The notes beneath the pieces are model-generated. The model ran no database searches, was not told the DNA's origin, and was given only the letters and a program-made list of their open reading frames with translations. Below are positions 1-63,239 of a stretch of DNA of 63,239 nt, piece by piece. Source of the stretch: Candidatus Bathyarchaeota archaeon (GTDB taxonomy: Archaea; Thermoproteota; Bathyarchaeia; 40CM-2-53-6); the NCBI GenBank assembly GCA_005881695.1, contig VBBT01000113.1, positions 1 through 63,239 on the forward strand, read 5' to 3'. The number at the start of each line of letters is the position of its first letter. Positions within the stretch are counted from its first letter, which is position 1. The translations under genes and the position numbers were made by a program.

Positions 1-50
1 AATAAGCTCAACTGTGACGAGGTTATGATGCCTTGCGCGATCGCTCAGTC

Positions 51-1256
51 TCATTCGTACGTCTCCCTGGCCAATTCTGCTCCCTTCGTGATGCTTGCGA
101 GCTTCGCAAGTGAAACATCCCACGTTCTGGTTCGCAGTCCGCAGTCTGGGTTTGCCCAGATTTTTGCTGGGTCCCCGACGATCTTCGTGGCGAATAGAAG
201 TCGGTCCCGCACTAGCTCTGGAGACTCAATTATGTCTCGTCCTAGGGATTGTCCCGCCCCAGAAGATACGTTTCCTGTGAAGTCGTGGACGTGGGCGACG
301 CCGAGCCCAAATTCCCCGCTGAAGCCAGCATCGACGAAATGTTTGAGGTCTCTGAAGCCTTCCCTTGAGTCCTCATCGAGTCCGAGACGGGAAGTGTCTC
401 GGTTGGCGAACTCTAACGCGAGGTGGTCGCATTTGTCTAGCTTCGGTGCATATTCTGCGAGAACTTTGTATCCTATCTCGGATGGGTAGCAGGTGTGGTC
501 ACTGAACTTGCAATCGAACCCTCTGACCGTTTCATTCCAGGCTTCGACGAACAGCTCCATTTCCTGAGGTTCCGGATGGGTGGTCACCGCCGGCTCGTCT
601 ATCTGTATCCAAGATGCTCCCGCGTTAACTAGGTCTCGGATTTCGGGTCGTATGATTTGCTCCACGATGTCGAGTAGGAATTCGCGCTTCGCTTCGATCT
701 TCCGCGTCTTAGATGAGGAAGTGTGTTGCTTCTGGATGTAGTATCCGCTGAAGGACCAGTCCACCAGCGTGTATGGACCGGTAATCGGAACTTTCACGGC
801 TCGGTGGGCGTATTTCTTGACATCCAAGAATTCCGGCAGATAGACGGGGTGTTTCCTAGAGATCTTCGATTCGGCGACTCCCTTGTTGAAGTACTTGTAG
901 TCAAAGGAGTGGATGTGGCCAAGGAGGGTCATTCCCTGGACAGCTTTGATTACATGCTCGTACATCTCGACTCGCTGTTGTTCTCCCCCTACACCGTCGT
1001 TGTCTACGCCTGCGGTTTCGAAGAGGCGCAGGCCGTACAAGGTGGAGAGTTCCAGAACCTCCTTTGCTCGTTCCCTATCATCACTGGTCTTGAGAATGCT
1101 CTTGGCTCGGTCATGGAAGTCTTGAATGGCTAGCTTCTCAGCCCATTCTTCAGCTTCGGAGAGGTCTTGCGAAGAGAGTTGTTGTCGAAGCCCCTTCGTT
1201 CTCCATTTGGCTTTGGCGAGACTCCCGATCTCCTGAACCGGAAAGAGCTTCGACAA
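51..1256 (-). CDS. metE: Cobalamin-independent methionine synthase, catalytic (MetE C-terminal-type) domain protein
   Basis: 401-aa ORF. Motifs IQIDEPAV, HTCY and NPDCGLRTR match the Zn/homocysteine-binding domain of MetE. The TTG start directly abuts the TAG of the upstream partner ORF. Confidence 0.8.
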   Translation of the reverse strand: MSKLFPVQEIGSLAKAKWRTKGLRQQLSSQDLSEAEEWAEKLAIQDFHDRAKSILKTSDDRERAKEVLELSTLYGLRLFETAGVDNDGVGGEQQRVEMYEHVIKAVQGMTLLGHIHSFDYKYFNKGVAESKISRKHPVYLPEFLDVKKYAHRAVKVPITGPYTLVDWSFSGYYIQKQHTSSSKTRKIEAKREFLLDIVEQIIRPEIRDLVNAGASWIQIDEPAVTTHPEPQEMELFVEAWNETVRGFDCKFSDHTCYPSEIGYKVLAEYAPKLDKCDHLALEFANRDTSRLGLDEDSREGFRDLKHFVDAGFSGEFGLGVAHVHDFTGNVSSGAGQSLGRDIIESPELVRDRLLFATKIVGDPAKIWANPDCGLRTRTWDVSLAKLASITKGAELARETYE

Positions 1257-2234
1257 CTATCTGTTCCCCTCGAACAGTTCAGATGCCTTCGACAACGCTT
1301 CCAACTTCTGGTTAGCAATTTCTTGCGGTAAAAACTTCAGGTCCGTATTGGACGCAAAAACTAGGTCTTGAACGTCCACTTGATCGCAGAATTTCCTTGC
1401 TGTGTCAGCAATCCAGCGAGGATCCTCAACGTAGGATTCCCGTGAGTCGACAACACCCAAAACGAGCGCTTTCGAGGCTTGTTCGCGAAGTGCGGAAGTG
1501 TCAGTTTCGAAGAGGTCGATTCCGATGCCGTAGATCGGTAGGTCTAGAAGTTTGGGGAGTACGGGAGCAACATCGCCAAAGTAGGTCTGGACCACAAACT
1601 CTCCGGGGTTGTCTTCGACCACGGAGCGAATTGCTCGGAGGGCGAGTTCAACTTCCGACTGGTCCCTGAAGTTCTCTCTGTAGGGTTGATAGACCAAGCA
1701 GGGTTCTGATAGTTGGAAGAGCGAAACGCCCTCGTTCCGAAGTCTCTTGATAATCTCGCGCTCGGCAACTGCAATGTCGAAGAGGAGATCAGGATAATTT
1801 TCGTAGTGCTTGTTTTCCGAGAGCTGAGAGAACGTGTATGGTCCAGGTAAAGTGATCTTTCGATTCCTTTCTCCTGTCAAGAGTTCGGTTCGAAGAAACG
1901 TGTCCGGGTTGATTTCGCCGGCTGAAATCTTGCCTGTGACGATGGGCTTTTGGTAGAATGTATTGGTGTCAAACCATCTTGAGTATCGGGTGCCCGACTC
2001 CACTCCTTTGAGAGATCGCGCGATGGGTCTTAGTTGATCTTGCCAGCCTAGGGCTCCGTCGGAGATATGTTGGAAGCCGAGGCTCTCTTGAAATTTGATG
2101 AGTTCTCTTGTCTCCTGCTCGAGTTGAGCTTCCACTTGATTCCAGCTGGTTTTTGCTCGCTCGTACGATCGGGTGAGGTCGATTAGCTTTTCTGACCGCG
2201 GGTGAATCCCGGCAAGCTGGATCTCTGGGGACAT
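1257..2234 (-). CDS. MetE N-terminal-domain-like protein (second half of a split methionine synthase)
   Basis: 325-aa ORF with a MetE-like barrel signature (LFQLSEPCLV in place of IDEPA) but no H-x-C zinc motif. Zero-nt junction with the catalytic-domain gene. Confidence 0.65.
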   Translation of the reverse strand: MSPEIQLAGIHPRSEKLIDLTRSYERAKTSWNQVEAQLEQETRELIKFQESLGFQHISDGALGWQDQLRPIARSLKGVESGTRYSRWFDTNTFYQKPIVTGKISAGEINPDTFLRTELLTGERNRKITLPGPYTFSQLSENKHYENYPDLLFDIAVAEREIIKRLRNEGVSLFQLSEPCLVYQPYRENFRDQSEVELALRAIRSVVEDNPGEFVVQTYFGDVAPVLPKLLDLPIYGIGIDLFETDTSALREQASKALVLGVVDSRESYVEDPRWIADTARKFCDQVDVQDLVFASNTDLKFLPQEIANQKLEALSKASELFEGNR

Positions 2235-2262
2235 GTTTTCGTCGTCGTTTCAGTTATTCTAA

Positions 2263-2270
2263 TTATATAA
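2263..2270. promoter_or_regulatory. AT-rich TATA-like element in divergent intergenic region
   Basis: TTATATAA lies about 30 nt upstream of the minus-strand start codon at 2234, giving leaderless geometry. It may also serve the plus-strand regulator gene. Confidence 0.4.
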
Positions 2271-2285
2271 GTTCTGTTGTACTCA

Positions 2286-2301
2286 TATTCCGTTGGGAAT
2301 A
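2286..2301. promoter_or_regulatory. Palindromic operator candidate TATTCC-N4-GGAATA (copy 1)
   Basis: Perfect 6+4+6 palindrome TATTCCGTTGGGAATA read directly from the sequence. Confidence 0.5.
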
Positions 2302-2312
2302 GGGCTTTTCTG

Positions 2313-2328
2313 TATTCCGATAGGAATA
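2313..2328. promoter_or_regulatory. Palindromic operator candidate TATTCC-N4-GGAATA (copy 2)
   Basis: Perfect palindrome TATTCCGATAGGAATA, centre 27 bp from copy 1. It overlaps the AT-rich stretch 27-32 nt upstream of ATG 2355. Confidence 0.5.
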
Positions 2329-2354
2329 AGAGCACCGTAAACCCGTCTATAAGC

Positions 2355-2915
2355 ATGCTTCCATCTCTGGGGGAGATTCCGAAGAAGAGGAAAGAGCTCG
2401 GGTTGACGCAGTCTAGACTCGCTGTATCGGCTGGAGTGAGCCAGTCGATAATCGCGAAGATAGAGGCTGGTTCGGTGGACCCGTCTTATTCGGTTGTGCA
2501 AAGACTGTTCAGCGCTTTGGAAAGAGCAGGGGTTGAGAGCCCAGCACGTCGCGTAGATGAGCTCATTAGTCGTCCTGTTGTCTCTGTTGCGAGAACGCAG
2601 CTCGTTCGGGACGCTGTTGACTTGATGAGGCGTAGAGGTTATTCGCAGCTTCCAGTTTTAGAAAGTGGACGATGTGTTGGAAGCATTTCGGAGAAGACGA
2701 TACTCGATCGAGCTGCTCGAGGTGAGTCCTTAGAGTCAGTCCTTGCCCTAAGGGTTCGCGAGATCATGGATTCGCCATTGCCGGTGGTCAATAATGATAC
2801 TCCACTCGATCTGGTCCTAGGATTGTTGCAGGGCAACTATGGCGTCCTCGTTTCCAAAGGCGAGAACATCGTTGGTATTCTGACGAAGTCGGATATTCTA
2901 AAAACAAAAAGGTAG
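2355..2915 (+). CDS. XRE-type HTH + CBS-pair transcriptional regulator
   Basis: HTH block LGLTQSRLAVSAGVSQSIIAKIE is followed by a tandem CBS-like region. The ORF track opens at TTG 2277, but ATG 2355 gives the usual N-terminus. Confidence 0.75.
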   Translation: MLPSLGEIPKKRKELGLTQSRLAVSAGVSQSIIAKIEAGSVDPSYSVVQRLFSALERAGVESPARRVDELISRPVVSVARTQLVRDAVDLMRRRGYSQLPVLESGRCVGSISEKTILDRAARGESLESVLALRVREIMDSPLPVVNNDTPLDLVLGLLQGNYGVLVSKGENIVGILTKSDILKTKR

Positions 2916-3102
2916 TTCCAGTAAGGGACCGATTGTAGCGTCCAGTATTGAAGGAACGTTTCAGGCTGTTTCCAGTGACTATTCACTAGGGTAACATCAC
3001 TCCTATTCAAGAACAGCTCATGCTGTGTTCTCCTGTTCGAGATACTATTAGGACAAGTATCCTTGGATGAGCTTGAATGATCACTAGGTATGGGTTGAAC
3101 GA

Positions 3103-4491
3103 ATGCTAGTCCAACTTACCAGTCTTGATCCCATCTGGTCCCTTTTCACTGTCATAGGAATACTCACCCTATTCGGAAAGAAGAAGAAAGACGAGAAAGA
3201 TCACGAAGAGAACGGAGAATCGTCGACTTCAATGCCCACTTCAGCACCCAACTCTCCAGCGGCACCACTCCAAGCTCCTCCTGTTCCCGCAAGTGCTCTT
3301 GCTCCTCCTTCTTCTCCTCCTCCAACTTCTCCGCCAATGAACGCCAACATCTCCTATCAACCGCCGAGAAGCTGGCAGGGTCCTCCGCAGGGGGACGAGG
3401 ACAGCTCGCTGAGCAGACTGCTACAGTCTCTGCTCAGAGATTTGCCATCTGACGCGAACTCGATGGGTGGCGATCAGCCAGGAGCGTTCTCGTTGCAAAG
3501 CACGGCTGAATGGATCCCGCCGAGGGCGACTCCCACAAGTCGGCCGATGATGATAGGTCCAGCCGGAAAGAAAGGCTCGGAGCCAGACAAACCAACCCCG
3601 GCACCACAACCGCCAGTTGCTACTGCGCCTCCTCCACCTCCAGCGCCTCCAGTTCGTTCCGTGAAACCCTCCGCGCCTATGGAGCAGCCAGTAAAGGAAG
3701 CGGTCCAGCCGAAGTTCTATCCTCCGCCCTCAACGGATAAACCGGAGAAACCTGTCAGGGAAGAGGCTCTGAAGCGTCCCAGCCCTCCAAAAGCGTCTCA
3801 AAGCTTTGACCATATCTTCGAGCTTACGAAAGGAAGCCTGGAATCTCCAGGCTTGGTGGTCGTAAACGGCAGCCAAGGATCTGGAAAAACGACTCTCTGC
3901 TCTGGGCTTGCGAACAGTTTTCTGAAGCAAGGAGACCCATGCATGTTCGTTACCTACGATAAAGCGCCTGCTGCGCTTAGGGATCAGATGAAAAAAATGG
4001 GTGCGGATCCGTCAGAGGCTGAGTCTCAATATAGGTTCTTGCTCGTGGACGGGTTTTCGGCCCAGTCCGACTCGTTCAGCTTTGAGCCGTACTACGTTGA
4101 GAAGGCGTTCGACTTCGATTCGATACAGGACGCGCTCATCAAGAACAGTTCCATGTTTATCGGCGAGAAGACGAAGATTCTCTTCGACTCGATCGATCCG
4201 GTGATAGCAAAGGTCGAGTCCAAGGATTTTGTCAAGCGATTAAGCGAGACCTTGGACAAGCTAAGAGACTCGAAAGTGACACTGGTCTTGACAGTGGATC
4301 TTTCGAAGGCACCGAAGGAAGTAGTCAAGTGGCTGGAAGATACCGCGTCGTGCGTTATCGATCTGGACAAGGATGATTCGGATCCGAACGGGCGAGAGCT
4401 GAATGTCAGGAAGCTGAACGGGTCAGCGTCCAAGATAGATACAGAAACTTTCGAGATAGATTCGAGCAAAGGACTCGTATTCGTAAAGTAG
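3103..4491 (+). CDS. Membrane-anchored, proline-rich RecA-superfamily (KaiC/FlaH-like) ATPase
   Basis: N-terminal hydrophobic helix (IWSLFTVIGILTLFG), about 190 aa of P/A/S-rich low complexity, then Walker A GSQGSGKTT and Walker B-like LLVDGF / ILFDSID. Confidence 0.7.
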   Translation: MLVQLTSLDPIWSLFTVIGILTLFGKKKKDEKDHEENGESSTSMPTSAPNSPAAPLQAPPVPASALAPPSSPPPTSPPMNANISYQPPRSWQGPPQGDEDSSLSRLLQSLLRDLPSDANSMGGDQPGAFSLQSTAEWIPPRATPTSRPMMIGPAGKKGSEPDKPTPAPQPPVATAPPPPPAPPVRSVKPSAPMEQPVKEAVQPKFYPPPSTDKPEKPVREEALKRPSPPKASQSFDHIFELTKGSLESPGLVVVNGSQGSGKTTLCSGLANSFLKQGDPCMFVTYDKAPAALRDQMKKMGADPSEAESQYRFLLVDGFSAQSDSFSFEPYYVEKAFDFDSIQDALIKNSSMFIGEKTKILFDSIDPVIAKVESKDFVKRLSETLDKLRDSKVTLVLTVDLSKAPKEVVKWLEDTASCVIDLDKDDSDPNGRELNVRKLNGSASKIDTETFEIDSSKGLVFVK

Positions 4492-4527
4492 CCTTATCTC
4501 TACATGCAGAGGAATGGAAAACACTAG

Positions 4528-4713
4528 CTACTCGTCGTCTTTAGAATCATCCGCTTGAGGTGGAGGCTGGAAAGCTTCCAGGGGCACCCATCTGCTCTTC
4601 TGGGCACCTTTGACCCAGGCGCCTCCTCCATCGATCCATTCAACGACGCCCTCGATTGTTTCGCCGCTCAACAATATCACCTTGACGTTATCGCCGGGTT
4701 TCGGAAGGGACAT
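4528..4713 (-). CDS. Small hypothetical protein (61 aa)
   Basis: ORF with a TATA-like TTTTATCA about 37 nt upstream on its strand. No family recognised. Confidence 0.45.
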   Translation of the reverse strand: MSLPKPGDNVKVILLSGETIEGVVEWIDGGGAWVKGAQKSRWVPLEAFQPPPQADDSKDDE

Positions 4714-4897
4714 GAATGGAGCAAACCGGGCCGGCTGAGCTATGATAAAACCCTGACTTGGACATGCAGGACGAACCGGTCGTGCGTCGTTGGAGCCCGA
4801 TACTTACTTTCACATGGGTCCGCAGGGACCACTCATGCGACGCGAGACACAGTCGCTAAGACCCCCGATTTTTTCTAGAACATTTCCTGTCTGGCAT

Positions 4898-4910
4898 TGA
4901 TAATGGGCGA
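4898..4910 (+). repeat. 13-nt direct repeat TGATAATGGGCGA (copy 1)
   Basis: Exact repeat of 5022-5034, inside a 340-bp gene-free gap. Confidence 0.8.
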
Positions 4911-5021
4911 AGCATGCGGTTCAAGGCACAATCCAGGCTGCGATGGTAATGGAAAGATGGCGACAATTCCGAACGAATCTCGGGAGAGTTGAAGCGGAGG
5001 TCCCAGATTCGAGATCCGGGC

Positions 5022-5034
5022 TGATAATGGGCGA
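5022..5034 (+). repeat. 13-nt direct repeat TGATAATGGGCGA (copy 2)
   Basis: Exact repeat of 4898-4910, 124 bp downstream. Confidence 0.8.
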
Positions 5035-5055
5035 GTTTCTAAACTATCAAAAAGT

Positions 5056-5319
5056 CTAGAGGGGCTCTACGTAGCCGAAGCCTTCACGAATGATCTTACG
5101 CACCATCTCAGCCCTCTCCTCGGTATTCTTGTCCAGGTAAATCTTGACGATGTGGCCCTTCTCGGTCTCGAAGCGCAAACCTTCCTTGCGAAACTTCTCC
5201 AAGGCATCGTTAAGGGTGAAATGGTTTCCAAAAGTTGCAACGATAACGGCGCGGTTCTTCTTCTTACCGCCCAGCCGAATCGCGGTTTTTCTGAAACCCT
5301 CAGCTAAACCATAAGCCAC
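5056..5319 (-). CDS. Hypothetical small basic protein (87 aa)
   Basis: Clean ORF with coding-like composition. Family not recognised. Confidence 0.5.
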   Translation of the reverse strand: MAYGLAEGFRKTAIRLGGKKKNRAVIVATFGNHFTLNDALEKFRKEGLRFETEKGHIVKIYLDKNTEERAEMVRKIIREGFGYVEPL

Positions 5320-5371
5320 TGTAAATCCGCCTTGCTTCTCGAACCAGCTGTGTCGCTATATGACTATCGGG

Positions 5372-5773
5372 TCACGCGGCCAGTTCGATAGGCCGCATCT
5401 TTTGGGACGGCGTTTTACCCAAGACCTTTCCAAGCTCCACCGTGACAACTCTTCGGTTGGACCTCTGACCACCATACCACCGGTTCACCTGATCGTCACC
5501 ATACTTCCGTCGAAAGAGGCTGAAAACGTGATCGAGTTTCTCCTGAGCGAGGCTTCCGTTTCCCTGGAAAAGTATTTCTCCAACTTCAACCTCCACCCGG
5601 GGAGTCTTCTCTACGTTCTTCCACCAATCAGAATCCTCATGAGCCAAAAAGAACAACTTCCCATCCTCGAAAGCGAACCAGAGCTCGACAGATCGAAACA
5701 AGCCGGTCCGTCGGCCCTTGGTAGTCAGGTTGAGGTAGGGTGTCTCTTCCAGAACAATCTCACTAGTAGCCAA
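5372..5773 (-). CDS. Deazaflavin (F420)-dependent nitroreductase / PNPOx-like split-barrel family protein
   Basis: 133 aa. The pattern TTKGRRTG...VELWF...DG..FF...WWKN is typical of the DUF385/DDN split beta-barrel family. Confidence 0.6.
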   Translation of the reverse strand: MATSEIVLEETPYLNLTTKGRRTGLFRSVELWFAFEDGKLFFLAHEDSDWWKNVEKTPRVEVEVGEILFQGNGSLAQEKLDHVFSLFRRKYGDDQVNRWYGGQRSNRRVVTVELGKVLGKTPSQKMRPIELAA

Positions 5774-5842
5774 TACGACTCAAGACGTACCAACAGTGCG
5801 TCGGACCCTTCGTTATAACCCTGAGGAGCCCTATCGGGGACC

Positions 5843-6142
5843 TTACTCGAACGACTCGCTCGCTTCATCGCTGCCGGCAGGCTCGCTCTTCGCAGGCTGC
5901 GAAGCTGGAGTCCGCTCGGGTAGGAGAGAGTATCTGCCATCAGAGGTCCGATAGATAGCCACCCGATGAACAGTTTCCCAGCCAGCGCTACCCTGGCGCC
6001 GGATCTGGATGGTCAAGACCTCAGCGGTGGGATCGCTTTTTCCCGGCCAAACAGTGAGCCCGAGAAAGTCTCCATTCGGCAGCTTGCTCGTGAACCTTGC
6101 CTTGTACTTCTGCCTCTCAGCCATCATACACGATTGGAACAT
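5843..6142 (-). CDS. Hypothetical protein (99 aa)
   Basis: ORF only. No recognisable motif. Confidence 0.4.
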   Translation of the reverse strand: MFQSCMMAERQKYKARFTSKLPNGDFLGLTVWPGKSDPTAEVLTIQIRRQGSAGWETVHRVAIYRTSDGRYSLLPERTPASQPAKSEPAGSDEASESFE

Positions 6143-6230
6143 GCCCTCGGCGTATTAAGCTGAATCCCTCATCGACAAAGCCTCCCTCTCAGAAGGCTCA
6201 TCTTATTACTTGACGAAATCAGAATATTGA

Positions 6231-6842
6231 TTGATAGTCTTGCTCTCGGGAATGCTGGTTGTCCTCCGAGCGCTGGAACGTGAAGATCTAACAGCGATGC
6301 ACAAGTGGCAGAACGACGAAGAGATCATGCGTTTGGCCCGCTCCTTCCCAGACCACGTGATCTCGAAAGAAGCCTTGGAGGCAGAATTCGCGAAGGAGCT
6401 GAAGGGAGAAGACACTGGAAGGAGAGCCTACATTATCGAAGAGAAATCCACACGCAAGCCAGTTGGCTGGGCGACGATTCGAATTCACCAGTTCCAGCGA
6501 AAGATGACGGCTGCTGATGTCGGTTTAGCACTGGGGGAGAAGACTGCCTGGAACAAGGGATACGGAACAGAAACTGCTAGACTCCTCCTCGACGAGGTGT
6601 TTAGACAATTGAACCTGCACCGAGCAGAATGGTGGACGTTCTCCGAGAATAATGTCAGCGTCCAACTGGCCAAGAAACTAGGCTTCAAAGAAGAAGCCCG
6701 CCTACGAGATGCGGTCTTCTTCGACAACCGGTATCATGACTTGGTTGTACTTGGTCTCTTGAAACAGGAGTTTGAATCGATTAGGGCAGCGTCCGAAACG
6801 TCCCGGGACAAGACAACCGTTAGCTATTTACAGAGCCCGTAG
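6231..6842 (+). CDS. GNAT-family N-acetyltransferase (RimJ/RimL-like)
   Basis: LRALEREDL...WQNDEEIM N-terminus and a GYGTE...L acetyl-CoA-binding region. Confidence 0.75.
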   Translation: MIVLLSGMLVVLRALEREDLTAMHKWQNDEEIMRLARSFPDHVISKEALEAEFAKELKGEDTGRRAYIIEEKSTRKPVGWATIRIHQFQRKMTAADVGLALGEKTAWNKGYGTETARLLLDEVFRQLNLHRAEWWTFSENNVSVQLAKKLGFKEEARLRDAVFFDNRYHDLVVLGLLKQEFESIRAASETSRDKTTVSYLQSP

Positions 6843-6862
6843 CAGAAAGTCGGCGATCAACA

Positions 6863-7201
6863 TTGAGCAACCTTGAGATGAAGGCTCAGAAAGGAGACAC
6901 CGTATCCGTACATTATCTCGGACGATATCCTGGCGGAAAGGTCTTCGACACTTCCATGGAGAAAGAAGCGAAATCCGCAGGCCTCTACAATCCTGCCCGT
7001 GACTACAAGCCTCTACAGGTGACGCTTGGAACTGGAAAGGTGATTCAGGGGTTCGACGAAGCACTGATCGGAATGAAGATCAATGAAGAGAAGGAAGTTG
7101 TGATTCCTCCGGAGAAGGCTTACGGAAAAACAGGGGGTCATCCTATGGCGGGCAAGACTCTGCAGTTCAAACTTAGAGTGACCAACATCAAACGCCAATA
7201 A
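6863..7201 (+). CDS. FKBP-type peptidyl-prolyl cis-trans isomerase
   Basis: GDTVSVHYLGRYPGGKVFDTS and GTGKVIQGFDEALIGMK motifs. Confidence 0.85.
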   Translation: MSNLEMKAQKGDTVSVHYLGRYPGGKVFDTSMEKEAKSAGLYNPARDYKPLQVTLGTGKVIQGFDEALIGMKINEEKEVVIPPEKAYGKTGGHPMAGKTLQFKLRVTNIKRQ

Positions 7202-7463
7202 CGGGAACTGGGCCAGAATTCCTCACAGCGTCTACAACGCGGCCCCTTGACAATTACTCCTGTCCAATGCTGGACATGACACATTCGAAGAGGAGGGCTG
7301 CTACCGTCTCAAGGATGGTACATGGCGATGGCGCTGAGGTCCTACAAGTCAACCCGAATAATACCCTTGATCTTCGTCGACGGGGGAGCCTGAGAAAGTA
7401 GAAAGAGTCAAGGCTCAGATACCCGATGCAACCCACACAAACTGGGATCGGATCGTCGAAAGA

Positions 7464-7913
7464 TTGGAAGACTTGATGAGGCAACCTCCTCAAAACGTCC
7501 CACGGGCTCGGTCACGCCTCGAAGGCCACAAAGGAGCGCCTCTCCCCAAGAAACTCGGAATCAAACCGGGATACACCGTTTCCCTAGTTGGCGCACCCGC
7601 GGGGTTCCGAGAGACCATGGGCGAATTACCGGAAAATGTGGTGCTGCGAGATGGTGTGAGAGCCCAGTCTGACCTAACGCTGTGGTTTGCAAAGTCTCGA
7701 CGAGAGTTGGAAGAGAGACTGCAACACATGAGGCCATTTTCGAAGAAGGCTGGATTATGGATTCTCTGGCCGAAGCAAGCCTCTAAGCTTCAAACGGACT
7801 TAGGACAGCCATTAGTGCGCGAAGCAGGGCTGGCCGCCGGGATGGTTGATTTCAAGATCTGCTCGATCGACAAAAACTGGTCGGGGCTCCGATTCACGCT
7901 AAGAGAGAAGTAA
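7464..7913 (+). CDS. DUF3052-like hypothetical protein
   Basis: 149-aa ORF. The LGIKPG...V.L.GAP pattern resembles DUF3052. Start codon uncertain. Confidence 0.5.
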   Translation: MEDLMRQPPQNVPRARSRLEGHKGAPLPKKLGIKPGYTVSLVGAPAGFRETMGELPENVVLRDGVRAQSDLTLWFAKSRRELEERLQHMRPFSKKAGLWILWPKQASKLQTDLGQPLVREAGLAAGMVDFKICSIDKNWSGLRFTLREK

Positions 7914-8195
7914 GAGTCGTCGGCCTGTCTTCGGAGAGATGGTTTCGGGGCTCCTTGAGGCCTGTATGACCGTGACCTGCGAGAGCCTTAATTGTTCAGA
8001 TGGTCACCGAATGAGTACGAGAATGTGAACTATGCTATTCCGAGCTAGCATCGACCTAGCGTTGGAACCGATGGCTGCCTTCGACGAGTTTGTTGCGGAG
8101 TTGTCCCAAGCCCTTACTCGAGTCGGCATGCGGCTTGAACCGCGGAAGGACGGTAGGATTTCGGAAGGAAAAGTCGAGGTCGGACGTGTTCTATC

Positions 8196-9092
8196 GTGGA
8201 GGCCTGGAAAGAAGTGCTGCTTGAGTGGCGCCAGGCCGACTGGAAGCCTGACGAGGTTACGAAGATGGGGCTGAGGTTTGAATCTGTCCCAGATGGGACG
8301 CGCATCACCATAGAACATGATGAATGGGGGAGTCTTCTGGGCGATAGACGCGGCGAGTTAGCAGGTTGGTTTGCAGGCGAGGTTGCCGCCCCATTATTCC
8401 AGGCGATGGGACCCACCCGGTTCGGAGACTGGCTAACCGACCGTCGAGCTCGGCGACCATCAGGAGCACAGGCGCGTGCTGGATATCGCGATCCCGTTTA
8501 CCACCGTCCCAACTTCAAAGTCATTTTGAAAGCGCTCTCCCTAACCCCTTCCGACTTCTTGCTCGAGGTAGGATGCGGAGGAGGCGCTCTTCTACAAGAG
8601 GCGCTGCGAAGCGGATGTCGGGCAGCGGCCGTTGACCACAGCCCGGAAATGGTCAAGCTCGCGCAAGAGGTCAATCACGATGCTATTAGACAGCGAAGGC
8701 TGGAGGTGCGTGAAGCGGAAGCGGATCAGCTGCCGTTTCCGAACGGGAAGTTCACATGCGCGGCCTTGACCAACGTTTTCGGCTTCCTCCCAGATCCACA
8801 CGCGGTGCTAGTGGAAATCCGACGTGTCCTCGCGAAGGAGGGCCGGCTTGTCCTCTTTACAGTATCTCCTGAGATGCGTGGAACAATAGCAGCGCCCGAA
8901 CCGATGGCGTCTCGGATACATTTCTACAAAGATGAAGAATTGATGAAACTCACACGCGAAGCAGGTTTCGCAGATGTACGAGTTGAACGACCCAACCTTG
9001 AGCCGTTCGCTCGGGAGGCAGGTGTGCCGGAGGAGCACATTCAGGCTTTCTCAGGCCGAGACGGGCAGCTCACCATTGGTCTGAAAACGTAG
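8196..9092 (+). CDS. SRPBCC-like domain + class I SAM-dependent methyltransferase (N-terminus apparently frameshifted, see 8032-8274)
   Basis: Methyltransferase motif I LLEVGCGGGALL. The upstream ORF 8032-8274, in another frame, encodes the missing first half of the SRPBCC domain. Confidence 0.7.
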   Translation: MEAWKEVLLEWRQADWKPDEVTKMGLRFESVPDGTRITIEHDEWGSLLGDRRGELAGWFAGEVAAPLFQAMGPTRFGDWLTDRRARRPSGAQARAGYRDPVYHRPNFKVILKALSLTPSDFLLEVGCGGGALLQEALRSGCRAAAVDHSPEMVKLAQEVNHDAIRQRRLEVREAEADQLPFPNGKFTCAALTNVFGFLPDPHAVLVEIRRVLAKEGRLVLFTVSPEMRGTIAAPEPMASRIHFYKDEELMKLTREAGFADVRVERPNLEPFAREAGVPEEHIQAFSGRDGQLTIGLKT

Positions 9093-9129
9093 AACATGAT
9101 TTGACCTCATAGGGGACTGAAGGGTCGGA

Positions 9130-9135
9130 TTTTTT
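9130..9135 (+). terminator. Oligo-T tract downstream of methyltransferase gene
   Basis: TTTTTT lies 38 nt after the stop at 9092. Archaeal terminators are typically oligo-T. Confidence 0.3.
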
Positions 9136-9247
9136 AACCCAGACCGGGTCAGCCACGGTAACATAACCTCAGTACCTTGGTTGGCAAGGGATCTGTAACA
9201 ACTTTGGATTTGCCTTTCTTGTTATGGTCTGCGCCTAACACGCAAGA

Positions 9248-9523
9248 ATGTCTGAAGGACTGGAGGTCAGACGAGTGAGCTTGGTGGATCTTTTGATCTC
9301 AATAGGAAGTGCGGGGCTTGCGATCTTTAGTGTGCCGACGGTTCTGAACAAGAATTCTCAAGTTCCGAGAAAGACAGCGAGCATTCCCTCGGCGTCCATC
9401 TTAACATATTTCGTCCCGTTGTTTGCGATAAGCGGATTGGATCTTACGGCGATGACCATCGCAGGACAGGCCATCGTATGGTGGCTAATTGTTGCACTGA
9501 GACCTGTTAGAAAGCTTGGCTAA
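9248..9523 (+). CDS. Small 3-TM membrane protein (possibly PQ-loop/SemiSWEET-like)
   Basis: 91 aa with three hydrophobic segments. The family call is weak. Confidence 0.45.
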   Translation: MSEGLEVRRVSLVDLLISIGSAGLAIFSVPTVLNKNSQVPRKTASIPSASILTYFVPLFAISGLDLTAMTIAGQAIVWWLIVALRPVRKLG

Positions 9524-9558
9524 CTTGATGACTTGGGAAAGGACGCTAACCGGGACTA

Positions 9559-9680
9559 TGGTGCGGCCGCCGGGATTTGAAGTCCCGAGCCGTCGTTTAA
9601 ACGGCTTCCCGGGTCGTTGGGTTGGAAGCCCATTGGACGCTCTAGGAGCTATGTCCTAGACCAGGCTAGACTACGGCCGC
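9559..9680 (-). tRNA. tRNA-Gly (anticodon UCC) with two non-canonical introns and genomically encoded CCA
   Basis: Acceptor stem GCGGCCG/CGGCCGC, discriminator A and encoded CCA. D stem GTCT/GGAC. After removing 9633-9650 and 9582-9607 the transcript folds into anticodon arm TTGGG-CTTCCAA-CCCAA and T arm CCGGG-TTCAAAT-CCCGG. Both introns sit in bulge(3)-helix(4)-bulge(3) motifs. The mature length is 75 nt plus CCA. Confidence 0.85.
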
Positions 9681-9834
9681 TGACCCTTGCGTTTGGTCCA
9701 TGGTCTTTTCTGCCTTACGATTGGCAGAGAAGACTCAACAAATGCCGTCACGCCAAACGAGAAGGTAGCAAGCGGTCAAGTTCGGGACAAGTCTAAACTA
9801 GTCTTAAGAATCCGACGATGCCTGTTGCGATGTT

Positions 9835-10857
9835 TTGAAAATCGTCCCGCTTGAACACGATCCGGCTCGAGCCCGTGACTATCTTAACGACAAGAGTTTG
9901 CAGATGGGCCGTATTCTTCCCGTCGGTGACAGTCTACTTGGAGAATACTTTGCAACCGGCAGTAGCTTTGTTCTGCTGAAGGGAAGGGCCATCGACGCGC
10001 TGTTCTCCTACAATGCAGGGCGAGATAAGCAAGTACCCACGGCGAGATTCCGTGTTGTAACCGATTCTATTGTAGGGCTAAGAGAGGTAACTAGGCTTGT
10101 TGAGGAAACCGCTGTTGCGGGCGAGAAGACGGTTCTTCGAACTAATGTTTTCGGATATGACAAGAAGCGGCTCCAGGCATTGAAAGCGTTGGGCTACACC
10201 GTTGGCGCCTCTCTACCGGGAGTCGTCTCACTTGATGGGAGGAGATTTGACTATCACCTTCTCTACAAGGATCTAAGTTTGAGATACAAGTTTGGTGTCC
10301 GAAGAAGTTACGTCAAGCCCGGTATGTACAAGGCAGTAGAAGTTGAAAAAGCAAAGACGCCTAAATTCAAAATCAGAGGCTACAGATCAGAAGATCGGCC
10401 GATCCTCGACAAGTTCGTAACTCACCAGAATGTGATTCGCGGAATCGGCTCTGGGGTCTTTGAGGGTCTATACCCGTGGCCACCGGGCGATTATCAAAGG
10501 AGGGTTGATGCAAAGCAGATTTTTCCGATCGTGTGTGAGGACGAGTTCATTAGGGAACCTGTGGGAGTTGTCGACCTCTTCGGATCTTCCGCAGAAGTCA
10601 TGCAGCATTCGATGGGTACGGGAATCTATGTTAGGGCTGACTACCAAGGGCTTGGTGTTGGGACGATGTTGATGGAGGCTTCGAAGATCCTTGCTACGAG
10701 GTTGCACCTAGGTAGGGTCTGGTTGAGCGTTTTCGAGGGAAACAGCCCCGCGTTGGCGCTGTACCGAAAAACTGGGTTTGAAGAATCCGGAAGGATGCCC
10801 GGGTGGTTGCAGGAGGGGTATGTTGATGAGATCTTCATGACTCTGAAGCTGGACTAG
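9835..10857 (+). CDS. Tandem-GNAT acetyltransferase family protein
   Basis: The C-terminal half has the GNAT core YQGLGVGTMLM...ALYRKTGFEE. TTG start. Confidence 0.7.
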   Translation: MKIVPLEHDPARARDYLNDKSLQMGRILPVGDSLLGEYFATGSSFVLLKGRAIDALFSYNAGRDKQVPTARFRVVTDSIVGLREVTRLVEETAVAGEKTVLRTNVFGYDKKRLQALKALGYTVGASLPGVVSLDGRRFDYHLLYKDLSLRYKFGVRRSYVKPGMYKAVEVEKAKTPKFKIRGYRSEDRPILDKFVTHQNVIRGIGSGVFEGLYPWPPGDYQRRVDAKQIFPIVCEDEFIREPVGVVDLFGSSAEVMQHSMGTGIYVRADYQGLGVGTMLMEASKILATRLHLGRVWLSVFEGNSPALALYRKTGFEESGRMPGWLQEGYVDEIFMTLKLD

Positions 10858-10887
10858 AGAGACTCTGACCACGAGTCCAAAGGGGGC

Positions 10888-11166
10888 TCATCCATTCTTG
10901 AGCAACCACTCCTTTCGAGCAAGACCGCGTTCGGTTAGAGCGTATTGGAACCTGCCGGCTCGGCGGGTCCGACTCAAGAGTCCCTGTCTCCAGTAGCGCA
11001 GGAGAGCCATCTCGACAGCCTTGTCTGTCAACCTGAGCATCGTATCTGCTGCCAAGAGCTTACGAATTTTGAGACTGTCGAACTCCTGTGTTGGTTCGAA
11101 GAGGCCAAGTATGCGGATCTTGAGCTCGTTGTAGTTCATTCTTGCAAGGCGTGGATGGTCGAGCAC
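10888..11166 (-). CDS. Small winged-helix DNA-binding protein
   Basis: 92 aa. The pattern ...LLRYWRQGLLSRTRRAGRFQYALTERG... is typical of a wHTH wing. Divergent from the NurA-HerA operon. Confidence 0.6.
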   Translation of the reverse strand: MLDHPRLARMNYNELKIRILGLFEPTQEFDSLKIRKLLAADTMLRLTDKAVEMALLRYWRQGLLSRTRRAGRFQYALTERGLARKEWLLKNG

Positions 11167-11228
11167 ATAAATCTATTGCGGGAGATGCGATTGTAAGAAT
11201 TCTCTTAGCATATTCTTGAGAGGGCTGT

Positions 11229-11242
11229 GAGTAACACCTTGT
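11229..11242 (+). promoter_or_regulatory. 14-nt direct repeat GAGTAACACCTTGT (copy 1)
   Basis: Exact repeat in the divergent 213-bp intergenic region. Confidence 0.5.
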
Positions 11243-11300
11243 ATGCTTTCCCGAGTGTATTTCTTCGGCGAAACACTTTCACTTTCACTCCCGATTTCCA

Positions 11301-11314
11301 GAGTAACACCTTGT
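11301..11314 (+). promoter_or_regulatory. 14-nt direct repeat GAGTAACACCTTGT (copy 2)
   Basis: Exact repeat 72 bp from copy 1 and about 27 nt upstream of the TATA box at 11341. Confidence 0.5.
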
Positions 11315-11340
11315 CGAAGTTGCTTCGGGACCGAAAATCG

Positions 11341-11348
11341 TTATATAT
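11341..11348 (+). promoter_or_regulatory. TATA box of the 11380 operon
   Basis: TTATATAT begins 39 nt upstream of the TTG start at 11380 (about 31 nt from its 3' end), giving little or no 5' leader. Confidence 0.5.
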
Positions 11349-11379
11349 CTACAACGGAGAGGACTCGGGCTGAGTAATA

Positions 11380-11928
11380 TTGTCCGACTTGGAAGTAGTT
11401 CAGAGTTCAGTTCAGTCCAGCCAACCTAGCGGGACAATAGAAGTGACCGTAAGACACAACGGATCAGAGACCAAGGTCATTGGAAACCCTGAGAATGTTG
11501 TTCGCGAACTTGTCATCTTCTTCTCGAAAGCCTACCCGGCGCTTGATCTAGCTTCGAAGCTCGTACTCTCTGTTGACAGCATGGAGTTCCTGCAAAACTG
11601 TGCAGGGGTCCTCGCCTTCTCTCCCGAGGGTCTTGTGATCTTGAAAGATACGACGACGCTGAAGGATAGGGAGCTTATGATGCTTCACGTCGCCGGAGCA
11701 CGCATGTTCTACTTGATGGGAAAGAAAGAGAACGATTCTATCTCATTGGACGAACTGGCAAAGATTACCGGCCGCGTTACCGGGACTATAGCAGGCCGGC
11801 TCAGCGAACTAGTCAGAGAACAACTCATCGAAAGAGTCGGAAAGGGTTCCTACAGGCTCACCACGATGGGACAGCGAGTGGTCATCCAGACACTGATGCC
11901 GAAAGCTGTGCAGTTGCCGGAGAGGTAG
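11380..11928 (+). CDS. Uncharacterised protein with C-terminal wHTH-like domain (paralogue 1)
   Basis: 182 aa. Alignable along its length with the next ORF (blocks LASKL, SPEG/TPEG, GSYRLT/GNYRLS). Confidence 0.65.
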   Translation: MSDLEVVQSSVQSSQPSGTIEVTVRHNGSETKVIGNPENVVRELVIFFSKAYPALDLASKLVLSVDSMEFLQNCAGVLAFSPEGLVILKDTTTLKDRELMMLHVAGARMFYLMGKKENDSISLDELAKITGRVTGTIAGRLSELVREQLIERVGKGSYRLTTMGQRVVIQTLMPKAVQLPER

Positions 11929-11934
11929 AGAGCG

Positions 11935-12471
11935 ATGACAGAGCGTCCGAAGATCAAGGTTCAGATCGAATGGGGAGACATCAAGCACACTGTCGAAGGT
12001 GACCTGGAGACTGTAGTGCAGGAGGTTATGCGGTTCGCGGCACAGGTCTTGCCTAACTATTCACTTGCATCGAAGCTAACGTTCTCTCCCGACTACTCTT
12101 CGATGGTGGACGATCTCTCCGAGACAGTCAAACTGACACCAGAGGGTGAGGCTGTCTTTCTGAAACCGGAAATGTCAGCCGAACAATCGATCGCCCTCGT
12201 CCTGCTAGCCACCCGGGTTGCCCATGCAGTTGGCACTCGACCTAGCGTCGATATGAGCCCAGAGAATATCAGCAAGGCTATCGGAAAATCTGTCAAAACA
12301 GTCCGCAACACGCTTGCGATGATGGGGAAGACCGGTATCGTCGAGCGGACCAATGAGGGAAACTATCGGCTATCAATTCAGGGAATCCGCAAGTCGCACG
12401 AGATCGCGAGAAGCGTAACAGCTCGTGCCGCCGTGTCCCAGCCTGAAAGAAAGGTGACAGCGCCAGGATGA
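11935..12471 (+). CDS. Uncharacterised protein with C-terminal wHTH-like domain (paralogue 2)
   Basis: 178 aa, paralogous to 11380-11928. The ATG lies 6 nt after the upstream TAG. Confidence 0.65.
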   Translation: MTERPKIKVQIEWGDIKHTVEGDLETVVQEVMRFAAQVLPNYSLASKLTFSPDYSSMVDDLSETVKLTPEGEAVFLKPEMSAEQSIALVLLATRVAHAVGTRPSVDMSPENISKAIGKSVKTVRNTLAMMGKTGIVERTNEGNYRLSIQGIRKSHEIARSVTARAAVSQPERKVTAPG

Positions 12472-12493
12472 TACTAGAGAGGGTGCGGGGACA

Positions 12494-12517
12494 GGCGGGA
12501 GAGGGGGATCTCCCGCC
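12494..12517 (+). other. Intercistronic 8-bp GC hairpin embedded in a G-quadruplex-type G-tract run
   Basis: GGCGGGAG-agggggat-CTCCCGCC. The G-tracts at 12481-83, 12487-90, 12497-99 and 12503-07 fit a G3+N1-7 pattern. Confidence 0.6.
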
Positions 12518-12538
12518 CAATACTGGGGGAATCTAACC

Positions 12539-13645
12539 TTGCTCCACCGCACCCAGGAACTAACTGAACCGCTAGCACAATTAAAAAGCATACCGGAAGA
12601 GCTGCAACATCCAATACCCGAAGCACTCCTCCAGCTCTCGACAAAATCAATGCAATCGCTACGCGGGTCCACACTCAACCCACGCACTGTGTCCCTCGTT
12701 GACATGGGACTGGACGATGGAGACTCAGACGAGCAGCTCGAAATCGGCGCATCATCAATATCAATGGGTTTGAAGCGCAGCCCAATCAATCCATTGAGAG
12801 AATCGGTTCCAATCGCGGCGTGCGACGCATCCAGCGTCAAGATAGGCGAAACCGAAACTGGAATGATATTCGCAATTCGAGCCGTTGCCGTTTGGAGACA
12901 ACCTGACAGGATCGCTTTCACACGCTGGGGACCCTTGCTGTTCCACATTCCCAACTCCGACGGCCAACAAGAAAAGTACCGAGATGACGACTCTCGGGCC
13001 TTCGGCGGGCTATCGGTCAAGACCCTACGGGTTCTGACCAAGCTGAGGAATCATGTGGAACGCTGGGTCCAGGAAGAGCTAGCCTTCTCAGTCAAAGACG
13101 GGGTTGTCCTGTTCGACGGTTCATTGACTGCGGGGACGCCTGACAATCCTTCCAGTAGAGTCCAACGAATCCTTTCCACAGCCCGCAACAACAACAGTAT
13201 CGTTATCGCTCTCTCGAAATCAACGCAGCTTACAGTTGGCGGAAAGAATATTCTCGGCTTCTTCGACGCCGAAAAAATCCCCCACATCATCGACATAACA
13301 TCTGTTGTCGAGAACGAGTATCCCGCGTATCCGATCAGATTCCTCGGACGAGTTTGTGTCTCGAAACTTTCACCGGATGGGTTCCTATTCCGCACCGATA
13401 TTGACCGGGATGCCGATGAACAACAAGCATTGGTTGCGCTTGGCCGAATCGCAGGAACCGACGTTATCTTCCATGGCTACCCTGAGACATTGAGGATCGC
13501 CCACATCTTCAGCACGTTCACCGCTAACGAGATCCTCGCAGTCCAGCGATTCGTTGCCAGTAACCATCACGTTAGTCTTCAGGCCCGGCCGAACCTTCGA
13601 CGGTCATTGTTCGGACCCTTTGGAACCAGCAGGTACGTGGCCTAG
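12539..13645 (+). CDS. nurA: NurA-like nuclease
   Basis: 368 aa. Motifs IAACDASS and VLFDGSL are characteristic of the NurA domain. Immediately upstream of a HerA-type ATPase. Confidence 0.65.
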   Translation: MLHRTQELTEPLAQLKSIPEELQHPIPEALLQLSTKSMQSLRGSTLNPRTVSLVDMGLDDGDSDEQLEIGASSISMGLKRSPINPLRESVPIAACDASSVKIGETETGMIFAIRAVAVWRQPDRIAFTRWGPLLFHIPNSDGQQEKYRDDDSRAFGGLSVKTLRVLTKLRNHVERWVQEELAFSVKDGVVLFDGSLTAGTPDNPSSRVQRILSTARNNNSIVIALSKSTQLTVGGKNILGFFDAEKIPHIIDITSVVENEYPAYPIRFLGRVCVSKLSPDGFLFRTDIDRDADEQQALVALGRIAGTDVIFHGYPETLRIAHIFSTFTANEILAVQRFVASNHHVSLQARPNLRRSLFGPFGTSRYVA

Positions 13646-13651
13646 ACGCGA

Positions 13652-15070
13652 ATCTACCGGAAGGAAGCTGACGAAGTCCAGCTCATAGCCTTCCCTGACG
13701 AGCATGTTCAGAAGGGCGACTATTTTGTCATCGAGGACCCAGCGCAGTCGAGAGGACTCCTCGTCCAAGCGATAGACTTGCAGTACGCCAACGTTCCAGG
13801 GGTCCTAGAGGATATTCTCAGAGACGTAATGACTGATGGGGAACTTGCGGGGGAAGATGTGGACCCATTGAACATTTCCAGCCAGGTGGACGCGTTGAAG
13901 GATACGAGACTGGCGGTCTGCAAGATCCGCGGAACAATCGCCCAAGACGGAAGCCTATCACCCAGCACGTCCTGGTTGCCTTCGCGGACATCATCAAAGA
14001 TCCGGCCCTACGCCGTCAACCGGCTGATAATGAATGGTGGAAAAATGCCAGTCAAGTTGGGACACAACGATGGCGAGCCGATAAGCGTGGACGCCAGCGG
14101 ACTTGATGGCGGTCTGAACATAATCACTGGAAGAAAAGGCTCAGGCAAGTCTCACCTTGCGAAACTACTCCTCCTCTCCATGGCAGGATGGGGTGCGCCA
14201 TGCATCGTTCTGGACGTAAACGGAGAATACATCAACCTTCACAAATCGAAGGACGGACGACAATCATCTGCGCGGCTGACAGTTCTAGCGCCGAGAAGCG
14301 GCCTAAACTTCTCTATGTCCAAACTCGGGCTGAGAACGGTAGCAGGGGTCTTGAGTCATGCCCTGGATCTGCCGGCGACTTCGTCCAAAGTCTTCACCAC
14401 TATCTGGAAGGATCTTGAGGCTCGGGGAGATCTGACTCTCCCTACTTTGATCCAAGCAGTGCAGTCGTGGAGTTGCCATGACAGTGTCCGCGAAGCTCTG
14501 ACTTCCAGACTCCAGGTTTTGATGGAATCGGGATTGTTTGACGAGGCAAACCCGTTGACGGAAGAGCGAATTCTTCACACTATCGAGGGAGGCGGGGTCC
14601 TTGTGGTTAATCTGAAGAATCAGAGCCAGATCGTCCGACGTATACTTGTCGAGATCTTTCTCGGAGAACTGACCAAGATTCTCTCCTCTAACTGGCTCAA
14701 GGCTGCGTTTCTTTTCGCGGAGGAAGCGCACTTGTACTTGCGGGATACTTACTGGGACGATATTGTTACAAGGATGAGGCATATTGGATTGTTCACCACG
14801 TTCATCACGAACCAGCCGGACACTGTTCAGGAGGCGATCTACAGGCAGGCGGACAATGTGTTCATCTTCAACTTCACAAACGAGCACGATATCGAGGCTA
14901 TTGGCAAGGTGGCGAAGGCGGACAGCGACACGATACGTTACCTCGTCAGAGGAATACCTACCAGACGCTGCTTGCTGCTCGGCAATGTTGTCAAGGACCT
15001 ACCTCTGATGGTCGACGTGGAACAGTTGGATGTCAGAACGATGGGCGAGACGCGACTCTTCTTCTCTTAG
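13652..15070 (+). CDS. herA: HerA-like (FtsK/HerA superfamily) hexameric ATPase
   Basis: Walker A GRKGSGKSH, Walker B LFAEEAH, and FITNQP. The first canonical start is TTG 13778, but a HAS-barrel-like sequence (IYRKEADEVQLIAFPDEHVQKGDYFVIEDP) is encoded in frame from 13646, so the start is assigned provisionally to ATC 13652. Confidence 0.7.
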   Translation: MYRKEADEVQLIAFPDEHVQKGDYFVIEDPAQSRGLLVQAIDLQYANVPGVLEDILRDVMTDGELAGEDVDPLNISSQVDALKDTRLAVCKIRGTIAQDGSLSPSTSWLPSRTSSKIRPYAVNRLIMNGGKMPVKLGHNDGEPISVDASGLDGGLNIITGRKGSGKSHLAKLLLLSMAGWGAPCIVLDVNGEYINLHKSKDGRQSSARLTVLAPRSGLNFSMSKLGLRTVAGVLSHALDLPATSSKVFTTIWKDLEARGDLTLPTLIQAVQSWSCHDSVREALTSRLQVLMESGLFDEANPLTEERILHTIEGGGVLVVNLKNQSQIVRRILVEIFLGELTKILSSNWLKAAFLFAEEAHLYLRDTYWDDIVTRMRHIGLFTTFITNQPDTVQEAIYRQADNVFIFNFTNEHDIEAIGKVAKADSDTIRYLVRGIPTRRCLLLGNVVKDLPLMVDVEQLDVRTMGETRLFFS

Positions 15071-15200
15071 TGTGAGCAAGGGCGCGCCACTCTTTCGTAG
15101 GAACTCGGTCTAACAAGTCCCGCATCCCTGCTCGACGTTTCTTTCTGGCAAGAACTCGCCTGAACTCTACCCTGAGGCGTGCGCCGGCCCGCAGTGTGGT

Positions 15201-16766
15201 CTACTCTCTGGCCATCTGCACTAGGTCGGACGGCTGCTTCTTACTGTTCTCGGAGAGGCTCATTATTCCTCCAGTGAGACTCTGACCCTGTATTCCTTTG
15301 GCGGCAAAGATCTGCGCAACACGCAATGACGTGCCTCCTGCCATACACACTAACAGGACTTTTCGATTGTCCTTGGGAAGGACATTCATGATATTATCGG
15401 GTATCTTCTCAGTTGAGATCAACATTTGGACGTCTGAGGCTCTTGCGACTTTGATCTTGCTCTCATCGCATCCAAGGGACGAGGCGACGAGTTTGATGCC
15501 ATCCTCCTTCGGGACGAACATGCCATGGGTCCATAGAACCTCGCCATAATCGGCTACGCTAGAGCTGGCCTGTGGAAGAGTTACTTCGAGAGGAGGGGGC
15601 GCCTGAGCGATTGTTCCGAGAGTGCTCCGGTACTTGTCGATACCGTCGGCGAGCATTACGACAAACTTGTCTCCGACGCCATAGTTGAGCATCTGTAAAC
15701 AAGCGTAGAGCGCTAGCGCACTGCTCTCGCCAATGTCGTAGCCTCTTCCGACGAAGAAGCGGAGGACTCGCCTGGCTGGCTCGAAGTCCACTTCGTGCTG
15801 TCCCGCGTATAGGGCTGGATCATAGAATCTGAGGCCCAAGGCTTTGTCCTTGGTCCGTATTCCTGCAACGTCTTGGTTGTTCAGCGGGAAAATTAGGTGG
15901 ACGGATTTCTTGCTATGTTTTGTCTGGAGGTATTTGCTAATGCCGGCTGACGTGCCTCCGGTTCCAAACGCGGAGATTATTTTGAAGTCAGCTAGTGAGA
16001 GACCAATGTCTCCTAGCTGCTGGTCTATCTCCGGCGCTGTTACCCTCTCGTGTGACTTGACGTTCAGCTCGTTATCATATTGTTCGGGGCAGAAGCCTCC
16101 GTAAACCTTGGCCAGCACCTTTGCCAGGTTGATCACGTCTTGTCTCGCGAGGAGACCTTCGATCTCGGCTCGCGACTTGTTGAACTGCGCTGCGTCCAGC
16201 CCGAGATCCGCTAGCTGTTCCCGGACATTACTCGCTGTTGCCTTGGCAATAACTAAGTTCTGATCAAGAGCCAATCCTGGTGCTGGGCAAATGTCGATGT
16301 CCAGGTCCACCGTCTTGACTGAGTTCCTGTTCAGTTCATCTAGGACCCCGCTCTGGAGCTTCCTTGAAACTAGGAAAATGACATTGATGCCGATCTTTTC
16401 CAGCATTCCGAGGGCGATACCGAAATTGCCGGAGGTTGCCTCGAAGACTGTTTGACCAGTCCTTAGTCTGCCGGAAGCAATCGCATCCTCGATTATTTCA
16501 ACAGCTGGGCGAACTTTGACCGAGCCACCTATGATCTTCGAGTCGAACTTTCCGAAGACCCGGATGTTCTTTGCGGAAATTTCGAGGCCATATTCGACAC
16601 GAGCGCACTCGATGAGGGGAGCCGTCAGATCCTCCAAGGGCGTTGGATTGACGAAAGCCCTGCTTCCGTCTCTCTCGATAAGGTGGGGGACTTTGTTCTT
16701 TATCTGGCTCTGGAATCGCCTGAGAAGTGCTTCGTCAACTTGGGGCTTGGCCGTGGACTTTTGCAT
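15201..16766 (-). CDS. PLP-dependent cysteine-synthase-fold enzyme fused to a C-terminal rhodanese domain
   Basis: GGSVKVRPA (candidate PLP lysine), TSGNFGIALG and GTGGT motifs. The C-terminus has LLVCMAGGTSLR, a rhodanese-like active-site loop. Confidence 0.7.
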   Translation of the reverse strand: MQKSTAKPQVDEALLRRFQSQIKNKVPHLIERDGSRAFVNPTPLEDLTAPLIECARVEYGLEISAKNIRVFGKFDSKIIGGSVKVRPAVEIIEDAIASGRLRTGQTVFEATSGNFGIALGMLEKIGINVIFLVSRKLQSGVLDELNRNSVKTVDLDIDICPAPGLALDQNLVIAKATASNVREQLADLGLDAAQFNKSRAEIEGLLARQDVINLAKVLAKVYGGFCPEQYDNELNVKSHERVTAPEIDQQLGDIGLSLADFKIISAFGTGGTSAGISKYLQTKHSKKSVHLIFPLNNQDVAGIRTKDKALGLRFYDPALYAGQHEVDFEPARRVLRFFVGRGYDIGESSALALYACLQMLNYGVGDKFVVMLADGIDKYRSTLGTIAQAPPPLEVTLPQASSSVADYGEVLWTHGMFVPKEDGIKLVASSLGCDESKIKVARASDVQMLISTEKIPDNIMNVLPKDNRKVLLVCMAGGTSLRVAQIFAAKGIQGQSLTGGIMSLSENSKKQPSDLVQMARE

Positions 16767-16794
16767 TCCTTATCTTACCCATTGGGGATATGGC

Positions 16795-16803
16795 TTTATA
16801 TAA
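16795..16803. promoter_or_regulatory. Shared TATA element between divergent genes
   Basis: TTTATATAA is centred 26 nt upstream of ATG 16825 and 33 nt upstream of the minus-strand start at 16766. Confidence 0.5.
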
Positions 16804-16824
16804 CGTATGTCATAAACGTGCGTT

Positions 16825-17202
16825 ATGACCCAGACCTACAAGGCCCCAGACATTCCAAGCGATAGAATCACCCCCGAATTCGTTAGGGACGAGTTGCTCA
16901 GCTGTTTCGAAAGCGCCAATAGAGAGTTCGCCACCCTGCTCAACCAACCAGTTACCGACGAACAGCTCAAACAGCAAGTGAAACAGTTCGTAGAATCAGT
17001 CTTCGTCAACTGCGGCGCCAGCTACACAGACCCGACCAAACAGGGAATCTTGACGGCCATGAACCAGTGCCGGACCAACGCTGAGAAGATGATGGGCCCC
17101 CAAGGAGCCGGAATCATACAACACCACTACGATGAAATGATGAAACTGGTCGACAGACTACGAGAACGGCCAGTCTACGTCGCAACATCTCGTCTTGTCT
17201 AA
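16825..17202 (+). CDS. Hypothetical protein (125 aa)
   Basis: Clean ORF with leaderless promoter geometry. Family not recognised. Confidence 0.55.
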   Translation: MTQTYKAPDIPSDRITPEFVRDELLSCFESANREFATLLNQPVTDEQLKQQVKQFVESVFVNCGASYTDPTKQGILTAMNQCRTNAEKMMGPQGAGIIQHHYDEMMKLVDRLRERPVYVATSRLV

Positions 17203-17288
17203 TTCCAACAAAGACGAGGTCAGCGGATCGGACAAAGCTCCTCCTCTCGTAAGTCATTAGTACGTCTCGCTCCGCACAACCCCCAGAA

Positions 17289-18122
17289 TTGGAGTCCGTA
17301 ACCCAACAGCTTCACACCCCTAGAGTCGTCCGGCTCGACCGTATCGTCGAAGAGACGCCTTCAATCCGTTCTTTCTGGTTCAGCGACTCTACCCTCCACA
17401 ACGCCAAGCCTGGCCAGTTTGCTATGGTTTGGGTGCCGGGTGTGGATGAGGTTCCGATGAGCGTGCTAGCATTTCACGGGAGAACAGAGGCGGGTGTCGT
17501 GATCAAGAAGGGTGGGCCAGTTAGCACTGCGCTTTGGGAGAAGAAAGTCGGGGACAAGTTCTGGGTCCGAGGTCCGTACGGCCACCCCTTCAGCGTGGGA
17601 CACCACCACAAACTACTGGTTGTCGGTGGAGGAACAGGACTTGTGCCGCTCATCTCTTTCCTAGTCCATCTGAGAGGACGAGATGTCACATTGATCACTG
17701 GTGCGAGGACCTCGAGCGAGCTCTTGTTCAAGGACTGGCTGCTCAGTGAGAGCAAGGACCACCACTTCAAGCTCGTCTTCGCCACCGACGATGGAACATA
17801 CGGGGAAAAGAATCAGGTCCCGAAGGTCGTCGAGCACGTATTGAAGGAAGGAACCTTCGATGCAATCTACACCTGCGGACCCGAACCCATGATGAAACTA
17901 GTTTACGACCTGGCGATGCAGAAGAGATGCCACATCCAGGTCAGTCTTGAACGAGTGTTCAAGTGCGGAATCGGAATATGCGCCGCCTGCGTAATCGGCC
18001 CATACCTTGTCTGCCATGACGGACCAGTATTCTCGGAAAGAGAACTCAGCGGGATGCCAGAGTTCGGAAAAACCCGACGAGACCTCTCAGGCAAGAGAGT
18101 CCCTCTAGGGACAGGGCACTGA
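17289..18122 (+). CDS. PyrK-like FAD/NAD(P)-binding oxidoreductase with C-terminal 2Fe-2S motif
   Basis: The ferredoxin-reductase fold pattern (GQF..V.VPG, GGGTGL) and CGIGICAACV match the dihydroorotate dehydrogenase electron-transfer subunit family. No pyrD lies adjacent. Confidence 0.75.
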   Translation: MESVTQQLHTPRVVRLDRIVEETPSIRSFWFSDSTLHNAKPGQFAMVWVPGVDEVPMSVLAFHGRTEAGVVIKKGGPVSTALWEKKVGDKFWVRGPYGHPFSVGHHHKLLVVGGGTGLVPLISFLVHLRGRDVTLITGARTSSELLFKDWLLSESKDHHFKLVFATDDGTYGEKNQVPKVVEHVLKEGTFDAIYTCGPEPMMKLVYDLAMQKRCHIQVSLERVFKCGIGICAACVIGPYLVCHDGPVFSERELSGMPEFGKTRRDLSGKRVPLGTGH

Positions 18123-18261
18123 GTTCCCTTAACATGCGAAACATTGATGTCTAGAATTCGTCATCGAGACCACTCGCTGTCGATGTGCAGAAGAAATGCC
18201 ACAAGTAGTTTCGGTCGTCTCTCTTCGCTTTGCTCTCTGCTCGCTATTCCAAGCCTAGAAA

Positions 18262-19236
18262 TTGCGAGTTTGGACTCAGTCCGAAATCTCCGTTCTTAGG
18301 AAGTTATGGCGCTCGATGACTGATCGAGAACTGTCCGCCCTTTTTGGTAGAACCCTAGAGGCAGTTCGCTCCCATCGTCAAGATTTACTCGGTCCCCGTT
18401 GGACTTCTCCCTCGAAACGTTGGGAAGGCAAACCGGGCATAGTCTTCGAGAAAGACTTAGTCCGAGAGTATCTTAATGGTTCGAGCCAATCTCTGATCGC
18501 AGAGAAGTTTCATATCGAATGGCGCAAGCTTAGGCAAGTACTCCTTTCTCACAGGGTCCCAATTCGCGGGAAGTCGCAGCAAATGTTCATGGACCTTCAT
18601 GGGAGATCTCCTAAGATCAGGCTTCGGCTCAACCGCTCCAAGCTCTACATCATTTTCGCGATGTTTGGTGACGGTCTTCGACCCACGAGCCAGACGAAAC
18701 AAAGAACTCACATAATTGGAATCGCTGCTGGAAAGGACCGAGACTTCGCGGAGAACTGGATCTCCGAATTCGAACAAGAATACTCAGTCCGACCGGCTCT
18801 CAGAACAGTTGGAATCAACAATATCCAAGCCTCGATTTCCTCTCTCGACATCTGGAATGATCTGCACAGTTACGCCTCTTTCGGAACCCGATCCTGGGGT
18901 CTACGAAAAGAAGCTCTCGGGCACTTGACATCCGACGAAGCGTCTCGGACCGACGTGGGATACGGCCTGAGGGGCTTCTTCGATGCAGACGGTTCTGTAA
19001 AATACCAAGCCAAAAGATCTTCAAGACAAGTCACCGTCACCTCGGTTAACCCGGAAGGTCTACGGCAGGTCTCCACTCTCCTTGGCAAAATTGGACTCCG
19101 ACACAGCGTCTACGAAGATAGCATCGCCATATTCGGTCGGAGAAACCTCTTGGATTATCAGAGAATGATTGGGTTCGGAATCGCTAGAAAGAACGAAGCG
19201 TTAAATAACATGATCTCGACTTTTCGAGTTAGATGA
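18262..19236 (+). CDS. Free-standing LAGLIDADG-family protein with N-terminal HTH modules
   Basis: Two LAGLIDADG-type motifs (IIFAMFGDGL and LRGFFDADGSV). The N-terminus has Myb/SANT-like and resolvase-like HTH segments. Confidence 0.7.
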   Translation: MRVWTQSEISVLRKLWRSMTDRELSALFGRTLEAVRSHRQDLLGPRWTSPSKRWEGKPGIVFEKDLVREYLNGSSQSLIAEKFHIEWRKLRQVLLSHRVPIRGKSQQMFMDLHGRSPKIRLRLNRSKLYIIFAMFGDGLRPTSQTKQRTHIIGIAAGKDRDFAENWISEFEQEYSVRPALRTVGINNIQASISSLDIWNDLHSYASFGTRSWGLRKEALGHLTSDEASRTDVGYGLRGFFDADGSVKYQAKRSSRQVTVTSVNPEGLRQVSTLLGKIGLRHSVYEDSIAIFGRRNLLDYQRMIGFGIARKNEALNNMISTFRVR

Positions 19237-19481
19237 GAGAGGGAGGGTTGTAAGTACGCCAACACACGGCTCGTTGACCAATCGAAGTCGACACAAAGTC
19301 CCTTCGGGTCTGAGCGGGCAAGGTCAGGCAGCAGACCCCTAAGATTCAAGCATTGGATAAGCCAGGCCTCTCGCCAAGAGAGAGGGTCCGGCGGAATTCT
19401 GAGAAGAGGTTCGTCCTCGGCAGAAAACCAGGTCAGAACTATATCCGAACCTAAACGCTCGCCAGACAGTTCGGTCCGCTT

Positions 19482-19799
19482 ATGACCGAAGAATCGGACC
19501 CAAGCCTTACTTGCGTGTTTACCTTATTAGCGGCAGTCAACAGTAGCTCTTGCCGATATCAGATGGAAAAAGCCACTCAGATGCAACGCGGACTCATGGT
19601 ACGTGTAGTTTTGTCAATAATCACGCTAGCGGCTTTCTTGGCCGGTTCTCTGATCGTTGTTGGCTTCTACACCAACTACGACTGGTTTCAGAAAATCGTA
19701 GTAATCCTGGTCGCCATGATAATCGCATTTGCGGCGCTGGCAATTATGTGGGTCACTTGGGCCGGTCGCAGAGGGATGATGGGCTGGTGGAGAGACTAG
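19482..19799 (+). CDS. Small 2-TM membrane protein
   Basis: Two long hydrophobic helices. The start may be the internal ATG at 19563. Confidence 0.5.
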   Translation: MTEESDPSLTCVFTLLAAVNSSSCRYQMEKATQMQRGLMVRVVLSIITLAAFLAGSLIVVGFYTNYDWFQKIVVILVAMIIAFAALAIMWVTWAGRRGMMGWWRD

Positions 19800-19879
19800 C
19801 CCAATAGCGGTTGAACTGTCAAGCTCTTATCTAGAACGCTTCCTCCCAAGCCTCGGCCAACTAGCTTCGGGACCTGGCA

Positions 19880-21061
19880 TTGTCTCTGTTAATTGATACT
19901 CTACTCATCGTTCAATCGACCCTAGTGTTCCTTCTGGCCGGATACGAGTATCTTATCCTAATGGACTTCCCAGCCTTACCCGAAAATACCATGGCCCCGT
20001 CGAACAGTTCTATGGTTTCGATTATTCTTCCGGTTCGAAATCAGGCAAATACAGTATCCGAATGCGTGTCCTCACTGATTGGCTTGGATTATCCCGCGAA
20101 AGAGGTCATCGTTGTAGATGGCAATTCGACGGACGGAACCCAGAACATTCTCAAGAGCTTTGATGGTAAGATCAAACTCGTCGAGGAAGAGCCTCTTCCT
20201 CAGGGCTGGGTGGGAAAGAACTGGGCCTGCCACCTAGGCTACAAGCAAGCCACTGGCGATCTACTCCTTTTCACGGACGGCGACTCTGTCCATTCGCGCG
20301 ACAGTCTAACAAAAACCGTGAACTTTCTGCAAGACACCAAAGCGGACCTCGCTACCCTCGCCCCCGCCGCGATTCTTCGAACTTTCTGGGAGAAACTTCT
20401 CCAGCCTCCTATTTTCTGGTTGATTATGATGTTCGTCGGCGGCAAATGGGTCAATGATGACAGCAAACCACGTTGGGCCCTTGGAAATGGCCAATACATG
20501 CTCTTCCGACGTGAGGCCTACGACAAAGTAGGCGGACACTATGCGGTCCGGGACAAGATAACTGAGGATTATTCCCTTGGCAGATTGATCAAAGCCCAGA
20601 GCCTTAGGCTCAGAATGGTCACGGCCTCTGGGTCGCTGGGTGTTCGAATGTACTCTAGTCTCCCGGAGATCTGGAGGGGATGGAGGAAGAACTTCTACTC
20701 CGTCTCAGGAAACCATCCACTTTTTCGGGCCGTTTACCGACTCGTACTCCTTTTCACAATTCTCGTTCTACCGTTCATCGTGCTTGGATACGGCATCTAC
20801 CTTGCACCAGGCATGCCCCTGAACATCTACCTTCTCACGGGTGTTTTCATGGCCGCGTTCCTGTGGCTTGGGCTCATCATCCTCGACCGATCGATCCGGG
20901 TAAACCCACTCTACGCGCTTTTACTACCCTTCGCCATCATGGTCTACATGGGAATAGGCATCGACTCGACTGTCAGAGGAGCACTAGGTCTAGGCTTCTC
21001 ATGGAAGGGGCGAGTATATGGAAAACCCATAACTGGCCCGCTCGAAACCGGAGTTCCCTGA
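19880..21061 (+). CDS. Family 2 glycosyltransferase, membrane-integrated
   Basis: VSIILPVRNQ...VIVVDGNSTDGT and FTDGD motifs, with multiple C-terminal TM helices. Confidence 0.8.
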   Translation: MSLLIDTLLIVQSTLVFLLAGYEYLILMDFPALPENTMAPSNSSMVSIILPVRNQANTVSECVSSLIGLDYPAKEVIVVDGNSTDGTQNILKSFDGKIKLVEEEPLPQGWVGKNWACHLGYKQATGDLLLFTDGDSVHSRDSLTKTVNFLQDTKADLATLAPAAILRTFWEKLLQPPIFWLIMMFVGGKWVNDDSKPRWALGNGQYMLFRREAYDKVGGHYAVRDKITEDYSLGRLIKAQSLRLRMVTASGSLGVRMYSSLPEIWRGWRKNFYSVSGNHPLFRAVYRLVLLFTILVLPFIVLGYGIYLAPGMPLNIYLLTGVFMAAFLWLGLIILDRSIRVNPLYALLLPFAIMVYMGIGIDSTVRGALGLGFSWKGRVYGKPITGPLETGVP

Positions 21062-21075
21062 GATAGCAAACACGA

Positions 21076-22686
21076 GTGGGAATGAGTGCATTGAGCCAGA
21101 CAACCGAACAAGTCTCTACCGAAATTGTAGAGCGTCTGCTCAGTCTTGACCGTCCCTCCCGCGAGGACATCAACCGAATCAAGATCGAAGTCTGCAGGCT
21201 ACACAGGTCACCTACTGTTCCCCCTAACTCCGATCTTCTTCAGCGGCTCCCTGGTTCGGAATTCATCCGGCTCAGGCCTCTCCTTATCGGTAAACAGGTT
21301 CGTAGCGCTAGCGGAGTAACTACTGTCGCTGTAATGCCCAAGCCATACGCTTGTCCCCACGGAAAGTGCACATACTGTCCGGGTGGGCCGGAGGTCGGAG
21401 TCCCGAGAGCTTACACTGGACAGGAGCCAGCTGTCATGCGAGCTCTGGAGAATGAATACGACCCCTTCCTCCAGGTTCAGAGCAGGGTCGCTCAGCTTCG
21501 GGCAATGGGACACCCGGTCGACAAAGTAGAGCTGATCCTTGTCGGCGGTACATTTCCATTCCTACCAAGAACCTACCAGGAAGACTTCGTCAAACGATGC
21601 CTCGATGCGTTGAATGGCGTCGACTCACCTTCCCTGGAAGAAGCGAAGAATCTCGCTGAATCAGCAAATGTCAAGAACGTCGGGATTACCGTCGAAACCA
21701 GGCCCGACTGGGCACGGAAGGGCCATGTGGATCACATGCTTTCGATGGGGGTAACACGCGTCGAGATAGGGGTCCAGACCTTGTACGACGATGTCTATGA
21801 GAGAATTCATAGAGACCATACTGTCGCCGATGTTGTTCAGGCAACACAGACCCTAAAGGATTCAGGAATCAAGGTCGGGTATCACATGATGCTAGGACTC
21901 CCAGGCTGCGACGCTTCGCGGGATTTAGACGCGTTCCGGAAAATCTTCGAAGACCCCGACTTCAAGCCTGACATGCTGAAGATCTATCCATGTCTGGTCA
22001 CGCCTGGAACACAGCTCTACGAAGAATGGAGGAGAGGAGAGTGCAAGCCCTACTCCACCGAGGAATCAGCCTGTCTCATCGCAGAGATCAAACAGTTCGT
22101 CCCACGCTGGATTAGGATCATGAGGATCCAGAGAGAGATACCGGTGGATGGGATCGCTGACGGCGTGAAGCACGGGAATCTCCGACAGCTCGTCCAGCAA
22201 GAGCTGACGCGTCGTGACATGAAATGTGAATGCATCAGATGCAGAGAAGTCGGCATCCACTTCCTCAATAGTGGAGAAAGTCCCGACTTGGAACAAATCC
22301 GACTTCAAAGGGTCGACTATGAAGGTTCCGGGGGAACTGACATTTTCCTATCTTTCGAGGATCTCAAAAATGACATACTCGTTGGGTACGTTCGACTTCG
22401 AATACCAACTGAAAAGGCTCACAGACCCGAGATAGCGGGACAGGATGTCGCGATTATCAGGGAACTGCACGTTTTCGGGCAGACAGTTCCGGTGGGCGAA
22501 AGGCTTGCGGGGGCGTTCCAGCACAAGGGCTACGGGTCCAAGCTTCTCACAGAAGCAGAACGAATCGCGACAGAAGAGCACGACTGTCAAAAACTGCTCG
22601 TCATAAGTGCCCTAGGCACCAAAAGGTATTACTCGCGGTTCGGCTATACAAACGACGGACCCTACGTGTCGAAAAGCCTAGCCTAG
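21076..22686 (+). CDS. elp3: Elp3-type radical SAM / GNAT tRNA-modifying enzyme
   Basis: Radical-SAM cysteine cluster CPHGKCTYCPGG, an Elp3-like core and a C-terminal GNAT (HKGYGSKLL). Confidence 0.85.
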   Translation: MGMSALSQTTEQVSTEIVERLLSLDRPSREDINRIKIEVCRLHRSPTVPPNSDLLQRLPGSEFIRLRPLLIGKQVRSASGVTTVAVMPKPYACPHGKCTYCPGGPEVGVPRAYTGQEPAVMRALENEYDPFLQVQSRVAQLRAMGHPVDKVELILVGGTFPFLPRTYQEDFVKRCLDALNGVDSPSLEEAKNLAESANVKNVGITVETRPDWARKGHVDHMLSMGVTRVEIGVQTLYDDVYERIHRDHTVADVVQATQTLKDSGIKVGYHMMLGLPGCDASRDLDAFRKIFEDPDFKPDMLKIYPCLVTPGTQLYEEWRRGECKPYSTEESACLIAEIKQFVPRWIRIMRIQREIPVDGIADGVKHGNLRQLVQQELTRRDMKCECIRCREVGIHFLNSGESPDLEQIRLQRVDYEGSGGTDIFLSFEDLKNDILVGYVRLRIPTEKAHRPEIAGQDVAIIRELHVFGQTVPVGERLAGAFQHKGYGSKLLTEAERIATEEHDCQKLLVISALGTKRYYSRFGYTNDGPYVSKSLA

Positions 22687-22762
22687 GAAACAAATTCGAG
22701 GTCAGTCTATTGGTGAAAGAGTGGAACGAGTGTTTGAACCCTGATGTTTGTAGGTCCGACTA

Positions 22763-23317
22763 GTGCAGGAGTTCGAAACGCCCGGGATCTTTGAACCTCG
22801 GCGTCGGCGTCAATCGGACGAAGAGATTCTATGGAGTGGAAGAGCAAGATTTTCCCGGAGACTATTTGCTGTCGCTTTTTTGGGGCTATTTGCTCTTGGG
22901 TGCATTGTCTACTTCGCAGTATTAGGTGAGGTTCTTCTCGCAATGTCGTTTGGGTTAGTACTCGAGTCCAGTATTGTAATCCTAGGTCCATTATTCTTTG
23001 CATTTCGAGGCTCTAGATATCACATAACTGATCGGAGGATTCTGGTTCGACGAGCGGATCGGGTCCGAGGGTCTGTCCCACTTGAGGACGTTCGCACGGC
23101 AATCATAACAAAGACAGGCTTTCTGGGAGTTGCATCCCTCAACGTTTATCATTACAAAAACCGTTTGGGGAGTTCGTTTCTAGGCGGGACCCCACAAGAC
23201 GGCGAAGGCCTTCCTGCTGACTGTTTGAGTCTAGGACTACTTGGAAAGAGTCAAGCGGAAGAAGCCGAACAAGTTGTTCTGCAGGCAAAGTATGCGAAAG
23301 ACAAAGGCCTGATCTGA
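22763..23317 (+). CDS. Membrane protein with bacterial-PH (YdbS/DUF304-like) domain
   Basis: Two TM helices followed by YHITDRRILVRR. Confidence 0.5.
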   Translation: MQEFETPGIFEPRRRRQSDEEILWSGRARFSRRLFAVAFLGLFALGCIVYFAVLGEVLLAMSFGLVLESSIVILGPLFFAFRGSRYHITDRRILVRRADRVRGSVPLEDVRTAIITKTGFLGVASLNVYHYKNRLGSSFLGGTPQDGEGLPADCLSLGLLGKSQAEEAEQVVLQAKYAKDKGLI

Positions 23318-23422
23318 ATTCAGGCCGTGAAACTGGTCAACAAAAAGACCGGAAACCTCATCCAGAAATATCCTTAACCTAAGGCAAAGGACACCCGGCC
23401 AATACCAAATAGGTCTGTAGGT

Positions 23423-24757
23423 ATGTCTGTCTCAGCGCTAGAAGGATATCACGGGGAGATTCTTCGCCGCCTAAGAAAGTCTGGTGCGAAAGTCGGGAGC
23501 GTCATTCGGCTAACCTCGAAATCAGGGGAGGTGTTCGAAGGGATCCTCATCCCCAGGTCGGAATATTCTGATCCCAGACACATCGTCTTGAAGATGAGAA
23601 ACGGCTACAACATTGGCATCTCACTGGAGAGAACAGAGAAGCTGGAGGTCATCGGCGAGGGTGAGAAACCGCATTTCACCAAGCCTTCTTCACCGCCGAT
23701 TCGTGTTGGACTACCCAGGGTTGCTATCATAAGCACTGGTGGGACCATCGCGAGTAGGGTTGATTATCGCACTGGGGCTGTGCAGCCAGCGCTCACCGCG
23801 GCCGACCTCGCAAGCGTAGTTCCCGAACTCTCGTCTATCGCCGAGGTAGACGCCCACATACTCTTCAGCGAGTACAGTGAGAACATTGGCCCAATGCATT
23901 GGAAGGGCATGGCCGAAGAAGTCGCGAAGCGAATAGCGGACGGTGCAGAAGGAGTTGTCATAAGTCATGGGACAGACACTTTGCACTATACCGCTGCGGC
24001 CTTGAGTTTCGCTCTCTCAGGCCTGCCTATCCCAGTCCTGCTTGTCGGAGCCCAGCGTTCTTCTGACCGTCCCAGCTCGGACGCAGCCTCCAACCTCACA
24101 GGAGCAGTCGCTCTGGCCGCGAGAGCCGACATGGCCCTTGTCGGAGTTGCCATGCACCAAGACCTCTCCGATCACATCATCCTTGCTCATCGAGGCACCA
24201 GGGTTCGAAAATGTCACACCAGTCGTCGAGACGCCTTCAAATCGATAAACGCCAATCCGCTGGCGAGCTACGATTTGAAAACCGGCCAGATCGAACTGAC
24301 GAATGGAGTTCCAAAGAGAGACAAGTCCCGGAAGCTGGCCTTGAGATCTCGTTTTGACCAACATGCATACTTGATCAAATTCTACCCCGGGTTCAACACT
24401 TCCATGATTGACTCAGCGGTTTCTGCAGGAGCCCGCGGAATAGTCCTCGAGGGAACAGGGTTAGGTCATGTTTCTAGACAGTTGTTCGATTCGGTGAAGA
24501 AAGCGTTGAAGCGGGAGATCCCCTTCTTCATGACCTCCCAGACTATATGGGGACGAGTAGACATGAACGTCTACAACACCGGGCGCGACCTACTCAATCT
24601 CGGAGTCACTCCTCTCGAAGACATGATCGCTGAAACGGCAATTGTCAAGCTGATGTGGGTTGTAGCCCAGACCAAATCGGCCAGTAAGATTCGAGAAATG
24701 ATGCTTCGGTCGATTGCAGGCGAAATGACTTCGAGGACATTGGTGGAGGCTTCCTAG
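23423..24757 (+). CDS. gatD: Glutamyl-tRNA(Gln) amidotransferase subunit D
   Basis: Asparaginase-type motifs ISTGGTIAS and HGTDT. 444 aa. Followed by gatE. Confidence 0.9.
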   Translation: MSVSALEGYHGEILRRLRKSGAKVGSVIRLTSKSGEVFEGILIPRSEYSDPRHIVLKMRNGYNIGISLERTEKLEVIGEGEKPHFTKPSSPPIRVGLPRVAIISTGGTIASRVDYRTGAVQPALTAADLASVVPELSSIAEVDAHILFSEYSENIGPMHWKGMAEEVAKRIADGAEGVVISHGTDTLHYTAAALSFALSGLPIPVLLVGAQRSSDRPSSDAASNLTGAVALAARADMALVGVAMHQDLSDHIILAHRGTRVRKCHTSRRDAFKSINANPLASYDLKTGQIELTNGVPKRDKSRKLALRSRFDQHAYLIKFYPGFNTSMIDSAVSAGARGIVLEGTGLGHVSRQLFDSVKKALKREIPFFMTSQTIWGRVDMNVYNTGRDLLNLGVTPLEDMIAETAIVKLMWVVAQTKSASKIREMMLRSIAGEMTSRTLVEAS

Positions 24758-24763
24758 TCGTCT

Positions 24764-26662
24764 ATAGATTATCGAGCCGTAGGCCTCAAGGTCGGCGTCG
24801 AGATACACCGACAACTCGACACTGAGCACAAGCTCTTCTGCGACTGTCCAACCCTTCTATCAATAAAGCCACCCACAGTCACCTTCGAAAGGAGACTTCG
24901 GCCTACACAAAGTGAGCTAGGCCAAATTGACCCCGCCGCCCTCTTCGAGTTCCACAAGGGCAAGACCATCACTTACGAGGCGGACCCGGAAACCACCTGC
25001 CTCGTGGAACTGGACGAGGAACCTCCCCACCTCTTGAACCCGGAAGCATTGGATGTCGCCCTTACCATGAGTATGCTTCTACACGCAAAGCCGATGGATG
25101 AGATTCACGTTATGCGAAAGGTCGTTATTGACGGGTCCAACACAACCGGATTCCAGCGAACAGCTGTCATCGCACTCAACGGGTCCATAACAGTAGACGG
25201 AGTAGAAGTACCAATAGAACAAGTAACGCTCGAAGAAGATGCGGGGCGAAAAACAGGCGACACGAAGACCTCAGCAGTCTTCCGCCTCGATCGGCTCGGA
25301 GTTCCACTGATAGAAGTCTCAACTGGACCAATAATCCACGACCCAGAACAAGCCGGAAAAGTTGCATTCGCCATTGGCGGCATTCTCCGGGCAACCAAGA
25401 AGGTAAAGCGAGGTCTAGGAAGTATTCGACAGGACCTTAACGTATCGATTAAGGATGGCGCCCTCGTCGAGGTCAAGGGGGTTCAGGAGCTCGAACTCGT
25501 TTCTAAGGCTGTAGGCTACGAGGTTCAGAGACAGCTCGGGCTTCTCGAGGTCAGAGATGAACTCCGGCAGAGGAACGTCAAGGCTTCGGATATCAAAGAT
25601 GAATTCGTTGACGTCACGAGTATTCTCTCAGGTTCCGAATCGAAGATCGTCCAATCCACTCTCAATCAAGGAGGAGTCGCGCTGGCAGTCAAACTTTCCA
25701 GTTTCAAGGGACTCCTCAAACGCGAACTCATCCCCAACATTCGGCTCGGAACAGAGATGGCCAAGCGCGCCGTCTTCTGGGGTAGGGTCGGGGGAATTTT
25801 TCATTCAGACGAGCTTCCTGCTTATGGAATTGATTCGAGTCATGTAGAAGAGGTCGCGAAGAGCCTCGGATGTGGAGAACTTGATGGGTTCGTTATTGTA
25901 GCGGACAATCTCGACAATGCGAAAGACGGATTGAGGGCAGTTGTAGAACGTGCTCGGGAGGCCGCGGAACGAATTCCAGAAGAAACACGGGCGGCAAACC
26001 CTGACGGGACCACTGTCTATCTGCGCCCAAGGCCTGGAGCTGCGAGAATGTATCCAGAGACTGATGTCCCACCGGTTCAAATCGGCGAGGGCCGACTTGA
26101 ACGACTTTGGGAGAACCTTCCCCGAATGCCGGAAGAGCTAGCGAAAGAGCTGGAGACAAAGCATAGTCTCAGCCCCAAGCTAGCCACTCAGCTCGTGGAT
26201 TCCGATTATCTTCCCGCTTTCGAGGAAATTGTCGCGGGAGCAAAAAGCGTCGCACCCAGCTTCGTCGCAACAATCCTTACGGAATCTCTGAGAAGCCTGC
26301 AAAGGGAACAAGTGCCCGTGGAAAACGTGCGGGAAGACCAGCTCAAACAAGCGTTCGACCTAGTTTCCAAGGGTGAAACCGCGAAAGAGTCTGTTCTGGA
26401 CGTTCTCAGATGGCTTGCATTCCATCCAGATGGAGCCGCCGAAGAAGCGGTGGAAATGCTAAACCTCCGAATGCTGACCAAGTCGGACCTAGAGAATATC
26501 ATCAGCAAAGTTGTTGAATCGAATCAAACCCTGGTTCAAGATAACGGTGCCAAAGCTCTCGGAAGAATGATGAACCTAGTAATGGGCGAGGTGAGGGGAC
26601 GAGCCGACCCTCGACGGGTCACTGAGCTGCTTAGGACCCGTTTGGAACAGGTCAAAGCATGA
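24764..26662 (+). CDS. gatE: Glutamyl-tRNA(Gln) amidotransferase subunit E
   Basis: The first ATG/GTG/TTG is GTG 25004. However the conserved GatE N-terminus (DYRAVGLKVGVEIHRQLDTEHKLFCDCP...CLVELDEEPP) is encoded in frame from 24758. ATA 24764 sits where the initiator Met is expected. Confidence 0.85.
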   Translation: MDYRAVGLKVGVEIHRQLDTEHKLFCDCPTLLSIKPPTVTFERRLRPTQSELGQIDPAALFEFHKGKTITYEADPETTCLVELDEEPPHLLNPEALDVALTMSMLLHAKPMDEIHVMRKVVIDGSNTTGFQRTAVIALNGSITVDGVEVPIEQVTLEEDAGRKTGDTKTSAVFRLDRLGVPLIEVSTGPIIHDPEQAGKVAFAIGGILRATKKVKRGLGSIRQDLNVSIKDGALVEVKGVQELELVSKAVGYEVQRQLGLLEVRDELRQRNVKASDIKDEFVDVTSILSGSESKIVQSTLNQGGVALAVKLSSFKGLLKRELIPNIRLGTEMAKRAVFWGRVGGIFHSDELPAYGIDSSHVEEVAKSLGCGELDGFVIVADNLDNAKDGLRAVVERAREAAERIPEETRAANPDGTTVYLRPRPGAARMYPETDVPPVQIGEGRLERLWENLPRMPEELAKELETKHSLSPKLATQLVDSDYLPAFEEIVAGAKSVAPSFVATILTESLRSLQREQVPVENVREDQLKQAFDLVSKGETAKESVLDVLRWLAFHPDGAAEEAVEMLNLRMLTKSDLENIISKVVESNQTLVQDNGAKALGRMMNLVMGEVRGRADPRRVTELLRTRLEQVKA

Positions 26663-27138
26663 CAGGCACGAAAGACGAGTTGAAGGTCGAAGATATTGCC
26701 CTTGACGATCTCGATAAGAAGATTCTTCACTGGTATCTCATTGACGCTCGCCTCTCCTACAGAGAGCTAGCGCACAAGCTAGGCGTCTCCACAACCACAG
26801 TCCAATCGAGAACCGCAAAACTGGAGAAGGCGGGAATCATACGCGGCTACTCGGCCATGTTCGACCATGACAAGATCGGCTTCCAGCTCACCGCCATCAC
26901 AGAGGTGAGCGTCGCCAAAGGCAAGCTGCTCGAGCTGGAGAAGGAGGTCGCCAAGATGCCTCAGGTGCTAGCAGTATACGATGTTACAGGACTCACCGAT
27001 GCGATGGTTATCGCGAAATTCAAGAGCCGAGACGACCTGAGCAAGTTCACTAAAGCTCTTCTAGCCATGCCCTTCGTGGAACGAACGAACACCCACATCG
27101 TCCTCACGACTGTAAAGGAAGATTTTCGTTTGCTCTAA
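26659..27138 (+). CDS. Lrp/AsnC-family transcriptional regulator
   Basis: HTH_AsnC N-terminus (LDKKILHWYLIDARLSYRELAHKLGVSTTTV) plus a RAM domain. ATGA overlap with gatE. Confidence 0.85.
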   Translation: MTGTKDELKVEDIALDDLDKKILHWYLIDARLSYRELAHKLGVSTTTVQSRTAKLEKAGIIRGYSAMFDHDKIGFQLTAITEVSVAKGKLLELEKEVAKMPQVLAVYDVTGLTDAMVIAKFKSRDDLSKFTKALLAMPFVERTNTHIVLTTVKEDFRLL

Positions 27139-27974
27139 TCGGACCTTAGACGCGTGGCTTCCTTAAAAGATTGAACGGTCTTCTTCAGCTGAGTCTCCAC
27201 CTCACTCGGATCATCGAGATGGTTTCCAATGATTCTGACCAAAGCGCTTCCCACAATTGCCCCGTCAGCTCCGGACTGGATGACGGCGGAAACGTGTTCC
27301 GGTTGCGAGATACCAAATCCAGCGGAAATCGGGATCTTTCCTCTCGCCAAGGACTTAACAGTCTTGACCGCTTCGAGCGCTTGTGGGCTGAGCGAGTCCC
27401 GAGGACCCGTAACACCATAGAGTGACACGAGATAGAGGAAACCCTTCGACTTGTCGAGAACGGTTCGCAATCTAGTCCGAGAAGTGTTTGGTGCTGCTAG
27501 GTAGATGTTATCGATATTGTGTTTCAGGGCAACGTTTCTGAATTCGTCGCTCTCTTCAACAGGCAAATCCGGGACGACGATCCCATCAACACCACTTTCA
27601 CGGGCTTTAGTTAGGAAGCGGTCCAAGCCCATCGCAAGAATAGGATTGTAGTAACTCAGAACGACAAACGGGACAGGAGACTGCGATGAGAGTTCTCGGA
27701 TCAAACCCAGGATTCCTTTAGGCGTGGCTCCTTGGGATAAGGCCCGCATGCTAGAAGCCTGGATCACTGGTCCGTCGGCTATTGGATCTGAGAATGGAAT
27801 TCCGACTTCAACAATGTCCGCTCCACCTTCTATCAAGGCCGTAGAATTAGCCAAGAATGCTTTCGGGTCCGGGTCGCCGCCTGTCAGGTAAGTGATCAAC
27901 GCTCCCTCTCGGTGGCTATGAAGTTCTCGGAACTTCGCCTCTATCCTGTCGTCATTGGGCAATGTGCTTGGCAA
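27135..27974 (-). CDS. trpA: Tryptophan synthase alpha chain
   Basis: 279 aa. Motifs [26 protein letters not shown] and GFGIS. Confidence 0.9.
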
Positions 27975-29154
27975 TTATCTCCACATCCTTGTCGCCTCTG
28001 CCTGAAAGGTTGACGAGGATCGAATCCTTTGTCGCGAGGCTCTTCGCCAGCTTCATCGCGTAACTGATAGCGTGGGCCGATTCTAGAGCCGGCATGATCC
28101 CCTCCAGTTGGGAGAGAGTCTTGAAGGCGTCCAAAGCTTCCTCATCGGACACGGTAACATACTTGGCTCGCCCCTCGTTCATCAAGAAGGCGTGTTCCGG
28201 CCCAACCCCGGGATAGTCAAGCCCGGCTGAAATACTCCGGGTCGTCTGCACTTGTCCCGCTTCGTCCTGCAGAACATAGGTCATCATGCCATGCAGGACC
28301 CCTTCGCGTCCGGCAACCAACGGTGCCGCGTTTTGTCCCGGCGACAAACTTTCCCCGCCAGCCTCGACTCCGTAAAGGTTGACATCCAGGTCGTGCAAAA
28401 ACGAATGGAAGATTCCGATCGAATTGCTTCCCCCACCGACGCACGCAACAACAGCCTTAGGGAGTTTACCGTCTGCTTGTAGGATCTGCTTCCGCGCCTC
28501 CTTCCCGATCACGCTCTGAAAGTCCCGGACCATCGTCGGGTAAGGATGTGGGCCCACAACCGATCCCAGAAGATAGTACGTCTCCTGAACGTTTGTAACC
28601 CAGTCCCTCAACGCTTCATTGATCGCATCCTTCAAGGTCCTGGACCCGGACTCAACTGGATGCACCTTGGCGCCGAGCATCTTCATCCTGTACACGTTCA
28701 ATTTCTGTCGGTCCATGTCCTCACTTCCCATGTAGACCTCAGCCCCCAACCCTAGAGCTGCACAAGCCATAGCAGTAGCAACCCCATGCTGTCCCGCCCC
28801 TGTTTCAGCAATGATCCTCCGCTTCCCCATTTTCTTAGCAAGGAGAGCTTGGCCGAGAGTATTGTTGATCTTGTGCGCGCCACCATGCAAGAGATCCTCT
28901 CTCTTCAGGTAGATTCTGGCCCCTCCAACGTGGCGAGTCAGATTGGCAGCAAGGTACAGTGGCGTAGGTCTGCCGGCGAAGGTATCAAGCCAGCCCGCCA
29001 ACTCTTTCTTGAAGGAGGGGTCGTGGGAGAACTTGTTGTATGCCTCCTCAAGTGCCCTGAGTGGCTCCATCAAGGTCTCAGGGACATACTGCCCGCCGTA
29101 TTTTCCGAACTTGCCTGGTTTCGAACCTGTTCTAGATTCTGCGTGTTTCTTCAA
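27952..29154 (-). CDS. trpB: Tryptophan synthase beta chain
   Basis: Motifs [26 protein letters not shown] and GGGSN. Confidence 0.95.
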
Positions 29155-29936
29155 GAGTTAACCAGCTCCCTGACCTTGCCCTCTATGTCAAACGATCTCA
29201 TTATCGAAGTTCCAACAAGAAAAGCCTCCGCGCCCGCGGCCTTGAGCCGTATAATGTCCCGCGGGGATTCTATCCCGCTTTCAGAAACAATCGGCCTATC
29301 AACATCAACATTCTCTGCAAGGATCTTCTCGGTAGTCGAGAGGTCCAACTGGAAAGTAGACAGATTACGGTTGTTGATACCGTAGAGGTCAGGCCTGAAT
29401 CTCCGAAGGCTCTCAAACTCGCTAGCGCTGTTCGCCTCCACTAAGACCTCCAGTCCAAGCCGATTAGCTTCAAGAATCATACTATCAAGCCCAATATTGG
29501 ACAATTTCCTGCTGAAGATTTCGGAAATGAAGACCACTGCACTGGCTCCTGCCCTCCGTCCAGCCTGGAGTTGCTTCGGCGACACTACGATGTCTTTCAT
29601 TATCGTCGGCACTTGTACTTCCTTACTGATCGTAACCAGAGTGTCTAAATTGCCATCAAAGTTTTCGGGGTCCGTAAGGACCGAGAGCGCACATGCTCCG
29701 CCATTCAGCATTGCTTTTGCAATCAGGAGTGGGTTTTCAGATTCTCTGATCTTTCCAGCTGATGGGGAGGCGTATTTGATCTCCGTGATGACCGGCGTCT
29801 TTTTGCTTTCTTGGATTGCTTTGACCAAGCCTCTGTGCGACGCGTTCGCGGTTCCACCGTTGTCGTAGTAGCCTCGTTTGACTCTAGCTCTGGCCTTTGC
29901 AGCGAGCTCGGGCAAGTGGTCAACCAAGAACGTCAA
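29151..29936 (-). CDS. trpC: Indole-3-glycerol-phosphate synthase
   Basis: EIKYASPS and SVLTD motifs. 261 aa, so no fused TrpF domain. Confidence 0.85.
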
Positions 29937-30982
29937 GCCAGATTCTTGAGCCGGTGAGTGTCTCCACCCGAGAACTCTACAAGCTGATACAGTGTTTGGA
30001 ACGGCTTTCCATCACTCACGACTTTGGAAGCTATCTCGACTCCCTCTCTGAAGCTCTCGGCTCTTTCACAAAGGACCAGCCCTGCCGCCGCGTTCGCCAA
30101 AACCATTTGGACGCGGGGGTCATTATGTCCGAGATGTCCGGATAGGATCTTTGCTGTAAGGCGTGCGTTCTCCTCCGGGTCCGAGCCCGCAACCTCCTCA
30201 GCTGCGCTTCTCTTGAAGCCCAAATCTTCGGGCTCCACCTCGTCTCGGAATATTCTTCCGTGTTGACGCCTTACAATGATTGTTTTACCCGTCATGGAGA
30301 TCTCATCGACTCCGTCGAGCCCATAGACAGTCATCACGGATTTCGCTCCCAAGTTGTGGGCTGCGAGGCACATAGGCTCTAGAAGCTCACTGTCGTAGAC
30401 TCCGATCAGCTGAGCGTTTGCGCCTGCTGGGTTCGTTAGGGGGCCGAGGATGTTGAATACTGTGCGTACTCCTATCTCGCGTCTCACCGAGGCTACGTTT
30501 TTCATCGCCGGATGGAAGTTGGGTGCGAACATGAACCCGATTCCGATCTCTTCGATCGCTCGCTCGACCAACTCTGCTTCCATGTTCAGGTTCAGACCCA
30601 ATTGTTCGAGAACGTCCGCGCTTCCGCACTTGCTTGTGAACGATCGATTGCCATGTTTTGCCACCGGAACACCGGCTGCCGCGATTACGAAAGCCGCGGT
30701 GGTGCTTACGTTGAACGTTTTCGTTCTATCCCCGCCGGTCCCGCAAGTATCCAATAGGTAGCTGTTTATTTTCGGGTGGATTCTACTGCTGAATTCCCTC
30801 ATTACCTGCGCTAGGGCAGTGACTTCGTCAGCTGTTTCCCGCTTCTTCTTCAATCCTATCAGAAAGGCTGCGACCTGCGAAGACGTCGCCTCTCCAGACA
30901 TGATTTCCTTCATTGTAGCCTTCGCCTGGTCGGACGTCAACTCGTGGTTCTCGAGGAGAAGCGGGATGCATTCCTTGATCAT
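29933..30982 (-). CDS. trpD: Anthranilate phosphoribosyltransferase
   Basis: DTCGTGGD and KHGNRS motifs. Confidence 0.9.
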   Translation of the reverse strand: MIKECIPLLLENHELTSDQAKATMKEIMSGEATSSQVAAFLIGLKKKRETADEVTALAQVMREFSSRIHPKINSYLLDTCGTGGDRTKTFNVSTTAAFVIAAAGVPVAKHGNRSFTSKCGSADVLEQLGLNLNMEAELVERAIEEIGIGFMFAPNFHPAMKNVASVRREIGVRTVFNILGPLTNPAGANAQLIGVYDSELLEPMCLAAHNLGAKSVMTVYGLDGVDEISMTGKTIIVRRQHGRIFRDEVEPEDLGFKRSAAEEVAGSDPEENARLTAKILSGHLGHNDPRVQMVLANAAAGLVLCERAESFREGVEIASKVVSDGKPFQTLYQLVEFSGGDTHRLKNLA

Positions 30983-30987
30983 CCTGT

Positions 30988-31635
30988 TCAGTCCTCCAGG
31001 AAGTTCTCGATGATCCGATGCCCCGGCAGAGTAAGGATAGACTCGGGGTGGAACTGAACGCCTTCAATGGGGAACTCTTTGTGGCGGACGCCCATTATCT
31101 CATTGTCATCGACAGACTGCGCGGTCACTTCGAGGCTTTTCGGTAGGCTCTTTCTTTCCGCGACAAGCGAATGATATCTCGTAGCCTCGAAAGGACTCTT
31201 CACTCCACGAAGGACCCCTTTTCCATCGTGTCTAATTGGGCTGGTCTTGCCGTGGCGAAGTCTTCTCGCTCGAATTATCCCGCCACCGAACGCGTGAACA
31301 ATCCCTTGATGTCCCAAGCAGACGCCCAGAGTCGGGGTTTCGCTACTCACTTCTCGGATGATAGTCGTGCACGTCCCAAAGTACCGGCTATTGCTGGGAG
31401 TGCCAGGGCCGGGGGAGATTATGATCCTGTCAGGTGAGAGTTCCTTGACGCCTGCGACATCAACCCCATCGTTCCGTTTCACGACAACCTTGTCTGCAAT
31501 CTCACCCACGTACTGGGCTAGGTTGTAGACGAAGCTGTCGTAGTTGTCGAGGATCAGAACCTTCAGCGGTCTTCCTCCTGGGCTTGATCCATAGCCGTAA
31601 ACAATGCAGCCGTCTTCCTCTCCGACTCGATCCAC
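30988..31635 (-). CDS. trpG: Anthranilate synthase component II (glutamine amidotransferase)
   Basis: ILDNYDSFVYNL, GVCLGHQ and FHPES motifs. The ATG at 31635 gives a 24-aa extension. The CTG at 31566 (CTGA overlap with the trpE stop, AGGAGG 7 nt upstream) gives the consensus N-terminus MKVLILDNYDSF. Confidence 0.85.
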   Translation of the reverse strand: MDRVGEEDGCIVYGYGSSPGGRPLKVLILDNYDSFVYNLAQYVGEIADKVVVKRNDGVDVAGVKELSPDRIIISPGPGTPSNSRYFGTCTTIIREVSSETPTLGVCLGHQGIVHAFGGGIIRARRLRHGKTSPIRHDGKGVLRGVKSPFEATRYHSLVAERKSLPKSLEVTAQSVDDNEIMGVRHKEFPIEGVQFHPESILTLPGHRIIENFLED

Positions 31636-32924
31636 TCCCGGTCAGGGACCGAATCCGCAACTATCCCGGCTCCGGACTGGAGGTAGCAGTACCCGTCTTG
31701 GGCGGATAGGGTCCTGATTGTTATCGCAAAATCAGAGCTTCCATTCGCAGAGAAGTAGCCTACCGCTCCTGCGTAAGGACCCCTCGCAGTGGTCTCCAGT
31801 TGCTCGATAATTTCCATGGCCCGAACCTTGGGGGCTCCTGAAACAGTTCCGGCAGGAAAAACAGCCTTGAACAAGTCGAAGCTAGTCGCGTTCTTTCTTA
31901 GTTGTCCTGTAACCTTGGAAACAATGTGTTGGACATGGCTGTAGCCCTGAACTCTCATAAACTCGGGAACCTTAACCGTTCCATACTCGCAGACTCTGCC
32001 AAGGTCATTCCTTGCCAAGTCCACGAGCATCACGTGTTCCGCTCGTTCCTTTTCGTCCTGAAGCAGCTCTGCCGCCAGTGCTTTGTTTCGCGCAGAATCC
32101 CCGGTGAATGGTCGCGTACCAGCGATAGGAAAGCTCTCAGCATTGCGACCGATTTTCCTGGCCAGCATCTCCGGGCTGGACCCGACTATTTCCCTGTCGC
32201 CAAACTTGAGATAGTACATGTACGGAGACGGATTGATCCTCCGCAGCGCCCGGTAGAACCGGAGGAGCGAGCCCTTGAACGGAATCTTGTACCTCTTCGA
32301 CAGAACTACCTGGAAAACATCCCCTGACTCAATGTAGTCCTTGGCCTCTTCGACTCGTTCGCAGAAATCCTCCTGGCTCACATTCGACTTCGGCTTGCCA
32401 AAACTAACCTGATCGTTGCCGGCAGAATCGTTCAGTAGTTCCTCTGCTTTTTCTATTCTGTTTTCTTTTCGGTAGAAGTAGTGTGTTTTGCCGCTGACGT
32501 GGTCGAAGACGATCCCATCTTCGAAAAGTCCGTATTCTAAATCGGGAAACCCGTTGCCTTTGTTTCCCAGTCTAGGAATTCTTTCAAAGGAACGCACGAG
32601 GTCGTAGGACGCGTATCCGACAAGGCCTCCGGCGTATCTTTCGCCGGCGCTTCGTTCCTTTACTGGGCTGTTGTGACTCGCTAGAATGGCAAGCGGATCT
32701 TCGCACTTTTCGATCCTCCTCTCAGATTTCTGACGGTCGTGGATCTCAGCTTGTTTTCTTGAGGTCCGAATGATCTTCTGTGGGTCGAATCCTAGGAACG
32801 TGTATCTGGTTAGGCGGCGCGGTCCTTCAACCGACTCGAGAATGAAGCACGTATCGAACTTGTATCTGATGGATGCGAAAACGTCGATTGGTTGTTTTCT
32901 AGTTTCTAGCGGAAGATAGTTCAG
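31563..32924 (-). CDS. trpE: Anthranilate synthase component I
   Basis: The chorismate-binding core (PYMYYL, GTRP, HLMLVDLARND, GAPK, PYAGAVGY) is present. The conserved N-terminal domain (PIDVF...FILESVEGPRRLTRYTFLGFDP) is encoded upstream of the first canonical start (GTG 32597). The frame is open to 32981 with no ATG/GTG/TTG, so the start is set provisionally at CTG 32924. Confidence 0.85.
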   Translation of the reverse strand: MNYLPLETRKQPIDVFASIRYKFDTCFILESVEGPRRLTRYTFLGFDPQKIIRTSRKQAEIHDRQKSERRIEKCEDPLAILASHNSPVKERSAGERYAGGLVGYASYDLVRSFERIPRLGNKGNGFPDLEYGLFEDGIVFDHVSGKTHYFYRKENRIEKAEELLNDSAGNDQVSFGKPKSNVSQEDFCERVEEAKDYIESGDVFQVVLSKRYKIPFKGSLLRFYRALRRINPSPYMYYLKFGDREIVGSSPEMLARKIGRNAESFPIAGTRPFTGDSARNKALAAELLQDEKERAEHVMLVDLARNDLGRVCEYGTVKVPEFMRVQGYSHVQHIVSKVTGQLRKNATSFDLFKAVFPAGTVSGAPKVRAMEIIEQLETTARGPYAGAVGYFSANGSSDFAITIRTLSAQDGYCYLQSGAGIVADSVPDREWIESERKTAALFTAMDQAQEEDR

Positions 32925-33006
32925 TCTGGTGGGGCGCGTTGTCAGCTGCTGTCCAAAGACTATACCCCATGGAGGTCGCCTTTACCTTCCTGCCCGTATG
33001 TCGCTT

Positions 33007-34092
33007 TTATAGCTTGCGTGACCACTTTTGTACATTCGATACAAGCCTCTTCTTCACACCGCTCGCCTGCTTAGATCTAATCTGGGCAAGATTGGTCGCA
33101 AGTTCAAGAAATTTCTGTCTGACGGGCGGGAGAAACGGATTCAACTGTTGAATTCCCACAATCACGTCCCAACCGTCGAGCATCCTGACAATCCTGCCTT
33201 CAGTCTCTCTAAGAGACTGAGTTCTAGGCTCTCCACCCATCCCATTCAGGCCTAGCCCTAGAGAGATCAGCGCAAAATGATGGAGGCCTTGGACGTAGGC
33301 CATGGCGCGGTCATGCTGTGCCGCTGACATTGTCTGAATCTTCGATCCACCACTCTGGAGTGCGCGAGATAGCCTGGTCCATTTCTGGCCTGGACTGTAT
33401 GGCACCGCAACAATGATCTGATCGTGAAGATGATCTACGCCGGGTCCAAAGAGAGGATGCAAGCTCACGTATTCCAGTCCTTTCGGGATTTTTTCTGCAA
33501 CTCTGTCCGATATTCCAGTCTTGACCGACGAGAGATCAGCAAGGAGGCTGCCGGTTGTCATAAGAGACGCTGTTTCAGTCGCAACCCTGACAGTTTCCTC
33601 CATCGGCACCGACAGGATCACCATGTCCGAAGAAGCTGCGTCCAGGATTGTTCCCGGTTCGACTTCCATCTCCTTGGCAGCTGTTCGAGTCTTGCTGATC
33701 TCTCGACCAGCCAGCTTGACTTTCGCCCCGTGGAGGCTGGAGAACCGGGCGAAGAAACGCCCCATCCCGCCAGTTCCGCCCACTATCAGGATTCTTGTCT
33801 GGTCAAGTCTCTTCGCGGACTTTTCAGGCTGGTCTCGCTGGGCCTGGACACTGAAGGTGAAAATCTGCTCGAATATTGGCTGTATGAGCTTCGGATCGAG
33901 GTCCAGTGATGTGGCTGCGCGTTCTATCTTTCGGAGGATGATTTTCTCTCGCTCGGGATCGCGATACTCGAGATGTCTCTGCTGCTTGATACGTCCAAGG
34001 AGCCTAGCGTTCTCGTATCTGTTCTTGAGAAGCTTAACTATTTCTTGGTCTAGCTCGTCTATCCTATCCCGAATCCTAGATACGTCGTCCAT
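33007..34092 (-). CDS. tyrA: Bifunctional chorismate mutase / prephenate dehydrogenase
   Basis: N-terminal AroQ-type CM helix (IRDRIDELDQEIVKLLKNR), then a Rossmann motif IVGGTGGMG and a PDH core. Confidence 0.85.
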   Translation of the reverse strand: MDDVSRIRDRIDELDQEIVKLLKNRYENARLLGRIKQQRHLEYRDPEREKIILRKIERAATSLDLDPKLIQPIFEQIFTFSVQAQRDQPEKSAKRLDQTRILIVGGTGGMGRFFARFSSLHGAKVKLAGREISKTRTAAKEMEVEPGTILDAASSDMVILSVPMEETVRVATETASLMTTGSLLADLSSVKTGISDRVAEKIPKGLEYVSLHPLFGPGVDHLHDQIIVAVPYSPGQKWTRLSRALQSGGSKIQTMSAAQHDRAMAYVQGLHHFALISLGLGLNGMGGEPRTQSLRETEGRIVRMLDGWDVIVGIQQLNPFLPPVRQKFLELATNLAQIRSKQASGVKKRLVSNVQKWSRKL

Positions 34093-34098
34093 TGAGAG

Positions 34099-35199
34099 TT
34101 AGCTCTTCAGGACCCGAGGAATCATTCCGCCGCGGATCATCAAATCCGCTAGTCCTATCGCCACCATGCCTTGGACGACGGGGACGGCCTTGGGGACTAC
34201 GCATGGGTCGTGTCTTCCTTTGACCCCGAGCTTAGCCTCTTCCATTTGGGATACGTTCACGGTCTTTTGCTCCTTAGCGATTGACGATGGTGGTTTGAAA
34301 GCAACCCTGAGTAGTAGAGGCATTCCGGTCGACATTCCGCCCAGAACTCCTCCGGAATTATTGGTTAGCGTGACCACTTTTCCCTCTTTGATAACGTACT
34401 GGTCGTTGTTTTCGGATCCCTTCAGATGACTTGCCTGGAATCCGGCTCCAAATTCGACTCCTTTGACTGCGGGGATTCCGAAAAGTATCTTGGCGAGTTC
34501 CGAGTCGATGGCGTCAAAGAGTGGCTCACCAACGCCCACGGGAAGGTTTAGCGCTGTACACTCGACGACTCCTCCGACACTGTCCCCATCGGCTTTTGCG
34601 TTTATCACTGCTTGCCGCATTTTCTCCGCGATCACCGGATCTGGGCACCTCATCGAGTTCTCGTACGTGCCTTTCTTGACAGCTTCATTACTGGGAGGGC
34701 TATCCAATCGAACTCCGTCGATAGCCTGGGTGTAGGCGAGGACCTCCACTCCAAACGAGGAAAGAAGTTTCTGGGCGATTGCTCCAGCGGCGACGAATGC
34801 TGCGGTCATTCTTCCTGAGAGTCTTCCGCCTCCTCGGTAGTCGCTGAAACCACCATACTTCACCTTCGCCGGATAATCTGCGTGTCCAGGCCGAACAAGG
34901 TCTTTCATAGGCTCATAATCAGAGGATCTCACGTCCTTGTTTCGGATGTGCAAAGTCACCGGCGCCCCTGTCGTATGGTCCTGGAATACTCCAGAGAATA
35001 GCTCTACAGCATCAGGCTCCCGACGTGCAGAGACAACTTCTTTCTCTTGCGGGATTCGCAAGTCCAATGCCTGTTGAATATCATCGAGCGTCAACGAGAG
35101 TCCGGCCGGGCAACCGTCCACAGTAACGCCTACCACAGGGCCGTGGCTTTCTCCGAAACAGGTAACAACGAGGGCTTTGCCGATGGAATTACTCCACAC
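34099..35199 (-). CDS. aroC: Chorismate synthase
   Basis: Motifs FGESHGP, GRSSARET-like (GGGRLSGRMTAA) and KGRHDPCV. Confidence 0.9.
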   Translation of the reverse strand: MWSNSIGKALVVTCFGESHGPVVGVTVDGCPAGLSLTLDDIQQALDLRIPQEKEVVSARREPDAVELFSGVFQDHTTGAPVTLHIRNKDVRSSDYEPMKDLVRPGHADYPAKVKYGGFSDYRGGGRLSGRMTAAFVAAGAIAQKLLSSFGVEVLAYTQAIDGVRLDSPPSNEAVKKGTYENSMRCPDPVIAEKMRQAVINAKADGDSVGGVVECTALNLPVGVGEPLFDAIDSELAKILFGIPAVKGVEFGAGFQASHLKGSENNDQYVIKEGKVVTLTNNSGGVLGGMSTGMPLLLRVAFKPPSSIAKEQKTVNVSQMEEAKLGVKGRHDPCVVPKAVPVVQGMVAIGLADLMIRGGMIPRVLKS

Positions 35200-36463
35200 T
35201 TAGTTGTACCCCCAATTTTGCGAGGTCTTGGAAGAATTCCGGGTAGGATTTCGAAATTGCTTCCGAGTTTTGAATTATTGACTCTCCCTTCGCACCAAGA
35301 GAAGCGACTGCGCACGCCATCGCAACACGATGGTCGCTATGTGAATCGAACGCACTTCCGATCAACTCTCTGGTTCCCTCAATCTTGATCATGTCGTCTT
35401 CTGCATGAATCTTGGCGCCCATCTTCACCAACTCGGTCGGAAGAGTTTGCAACCTGTTGGACTCCTTGTAAACTAGCCTCTTTACTCCTCGGATTTCTGA
35501 TGAGCCGTCCGCGAAACATCCAAGGGTCTCAAGCGGCGGGACAAGATCCGGGTTATTGCTCGCGTCAAAATCGAATCCATCAAGTTCTCCTTTCCGAATC
35601 GTAAGTTCATCTCCATTCTGTTGGACTTCGAGCCCGATTTCGCGGGCGATTTTCAATATAGCAGAATCAGGTTCAAGCTCGTAGGATCCAAGGCCGGAAA
35701 TCGTGATATCATCTCCCGCGGTTCCCGTCGCGGCAATGAGGAAGGCCACGGACGAAAAATCTCCCGGAACACGATGAGACGCTGGCGCGAAGCTTTGTGG
35801 TGCAGGAATCTTGAACTTCTCATCTAATTCCTCGATCGAGATTCCATGCTTTCTCAACACATCAATGGACATGTTCACGTACGGGCGCGATTCAAGTGCA
35901 CCTTCCACGTTGATCGTGACATCTCTTATCGCCAGGGGAGCTGCGAATAGGAGTCCCGAGATGAACTGGGAGCTGATGTCGCCTCGAATCGTGACCTCTC
36001 CTCCTCTGAGAGGTCCCCTAACCAGTACTTCGAATCCATGCGTGTCGGAAATGGCTCGGGCGGAGACACCTAGAGTTTTGATAGCCTTCACAAGCGGGTC
36101 CAAGGGTCTGTTGGCTTGTCTCGGGGTAGCCCTTAGCCTAACTGTCTTCAGAGAAGTGGAGGAAATCGCGGTGAGGAACCTTAGGGTTGCTCCCGAGTCA
36201 CCGCAGTCAATGGGCCTGTTGGATGTTGTTGGTCTTCTGATTCCATTTGAGATTGTTCGGGTTTTCTTAACAAGAACTTTCGCTCCCAACCTTTGAATCC
36301 CCTCAAGGGTTCGCTGAGTATCATCACAATGCAACGCTCCTTCAATGACAGATTTCCCGGGGGACAATAGAGAGGCTAGGAGTGCTCTGTGGGTGTATGC
36401 TTTGGAGCCGGGAGCCTTCACTTTTCCGTGAAGCGCCTGTGGACCCTTGAGCCTAACTTTCAA
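35189..36463 (-). CDS. aroA: 3-phosphoshikimate 1-carboxyvinyltransferase (EPSP synthase)
   Basis: 424 aa. Motifs PGSKAYTHRAL, DSGATLRFL and DHRVAMA. Confidence 0.9.
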   Translation of the reverse strand: MKVRLKGPQALHGKVKAPGSKAYTHRALLASLLSPGKSVIEGALHCDDTQRTLEGIQRLGAKVLVKKTRTISNGIRRPTTSNRPIDCGDSGATLRFLTAISSTSLKTVRLRATPRQANRPLDPLVKAIKTLGVSARAISDTHGFEVLVRGPLRGGEVTIRGDISSQFISGLLFAAPLAIRDVTINVEGALESRPYVNMSIDVLRKHGISIEELDEKFKIPAPQSFAPASHRVPGDFSSVAFLIAATGTAGDDITISGLGSYELEPDSAILKIAREIGLEVQQNGDELTIRKGELDGFDFDASNNPDLVPPLETLGCFADGSSEIRGVKRLVYKESNRLQTLPTELVKMGAKIHAEDDMIKIEGTRELIGSAFDSHSDHRVAMACAVASLGAKGESIIQNSEAISKSYPEFFQDLAKLGVQLSVE

Positions 36464-37338
36464 GTCTCGATCATCGCTTTCCTGAAGTTGGGATTTGCTT
36501 CGATTATTCGTCCGTCGAATTTCTCGAACATCTGCCGCACTGGCTTCAACTGATTCTCGTCGACTACTGCCGCTATGGCTGGTCCCTTGCCGGACAGTCC
36601 TGCTCCATACGCCCCGGCTTCAATCGCCGAGAGTGCTGGGCGAGGGTCTTCTCCGAGGATGGATGAAAGGGCGAGGCCGTTAAGGGTAAGAGCGTCCCAG
36701 ATGTGGCCATTGCTGGCTTCGCTGTATGCAAGTTCTGAAATCCTTCGGATAGGCGCAAATCTCGTCCGGTCTAGCTGTCTTGTTCGAGTTTTTCGCGATG
36801 GAACAAGTATCAGGATCTTAAAATCTCTGGGGATCTTGAGAATTTTTTCCACCTTTCTATGATCATTATCTGTCAGAGCCGCTCCGCCGTGGTAGGATGC
36901 GAATGAATCGTCGTAGGCGCCAGTGAGACTTACCCCGGACTCGATGGATGCCTCTACTCCAATGGCAACCAGCGTGTCATCATCTCGCTCCTCGTCCAGT
37001 GCGGATACGGTGGCTAAGGCTACGGCGTTGGCTGCCGCGCTGCTGCTCTTGAGACCAACCGCTGCTGGTATGTTGGATGAGGTGATCACTTCTCCCTGCA
37101 GCTTCCGCTCATACCCATAATGTTCCAGGACCTTCTGGACCACTGTGACCGCAAGCTTGTTGGATTCCTCTGGATCGGAGGATATGAATCCGGAAATCTG
37201 GCCAGGTCCCTCTCGTAAGCTAACCTTCGCTCGGGTCCAAAGATCTACTCCCAGAGCGCCTCCCTTGCCTGTTGGAAACGCGTTTAGAATGCTGATAGCG
37301 CCGTGGGAAAGTGCCTGGCCGGTACCCTTCATTTCCAA
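36460..37338 (-). CDS. Archaeal GHMP-type shikimate kinase
   Basis: GHMP kinase motif (IPAAVGLKSSSAAANA). Sits between aroE and aroA. Confidence 0.8.
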   Translation of the reverse strand: MEMKGTGQALSHGAISILNAFPTGKGGALGVDLWTRAKVSLREGPGQISGFISSDPEESNKLAVTVVQKVLEHYGYERKLQGEVITSSNIPAAVGLKSSSAAANAVALATVSALDEERDDDTLVAIGVEASIESGVSLTGAYDDSFASYHGGAALTDNDHRKVEKILKIPRDFKILILVPSRKTRTRQLDRTRFAPIRRISELAYSEASNGHIWDALTLNGLALSSILGEDPRPALSAIEAGAYGAGLSGKGPAIAAVVDENQLKPVRQMFEKFDGRIIEANPNFRKAMIET

Positions 37339-38168
37339 TCCTTCCCCAGGTAATCTACTAGGGAGGAGCGCATGAGAGCGAAGGGAGCGGGCTCGTTGAG
37401 CCAGATTTCATAGGACAACGCTGCCTGGTGCACAAGCATCTCTAACGGGCTTATCGTGCCGCGTCCTGCGGGAATGGGTTCGCTGGGCTTGTCGTATGCT
37501 AGGTCGAAGACCCAGGCAGTATCTTTCACTCTGTTGAGTGGGATTTTGAGCTGGGATAAGAGAGTCGACGTCCGTATCGGGGTCGCGTTGACGAGAAGGT
37601 CCGTATCCTGGAGACTTTTCTCTAAGCTACTCCTGGAAAGTTCTTCATACCAAATTCTGCTGGGACCGGTTGCGTTATCCGCTAGCTCCCGGGCCTTGTC
37701 CAATGTTCTGTTTAGAATCCTGAGCGTGTTGTTTTCTGTCGAAAAACGGTGAACTAGTGCCTGAGCTGCTCCTCCCGCTCCGAGCACTACTATCCGCTTA
37801 TTGCTGGGTTCGAAACCGTAGGATCTCAGAGCTCTGACAGCTCCCTCTCCGTCAGTGTTGTATCCTACAAGTCCCTTCTTTGTTCGGACAACTGTATTGA
37901 CTGATCCGCTTTTCTTTGCGTTCTCGTCAAGCCCGTCCAACATTTCCAAGATAACTATCTTGTGGGGCATTGTGACGTTGAAGCCGTCAAAACCGAGCGT
38001 CCGGGCTGCTTCTACTGCCCGTTTCAGGCTGTCCTTGCTAACCTCGAAAGGTACGTAGGTTCTGTTGAGTGATAGTTTCTCGAAGGTCGTGTTGAAGATC
38101 ACAGGGCTGAGGCTGTGGGCTACCGGGGATCCGTAGAGGGAGTGGACTCTAGTATCGCCCTTGATCAT
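37329..38168 (-). CDS. aroE: Shikimate dehydrogenase
   Basis: Motifs GSPVAHSLSP, NVTMPHK, NTDG and GAGGAA. Confidence 0.9.
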   Translation of the reverse strand: MIKGDTRVHSLYGSPVAHSLSPVIFNTTFEKLSLNRTYVPFEVSKDSLKRAVEAARTLGFDGFNVTMPHKIVILEMLDGLDENAKKSGSVNTVVRTKKGLVGYNTDGEGAVRALRSYGFEPSNKRIVVLGAGGAAQALVHRFSTENNTLRILNRTLDKARELADNATGPSRIWYEELSRSSLEKSLQDTDLLVNATPIRTSTLLSQLKIPLNRVKDTAWVFDLAYDKPSEPIPAGRGTISPLEMLVHQAALSYEIWLNEPAPFALMRSSLVDYLGKDWK

Positions 38169-38174
38169 GTGTTG

Positions 38175-38858
38175 TTACTCCACACCTAGCATCTCGTAGA
38201 TTCGGCGAAGTTCGGCAATGGTCGATTGTCCAGGGGCGGTTTCCAGTCCTCTCTCTAGGGACGCGTAGGTGAAGTGGGCTCCGTAGAACGGTGCCAGTAG
38301 TCTCGACCAGACTCCCGCCTGTCCCATTGCAAAACTGACCAGCGGCGAGTTCTGATGGTTTGCTTTCAACAAGCTGAGGACAGTGAGATTGTCCTCAGGA
38401 ATCTGCGCTGTTGTGACGATCTTGCAAACATCGGGCTTGAACTTCTGGAGTTCCACGAGGGTTGAGGCGAGTTTTGCGGGATCAGGCGTTCTGAAGTGAT
38501 CATGGTGAGATAGTATGATCTTGGCACCTTTCTCTCTAAACGTCTTGATGACACGGTCGAGCCTGCTTGTGGTGAGTTCCAGATCTACGTACTGGAATCC
38601 TCCCTCGACTGCCTCCATCAATATCTTCAGACGTTCAGCCTCAGATCTGTCGAAGGATCCCTTCTCCGACAGCGGCCTGTTGGTTCCGATGATTGGTCGT
38701 TCTACTGCGCGGGCTATCTTTGTGAGGCCGTGGTAGCTCCGGAGCCTGTCCAGACGAACCTCCACGAGGTCGGCGGACAGTCTCTCGGCCCTCTGTGCTC
38801 TTCCCAATAGTTCGGGGGTGTCGGTTGAGGAGATTGAGACGCAGACTTTGGGGTTCAC
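38175..38858 (-). CDS. aroD: 3-dehydroquinate dehydratase, type I
   Basis: 227 aa. ADLVEVRLD and the ILSHHD region are typical of type I DHQase. Confidence 0.8.
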   Translation of the reverse strand: MNPKVCVSISSTDTPELLGRAQRAERLSADLVEVRLDRLRSYHGLTKIARAVERPIIGTNRPLSEKGSFDRSEAERLKILMEAVEGGFQYVDLELTTSRLDRVIKTFREKGAKIILSHHDHFRTPDPAKLASTLVELQKFKPDVCKIVTTAQIPEDNLTVLSLLKANHQNSPLVSFAMGQAGVWSRLLAPFYGAHFTYASLERGLETAPGQSTIAELRRIYEMLGVE

Positions 38859-39910
38859 CTTTCGATGACCATCTCGTCCGGTACTTTTGTTCCAAAGTGT
38901 CGTCCGCCCTCTTCGAACCGGACCAATACCTCGTCGCCAGGCTTGATCTCTGAAACCGGTTTGGACCCGTCTCTAGTGACCAGCCGGATAGTTTCAGCAT
39001 TCTGAACTATCGTCGTTAGCTTTCGGTTTCCAATGCTCGCCTCTACGAGGATCATTGGCCGACGCTCTATCTTGACCCTCGCGACATCAACGCTTCTGGT
39101 TCGCCCTCTCCTATCGATCAGGAGCACGGTTTCTCCGGCAGATAGCTCGGAGAGATACCGTGTTTTTCCGTTCGCGGCCAGAATGTATGATGATACTGGG
39201 CCAGCGTTTACCCTGAACGGTCGCGAGTTCACGTGAGGGTTGGCGTGGACTTCTCCTTCCACTAAGAAGAGAGCTTCGGACGAAGAGCCGGTCAAGAGTC
39301 CCTCGCCCGCCTCGAGGATCTCGGTGGTATCTACGCAGACTCTAGCCCCCGTCCCAATAGGCTTGACGCTCGTGACCTTGGCGATTGTGAGGGAGATGTC
39401 GTCTGGCTGTCCAAATATCAAGTCTCGGGTCTTGAAAATCTCGTCTGTATCACGGGAAGCAAGGGCTATTCCGTCCGCTCCCAGCTCCAAAGTTGAGAGG
39501 GCGGCTCTACTTTCGTCAAAGCTTCTGGTTCTGGCGAGAAGCTTCGAACGTCCTTTCGCTTCCGCTATCAGGTTTTCGAGCGGTATGATTTTCCAGTTGG
39601 GACAATTGATCAGGAGATAATCAGGACGCAGCTCCAGAGCCTGCGATATTCTTTCCAGATCCTTCTGGTCACCGATCGTAACCTCAAGCGCTACTGGGGT
39701 CCTGTTTCTCTTGGCACTCGACACGTGGTCAAACCTTGACGTGACGAGTATGTCCATTCCTTCCAGTCGCGACGCGATTTTCGCTGTGACTCCGGGAAGC
39801 TTGAGGTCGGTGAGGATGGTGTGCGGTTTGGCTTCGTCGACCATCTTGCGGATGGTTTCCGCGGATAGTTCGGGGTTAGGCTCGAGCCAGAATTCTTTCA
39901 CTTCTTTCAC
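38855..39910 (-). CDS. aroB': 3-dehydroquinate synthase II (archaeal, ADH-dependent)
   Basis: 351-aa ORF between the ADH synthase and aroD genes. The size and N-terminal KEFWLE... pattern fit the MJ1249-type family. Confidence 0.7.
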   Translation of the reverse strand: MKEVKEFWLEPNPELSAETIRKMVDEAKPHTILTDLKLPGVTAKIASRLEGMDILVTSRFDHVSSAKRNRTPVALEVTIGDQKDLERISQALELRPDYLLINCPNWKIIPLENLIAEAKGRSKLLARTRSFDESRAALSTLELGADGIALASRDTDEIFKTRDLIFGQPDDISLTIAKVTSVKPIGTGARVCVDTTEILEAGEGLLTGSSSEALFLVEGEVHANPHVNSRPFRVNAGPVSSYILAANGKTRYLSELSAGETVLLIDRRGRTRSVDVARVKIERRPMILVEASIGNRKLTTIVQNAETIRLVTRDGSKPVSEIKPGDEVLVRFEEGGRHFGTKVPDEMVIER

Positions 39911-40688
39911 CTAGGATCGAGAGTGCTTGCGTAGGGCTGATCCCGTTGTGGACTATCTCGACGAGTGCTCTAGTCATCAAGGAGGGTTTGCGATGCTGGA
40001 ACACGTTTCGCCCAATCGATACTCCAGCAGCTCCTGCCTTGATCGAGTCTGAGACGAGCTGAAGAGCCTCGGATTCACTGCCTGCTTTTGGCCCGCCGGC
40101 TACGACCACCGGTGCTTTGACGCTCTTGACGACGTTTCGGAAGCTCTCAACATCTCCTGTATAGTTCGTCTTGACGACGTCTGCTCCCAGCTCGTACCCG
40201 AGCCGTGTTGCATGGCTGACCACTTCGTAACCGTGCTCGTTCTGGATTCCGGGTCCTCTCGGATACATCATAGCGAGGACTGGTAAGCCGACATTGTCGC
40301 TTTCGTCGAGTATTCGCGAGAACTGGTCGAGCATGTCTTGCTCGTGCTCGGATCCCACGTTGATGTGAACAGATACCGCGTCCGCGCCTAGGCGGAGGGC
40401 TAGTTTGACAGTGGATACCTGCATCTTCCAGTTGGGCTCTCGGGTTAGTCGCGTTGCCCCTGAGAGATGGAATATGAGACCCATTCCTTGGTTGTCAACT
40501 GTCTTGGCTATGCCAGCATGGACGAGTACAGCGTCCGCTCCGCCCTTGGCTACGTTATCTATCGTGTCTGCCATGTCTGTGAGTCCTTCGATTGGTCCGA
40601 CTGATACTCCATGGTCCATCGGGATGATGACAGTCTTGCCATCTTGTCGGAATATCCGTCTGAGTCTGCGAGTTTTTCCTGTTTCCAT
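39876..40688 (-). CDS. aroA': 2-amino-3,7-dideoxy-D-threo-hept-6-ulosonate (ADH) synthase, class I aldolase family
   Basis: DhnA-type aldolase pattern (RRLRRIF...GKTVIIPMDHG, VKTNY). Operon context with DHQ synthase II. Confidence 0.75.
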   Translation of the reverse strand: METGKTRRLRRIFRQDGKTVIIPMDHGVSVGPIEGLTDMADTIDNVAKGGADAVLVHAGIAKTVDNQGMGLIFHLSGATRLTREPNWKMQVSTVKLALRLGADAVSVHINVGSEHEQDMLDQFSRILDESDNVGLPVLAMMYPRGPGIQNEHGYEVVSHATRLGYELGADVVKTNYTGDVESFRNVVKSVKAPVVVAGGPKAGSESEALQLVSDSIKAGAAGVSIGRNVFQHRKPSLMTRALVEIVHNGISPTQALSILGERSERILARA

Positions 40689-40697
40689 TTTCTCGGA

Positions 40698-41747
40698 TCA
40701 CTTGATGAGTTTCTTTGCTAGGAAGAGTTCGGCGTTGAGGATGGAGCATCCGGCTCCGCCGCGGATCAGGTTGTGGCCTAGCGCCATGTACTTGACACCG
40801 TTCAATGCTGGGTCTCTCCGGACCCGTCCGACCGTCACCGTCATTCCGTTTCCCTCGTCAACATCGAGCCTCGTCTGAGGACGATCCTCTTCCTCCCGGA
40901 CAACAATTGGGTGTTCGGGTGCTGAGGGGAGTTTGAGCTGTTGAGGAGTTCCCTTGAACTCTCGCATCACCTTCACGATTTCACTGGGGGTTGCAGGTGA
41001 TCGTGTCTTGGCGAAGACTGATTCCATGTGTCCATGGAGTGTTGGGACCCTGTTACAGCTGGCGGAGACGGTAATCCCGGCAGGTTTTGTTATTGTCCCG
41101 AGTATCTTGTTGGTTTCATGTTCGACTTTTTCCTCTTCGTTTCGGATGAATGGGATGACGTTCTGCATGATGTCGAGGGACGCGACTCCAGGGTAGCCTG
41201 CACCGGACACGGCTTGCATCGAAGATACGACGACGGTTTCGAGCCCGAAGTTGTCTTGGAGAGGTTTGAGCGAGAGCGTCAGAATGGCGGTCGTACAGTT
41301 GGGGTTAGCGACTATGAAACCGTCCGTCTTCATCCGTCGCTTCTGTTCATCCACCATCTCAGCGTGTTCAGGGTTTACTTCGGGATTCAAGAGCGGGACG
41401 AGTTGATCCATTCTGTGCGATGATGCGTTGGAGAACACCGGCATCCCCGCTCTGGCGAAATCCTCTTCCACCGGTCCTGCGACTTCAGCGGGCAGGGCTG
41501 AGAAGGCTAGGTCTGGGTCGTCTAGAGCTTGTGGCTTGGGTTCTGTAAGGACGAGTCCTCCAATCCCGTCAGGGAGGTTTGCTTCTTTTCTTGATCCGAT
41601 CGATGTGGCATATTCTTTACCTACGTTCTTGTCGGACGCAGCGACTGCACTCACCTCGAACCATGGGTGGTGGGCTAGTAGCTGGACGAATTTCTGACCC
41701 ATCATTCCGGTCGCGCCAAGGACGGCTACCTTTCTCTTGTTCACCAT
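40698..41747 (-). CDS. asd: Aspartate-semialdehyde dehydrogenase
   Basis: Motifs VAVLGATGMMGQ, NPNCTT and SGAGY. Confidence 0.9.
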   Translation of the reverse strand: MVNKRKVAVLGATGMMGQKFVQLLAHHPWFEVSAVAASDKNVGKEYATSIGSRKEANLPDGIGGLVLTEPKPQALDDPDLAFSALPAEVAGPVEEDFARAGMPVFSNASSHRMDQLVPLLNPEVNPEHAEMVDEQKRRMKTDGFIVANPNCTTAILTLSLKPLQDNFGLETVVVSSMQAVSGAGYPGVASLDIMQNVIPFIRNEEEKVEHETNKILGTITKPAGITVSASCNRVPTLHGHMESVFAKTRSPATPSEIVKVMREFKGTPQQLKLPSAPEHPIVVREEEDRPQTRLDVDEGNGMTVTVGRVRRDPALNGVKYMALGHNLIRGGAGCSILNAELFLAKKLIK

Positions 41748-41748
41748 T

Positions 41749-43095
41749 CTAGTTGTTCTCCAGCGAGGTTCTGATCAGCTTACCCGCCTGTTTCCTGACC
41801 TTCCAGTCGACTAGGACGAGGACGGAGGATGTTATGGTGAGGACGCCGAATATGTTGATGTTGCTCGAACGCAACGCATCGCTGATTCTCGCGACGACTC
41901 CGGGCGTCTCTTCCAAGCCTACTCCTTTGACTGTGATGAGGGCCATTCCCATCCGAGCGGCGAGCGCTAGACCGTGAGGGTCGTTTGCGACTACGTCGTG
42001 AAGTCTGGATATTTGTCGCCGTAAGCTTGGTGTCTGGCTAAGGTAGAGAATCGCGCTGTCACTATCTTGCGAGATAGCGACCAGATTCGTTCTGATGATC
42101 TTCGTGACTTTCCGGATAAGTTCTGGGTTCTGGGGCAGGTCTCTTCCTACCAGGGTTATGGAGGCGACCAGGTCTGGATTGTGGATTTTCACCTCCAGTT
42201 CGGGCAGTGGTCCGCCTGTGATCTGTGTTCCCTGTGCGTCGAGTCTTCCTGCTGCGCTGGGTATGACTCGGATGTTGATCCCTGGGTCTTTGTATCGCAG
42301 CGCCTTTCGATGGATGAATTTTGTTCCGCTATCGGCGATTCCAATCAACGCTTTCATGTCGATGGTTCTCAGAACATGCGCGTTACTGATCAAGTTCGGG
42401 TCGCCCGTGAGGATTCCTGGCGCGCTGGTTACCAGGACGACCTCGTCTGCTCCAAGTGCGGTGGCGAGTAGGAGAGCGGTGGTGTCGCTTCCTCCACGTC
42501 CCAGCGTGTTAATTCGTCCATCTCTGGTCCGGCCTATGAAACCACCGATGACCGGGACAATTCCGTCCTCGACCACAGGTTTCACGTATTTTCGTATACG
42601 TTGAATGCACGTTGCTCGCAACGGGTTGGCATTTGAAAAATCATGATCCGTTATGATCGGCCAGTCTCGATCCGAAGGGTCGAAGTAGCGGGCTTGTATC
42701 CCGCATGATTTCAAAGATGCGGCGAAGATCCTCGCGCTGGTTCTCTCGCCCATCGCGAGAATATCGTCTCTATCCGTTTCTACTATTCCTGTACCATTGT
42801 TCGTAAGTTCGAGAAGCTCGTCAGTAGTTCTTCCAACAGCGCTGACTACCGCAACCAGTCTGTTTCCTTTGGAGTATTCTCTCGCAACTGATTCTGCTGC
42901 GAGACTGATTTTTTTTCCGTTGGATAGGCTGGACCCGCCGAACTTCACGATAATTAGACGGCGACGCTGGCGTCTTGTGAAACGCCTGCTTGAACGGGGT
43001 CCGTTGTAGCTTGTTTTGAATGTTGGAGTCTGATTCTGGTGCTTAGACCTGGATGAGGGTCTCGGGAGCGGGCTTATGCCAGTAAAGATGACCAC
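41749..43095 (-). CDS. Aspartate kinase (start uncertain)
   Basis: KFGGSSL, the amino-acid kinase core and a C-terminal ACT region. The first 50 aa from ATG 43095 are basic low complexity, so the true start may be near 42948-42954. Confidence 0.8.
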   Translation of the reverse strand: MVIFTGISPLPRPSSRSKHQNQTPTFKTSYNGPRSSRRFTRRQRRRLIIVKFGGSSLSNGKKISLAAESVAREYSKGNRLVAVVSAVGRTTDELLELTNNGTGIVETDRDDILAMGERTSARIFAASLKSCGIQARYFDPSDRDWPIITDHDFSNANPLRATCIQRIRKYVKPVVEDGIVPVIGGFIGRTRDGRINTLGRGGSDTTALLLATALGADEVVLVTSAPGILTGDPNLISNAHVLRTIDMKALIGIADSGTKFIHRKALRYKDPGINIRVIPSAAGRLDAQGTQITGGPLPELEVKIHNPDLVASITLVGRDLPQNPELIRKVTKIIRTNLVAISQDSDSAILYLSQTPSLRRQISRLHDVVANDPHGLALAARMGMALITVKGVGLEETPGVVARISDALRSSNINIFGVLTITSSVLVLVDWKVRKQAGKLIRTSLENN

Positions 43096-43279
43096 CCATC
43101 CCCGTTCACACCAGAGATAAGTTCCAATTACGCTGCCCGCTTATTTAGCGTTATGGAAACCCTTTCGTTCGCATTTCACAAGACAGAGAGGATTCTCCGG
43201 CTCGAATTGGGGCAGGATGGCGTGATTGGTCTCGTTCCGTAGTCGAAGCGAGGCTCAGCGTGTTTGAGAGAGGCGGGGT

Positions 43280-43858
43280 CTAGGTGCTAGCTCCAACAAC
43301 CATTAGGATCAGCGCGATCGCCAGCAAGGCAACTCCCAATCTTCCAGCTATGCCCATTCGCTTCTGGAGACCTGCCATTTGGGCTGCCATCGGATTTTGA
43401 GCCGATGCTTCCGCCGTTGGCTTCGGAGCTTGCTTTGTCAGAGATATGAATTTGCGGCCCGCTGGAACTAGGATTCCAAGCGCTATGATGAGGACAACTA
43501 AGCCTAGCACGGCGCCTGCTTGGATGTAGACTAGTCCCGGACCGGTCAGGGCGAACGAGCTTGTTGTCTGCGTTGTTACATATCCGTAGAGGATGAGTCC
43601 AGCTATTATTGCCAGGATTGAGCTTCCGGTGATGAACCCGAGGTATCTTGGGAGAGCGGATTGGATGAATTCGGCTCGGGAGGCCGGAGACATTTTGGAG
43701 AGTGATGGAATGATGACGGATACGAATAGTGCAGCGCCCCCCATCCAGGCTACTATCGCGCCAATGTGGAGAACTAGCAGAACGAGAAATGGAGCATCAG
43801 CAGCCATATGCTTGAACCGATTTAGCGCTTGGGGGGTGAGGTTATTATGATATGCCAC
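43280..43858 (-). CDS. Multi-pass membrane protein (192 aa)
   Basis: Five or six hydrophobic helices. No family assigned. Confidence 0.55.
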   Translation of the reverse strand: MAYHNNLTPQALNRFKHMAADAPFLVLLVLHIGAIVAWMGGAALFVSVIIPSLSKMSPASRAEFIQSALPRYLGFITGSSILAIIAGLILYGYVTTQTTSSFALTGPGLVYIQAGAVLGLVVLIIALGILVPAGRKFISLTKQAPKPTAEASAQNPMAAQMAGLQKRMGIAGRLGVALLAIALILMVVGAST

Positions 43859-43949
43859 TTGCCTTCCATCATACCTTTTTCTGTAGAAAACATGGAATAA
43901 GAGAATGACGCTAAACCGAAAATGGAATCAACAACTGGAAATCAGGTTC

Positions 43950-44019
43950 TGAAACCGCTTTTTGAAACGCATTATTGAAACGCAAGTTGAAACCGGTTCT
44001 TGAAACTGCTCTTGAAAAC
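43950..44019 (+). repeat. Tandem array of six TGAAAC-core repeats, period 12-13 bp
   Basis: TGAAAC occurs at 43950, 43963, 43976, 43988 and 44001, TGAAAAC at 44013, and a further CGAAAC at 44040. Confidence 0.8.
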
Positions 44020-44157
44020 AGTGCCTGGAATCTACTTCCCGAAACGGGTAACCGTGAATTTTTCGGGCCCCCCCGGGGCCTACTCAAGTCTCGCACCGCC
44101 CCTCATGTTCCGTTCAAGAACTCTTAATGCCAACCCAACCCGCTATTTCCTTCATCC

Positions 44158-45984
44158 TTGTGTGGAATATTCGGCTGCGTTCTCCACGACGGTAAAGAAG
44201 CCGCTCCGCTCATCCACGCCGCCCTTAAGCGGTTGGAATACCGAGGGTATGACTCGGTCGGCGAGGTAACGATCTCTAATGGAACTCTTACTGTAAAGAA
44301 GGATAGTGGACGACTTGATGAGGTCCACGCCAGGTACAACCTCGACCTCTTGCCCGGACCCGTGGGCATTGGACATACCCGCTGGGCAACTCATGGCCGA
44401 CCAGTCAAAGAGAACTCTCACCCGCTGGTCGATTGCAAATCCCGGATCGCCGTCGTCCACAACGGGATAATAGAAAATTATCTCGATCTCAAACGCGAGC
44501 TCGAAACCAAAGGGCACCGGTTCGCCTCGAGAACGGACACGGAAGTTGTCCCGCACATGGTCGAGGAATATCTCAGCCAGGGGCTCAGTCTCGAAGAAGC
44601 GTTTCGGAAAACCATCAACCGGCTGGAAGGAGCCTACTCCGTCGTTCTGACCAGCGTTGAGAAGCCGAAGACGATTCTCTGCGCCCGCCAGGAAAGCCCT
44701 CTCGTCCTCGGACTGGGAGATGGAGAATACTACTGCGCCAGCGACATAGCCGCCTTCCTACCCCTGACTCGAAAAGCGTTGATTCTGGAGGAAGGGGAAA
44801 TGGCCGTTCTCGATCCAAACGGGATTAGGATCCTGAAAGCGAAGAACGGGGTTGCCGTAAAGAGAGATACTGTCACGGTAACATGGGACCCGGAGTCCGC
44901 TAAGAAACAGGGTTTCCGACATTTCATGCTCAAGGAGATCCACGAGCAAGTCCATACGATAAGGGACGCGATGAGAACGCACGAGATCTACTATGATCTT
45001 CTCTCCAGCAAGCTGATGCAGGCCGATAAAGTGTTCATCGTCGCTTGCGGAACATCATATCACGCCGGTCTCGTCGGTGGACAGGCCCTAATGAAACTGG
45101 CAGGGATGAACGTCAGGGTCGTGGTAGCATCCGAGTTCTCAGACGAAGCCCTTGACCTCGTTGACTCGAAAACGGCGATCCTTGCAGTAAGCCAGTCCGG
45201 TGAGACTATGGACACTCTTAACGCGGTCAGGGACGCCAAGACGAAAGGAGCTTCGATTGTCAGCGTAACGAACGTCTTGGGTTCCACGCTGATGCGCTTG
45301 TCCGATGTCTATATCGGGCAGAATTCGGGACCCGAGATTGGGGTCGCAGCAACAAAGACCTTCACGTCACAGGTTACCGTTCTCCTCAGACTCGCGATCG
45401 CGATCGGTAGGAAGAAGGGTGAAGTCTCATCGAAAGAGATTAGCGAACTGGAAGAAGCTCTACACCGAACCCCGGCCCTGATTCAGAATCTGTTGAATAC
45501 TCGGGTGGAGGAAGTGAAGAAGATTGCAGAGAGCTGCAGCGGCGCGTCGAGCATCTGTTTCCTCGGGAGAGGAATCAGCGTGCCAACCTCCTTGGAAGGA
45601 CGATTGAAACTCCTGGAGCTGAGTTACATCCCCGCGATCGCGTATCCTGCGGGCGAGAGCAAACACGGCTTCATCGCCCTGATCGAAGAAGGATTCCCGA
45701 CGGTATTCGTAGCACCGAAGGACGATACTCACAAGAAAATAATCGGTAACATCATGGAGATGAAGGCCCGCGGAGCAAGAATAATCTCGATCATTGAAGA
45801 GGGAGACGAAGAGATCAGAAACCTATCCGACGACGTGATAGAAATACCCGAATCCCTCCCATCCCTCGCCACCCCAATCGTCTACGTTGTTCCGCTACAG
45901 CTCCTAGCGTACTACATGTCGGTAATTCTAGGCCATGACCCTGACTATCCGAGAAATCTGGCCAAGAGCGTCACGGTAGAATAG
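44158..45984 (+). CDS. glmS: Glutamine--fructose-6-phosphate aminotransferase
   Basis: N-terminal MCGIFG (TTG start followed by Cys), two SIS domains and a C-terminal ...KSVTVE. Confidence 0.95.
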   Translation: MCGIFGCVLHDGKEAAPLIHAALKRLEYRGYDSVGEVTISNGTLTVKKDSGRLDEVHARYNLDLLPGPVGIGHTRWATHGRPVKENSHPLVDCKSRIAVVHNGIIENYLDLKRELETKGHRFASRTDTEVVPHMVEEYLSQGLSLEEAFRKTINRLEGAYSVVLTSVEKPKTILCARQESPLVLGLGDGEYYCASDIAAFLPLTRKALILEEGEMAVLDPNGIRILKAKNGVAVKRDTVTVTWDPESAKKQGFRHFMLKEIHEQVHTIRDAMRTHEIYYDLLSSKLMQADKVFIVACGTSYHAGLVGGQALMKLAGMNVRVVVASEFSDEALDLVDSKTAILAVSQSGETMDTLNAVRDAKTKGASIVSVTNVLGSTLMRLSDVYIGQNSGPEIGVAATKTFTSQVTVLLRLAIAIGRKKGEVSSKEISELEEALHRTPALIQNLLNTRVEEVKKIAESCSGASSICFLGRGISVPTSLEGRLKLLELSYIPAIAYPAGESKHGFIALIEEGFPTVFVAPKDDTHKKIIGNIMEMKARGARIISIIEEGDEEIRNLSDDVIEIPESLPSLATPIVYVVPLQLLAYYMSVILGHDPDYPRNLAKSVTVE

Positions 45985-46001
45985 TCACCGTCGGGATCGC
46001 C

Positions 46002-46397
46002 TTGTTGGATGTTGCTGAAGAACAGCGAATGCTGGAAGAGAAAGTGGGCAAGGCCTTGGGAGAGGCGAGGACCAAACTCGACGCAGCTCTAGATCATCTC
46101 TCCAAAGGTGGAACAGACTCTGAGAAGAAAGTCTGGTGGGCCGAGGAAGCAACCGAATACAGCAGTCTGCTCTACTCGCTCACCTATGGTCTCGAAGACG
46201 AGGACCCGCCAGTCCCGGTGAGGAAGAGGAACGCCGAGCCCATTCCACTGGTCAAGGAATCATCGGAATCGCTACGGCGCGCGACAGAGCTTCGCGGCAA
46301 ATCACCCTTGGAAGGGTACCGATATCTCAGGACTGCAGTCTACAAGCTTAGAGAAGCCCATCACATTCTCGAAAAAGCACGTACGAAAAAGCGCTAG
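46002..46397 (+). CDS. Hypothetical helical protein (131 aa)
   Basis: ORF only. Confidence 0.45.
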   Translation: MLDVAEEQRMLEEKVGKALGEARTKLDAALDHLSKGGTDSEKKVWWAEEATEYSSLLYSLTYGLEDEDPPVPVRKRNAEPIPLVKESSESLRRATELRGKSPLEGYRYLRTAVYKLREAHHILEKARTKKR

Positions 46398-46447
46398 CCT
46401 TTAACTAGAGGCTGGGCTGGCGCAAGCCCTCTCGCAGGCGCTTCCAT

Positions 46448-47386
46448 ATGTTCCGGTCCGTAGTATGCCTCGCAGGCGGGGTAGGTGCAGCACGTTTCCT
46501 TGACGGCCTTGCACAAGTCTACCCGCCGGAAAAGGTAACAGCGATCGTCAACACTGGAGACGACCTTGACTATCTCGGTGTCCACATCAGCCCCGACATT
46601 GACATTGTCACCTACACACTCGCTGGAATCGTTGACAAGGAAAAAGGCTACGGGATTGCGGGGGACACTTACAACTGCATGGCACAGCTTGAGCGTTATT
46701 CTGCGGAAACATGGTTTCGGATCGGAGACAGGGATTTCGCAACCCACCTCCTCAGAACAGCCTTCCTGCAACAGGGATTCAGCCAATCGGAATTGACCGA
46801 GAAAATTCGAATATTCCTGGGCGTGAAGGTCAGAATCCTGCCTATGACTGACCAGATGGTGGCTACCAAGATCAAGACCTCTGCAGGGCTATTGGATTTC
46901 CAGGAGTATTTTGTCAAGAGAAAATTCGAGGACGATGTGGAAGATGTAAGCTACGAGGGAGCGAGCATAGCGACGCCTTCACCAGGCGTTGTGGAATCAA
47001 TAGAAAAATCAGAAGTCATCATCCTCTGCCCCAGCAACCCCATCCTTAGCATCGGACCAATCCTCGCCATTCCCGGAATTCGCAACGCTCTAGCGAAGAC
47101 CAAAGGCCGGATTCTCGGTATCAGCCCCATCGTCGGAGGAAGATCGATAAAGGGTCCCTTAGATCGTATCATGCGCCACCTGGGGTTGGAGGTCTCCCCC
47201 CTCGGAGTTGCCCAACTCTACAAGGGACTCCTGAGAGGCTTCGTTATCGACGATGTCGACAAGTCCGTTGCCTCCAAGATTAACAGCCTTGGAATGAAGG
47301 TCATGTTAACCCAGACAATAATGGACTCATCGGCAGCTAGAGCCAGGTTGGCAGAAGATACCTTGAAGCTGGCGGAGACCCTTTGA
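46448..47386 (+). CDS. cofD: 2-phospho-L-lactate transferase (F420 biosynthesis)
   Basis: LAGGVGAARFL and NTGDD motifs. Followed by cofC with a TTGA overlap. Confidence 0.85.
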   Translation: MFRSVVCLAGGVGAARFLDGLAQVYPPEKVTAIVNTGDDLDYLGVHISPDIDIVTYTLAGIVDKEKGYGIAGDTYNCMAQLERYSAETWFRIGDRDFATHLLRTAFLQQGFSQSELTEKIRIFLGVKVRILPMTDQMVATKIKTSAGLLDFQEYFVKRKFEDDVEDVSYEGASIATPSPGVVESIEKSEVIILCPSNPILSIGPILAIPGIRNALAKTKGRILGISPIVGGRSIKGPLDRIMRHLGLEVSPLGVAQLYKGLLRGFVIDDVDKSVASKINSLGMKVMLTQTIMDSSAARARLAEDTLKLAETL

Positions 47387-48051
47387 CAAAAGACTTCGCA
47401 ATCATCCCAGTCAAAGGACTGGTCGAAAGCAAGAGCAGGCTCGTCCGCTCCCTAAGTCCAGAAGACAAGAAAAAACTCATCATCGCTTTATTGGAAGACG
47501 TGATGATCGCAGTCAAAGAATCTCAACTTTTCAGCCGAGTCCTAGTTGTTTCCCCTGACCCCAATGTCGAGAAAGAGGCGAACTTACCTTATGGGACATT
47601 TCTCCACCAAGAAGGACAGGGGCTCAACGCCGGCATCCGACAGTCAACGCTCTTTGCTATGCGCGAGAAGGCATCGTCCGTGGCTGTCCTGTTGGCCGAC
47701 ATCCCTATGATAGAACCGCGGGATTTGAAAGAGCTATACTCAGTAGGAGGCACCGCCCAGAAGGTTGTCTTGACCCCTTCCCTGAAGGGAGGGACCAATG
47801 TAATGGTGCGAGAGCCTCCTAACATTATCGCACCTACTTATGGAAGATGGAGCTTTAGCACCCATCTTAGAGCAGCACAGAAGGCAGGCTTTGCTGTCTA
47901 TTCTGTCTCAAATCCACGTTTGTCGTTCGACGTTGACACTCTTGAAGATCTGATCGCCGTCGCAAGAAAGGATCCTCATGGAAAAACTCGCACTGCAAAA
48001 TGTCTCCAAGAAATGACACTGCTTCACGTCCTTGCCCGAAGCTCAAAGTAA
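47383..48051 (+). CDS. cofC: 2-phospho-L-lactate guanylyltransferase
   Basis: AIIPVKGLVESKSRL N-terminus and the ADIP motif. Confidence 0.8.
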   Translation: MTKDFAIIPVKGLVESKSRLVRSLSPEDKKKLIIALLEDVMIAVKESQLFSRVLVVSPDPNVEKEANLPYGTFLHQEGQGLNAGIRQSTLFAMREKASSVAVLLADIPMIEPRDLKELYSVGGTAQKVVLTPSLKGGTNVMVREPPNIIAPTYGRWSFSTHLRAAQKAGFAVYSVSNPRLSFDVDTLEDLIAVARKDPHGKTRTAKCLQEMTLLHVLARSSK

Positions 48052-48119
48052 GCCCGACCAGGCTTGCAACTCATTCTTGAGTAGAAACTCTTTTATGAGT
48101 AGAACTTCGCGGGCGGCTC

Positions 48120-48773
48120 ATGACCGTCCAGAGGAGCAGTGTTTCGAGAACTACCTCGCTTACAGGAGCAGCCGTGTTTGGTGCGCTGGCAGCGGTAATC
48201 GCCTTCCTTATTCAGATACCCTATCCCGTTCCAGGTTTTACGTTTCTTCAGCTCGACCTTGCGGAGATAGTAGACGTTCTTGCTTTTCTCTTATTTGGGC
48301 CTGCAGTTGGACTGCTCACGACCCTAATCCATTACTTAGTCCTCAATTTCTTGCCAACAGCGTCCCCAATATTCGGACCCCTGCTCAAGCTGTTCGGTGT
48401 AACGAGCATGCTTCTAGGAATGTGGCTCGGATACGGAGCTTACTCTCGTATTCTCAAACGGACGGGAGGTGTGATAACCGGCTACGGCATTATGTTGGGA
48501 ACAGGTGCCGTCCTTCGGGCAATCTTATTGACTCCAATCAACTACGTCTTTCTAATTTTCGTATTTGCACCCAACACGGCTTTCTCAACTTCATTTCTAA
48601 GTTTCTATTTCGCTGGACTCGCAATATACAACGTTCTTCAGACCGTGCTGGCCACAGTCGTACCGTTCGTTGTGGTAAAGGCTCTTCGAAAGGCTGCGCC
48701 GAATTTGGAAGTCAGAACTTGGGTCGCTAAGATGAAGCCCTCAAGGCCTGCACAGACTCAGAAAACCCCGTAG
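48120..48773 (+). CDS. Multi-pass membrane protein (ECF S-component-like)
   Basis: 217 aa with about six TM helices. The family call is weak. Confidence 0.55.
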   Translation: MTVQRSSVSRTTSLTGAAVFGALAAVIAFLIQIPYPVPGFTFLQLDLAEIVDVLAFLLFGPAVGLLTTLIHYLVLNFLPTASPIFGPLLKLFGVTSMLLGMWLGYGAYSRILKRTGGVITGYGIMLGTGAVLRAILLTPINYVFLIFVFAPNTAFSTSFLSFYFAGLAIYNVLQTVLATVVPFVVVKALRKAAPNLEVRTWVAKMKPSRPAQTQKTP

Positions 48774-48780
48774 ACTCGAT

Positions 48781-49854
48781 CTATCTTCTTGCCTCGACGC
48801 GGCTGAATTTCTTTCGCTCTAACACTGGTTGAACTCCTATGGCCGCGTTGTTTCGCCTTCGGTCAATGATGTCTTCCTCTCCAGGTCCAGTTCCAATCAA
48901 AGTAACTGGGATTCCGGTCTCTTGCTCGATCTTCGAAACGAACTCTCTCGCTTCTCTGTCGAGATCGTCCATCCGCCTGGCTCCTTTGGCGCTAGGGAAC
49001 AGCACGTCGAGTTTGGTCAAAGCTATTTGAGTTGCCCCGTTGAGTTGGACCGCTCTCTTTGCAAGCTTGAAATCGAAAGGTGCGGCCCTCCTCTCTCGCC
49101 CTGTAACGGTTCCAAACTCTGTCCATCCACGGCTCGCAACCTCATCACGCTCTAGTTGACCCTCTAGGGGTCCTTCTCCTACTCGTGTCACGTATGCCTT
49201 GAAGATGACTATGACATCGTCAACTTGAGTCGGGCCGACACCTACATCGGCGCAGGCTGCAGAGGCGGTGGTATCTTTGGAGGTGACGTAGGGGTAGGTT
49301 CCGTGATAGAGGCTGAGAAAGGTGCCCTGGGTTCCTTCAACGATGACCTTCTTTTTCTCTGATAGCGCTCGCTGAATTTCCTCGACAGTATCGCCCACGT
49401 ACGGTTTGAGGCTTGGAATCTGTTGAGCCAATTTCGCCAATCTCAAGGCTCGTTCTGCATTACACGCCCCAACTCCACTCTTAGTAGAGCCAACTTTCTT
49501 TGATAGATGGTCTGATCGTGATTCCTGCTCTTTGTGGCGCGGCTCAACGATGGCGCACTGATTGTCAACCTCGATTCTTCGTTCGGAGTCGGTTTTTCGG
49601 AGCTCTTCGAGTAAGACGGTCGGGTCGACGGGGACCCCGGGTCCGATGAGAAGGCGGGTCGAGGGGTTGACGAAGCCGCTCGGGATGAGTCTTAGCGAGT
49701 ACTGGACTCCACCGTGGATCACCGTATGTCCAGCGTTCGGTCCGTTCCCGCCCCTAACGCATATGTCGGGTTTGTCCTTCATTGCTAGATAAGCGGCTAT
49801 CTTTCCCTTTCCTTCGTCTCCGAAGAAACCGCCGACAATAACCGTACAGGGCAT
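48781..49854 (-). CDS. purA: Adenylosuccinate synthetase (short archaeal form)
   Basis: GGFFGDEGKGK P-loop and GPNAGHT. Confidence 0.9.
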   Translation of the reverse strand: MPCTVIVGGFFGDEGKGKIAAYLAMKDKPDICVRGGNGPNAGHTVIHGGVQYSLRLIPSGFVNPSTRLLIGPGVPVDPTVLLEELRKTDSERRIEVDNQCAIVEPRHKEQESRSDHLSKKVGSTKSGVGACNAERALRLAKLAQQIPSLKPYVGDTVEEIQRALSEKKKVIVEGTQGTFLSLYHGTYPYVTSKDTTASAACADVGVGPTQVDDVIVIFKAYVTRVGEGPLEGQLERDEVASRGWTEFGTVTGRERRAAPFDFKLAKRAVQLNGATQIALTKLDVLFPSAKGARRMDDLDREAREFVSKIEQETGIPVTLIGTGPGEEDIIDRRRNNAAIGVQPVLERKKFSRVEARR

Positions 49855-50046
49855 CAGGTATCCGAGCAGCGTAGAACTACGGTAGAATAAGACTTTTGAA
49901 ATGATTCTCTGAAAACCAATTCTGATCTAGCTTAGGTCTCCGGCTCCTGTCTAATCCGGGCCACAAGATGAGGAATGAGCTCTCGATTCAATAATCGCAG
50001 AGTCGTCACGGGCAGGTATCGGAACTGGTATTGAAAAACAGAGGAA

Positions 50047-50066
50047 AGTGTGGCCGCAAAGCCACA
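50047..50066 (-). terminator. Hairpin + T-rich tract after the DUF4331 gene
   Basis: On the minus strand GTGTGGC-tttgcg-GCCACAC is followed by TTTCCTCTGTTTTTC. It lies 11 nt past the stop at 50078. Confidence 0.55.
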
Positions 50067-50077
50067 CATTGTCAAGA

Positions 50078-51508
50078 CTAAGGGTCGTGAGAGTGTTCGT
50101 AGCCAGGGACTGGGTGCGGTAGGTAGGGAAATACTGACAGGAATGATGTGGCGTTGGGTGGCTGGACAGGGTTCCCTAGAGGGATGCCTTGGGTTACTAG
50201 ACTGACGGCGCCGTCTGTCGTGAAGCTCTTGTCTACAAGTGGCAGAGTTGCTCCGGCGATCGCCTTAATTTCGATGTCCACGACGTCGTCTAGTACTCTT
50301 CGTCCGTTGGGGAATCCTGCTGGGTCCCCACCTACGAGTCCTAGGCGGCTGGGGTTGGTGGTGTTCGGAGGGATTGCAAGGTTGAGGCGGAGATAGTCAG
50401 CTTGGAGTGGCCCTGTGAAGTTTTGGAACCCTGGAATGATGCCGGTGGGTATTCCTGTCAGCAGTATTGCGATCAGGTCTGCGCGCGATTCGGTTACCGC
50501 TGCCAGGTTCGGGAAGACTCCCGGGTAGAGGACTGGGAGCAACTTCTGAAGTTCGGGTGTCTGGTAGTATTGGAGGAACTGGGAGTCGAACCTAGGAAGC
50601 GCTGTGTTCCAGAAATCTTTCTTTCCTAACGGGATTACTACCTCGTTGATTAGAGGCATTCCCAAGCGGGACACTTGTGTGAAAGGTCCAGTCACGACTG
50701 CGTCAGATTCGTTGTCGCCTGATTGGTCGCCGTCTCCGTCGGTTGGAAGAATTGTTGCCGCTCGTCTGCTTGCTGATGCCCATATTCCGATCGTTGAGTT
50801 CTTGCCTAACGGATCAGTCGGGTTTGATCCATTCGATGTCAGTTTGTTCTTGGCTACTTGTATCGCGATACTGTGAACGCTGAATCCTTTTGTCGCATCG
50901 ATGCCTGGGGCCGCAGGCGTGGGTATGAGGTGGAAATTCTGGACGGGTCTGAGAGTTCCGAGGTCGAATATCGATCCAAGATCTACGAAGAACGCTTCGT
51001 CTCTCTGGCCGGCGAATACGGTAGAGCCATCGCTCAAGGTATTGATGGCTGAGTTTGCTAGGTCCGCATAGTTCGGTGTTGACCGCGGTCCAATATTGAC
51101 AGGTGGGGTTGGGAGGTTACTGCCGAGAATTGTGGATACGCCTGTCCTGCGGGGTCCAACTACTCTTGTGACTGAGTAGGATTGTTTTACGTTCCAGGAG
51201 GAGTCGGTGAGGGAGCTTATGGGTCCCGTGTTGTAGAGGAAGGTGTCGGGATTCCCGATCTTGGTCTTGAATCTGAACTGGTAGGTGATGTCCTCTATTC
51301 CGTCGCCGTTGTTGTCTATTACTATCTCGTAGAGCACGTCGTCCCCGAAGGTGTTGAAGTTAGGGCCGCCGGCAGGCTCCTCCAAGGGAATGTAGTTGGC
51401 TAGTATGGTTGCCGTGTCAGGCTTGTCGGGACTGACGAATGCGTACAGGTCAGTGTTGTCAGCGACCGGATCCTTCGAAATCTTGGGGGCTTCTCTGTGG
51501 GATGTCAT
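50078..51508 (-). CDS. DUF4331-family protein (no signal peptide of its own)
   Basis: The N-terminus MTSHREAPKISKDPVADNTDLYAFVSPDKPDT...IPLEEPAGGPNF matches the DUF4331 signature, which normally follows a signal peptide. Confidence 0.75.
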   Translation of the reverse strand: MTSHREAPKISKDPVADNTDLYAFVSPDKPDTATILANYIPLEEPAGGPNFNTFGDDVLYEIVIDNNGDGIEDITYQFRFKTKIGNPDTFLYNTGPISSLTDSSWNVKQSYSVTRVVGPRRTGVSTILGSNLPTPPVNIGPRSTPNYADLANSAINTLSDGSTVFAGQRDEAFFVDLGSIFDLGTLRPVQNFHLIPTPAAPGIDATKGFSVHSIAIQVAKNKLTSNGSNPTDPLGKNSTIGIWASASRRAATILPTDGDGDQSGDNESDAVVTGPFTQVSRLGMPLINEVVIPLGKKDFWNTALPRFDSQFLQYYQTPELQKLLPVLYPGVFPNLAAVTESRADLIAILLTGIPTGIIPGFQNFTGPLQADYLRLNLAIPPNTTNPSRLGLVGGDPAGFPNGRRVLDDVVDIEIKAIAGATLPLVDKSFTTDGAVSLVTQGIPLGNPVQPPNATSFLSVFPYLPHPVPGYEHSHDP

Positions 51509-51511
51509 TGT

Positions 51512-51823
51512 CTAGTTCCCTCTCCGTAGCTTGTCTGCAATCTGAGCGGCCAATCCTGCATCGTTCACCTTCACAGAAACCGCTCCATTCATGACCGTTA
51601 GCTGATCACCGCTTACAGAGGCGACAATCGGCTCCGCGCTGTCGTTAGCTGCAGGTGCTTTAGGCTGCTCTGCTGGGATAGGAATCCTGCCCATGAGAGC
51701 GGTAGCGCCTGCCGCAACGGCGGCGGCACCTACACCATATTTCAAGAAGTCTCTTCGTGAAATCTTGCTACTAGGTTCCTGTTCGGACTCAAATTTCTCG
51801 TCAGTCTTCTTATTCTCTTTCAA
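51512..51823 (-). CDS. Small Tat-signal protein
   Basis: Twin-arginine motif SRRDFLKYG followed by the hydrophobic stretch VGAAAVAAGATAL. 103 aa. Confidence 0.65.
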   Translation of the reverse strand: MKENKKTDEKFESEQEPSSKISRRDFLKYGVGAAAVAAGATALMGRIPIPAEQPKAPAANDSAEPIVASVSGDQLTVMNGAVSVKVNDAGLAAQIADKLRRGN

Positions 51824-52067
51824 GAGGAGTTCTGGCTGACATGGCTCGGATCGCTTCTTAACGGTTTTTCCAAATCTCCCCGGAATCTAACCCATATTCT
51901 ACCTAGAGATAGCTGCAGAGGGCTGCTTACGGAGAACCGGTGGCGAAGCCGTCTCTCGGAGGACAAACGGTTGCAGAGGTTCAATATATCGCTGGACCTT
52001 TGCAGCAGGTTTCTCAACGGTTCGGTGATGCTGAGCGGAATGGTCGCGAGAGGTCCGGGGTCCCATA

Positions 52068-52370
52068 CTATTTCCAGGTCACTCTTAGCAGATTTGCCAG
52101 CGCGAGGGCTTCCCCGACATTCACAAGGAGCATGTAGGTTGAGGCTTGATCCACAAGGGTGCCGGCTGAACTCACATTTTCGAAGAGAAAGAGCCAGAAT
52201 ACGAGAATTGCTAGGTTTAGTACTACGAAAAAGCTTCCGAAGAGAACTAGACCCATGGTGAATGAAGATTTGACCTTTCTATATGTCCCGAGGTAAATTG
52301 CCAGTAGCGCTAGGGTCATGGCGATGTTCGCGAAGGCCACTATTGCGCTAGCCCAAAGTGCAAAACCCAA
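52068..52370 (-). CDS. Small 3-TM membrane protein
   Basis: 100 aa and hydrophobic. Immediately downstream of the ArsR-like gene. Confidence 0.5.
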   Translation of the reverse strand: MGFALWASAIVAFANIAMTLALLAIYLGTYRKVKSSFTMGLVLFGSFFVVLNLAILVFWLFLFENVSSAGTLVDQASTYMLLVNVGEALALANLLRVTWK

Positions 52371-52381
52371 GCTCGGTCACT

Positions 52382-52807
52382 CTACTCCGTCTTTGTTTCG
52401 TTTATCTTTCTTCTTCCAATTTTGCTCCAAATCTCTTCGAGGATTGGAAGCGCTTCTTCCATCTTGGGAGTAAGAAAGAGAACAGCACCGTATGTTCCCT
52501 TGTCCGATGGAACGATAAGGCCATTCTCCTCTAGAACCCTGACGTGGTGTTGGATGGTTTTGTAATCCACATGTAGAATCTGCGCAAGCTGGTTGGCGTT
52601 GCAAGGGCGATTCTGAATAGCCTTGATGATCTCGGCCCTGCTAGGTCCTCCTCGGGTTCCCGCGAACAGATACCATAAGAGTCGTTTGAGATACTTCTCG
52701 CCGTAGAGAGATGCCTTGGGGTCTTCTCTTGTCGTGGTGAGGAGAAATGGGATCCTGTGGGAGAGTTGACCAAGTTGCGGAAGCAGTTGCGACTTTGGCG
52801 TTATCAA
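52382..52807 (-). CDS. ArsR-family wHTH transcriptional regulator
   Basis: The block CNANQLAQILHVDYKTIQHHVRVLEENGLI is a classic ArsR HTH. Confidence 0.75.
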   Translation of the reverse strand: MITPKSQLLPQLGQLSHRIPFLLTTTREDPKASLYGEKYLKRLLWYLFAGTRGGPSRAEIIKAIQNRPCNANQLAQILHVDYKTIQHHVRVLEENGLIVPSDKGTYGAVLFLTPKMEEALPILEEIWSKIGRRKINETKTE

Positions 52808-53139
52808 ATTGATTCTTCTACAAAATTGATGGGCCGGTTCGTTTGAATTCGCTCTTTCGTCCAGTTATAATATTTCTTCGAATCTGTTAATGACATCGGC
52901 ACTTATCACGACAATCCTTCGCTCAGTTATCGGAAGGTCAAACGGAATGAAACTTCGGAAGGATGTGGCTCGGGCGGACAAGGTCCCTATTATCAGCCCG
53001 CCCGATGTCGTTCGTCATTGCGTCGGCTGAGAACGCTCCGACCGCATGTATTTGCGGAAATTCATCATCTAATTCCAACTCTAGATCTGGCTCTTTTAAC
53101 TCATCTGGAGCGTTCCGATGAGAAGATGGAGGGGCAGGG

Positions 53140-54030
53140 TCAAAGTCTCGCCTTTCCGCAGCGTTTACAAAACACGCCACCCGAATCCATGTCTCCTCCG
53201 CAGAAGTTGCAGGTAGTTTCCACATGCATGCTCCCTATTTCGTCGTCCACACGTTCCTTTTCGTATCTCTTTGCATACCAGATTGCGCCTTCCAGAAGTA
53301 TGATTATCGGAACAAATAGCGCAACGTCTGCTAAAGGCCCACCGTCAGGTGATGCTATCGCTGTCAAAACCAAGATTGAGGCCCAGACATACTTCCGATT
53401 CTTGGTAAGCATCTTCGTCCCAAGAATGCGCAATTTGACCAGAAGAACGAAGAAAACAGGGATTGTGAAGGCAAAGCCTGACAGAACGATGACGAAGAAA
53501 ACGAGGTTGTAGAATTGGTCTGCGTAAATGAAGGTGGATATTCCGACGGCTTGGAAGAAGGGTAGAGAGAACAAGAATATGAAGGGAAGAAGTACGAAAA
53601 ACGCGAACGCCGCCCCCACCAAGAACAAGATGGAAAACGCCGTGACGAAAGGGTACACTGACTGTTTCTCGCTAGCCTTGATAGCGGGGTCTACAAACTT
53701 GTATATCTCATACGCGAGCACGGGGACACTTGTGGCGAATCCGAAAACCGCGGATCCTACGACGATTAGCTCCAGAGGCGTGGTGACTGTTCCTCCGATC
53801 AGTATGTATTGTGGAGGTAACAGTCTCGTCCTTATCCCTGCGAGAATGGCTGTGATTATTGGATGGTAGACTTGGAAGGGGTTCTGTAAGAACGATAGGT
53901 CAGATGGGACTGCGAGGTAGAACAGGGTTGCAATAACAAGGGAGTAGATCCAAATCTTCACTCGTTTTGAAAGCTCTGAAATGTGGTCCCAAAGAGGGAG
54001 AACTTTTTCTCTCGATCGTTCCTCCGACAA
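53140..54030 (-). CDS. tatC: Twin-arginine translocase subunit TatC with C-terminal zinc-ribbon tail
   Basis: Six-TM TatC pattern (LWDHISELSKRV...). The tail is CNFCGGDMDSGGVFCKRCG. Confidence 0.85.
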   Translation of the reverse strand: MSEERSREKVLPLWDHISELSKRVKIWIYSLVIATLFYLAVPSDLSFLQNPFQVYHPIITAILAGIRTRLLPPQYILIGGTVTTPLELIVVGSAVFGFATSVPVLAYEIYKFVDPAIKASEKQSVYPFVTAFSILFLVGAAFAFFVLLPFIFLFSLPFFQAVGISTFIYADQFYNLVFFVIVLSGFAFTIPVFFVLLVKLRILGTKMLTKNRKYVWASILVLTAIASPDGGPLADVALFVPIIILLEGAIWYAKRYEKERVDDEIGSMHVETTCNFCGGDMDSGGVFCKRCGKARL

Positions 54031-54148
54031 GGGCTTCCACTATCCCTCGCTTATCCAACAGATGCTCAATAAAATCATATGATTGTCTCAACTGGCCTCA
54101 TAACAAGTAGGCACCGGGACTTAGCCGCGAAGGTGGGAACTTGTCCGG

Positions 54149-54430
54149 CTACTTTGTCTGAGCTGCCTTAACGATTTCGTCAGATATCTCTTGACGCGTC
54201 TTGCCCTCGGTATTGATTCCCAGTTTGTGTGCGGTATCAGTCAGCGGGTCAGATGCAGCTGGTAGAGAGGGTGAGATAGGGTTCGTCAGTCCTTTCGAGG
54301 CGTCGTCGAATTCTTTGCGTGCCCTTCCTATGGACCTCGCTAGCTCTGGTATTTTTTGTGGGCCCCAGATCAGTATGACGGCCAGCACTCCCAGTATCAG
54401 TAGGATCTGGAACGGGTCTCCTAAAGCCAT
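54149..54430 (-). CDS. tatA: Twin-arginine translocase subunit TatA/E
   Basis: The ILLILGVLAVILIWGPQKIPELARSIGRARKEF pattern. Confidence 0.85.
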   Translation of the reverse strand: MALGDPFQILLILGVLAVILIWGPQKIPELARSIGRARKEFDDASKGLTNPISPSLPAASDPLTDTAHKLGINTEGKTRQEISDEIVKAAQTK

Positions 54431-54570
54431 ACTATTCTCATCTCAAGTGTCAACTGTTCCGAGCTTTAACTGTTTACCATAATTAGTACAGGAACCCGAT
54501 CTTCTCCAAGGAAACCTTATTCTTCGGCCCAATTTGGTCTCGACTAGGCGGCTAAGAACTGAAAGTAGTC

Positions 54571-55308
54571 GTGTGTATGCGGCGCGTCCCGGACACAGCA
54601 ACCCGCATCAAAATAGCGTTAGATGGGAAATCAATTGCTACGAGCGATGCAGAGTTCGTAATCAACCCCTACGAAGAATACGCCCTAGAGCAGGGCGTCC
54701 AGTTGAAGGAGAAATACGGCGGGGAAGTCATTGTGCTCACCCTCGGACCAGAGAAGTCGACAAGCGTAATTCTCAAAGCTCTAGCGCTCGGCGCGGACAG
54801 GGCTATTCATCTCAAGAGCGAAAATTTTCCAGATGACCCAAGCGCGGTCGCCCGAGCAATTGCAACGGAATTGAAAACTGTCGAATTCGACGTTCTGTTA
54901 TTTGGCAAGAAGGGTGTTGACGACGACAGTCAACAAGTCGGGCCGATGGTGGCCGAACTTCTTGGAATTCCATGCGTCACTCAAATCGTCAAACTCGATA
55001 TCTCGGCAGGCAAAGCGGTAGCGCATCGAGAAGTTGAAGGAGGAGTAATCGTTGTCGAAGCTACGCTTCCGGCAGCATTTACCGCTGAGAAAGACCTCAC
55101 GGTTCCCCGATACGCGTCGCTTAGAGAGCTAGTTGCTGCGAGAAAGAAGCCCATCCTCGTGAAAGAACCTCAACAGTTTCCCGGCATTCTAGAGACTATC
55201 TCAGTCCAATACCCTCCTCCTCGACCCCCAGGCAGGGTTCTAGGGAAGGGCGTTGAAGCTGTTCCAATGTTGGTCAAGGTTCTGCACGAAGAGGCCAAGG
55301 TGATCTAG
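54571..55308 (+). CDS. etfB: Electron transfer flavoprotein beta subunit (FixA-type)
   Basis: VPDTATRIKI...INPYEEYALE pattern. GTG 54571 truncates the conserved first strand. CTG 54559 would give MKVVVCMRRVPD. Confidence 0.85.
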   Translation: MCMRRVPDTATRIKIALDGKSIATSDAEFVINPYEEYALEQGVQLKEKYGGEVIVLTLGPEKSTSVILKALALGADRAIHLKSENFPDDPSAVARAIATELKTVEFDVLLFGKKGVDDDSQQVGPMVAELLGIPCVTQIVKLDISAGKAVAHREVEGGVIVVEATLPAAFTAEKDLTVPRYASLRELVAARKKPILVKEPQQFPGILETISVQYPPPRPPGRVLGKGVEAVPMLVKVLHEEAKVI

Positions 55309-55311
55309 CAA

Positions 55312-56295
55312 GTGCAAGGTCCGATACTCGTCTTCGCAGAGTCCTCGGGGAGCGAGTTCCGAAAGTCAGCCTTCGAAGCGGTAACAGAGGCCCGACGGCT
55401 AGCGGATCTGTCAAAGACAGAGGTACACGCATTGTCCATCGGTCACAAAATAAGAGACCAAGCGAGTTCTCTCGGAAAGTTCGGCGCGGACAAAGTTTCG
55501 GTCGCCGAAGACGAGATGTTGAAACTCTTCCAACCCGATTTCTATCGACAAATTGCTCTCGACTTGGCGAAAAGAATTAACCCCAGCGTCATCCTCCTCC
55601 CCGCCACTTCGACGGGCAAGGACCTAGCGCCCCGTCTCGCAATCTATCTCAACACCGTCGTCGCAACAGAGTGCACCGAGCTGGAAATCAGTGACGATGA
55701 TCTCATTGCAACCCGCCCTGCTTATGCAGGCAAGGTGTTGCTGAAAGTCAAAATGAGGGGCAATCCCAAGATTGCAACTCTTCGCCCAAATGTATTCACT
55801 GCTAAGGAGAGAGTTCCTGCAATCAGTCCGTCGGTCGAATCTCTCTCATTCGAGAAGCCAGCCACTAAGATGACCGTGAAGGAGTTCGTCACTCACGGGG
55901 CGAAAAAGCAAGACCTCACAGAGGCAGGAGTCATCGTTTCCGGGGGAAGAGGGATGGGAGGGCCTGAGAACTACAAGATTCTGGAGGAACTTGCTAGCGT
56001 TATGGGCGGTGTTGTCGGAGCATCGAGAGCTTCCGTCGATGCCGGTTGGAGGCCGCACTCGGACCAGGTTGGACAGACGGGTAGAACCGTGTCCCCGACA
56101 CTGTACATCGCATGCGGCATCTCTGGAGCCATTCAACACAGAGTTGGCATGATAAACTCGAAGGTGATAGTCGCGATCAACAAGGACCCCGAAGCGCCCA
56201 TTTTCGGATTCGCGGACTATGGGATTGTGGGGGATGTTTTCGAGGTTGTCCCGGCTCTCACTCAGGAGATGAGAAAGTATTACGGCAAGAACTGA
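55312..56295 (+). CDS. etfA: Electron transfer flavoprotein alpha subunit (FixB-type)
   Basis: The FAD-binding C-terminus matches (VSGGRG, LYIACGISGAIQH, AINKDP.APIF). Confidence 0.9.
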   Translation: MQGPILVFAESSGSEFRKSAFEAVTEARRLADLSKTEVHALSIGHKIRDQASSLGKFGADKVSVAEDEMLKLFQPDFYRQIALDLAKRINPSVILLPATSTGKDLAPRLAIYLNTVVATECTELEISDDDLIATRPAYAGKVLLKVKMRGNPKIATLRPNVFTAKERVPAISPSVESLSFEKPATKMTVKEFVTHGAKKQDLTEAGVIVSGGRGMGGPENYKILEELASVMGGVVGASRASVDAGWRPHSDQVGQTGRTVSPTLYIACGISGAIQHRVGMINSKVIVAINKDPEAPIFGFADYGIVGDVFEVVPALTQEMRKYYGKN

Positions 56296-56304
56296 ACTGG
56301 TTTG

Positions 56305-56673
56305 CTAGGCGTCCTCGAGCTTCGCTTTTAGGAATCTTGCAAGTTCTTGGCTGAGTGGGCTTCGAGACACGTCGATTACGGGCATCTCAATGTTTCCGGA
56401 CCTTACATTGTTGACAAATTCTGCCATGGGAGCGTAGCTTATGGACGCTATGTAGAGTTCTCCTCGGGCGTATTCCTCCGGCATGTCCGAGGGCGGGATT
56501 GGCTGTGATACAAACACCATCTTCTCTGCCCATGTCAGTAAAACAGGTTGTCCCATCTTCATTATGAACGACAACGCGTTCACGAGTTGTTGTGGATTAT
56601 CGTATTTGACAAGTTCTCGGACGACGATCCGTTTCAGCGGCTCGTGGGCTATTTCGACCATTTGGCTGCTCAT
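56305..56673 (-). CDS. Hypothetical protein (122 aa)
   Basis: ORF only. Convergent with etfA. Confidence 0.45.
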   Translation of the reverse strand: MSSQMVEIAHEPLKRIVVRELVKYDNPQQLVNALSFIMKMGQPVLLTWAEKMVFVSQPIPPSDMPEEYARGELYIASISYAPMAEFVNNVRSGNIEMPVIDVSRSPLSQELARFLKAKLEDA

Positions 56674-56728
56674 TGGTGATTTCCTGACTCGGAAGGCAAT
56701 AGGTTGCTGGTTAAGAGGGTTTCCAGGC

Positions 56729-57025
56729 TCAGCCTAGCTTGAAGCTTACTCCCTTTCCGCCGGAGGGGTACTTCCAGCTTATGGCTTTGGCTCCTATCTT
56801 GTGACAAACGATCAGGCAAGCGCCGGTTTCCATACAGCCCTCGGTGTTGTAGTTCAGCTGATCTTGCCATGAGTATACCTGAGCTGGACAAATGTAGAGG
56901 CACGGCTTCTTTTCGCATTTCTGACAGAGCTTTGTGTCTACTTCTATAAACGGCTCAGGATCTTTGCTGAAGCTTACAAGGGCCAAGCGTTTGTCGAGGC
57001 TCATTTCCTCCTGTTTCCCAGACAT
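56729..57025 (-). CDS. fixX: FixX-type ferredoxin-like protein
   Basis: 98 aa. Cys clusters CQKCEKKPCLYICP and GCMETGACLIVC. Downstream of fixC. Confidence 0.8.
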   Translation of the reverse strand: MSGKQEEMSLDKRLALVSFSKDPEPFIEVDTKLCQKCEKKPCLYICPAQVYSWQDQLNYNTEGCMETGACLIVCHKIGAKAISWKYPSGGKGVSFKLG

Positions 57026-57027
57026 GT

Positions 57028-58308
57028 CTAGAACGTCCTCGCTCCAGCAAGAAGGTCGCGGATTAGACTGATCGTGGAGACCTTCCCTTTTGTCTGGGCC
57101 CTCAGCTCTTTGTAGATTTTTCGCTTTCCGTTTCCATCAACGCGATAGATTGCTTCAGCAGCATTGCAAATTAGCTCGGGGTAGACACTGTAGAGCCTGT
57201 GGTTGCGTAGGTATCTTGGCACTTTGCTGAAAACAAACATGTCTTTGAGAGCCGGCTCTTCTTTCAGTTTCCGCTCGTAGGCTTTGAGCGATTGCGCTGA
57301 GTAGTCCTTCCTCTTGCGGGCCTCAAGTATTGTTTGAGCTGCGGCAACGCCGGATACAATTGCCATGTCGACGCCTCTGAAGGTGTAACCATTATTGAGT
57401 AGGTGTCCGGCTGCGTCACCTGCTACGAGCATGCCTCCTGTGTAGGGTCTCGTCAACATCTTAGGCCCAGCTTCGGGGATCATGTGAGCGTCGTACTCGA
57501 TCGTCTTCCCGTCCCTTATGAACCGCTTGACTTTCCGGTGGTTTCGTAGCCTATCCATCACGGTGTGGGAAGGGATCGCTTTCGTTGATGCATCGTCTGC
57601 GCCGACGACCATTCCTAAGGCCAGACTGTCTTTGTTGGTGTACAGGAAGCCTCCGCCTCGCAGTCCGCCCGAGCATTCTCCAACGAAAACATGGGCGGCT
57701 CCCTCTTCCGGTTCAAGACCAAAGCGTTCCTCGATCTTGTCAGCCGGTAGTTCAATGACGTCCTTCATGCCCATCGATACTTCTTCAGGTTCTAGAATGC
57801 TGGCGAGTCCGGCTTTGCGGGCGAGGCTTGTTGTGGTTCCGTCACATGCGATCACCGCATCGGTTGGAATCTTGTCCTGTCCCGCGATTATTCCTTTGAC
57901 ACGCCCGCCTTCGATTATGAGGTCGTCTACTCTTGAATCCGTTATCAGAGATGCTCCGACTTTCTCAGCCTGCTCGGCCAACCATTTGTCGAACTTTGCG
58001 CGGACGGCAGTGAAGCTTCCTTTCGGGTCTTTCGCTTCGTATTCGATACTGAACGAGCTGTCCACTGTCATGAAGGTGATTCCCTCTTTTCTTATGAAGC
58101 GCTCTACCGGCGCGTCTTTCCACTGGTCTCCGAGGAGACGTTTGAGGGCGTAGCTGTAGATACGTCCACCAAAGACGTTCTTTGAACCGGGAAATGTTCC
58201 GCGTTCAACTAGTAGAACTTGGACCCCTTCTCGGGCGAGGGTGAGTGCGGCTGCGCTTCCGGCTGGGCCGGCTCCGACTACTGCGACTTCGAATCCTTCT
58301 AGTGACAA
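57028..58308 (-). CDS. fixC: FixC-type FAD-dependent ETF:quinone/ferredoxin oxidoreductase
   Basis: VVGAGPAGSAAA dinucleotide-binding motif. 426 aa. Confidence 0.85.
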   Translation of the reverse strand: MSLEGFEVAVVGAGPAGSAAALTLAREGVQVLLVERGTFPGSKNVFGGRIYSYALKRLLGDQWKDAPVERFIRKEGITFMTVDSSFSIEYEAKDPKGSFTAVRAKFDKWLAEQAEKVGASLITDSRVDDLIIEGGRVKGIIAGQDKIPTDAVIACDGTTTSLARKAGLASILEPEEVSMGMKDVIELPADKIEERFGLEPEEGAAHVFVGECSGGLRGGGFLYTNKDSLALGMVVGADDASTKAIPSHTVMDRLRNHRKVKRFIRDGKTIEYDAHMIPEAGPKMLTRPYTGGMLVAGDAAGHLLNNGYTFRGVDMAIVSGVAAAQTILEARKRKDYSAQSLKAYERKLKEEPALKDMFVFSKVPRYLRNHRLYSVYPELICNAAEAIYRVDGNGKRKIYKELRAQTKGKVSTISLIRDLLAGARTF

Positions 58309-58382
58309 CTCTAACTCCCTTTAGGGCCGGGTCTCGGGTTTATCGGGTTTAGCTCTAGTCCCGTCCATGCGCAAATGGAGAG

Positions 58383-58943
58383 TTAGCGTGACAGGCTGTC
58401 ATTCTTTTTCGTCTCTCCACTTTCCCATCTCTGTTTCAATATCTGCTCAATCAAATCCACAGCCCGTTTGATCTGCCTTTGCATTGCCATCGGATCGTAC
58501 CCGACCGGCGGCTTGCTGTCCAAGTATCGTCTGTACATGTCAAAATCCAGGAATTTCTTGCTGGTCTCAAAGATCGCCATGAGGGCGGGAGAGTCCATCT
58601 TGTCTAGGTCATCGCGTCTGCAATGATAGAATCCATTGTCCCTCACGAAGGTTATCTTCTCGTTGCCGACGGAGTCGTTGTAGACATCCTCCCAGAGGTT
58701 CCTGTCGATTTCATTCTCCTCTCTTTTCCCAGAGGCTATCTTTGACTCGAATTCCCGATAAAGCCGAGTTGCTTCTTGCTCTGAAACCTCGAGGGCTTTG
58801 GATACCTGTTCGAGGGTCAGACCCTTCTTCAGCAGATAGTAACATGCTTCCTGCAGATACTGAGAAGAATCGTCCTCCACTTTCTCAACATTCAAGGGCG
58901 GATGTTCTCTCCAAGAACTCTCAGAGCTGTCGGGCGCGCTCAT
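58383..58943 (-). CDS. Hypothetical protein with HTH-like segment (186 aa)
   Basis: The segment LTLEQVSKALEVSEQEATRLY is HTH-like. Overlaps the upstream PIN-like gene by 23 nt. Confidence 0.5.
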   Translation of the reverse strand: MSAPDSSESSWREHPPLNVEKVEDDSSQYLQEACYYLLKKGLTLEQVSKALEVSEQEATRLYREFESKIASGKREENEIDRNLWEDVYNDSVGNEKITFVRDNGFYHCRRDDLDKMDSPALMAIFETSKKFLDFDMYRRYLDSKPPVGYDPMAMQRQIKRAVDLIEQILKQRWESGETKKNDSLSR

Positions 58944-59211
58944 GGCTAGTTATGATCTTCTCTAGCGACTCGTGAACGATCTTTGCCTGCACCTCAAGCC
59001 CCAAGTCTACAGCTGGGATACCCATTACTCGGCATCTGCTGAGAAGCTTTCTGTCAAGACTGACTACGATGTATTTATTCGCCTTCGCAAGATTGACGAC
59101 CTCATCGTCAGTGACTCCAGGTCTCACCTTAGTTGTTGTCCAGCCGAGATCTCTAAGGTATTCGTCTAGGCCAAAGAGTTGTTCATCTAGGAGAACTGTA
59201 GGTCTCTGCAT
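58921..59211 (-). CDS. DUF5615 / Mut7-C PIN-like small nuclease-fold protein
   Basis: The pattern LLDEQLFGL..YLRDLGW........DDEVVNLAKANKYIVVSLDRKL resembles DUF5615. Confidence 0.5.
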   Translation of the reverse strand: MQRPTVLLDEQLFGLDEYLRDLGWTTTKVRPGVTDDEVVNLAKANKYIVVSLDRKLLSRCRVMGIPAVDLGLEVQAKIVHESLEKIITSHERARQL

Positions 59212-59293
59212 CTTGAGTGCTCTTTCTCTCTTGGATGTTCTAAACCTCCTAAGAAACCTTACCAGTGGATCCGTCTCTTAGAGTAGAGCTCCG

Positions 59294-59776
59294 CTATTTC
59301 TTGAAGTATCTTCGGCATTTCCTGCACTGGAAACGGTTCTCCGAGATGTTCTTGAGGGGCACGCTGCAAAATGGACATGTGTCCAGAACCGCCAGGTTGC
59401 CTTCCGATCCCGCTAATACCTCTGCCCTGAGAGAGCGTGATCCGTTGCCAATACTCACTTGGTGTCTTCTTGAGTAAACCGTGAAAGAGCCTCCTGCAAT
59501 GGCCGCGGAAGCCAGTAGCCCAATCGGGACGGCGATGCCAACCGAAGAAAATGCGTTGGCCAGGTAGTTTTGCATGAACCTGTTGTGGACGTATTCGTTG
59601 TAGAGCCAACCAGCTAGGGAAATGTTGAGAATTGATTGAATCCCTATCGTAAACGTTTTTCGAGACACTTGGATCAAGTTAACAATTCCCATAGAAGAAA
59701 CATACTCTGTCGCGAATCCAAGAGCTAGACTAGGCGTTCTCGAAAATAAGGCTACCCAAAAGTGGAGTATCCACAC
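59294..59776 (-). CDS. Membrane protein with C-terminal zinc ribbon
   Basis: Four hydrophobic helices, then CPFC...CRKC. Confidence 0.5.
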   Translation of the reverse strand: MWILHFWVALFSRTPSLALGFATEYVSSMGIVNLIQVSRKTFTIGIQSILNISLAGWLYNEYVHNRFMQNYLANAFSSVGIAVPIGLLASAAIAGGSFTVYSRRHQVSIGNGSRSLRAEVLAGSEGNLAVLDTCPFCSVPLKNISENRFQCRKCRRYFKK

Positions 59777-59820
59777 GGAACTAGCGTTGAATCTACGCTC
59801 CGCTCCCAGACGGGATGGAG

Positions 59821-61005
59821 CTATCGATATGCTTCGAAGTCTTGCCCGAGGAGGTTTACTGCGATCTTCTGCACCATGATCTCGTCAGTTCCTTCGTAGA
59901 TTCGGCACACCCTTGTGTCCACTAAGTGTCTGGGTGCTCTTGTTTCGAAGCTGTAGCCGCTTGACCCGAATATCTGGACTGTTCTGTCGGCAGCGTCAAA
60001 GGACGCGTTTGATGCGAAATATTTTGCTTGGGCGATGAGTATGTCTGCTCGCTCGCGGATTTCCTTGTCCTCTGGTTGTTCATCACTGCGTTGTTTGAGC
60101 AGTGCCGCCTTGTATACGAGGTTCTTCGCGGCCTCCAGATTCGTTGACATTATTCCTAAATGACGTTGGACGAGTTGGTGTTTTCCGATCGGTTTCCCAT
60201 GCTGAATTCGCTGCTTCGAATAGTTGACCGCCTCGGTAATGCAATCTTCAATGACTCCCAAACAACCTGCGGCGACACTGAGTCTGCCGCTCATCAGTCC
60301 CGAATACGCGACGCCAAGCCCTTTCCCAGGGGAACCGAGCAGATTCTCCTTTGGGACCCTGCAATTGTCAAGGAAGATCGATCCGGTGTCTGAGGTCGGC
60401 ATTCCTAGTTTGTGTTTCTGTTGCTGGGCTGAGTAGCCCTCGAAACCTTTCTCGACAATGAATGCGCACATTGCATCATGTTTGCCCTTTGGATATGCGA
60501 ATATGACAGAGATGTCGGATATGCTTCCGTTCGATATCCAGGCCTTGCTTCCGTTCAGGAGATAGTGGGTTCCTTTGTCTTCGAAGGACGTTCGAAGCGA
60601 GGTGGGATCGCTGCCCGCGGTAGGCTCTGTCAGTCCAAAACACATTACCTTTTCTCCTCTTGTCGCCTGCGGAAGATAGCGCTGTTTCTGATCCTCATTT
60701 CCCCACTTTTGCACCGTCAACTGGCCCAGTGAGACGTGCCCGGAGAGAAACGTTCGGACGCCAGTTCCTTCTCGGCCGATTCTTTCCAAAGCTAGGGCAT
60801 ATGTGAGAATGTCGGCGCCCTGCCCCTCACCGTACCGTCTCGATATGGGGAGTCCGAGGAGTTGGGCCTTCTTGAAAATGGGGATAAGATGATCGTTAAA
60901 CTTTCCCGCCAAGTAAGCTTGGTCCTCTAACGGGCGGAGTTCTCGACAAGCCCGGTCAACCTCGTCTAGGACAAGCTTCTGTTCGTCTGAAATGTCGAAG
61001 TTCAT
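59821..61005 (-). CDS. Acyl-CoA dehydrogenase
   Basis: ACAD core (GLTEPTAGSD, QIFGSSGY, YEGT). The start is set at ATG 61005 (MNFDISDEQK...). The ORF-track extension to 61287 is non-homologous and overlaps the divergent gene. Confidence 0.85.
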   Translation of the reverse strand: MNFDISDEQKLVLDEVDRACRELRPLEDQAYLAGKFNDHLIPIFKKAQLLGLPISRRYGEGQGADILTYALALERIGREGTGVRTFLSGHVSLGQLTVQKWGNEDQKQRYLPQATRGEKVMCFGLTEPTAGSDPTSLRTSFEDKGTHYLLNGSKAWISNGSISDISVIFAYPKGKHDAMCAFIVEKGFEGYSAQQQKHKLGMPTSDTGSIFLDNCRVPKENLLGSPGKGLGVAYSGLMSGRLSVAAGCLGVIEDCITEAVNYSKQRIQHGKPIGKHQLVQRHLGIMSTNLEAAKNLVYKAALLKQRSDEQPEDKEIRERADILIAQAKYFASNASFDAADRTVQIFGSSGYSFETRAPRHLVDTRVCRIYEGTDEIMVQKIAVNLLGQDFEAYR

Positions 61006-61253
61006 CTTGGAGAGGTCTTCGCTACCTGAGTTTACAATTGTTTTCAATCGAAACGATCTCTCGTTTACTCTTGTCCTTAATGTGAGTTTTGCCGTTGTTT
61101 GAAGTGACGTTAACATGAGCATTTTCCATACTACTTTCCACCCCCTTGTTTTGTCAAGAAAGCATGGAGCAGGGCAGAATATATCTAGTCCGTTGACAAC
61201 GTGAGGAAGGCACAATTCTAATATGATTCGCTGATCGGTTCTTTGCCGGATCT

Positions 61254-61664
61254 TTGGCATTCGCGGGATATGATCCAGAGGCTCCAAAGGGATTTCCCCA
61301 GTTCGCTCAACTTTGTATTGATTCCGCCAAGAAGAACATGAACATGGACCTTGGCTATGACTTGGAGTCTATTAAGAAACTCGATGATGTGATTAGCATA
61401 ATCGGAAAGCCAAAGAATCTCGGCCAAATGGTTACAGTAATTGGCTCATTTCTAGGCGAAGCATTTCGTCGGATATACGATGGAAGATGGGAATGGAGCG
61501 AACAGTTCAAAACTTGGGCAGTAATGTTTCGTCTCCCTGATGGGAAGGAAGAGGGCGCTTTTGTATTTGCGAAGGTACAAAAGCGATTTGTAAACGGAAC
61601 ACAGGACTCTGTTGCTTTCTACGCTCATGTGACGGACAGCAAAGTAAAGGGCAGGATTCCCTAG
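61254..61664 (+). CDS. Hypothetical protein (136 aa)
   Basis: ORF with coding-like composition. Family not recognised. Confidence 0.5.
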   Translation: MAFAGYDPEAPKGFPQFAQLCIDSAKKNMNMDLGYDLESIKKLDDVISIIGKPKNLGQMVTVIGSFLGEAFRRIYDGRWEWSEQFKTWAVMFRLPDGKEEGAFVFAKVQKRFVNGTQDSVAFYAHVTDSKVKGRIP

Positions 61665-61797
61665 TTCCTGCCCTCGGTGAGTAACCTACTGGCTAGACAA
61701 CATTAGTACTTAGCGCCACATTGTACAATGCTAAAATGCGAGTTTTGTCAAAACGTTATATCACTGGCCGAGGGAATCCGTTTGCGCGGCGATCGCT

Positions 61798-61962
61798 TTG
61801 CCAATACAGGTGGATGAGGAAGACATTCCATTCTTTGCTGAGGTCATAGCAGGTGGAAGGATAACAATCCCTGAAGAGATTCGGAAAATCTTCGGAGTGA
61901 AAGATGGAGACCATGTCATGTGCAGAGTACGTCTCGTAAAGCGGGCCGAAGACGTCAAGTAA
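61798..61962 (+). CDS. AbrB/SpoVT-type small DNA-binding protein (below the ORF-track size cut-off)
   Basis: GGRITIPEEIRKIFGVKDGDHV is a classic SpoVT-AbrB swapped-hairpin motif. TATA-like GTTATATC lies at 61755. The start is TTG 61798 or GTG 61810. Confidence 0.55.
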   Translation: MPIQVDEEDIPFFAEVIAGGRITIPEEIRKIFGVKDGDHVMCRVRLVKRAEDVK

Positions 61963-62058
61963 CGCAGCAACGGAGCCCGCGTGGGCCCCTGTGTGTGGAT
62001 TCCTATTTTTGACAATCTTAAATAACATCGCTAGGCTCCGCTCATCTTAGAACCCTAG

Positions 62059-63084
62059 TTGACCCTGGCCGTCTCCGATCCCGCGAGAATAATCGACGGC
62101 TTTCAGGATAAGACGGTCTTGGTCATAGGAGACCTGATGGTAGACCGGTACGTTCGCTCTCAGGGCCGAAAACTCTCAAGAGAAGCCCCGGTTCCCGTCG
62201 CGGATTTCATCTCTGAAGAGCTCGTGCTCGGAGGGGCCGCTAACCTTGCCAATAACCTAGTCGCCCTAGGAGCAAAGGTCCGCGTACTAGGAGTCGTAGG
62301 AAATGACGAGCCGGGAAAGTGGATCCAAGAGGAGTTGGAGAAGAAGGGGGTGGACATCTCAGGGGCTGTCGTGAACAGCCGTCCCACCAGCCTGAAGACC
62401 CGCTTCATCCTGAATCATCGCCAATACCTGAGGATTGACAAGGAATCCCGGACTGATGTGGAAGCGCACGTTACAAAGCAGTTCCTCTACTCTCTGGAAG
62501 ACCTTCTAGAGGACGCTGACGGGATAGTCTTCTCAGACTACGACAAAGGGGTCATCACTCCTGAACTCATAAGCAATGTCGTCGAAGAGTGCCGAGTCCA
62601 AGAGAAGAAAGTCGTGGCTCAGCCAAAGGTCCGGCACTACTTGGACTACGTAGGGGTTTCGATGGTGAAGTCCAATGTTCGCGAGGCAACGATCGCAACC
62701 GGTGTTTCCATGGTCAATGATACCTCGCTGAGGAATATGGGTCACAACCTCATGACAAGGTTGGAATGCGAAGGCCTCCTCCTCACTCGAAGCGAACAAG
62801 GCATGATCCTCTTCGAGAAGAAAAATATCACGAGCTTTCCGCCTTTCAAGGGTCCCAAGCCTGGGTTCAACGCCGTCGGTGTAAGGGACTGCATGACAGC
62901 TGTTCTAGCCATGTCCATTGTCAGCAAGGCGCCGATAGGGGAAGCCGTCCTGCTCGCCGGACTTGCAGCGTCCCAGCATGCGGACAATCTTGGAACTGTT
63001 GTCGTAGACCTGAACGATCTTCGATCTCAAGCTAACACGACACTTGAGCTTGCGGAGCAGATAGTTCAGGTCCCGGTCCACTGA
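62059..63084 (+). CDS. PfkB-family sugar kinase (RfaE/HldE domain I-like heptose-7-phosphate kinase)
   Basis: VLVIGDLMVDRYV, GGAANLANN and a C-terminal GVRD (anion-hole-like) motif. Confidence 0.75.
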   Translation: MTLAVSDPARIIDGFQDKTVLVIGDLMVDRYVRSQGRKLSREAPVPVADFISEELVLGGAANLANNLVALGAKVRVLGVVGNDEPGKWIQEELEKKGVDISGAVVNSRPTSLKTRFILNHRQYLRIDKESRTDVEAHVTKQFLYSLEDLLEDADGIVFSDYDKGVITPELISNVVEECRVQEKKVVAQPKVRHYLDYVGVSMVKSNVREATIATGVSMVNDTSLRNMGHNLMTRLECEGLLLTRSEQGMILFEKKNITSFPPFKGPKPGFNAVGVRDCMTAVLAMSIVSKAPIGEAVLLAGLAASQHADNLGTVVVDLNDLRSQANTTLELAEQIVQVPVH

Positions 63085-63086
63085 TA

Positions 63087-63239
63087 ATGGAAGAGCAATC
63101 GATTCCCATCGGTATGCTTCTGCAGAAAGCCGCCAAGATCCGAGCCCATATTCTTGAGATGGTAGCAGAGGCAAAGTCCGGCCACCCAGGCGGAAGCCTT
63201 TCGGCCGTTGAGATCCTTGTCTCTCTGTTCTTCTACAAA
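63087..63239 (+). CDS. Transketolase N-terminal subunit (partial, runs off the window)
   Basis: ...AKSGHPGGSLSAVEILVSLFF is the TPP-binding N-terminal signature. Confidence 0.8.
   Translation, partial: MEEQSIPIGMLLQKAAKIRAHILEMVAEAKSGHPGGSLSAVEILVSLFFYK

Follow-up and report, generated by a model that had tools for sequence, protein, structure and literature searches.

A divergent HerA-NurA pair joined to an undescribed winged-helix family in a conserved operon of Bathyarchaeia, a candidate genome-maintenance module

What would a HerA-NurA pair, in other archaea the machinery of DNA-end resection for recombination, be doing in an operon that carries neither mre11 nor rad50? In this study, we analysed a stretch of 63,239 nucleotides of archaeal DNA (the window), in which four co-directional genes encode two proteins here named FAM-a and FAM-b, a NurA-family nuclease and a HerA-family ATPase, with a small winged helix-turn-helix (wHTH) gene transcribed divergently across a spacer that holds a repeated motif. 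A known enzyme pair is here joined to an undescribed DNA-binding family in two copies and to what appears to be its own small regulator. The operon looks more like core genome maintenance than an immune system, and the reading that we prefer, with a probability of about 0.5, is that of genome maintenance, by an operon inherited vertically on the chromosomes of Bathyarchaeia and related Thermoproteati.

An earlier account made from the letters alone (the sequence-only reading) had described this layout, and the ORF list confirmed it: a 92-aa ORF at 10888-11166 on the minus strand, followed on the plus strand by ORF1 (11380-11928, 182 aa), ORF2 (11935-12471, 178 aa), ORF3 (12539-13645, 368 aa) and ORF4 (first called at 13778-15070, 430 aa). 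The intergenic gaps from ORF1 to the HerA gene, taken at its conserved start, are 6, 67 and 0 nt and hence compatible with a single operon. The 63 kb window yielded no Mre11, no Rad50 and no second HerA/NurA, in line with what had been reported for mre11 and rad50.

The product of ORF3 (12539..13645, +) is a NurA-family nuclease of a divergent subfamily. It carries the motifs AACDASS and VLFDGSL by which it had been recognised, and covers nearly the whole Pfam NurA model at 19.1 bits, just under the cutoff of 21; 10 of the 11 subfamily members match that model (best 3e-9), and ORF3 is homologous to a Geothermarchaeales protein named NurA by NCBI. The subfamily shares a conserved N-terminal extension of ~90 aa and the invariant residues D96, E104, D193 (DGSL), K227 and Y314-P315...H322.

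ORF4 encodes a HerA-family hexameric-type ATPase with Walker A (GRKGSGKSH) and Walker B (LFAEEAH) motifs, matching Pfam DUF87/HerA at 47.2 bits (cutoff 23.2). The earlier identification as HerA-type was correct, whereas the 430-aa extent was not. In all relatives the protein is 474-475 aa long and starts directly after the NurA stop, at a position (13646) where 32 other loci have ATG, GTG or TTG and the window has ACG; the first canonical start in the window is TTG at 13778, so that the 430-aa ORF is an artefact created by the lost start codon. The gene was accordingly placed at 13646..15070 (+; 474 aa in relatives). HerA identity across the soil clade is 83-99%.

FAM-a (ORF1, 11380..11928, +) and FAM-b (ORF2, 11935..12471, +, beginning 6 nt past the ORF1 stop) were aligned by BLASTP at 25% identity over 167 aa (E=9e-16) and share the motifs LASKL, [ST]PEG and G-[SN]-YRL-[TS], bearing out the paralogy proposed from these motifs. 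An AF2 model of FAM-a (pLDDT 84, pTM 0.71) consists of a 15-residue disordered tail, an acidic N-domain of ~75 aa (beta-hairpin, helix, helix, beta-hairpin), a basic wHTH and a C-terminal helix, and the two halves of FAM differ in charge (pI 4.6-4.9 for the N-half versus 10-11 for the wHTH half). The family had gone unrecognised from sequence, and searching it did not change this: no Pfam family reached cutoff, and Foldseek matched the wHTH half alone (TM ~0.35-0.7), with no fold match for the N-domain in PDB or BFVD at E<=1e-3. FAM-a and FAM-b thus belong to an undescribed family, of ~300 clusters, combining an acidic N-domain without fold match with a basic wHTH. Two copies are present here and three or four per locus in other lineages, and FAM-b orthologues in the soil clade are 77-98% identical. 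The FAM module was also found fused in single polypeptides to a Ser/Thr kinase and to DUF488, which is compatible with a targeting or adaptor domain.

The divergent gene (10888..11166, -) has homologues divergently upstream of the operon at 60 of 66 informative loci. Their alignment opens at M-x-YN[EQ]LK, and the start is most likely Met10 (ATG at 11139); the divergent wHTH gene described earlier is retained, with a predicted product of 83 aa rather than 92. This small basic protein (pI 10.5), a probable operon regulator, matches the Pfam PaaX wHTH weakly. The repeated 14-mers noted in the spacer proved real, with two copies of GAGTAACACCTTGT (11229-11242 and 11301-11314) and a deeply conserved core, GTAACAYCTWG, seen twice in the window against 0.05 expected. 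Box 1 (GTAACACCTTG, 11231..11241, +) is followed after 72 bp by box 2 (the same sequence, 11303..11313, +), ~30 nt upstream of the ORF1 TATA box. The position of the boxes is conserved in more than 60 loci, with exactly two per locus, and in the L024-type clade box 2 is kept with its orientation inverted. The boxes occur in 60/60 loci with the small wHTH gene and 0/6 without it, and GTAACAYCTWG is probably the operator of the small protein; FAM is not needed to explain it. The rest of the 63 kb window and ~1 Mb of loci contained no further copy of the core, which thus shows no sign of a regulon. Between the boxes lies a conserved block, CGAAACACTTTCACTTTCACTCCC (11269..11292, +), near-invariant in soil-clade loci whose ORF1 is merely 57-65% identical. 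A single block conserved before ORF1 in the spacer alignment, TCGGGACCGAAAATCGTTATATATC (11325..11349, +), is a putative BRE/TATA promoter of the operon by the archaeal promoter consensus; since 30 nt separate its end from the ORF1 start, the mRNA would be leaderless or have a short leader. The 83-aa protein would then be a dedicated transcription regulator of the operon, binding both boxes within the promoter region that the two transcription units share.

More than 70 loci, drawn from Bathyarchaeia and relatives such as Geothermarchaeales, preserve the block. At 68 of the 70 loci with enough upstream DNA, two strong FAM genes immediately precede NurA-HerA on its strand; such counts overstate the number of independent observations because many of the loci are close relatives. 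Distant contexts retrieved independently (L024, L109, L111) show the same arrangement, as do L027 and L110 apart from small insertions, and identity to the window there drops to 41-54% for HerA and 29-44% for ORF1. The gene order is conserved well beyond one genome, and the proposal of an uncharacterised, conserved DNA-processing module is supported. Nor are mre11 and rad50 attached in syntenic genomes: across the loci neither was found in the operon or within 10 kb, the one exception being L101, in which two opposite-strand genes separate the block from an Mre11-like gene 2 kb away. One lineage (L026, L112, L113) has a FAM triple operon without adjacent NurA-HerA of the window's subfamily, and FAM can therefore function without the pair in cis; L026 also has, 4 kb from this operon, a canonical rad50-nurA-herA-mre11 cluster.

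The surroundings are those of a stable chromosomal locus. PyrK and/or a PALP enzyme adjoin the block in L020, L024, L110 and L111, neighbourhoods across the loci consist of metabolic or translation genes, and in the window trp, shikimate, pyrimidine and F420 genes predominate. The sequence-only reading had seen accessory-type neighbours including a tRNA, a description that did not hold, as scans of the entire window gave 0 tRNA genes with ARAGORN and 0 Rfam matches at gathering score. L001 has an SMC gene 3.4 kb downstream. Measured against L005, dN/dS was 0.012 for HerA, 0.020 for NurA, 0.023 for ORF2 and 0.051 for ORF1, and among neighbours 0.034 for PyrK, 0.068 for PALP and 0.080 for GNAT; the values obtained for ORF2 span 0.023-0.036. 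Purifying selection is stronger on the block (dN/dS 0.012-0.03 in summary) than on its housekeeping neighbours (HerA versus PyrK, for example), and FAM-b is as constrained as the enzymes.

The canonical Mre11-Rad50-HerA-NurA system of Sulfolobus, Pyrococcus and Thermococcus likewise has homologous, adjacent and probably translationally coupled NurA and HerA genes, with conserved Walker A/B and NurA acidic/His residues and constraint at the level of essential genes, and the HerA subfamily profile aligns with S. solfataricus HerA (4D2I) across the ATPase at 7e-12. The window's operon differs in its lack of mre11/rad50 (none within 10 kb save in L101), in a HerA only ~20% identical to that of a canonical operon (10-17 bits on NCBIfam HerA equivalogs with cutoffs of 800-970), in apparently mesophilic hosts from soil and sediment rather than thermophiles, and in adding two to four FAM wHTH paralogues and a dedicated regulator. 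Gene order, conservation, selection, the operator footprint, its co-occurrence with the small gene and the family assignments of HerA and NurA are observed here, and from them we infer a physical FAM-HerA-NurA complex, its DNA substrate and the direction of regulation. The catalytic core is the divergent HerA-NurA pair, HerA acting, by homology, as a DNA-translocating ring ATPase and NurA as a nuclease degrading the strand that HerA feeds to it. In this lineage the pair, unlinked from mre11-rad50, would instead be co-transcribed with FAM-a and FAM-b, which may form a hetero-oligomer through their N-domains and serve HerA-NurA as a DNA-binding adaptor, loader or gatekeeper, covering at least some of what Mre11-Rad50 does in the canonical system. 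Counting against this reading are the FAM triple operon of L026, L112 and L113, the likeness of the FAM wHTH to regulator-type domains and the missing canonical start codon of the window's own HerA gene.

The alternative that survives best, possible though unlikely, makes FAM-a/FAM-b a heterodimeric wHTH regulator, for example of a DNA-damage regulon, beside a HerA-NurA pair that resects on its own as in Deinococcus and Thermus. All that can be recognised in FAM is a regulator-type wHTH resembling those of MarR, IclR, Csa3 and AbiEi, so that FAM may be purely regulatory; in FAM-a/b the C-terminal 80 aa form a wHTH of the general class found in Csa3/CasR- and MarR/IclR-type regulators (PADLOC CARF3/Csa3 matches of 3e-6 to 3e-4), but the N-domain is neither CARF nor any PDB or BFVD fold found by Foldseek at E<=1e-3. 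The conserved CACTTTCACTTTCAC spacer block is a candidate FAM site, and the L026/L112/L113 lineage keeps a FAM operon without an adjacent pair of the window's subfamily. The pair in Deinococcus radiodurans and Thermus thermophilus is likewise unlinked to Mre11-Rad50, and has been proposed as a minimal resection machinery (PMC12977600; PMC7776575), but it is a two-gene unit without FAM-type partners, and the Thermus genes are dispensable (PMC7776575), in contrast to the very strong constraint here. Against a regulatory FAM, a dedicated small wHTH gene is already present and tracks the operator boxes, FAM-b has the dN/dS of enzymes (0.023), linkage of FAM to NurA-HerA persists to ~41% HerA identity, and GTAACAYCTWG, confined to this spacer in the window and ~1 Mb of loci, gives no regulon sign. 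We therefore argue that FAM is a partner of HerA-NurA rather than a regulator of its own promoter, the two to four paralogues exceeding the needs of autoregulation and the split into acidic and basic halves, like the fusions to other enzymes, pointing the same way.

The sequence-only reading had leaned towards defence, by a sensor/regulator pair with a nuclease and a translocase. FAM would then sense foreign DNA or infection and HerA-NurA degrade it as effector, by analogy with HerA-Sir2, HerA-DUF4297 and HerA/NurA co-evolved with type III CRISPR. We consider this improbable. HerA with a nuclease is a recurrent immune architecture, the FAM wHTH resembles Csa3/CARF and AbiEi domains in PADLOC, and fusions such as those of FAM to a kinase and DUF488 are frequent in conflict systems. 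The best PADLOC matches, mad8 at 6.8e-13 and several HerA models, are confined to the generic P-loop region, however, with no system-specific match for NurA or FAM, and the PADLOC check that had been suggested gave no system match beyond this HerA similarity. Anti-phage Sir2-HerA and DUF4297-HerA also pair a HerA-family ATPase with an effector enzyme, and the HerA profile matches the Sir2-HerA ATPase (8j4u) at 5e-12, with the match limited to the C-terminal third; the effector here is NurA, the locus lies outside any defence-island context and off mobile elements, and the NCBIfam anti-phage HerA model, with its cutoff of 800 bits, scored 36.5. The HerA/NurA that co-evolved with type III CRISPR-Cas in Crenarchaea and Aigarchaea are likewise documented as extra, non-Mre11-linked pairs of Thermoproteati (PMC6546367), but the corresponding PADLOC HerA model reached only 20 bits, and no cas genes, CRISPR arrays, integrases or other defence genes were seen near the loci examined. 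No relatives of the block were found among 2.9 million viral contigs, phages and plasmids (IMG/VR, INPHARED, PLSDB). Vertical inheritance, a position beside PyrK/PALP that is stable over deep divergence, and purifying selection so extreme as to exceed that on housekeeping neighbours argue instead for the genome-maintenance reading.

Slightly less probable still is a role in chromosome segregation/resolution or replication-fork processing rather than end resection, HerA being an FtsK-like pump directed by FAM to specific chromosomal sites: HerA belongs to the FtsK-HerA superfamily, archaea lack FtsK, a cell-division role for archaeal HerA is still under discussion (PMC12977600), the module is very highly conserved and L001 has the SMC gene 3.4 kb downstream, but SMC is nearby in that one context only, no specific chromosomal target motif was seen besides the operon's own operator, and NurA, a nuclease with intact catalytic residues, is encoded alongside without exception.

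The four co-directional genes FAM-a (ORF1, 11380-11928(+), 182 aa), FAM-b (ORF2, 11935-12471(+), 178 aa), NurA (ORF3, 12539-13645(+), 368 aa) and HerA (ORF4) form a deeply conserved operon which is under very strong purifying selection and is unlinked to mre11-rad50. All five ORFs outlined by the sequence-only reading were recovered at their coordinates, although the starts of HerA and of the divergent small wHTH gene were found to differ. The intergenic gaps across ORF1-ORF2-NurA-HerA are 6, 67 and 0 nt. ORF1 and ORF2, whose family is referred to here as FAM, are paralogues as had been proposed (BLASTP, 25% identity over 167 residues, E=9e-16).

The window has a G+C content of ~52%, and its proteins have their close homologues in bins from soil metagenomes that go under Candidatus Bathyarchaeota or Bathyarchaeia. 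When ORFs were called greedily across the window, they proved to be mainly biosynthetic genes (trp, shikimate, glmS, purA-like and others), and none reached the length of Rad50. Mre11, Rad50 N-terminus and canonical HerA and NurA sequences from another archaeon, used as queries against the 63 kb, matched only ORF4, confirming the absence of mre11 and rad50 from it. The tRNA that had been listed among the neighbours was not recovered anywhere in the window, either by ARAGORN or by Rfam at the gathering score.

HerA matched Pfam PF01935 (DUF87) at 47.2 bits (cutoff 23.2, E=3.9e-12), a domain carried by all of its relatives, and the Walker A (GRKGSGKSH) and Walker B (FLFAEEAH) motifs are invariant in the subfamily alignment. 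As an ORF with a canonical start the gene spans 13778-15070(+). In every relative, however, the HerA start lies directly after the NurA stop and the protein is 474-486 aa long, and in the window the 44 codons before the TTG at 13778 are still in frame and protein-identical to relatives; the gene therefore really extends over 13646-15070. Position 13646-13648 reads ACG in the window and ATG, GTG or TTG in 32 other loci, so that the start codon here was either mutated very recently or misread in sequencing or base calling. The conserved, beta-rich N-terminus of ~110 aa, the first 44 aa of which precede the first canonical start, is in frame and gave no Pfam HAS-barrel match. The subfamily profile matched S. 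solfataricus HerA 4D2I at 7e-12, spanning the ATPase, and the Sir2-HerA ATPase 8j4u at 5e-12 over its C-terminal third only. Since HerA is ~20% identical to an mre11-linked HerA and scores well short of every NCBIfam HerA equivalog cutoff, those for DSB repair (NF040819, 10.5 bits vs 970; NF040937, 17 bits vs 800) as well as those for anti-phage HerA, it was assigned to a distinct subfamily. A separate HerA homologue search gave only proteins 98-100% identical to it, and thus speaks to conservation and not to diversity.

The window NurA scored 19.1 bits against Pfam PF09376, under the cutoff of 21, with model positions 3-249 of 254 aligned. Ten of 11 diverse members of its subfamily matched Pfam NurA at E≤0.01 (best 3e-9), and the window protein shares 26.5% identity (E=1e-21) with a Geothermarchaeales homologue (locus L027) that has a strong precomputed NurA match and is named NurA by NCBI. 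No NurA chain was retrieved from the PDB by sequence, whether the query was the protein alone or a profile of 3 or of 11 sequences, so NurA membership stands on these family-level Pfam matches. The conserved acidic and histidine motifs (D; E; D-G-S/T-L; Y-P-x-x-L-x-x-A-H) are all present, and D96, E104, D193-G-S-L, K227 and Y314-P-E-T-L-R-I-A-H322 are invariant in the 11 members; these presumably map onto the catalytic residues of solved NurA structures. The subfamily also has a conserved N-terminal extension of ~90 residues.

ORF1 and ORF2 belong to no recognised family, in agreement with the sequence-only reading: Pfam, NCBIfam and PADLOC gave only sub-cutoff wHTH matches, confined to the C-terminal half, and neither the FAM family nor a FAM-NurA-HerA operon was found described in the literature searched. 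Source records call members 'hypothetical protein' or give them generic regulator names. A FAM profile search of 1.84 billion cluster representatives recovered 300 clusters at E≤1e-3, 151 of them at E≤1e-10, most being 160-175 aa long and matching over their full length. The AlphaFold2 model of ORF1 from a 39-sequence alignment (pLDDT 84, pTM 0.71; an earlier model from a shallow alignment was poor, pLDDT 69) consists of a 15-residue disordered tail, a beta-hairpin (20-35), a long helix (37-51) and a loop, followed by a helix (67-74), a second hairpin (78-87), a canonical wHTH (96-160) and a C-terminal helix. Foldseek comparison with the PDB and BFVD found no match at E≤1e-3, the weaker ones all being to the wHTH half alone; the top matches, to APC2/cullin, were discarded for their rmsd of 22-25 Å. 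Charge is split along the proteins, with acidic N-halves (pI 4.6-4.9) and basic wHTH halves (pI 10-11). Two fusions were recovered, one a Ser/Thr protein kinase followed by two copies of the FAM core (P0257) and the other a FAM followed by DUF488 (P0375). In two further proteins (P0321, P0364) FAM is joined to an N-terminal domain of 190 aa that matches nothing in Pfam and shows a PD...E-x-K-like pattern; identification of these N-termini (PDGVI...YELKSG) as PD-(D/E)xK nucleases was dropped as Pfam gave no support. Kinship between the small wHTH protein and the FAM wHTH was also dropped (hhalign probability 15%).

Conservation of the arrangement was assessed in 113 related loci obtained by three independent routes, namely exact-protein look-ups, a scan of GTDB species genomes with an ORF1/ORF2 alignment, and a HerA-subfamily alignment run against JGI metagenomes (at least 543 relatives, 80 of them retained). 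Loci were annotated with custom HMMs for FAM, the NurA subfamily and the HerA subfamily. The gene order extends well beyond one genome. A locus was counted as informative if 1.3 kb or more of sequence preceded NurA; in 68 of the 70 that qualified, two strong FAM genes directly precede NurA on the same strand. The two exceptions represent one Geothermarchaeales organism, in which the FAM genes lie 1.35 kb upstream with three small opposite-strand genes between. NurA and HerA are neighbours in every locus. As many of the loci are closely related, the counts are not of independent events; even so, HerA identity across the arrangement ranges from 99% to as low as 41%. On the 1.69-Mb contig of locus L024, ORF1 and ORF2 match best to genes of 165 aa (44%) and 173 aa (39%), respectively, with NurA 41% and HerA 53% identical to those of the window, so that orthology is clear.

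The number of FAM genes varies around this core. In most other clades a third, more divergent paralogue of 166-170 aa is encoded upstream of the small wHTH gene (for example at 9161-9661 in locus L001 and 6384-6896 in L024, and in many other loci); it is absent from the window, in whose clade a GNAT gene (340 aa, 9835-10857) takes its place. At four loci (L099, L100, L106, L107) there are four consecutive FAM genes, and the small wHTH gene is lacking. One AT-rich archaeal lineage (L026, L112, L113) has an operon of three overlapping FAM genes and then an LSM gene, next to which NurA-HerA of this subfamily is missing. The FAM operon of L026 (7013-8513) is accompanied 4 kb downstream, on the other strand, by a canonical rad50-nurA-herA-mre11 cluster (12341-16513). 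Within ±10 kb of the fetched loci neither mre11 nor rad50 was detected, except for an Mre11-like gene in L101. Two loci carry a 1.25-kb insertion between the FAM-a and FAM-b orthologues (L011, 2619-3901; L043, ~2903-4149) that encodes, in operon orientation, a 404-aa TnpB/IS605-OrfB protein (Pfam OrfB_IS605, Cas12f1-like_TNB and HTH_OrfB_IS605). Some operon carriers bear bacterial labels (L015, L021, P0203 and P0449, labelled Dormiibacterota, 'bacterium', Sulfotelmatobacter and [Eubacterium] cellulosolvens), which are probably binning or contamination errors.

The small wHTH gene (10888-11166(-)) is present and divergent as described, although its product is most likely 83 aa, starting at 11139, and not 92 aa, because homologues align from Met10 on (M-x-Y-N-E/Q-L-K). 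The gene is present, divergently oriented, in 60 of 66 informative loci. The repeated 14-mer noticed in the spacer was confirmed; its core, GTAACAYCTWG, occurs twice in the window (11231-11241 and 11303-11313) against 0.05 expected, and is confined to this spacer within ~1 Mb of fetched loci. The two boxes are 72-73 bp apart, at conserved distances to both genes, in more than 60 loci; in the clade typified by L024 the second box is inverted but kept. Boxes were found in all 60 loci with the small wHTH gene and in none of the six without it, a tally that includes a corrected assignment for L052. Between the boxes lies a conserved footprint at 11269-11292 (CGAAAYACTTTCACTTTCAYTCCC; block CGAAACACTTTCACTTTCACTCCC with a tandem ACTTTC), which is almost invariant in the soil clade, the close relatives of the window. 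A further footprint, TCGGGACCGAAAA-N2-GTTATATATC, ends 30 nt before the ORF1 start; its sequence fits an archaeal BRE/TATA element, and this putative promoter would yield a near-leaderless mRNA. On the simplest reading, the basic 83-aa wHTH protein binds the boxes and regulates both divergent promoters. A small wHTH gene with two GTAACAYCTWG boxes is unusually clear cis-regulatory logic for an uncultured archaeon, and the spacer could serve as a model archaeal operator.

Identity to the window within the soil clade decreases from HerA (83-99%) through ORF2 (77-98%) and NurA (72-96%) to ORF1 (60-93%); for the small wHTH it is 53-89%. In an NG86 comparison of the window with locus L005, dN/dS was 0.012 for HerA, 0.020 for NurA, 0.023 for ORF2, 0.051 for ORF1 and 0.137 for the small wHTH, and 0.034, 0.068 and 0.080 for the neighbouring PyrK, PALP enzyme and GNAT genes. 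HerA, NurA and ORF2 are thus more constrained than the adjoining metabolic genes. The position on the chromosome is stable: HerA is flanked by a PALP-domain enzyme and a PyrK-like gene in the window and in L020, L024, L110 and L111 despite their deep divergence, and further neighbours across the loci include GatD/E, ELP3, SMC, UPP synthase, a tRNA synthetase and similar genes. The operon is vertically inherited among housekeeping genes, with a dedicated regulator and operator.

By extension from characterised archaea, HerA-NurA would act here as a DNA translocase-nuclease (PMC7690668, PMC12977600). FAM-a and FAM-b may join as a hetero-oligomer through their acidic N-domains, with the basic wHTH domains binding DNA, and the hetero-oligomer would load, target or restrain HerA-NurA. 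We give this reading as a whole a probability of roughly one half. Its main rival is that the FAM proteins are ordinary transcription factors. We regard it as unlikely, if the foremost of the alternatives.

A defence system, as the sequence-only reading had suggested, appears more doubtful still. Comparison with PADLOC-DB 2.0 gave only generic HerA P-loop similarity (mad8, 6.8e-13; HerA models, ≥3.6e-10), with nothing system-specific for NurA or FAM; NurA had no meaningful match there, and FAM matched only the wHTH portions of CARF and AbiEi models. The HerA subfamily had no relative among 2.9 million IMG/VR contigs, INPHARED phages and PLSDB plasmids, and ORF1 had none in plasmids. No CRISPR-like array was present in the window, and no cas genes appeared in its ORF survey or in the neighbour lists of the fetched loci. 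Taken together, selection, synteny, neighbourhoods, and the mobile-element and PADLOC results speak against a defence module that is mobile or engaged in an arms race. A role in segregation or fork processing is the least probable of the three.

Within the loader-or-gatekeeper reading, a more specific and tentative proposal, which we think possible and somewhat doubtful, is that the FAM paralogues (2-4 per genome) form a hetero-oligomeric sensor of DNA ends or lesions that recruits and gates HerA-NurA, that is, a resection loader independent of Mre11-Rad50 in Bathyarchaeia and relatives, and an adaptor reused with kinase and DUF488 enzymes. If true, double-strand-break resection in a major, abundant archaeal lineage would be started by a previously unknown loader. 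The Bathyarchaeia are among the most abundant uncultured archaea in soils and sediments. Recruitment of HerA-NurA to DNA and protection of the chromosome from it are unresolved even in Mre11-Rad50-linked systems (PMC7690668, PMC12977600), and this locus is a naturally occurring variant whose helicase-nuclease is always encoded together with a new and compact, putatively DNA-binding family and not with Mre11-Rad50. Should FAM proteins be loaders or gatekeepers, they would provide a directly testable handle on HerA-NurA control and a function for a ~300-cluster family now annotated without one.

Compared with the canonical four-gene resection operon, the present one lacks mre11 and rad50, both of its enzymes belong to divergent subfamilies, and partners have been added. 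Bacterial stand-alone NurA-HerA differs in that FAM genes are present here and constraint is much stronger, while type III CRISPR-coevolved HerA/NurA (PMC6546367) and anti-phage HerA systems differ in locus context and selection.

Synonymous divergence between the window and locus L006 is ~0.8 in NurA and HerA and 0.5 in ORF2, and 0.23-0.35 in ORF1 and the flanking GNAT, PALP, p125 and PyrK genes. The higher values in ORF2-NurA-HerA than in ORF1 and the flanks suggest that this segment (12471-15070) may have been replaced by homologous recombination in the lineage of the window or of L006. Just after the PyrK-like gene, a free-standing LAGLIDADG_3 homing-endonuclease-like gene (324 aa, 18262-19236(+), 42 bits) looks recently inserted, since in L002, the closest relative, short unrelated genes occupy that position. 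A 13-nt tandem repeat, TGAAACCGCTTAT, is located in intergenic sequence at 43950-44010 (4.8 copies, 72% matches), upstream of a glmS-like gene at 44158.
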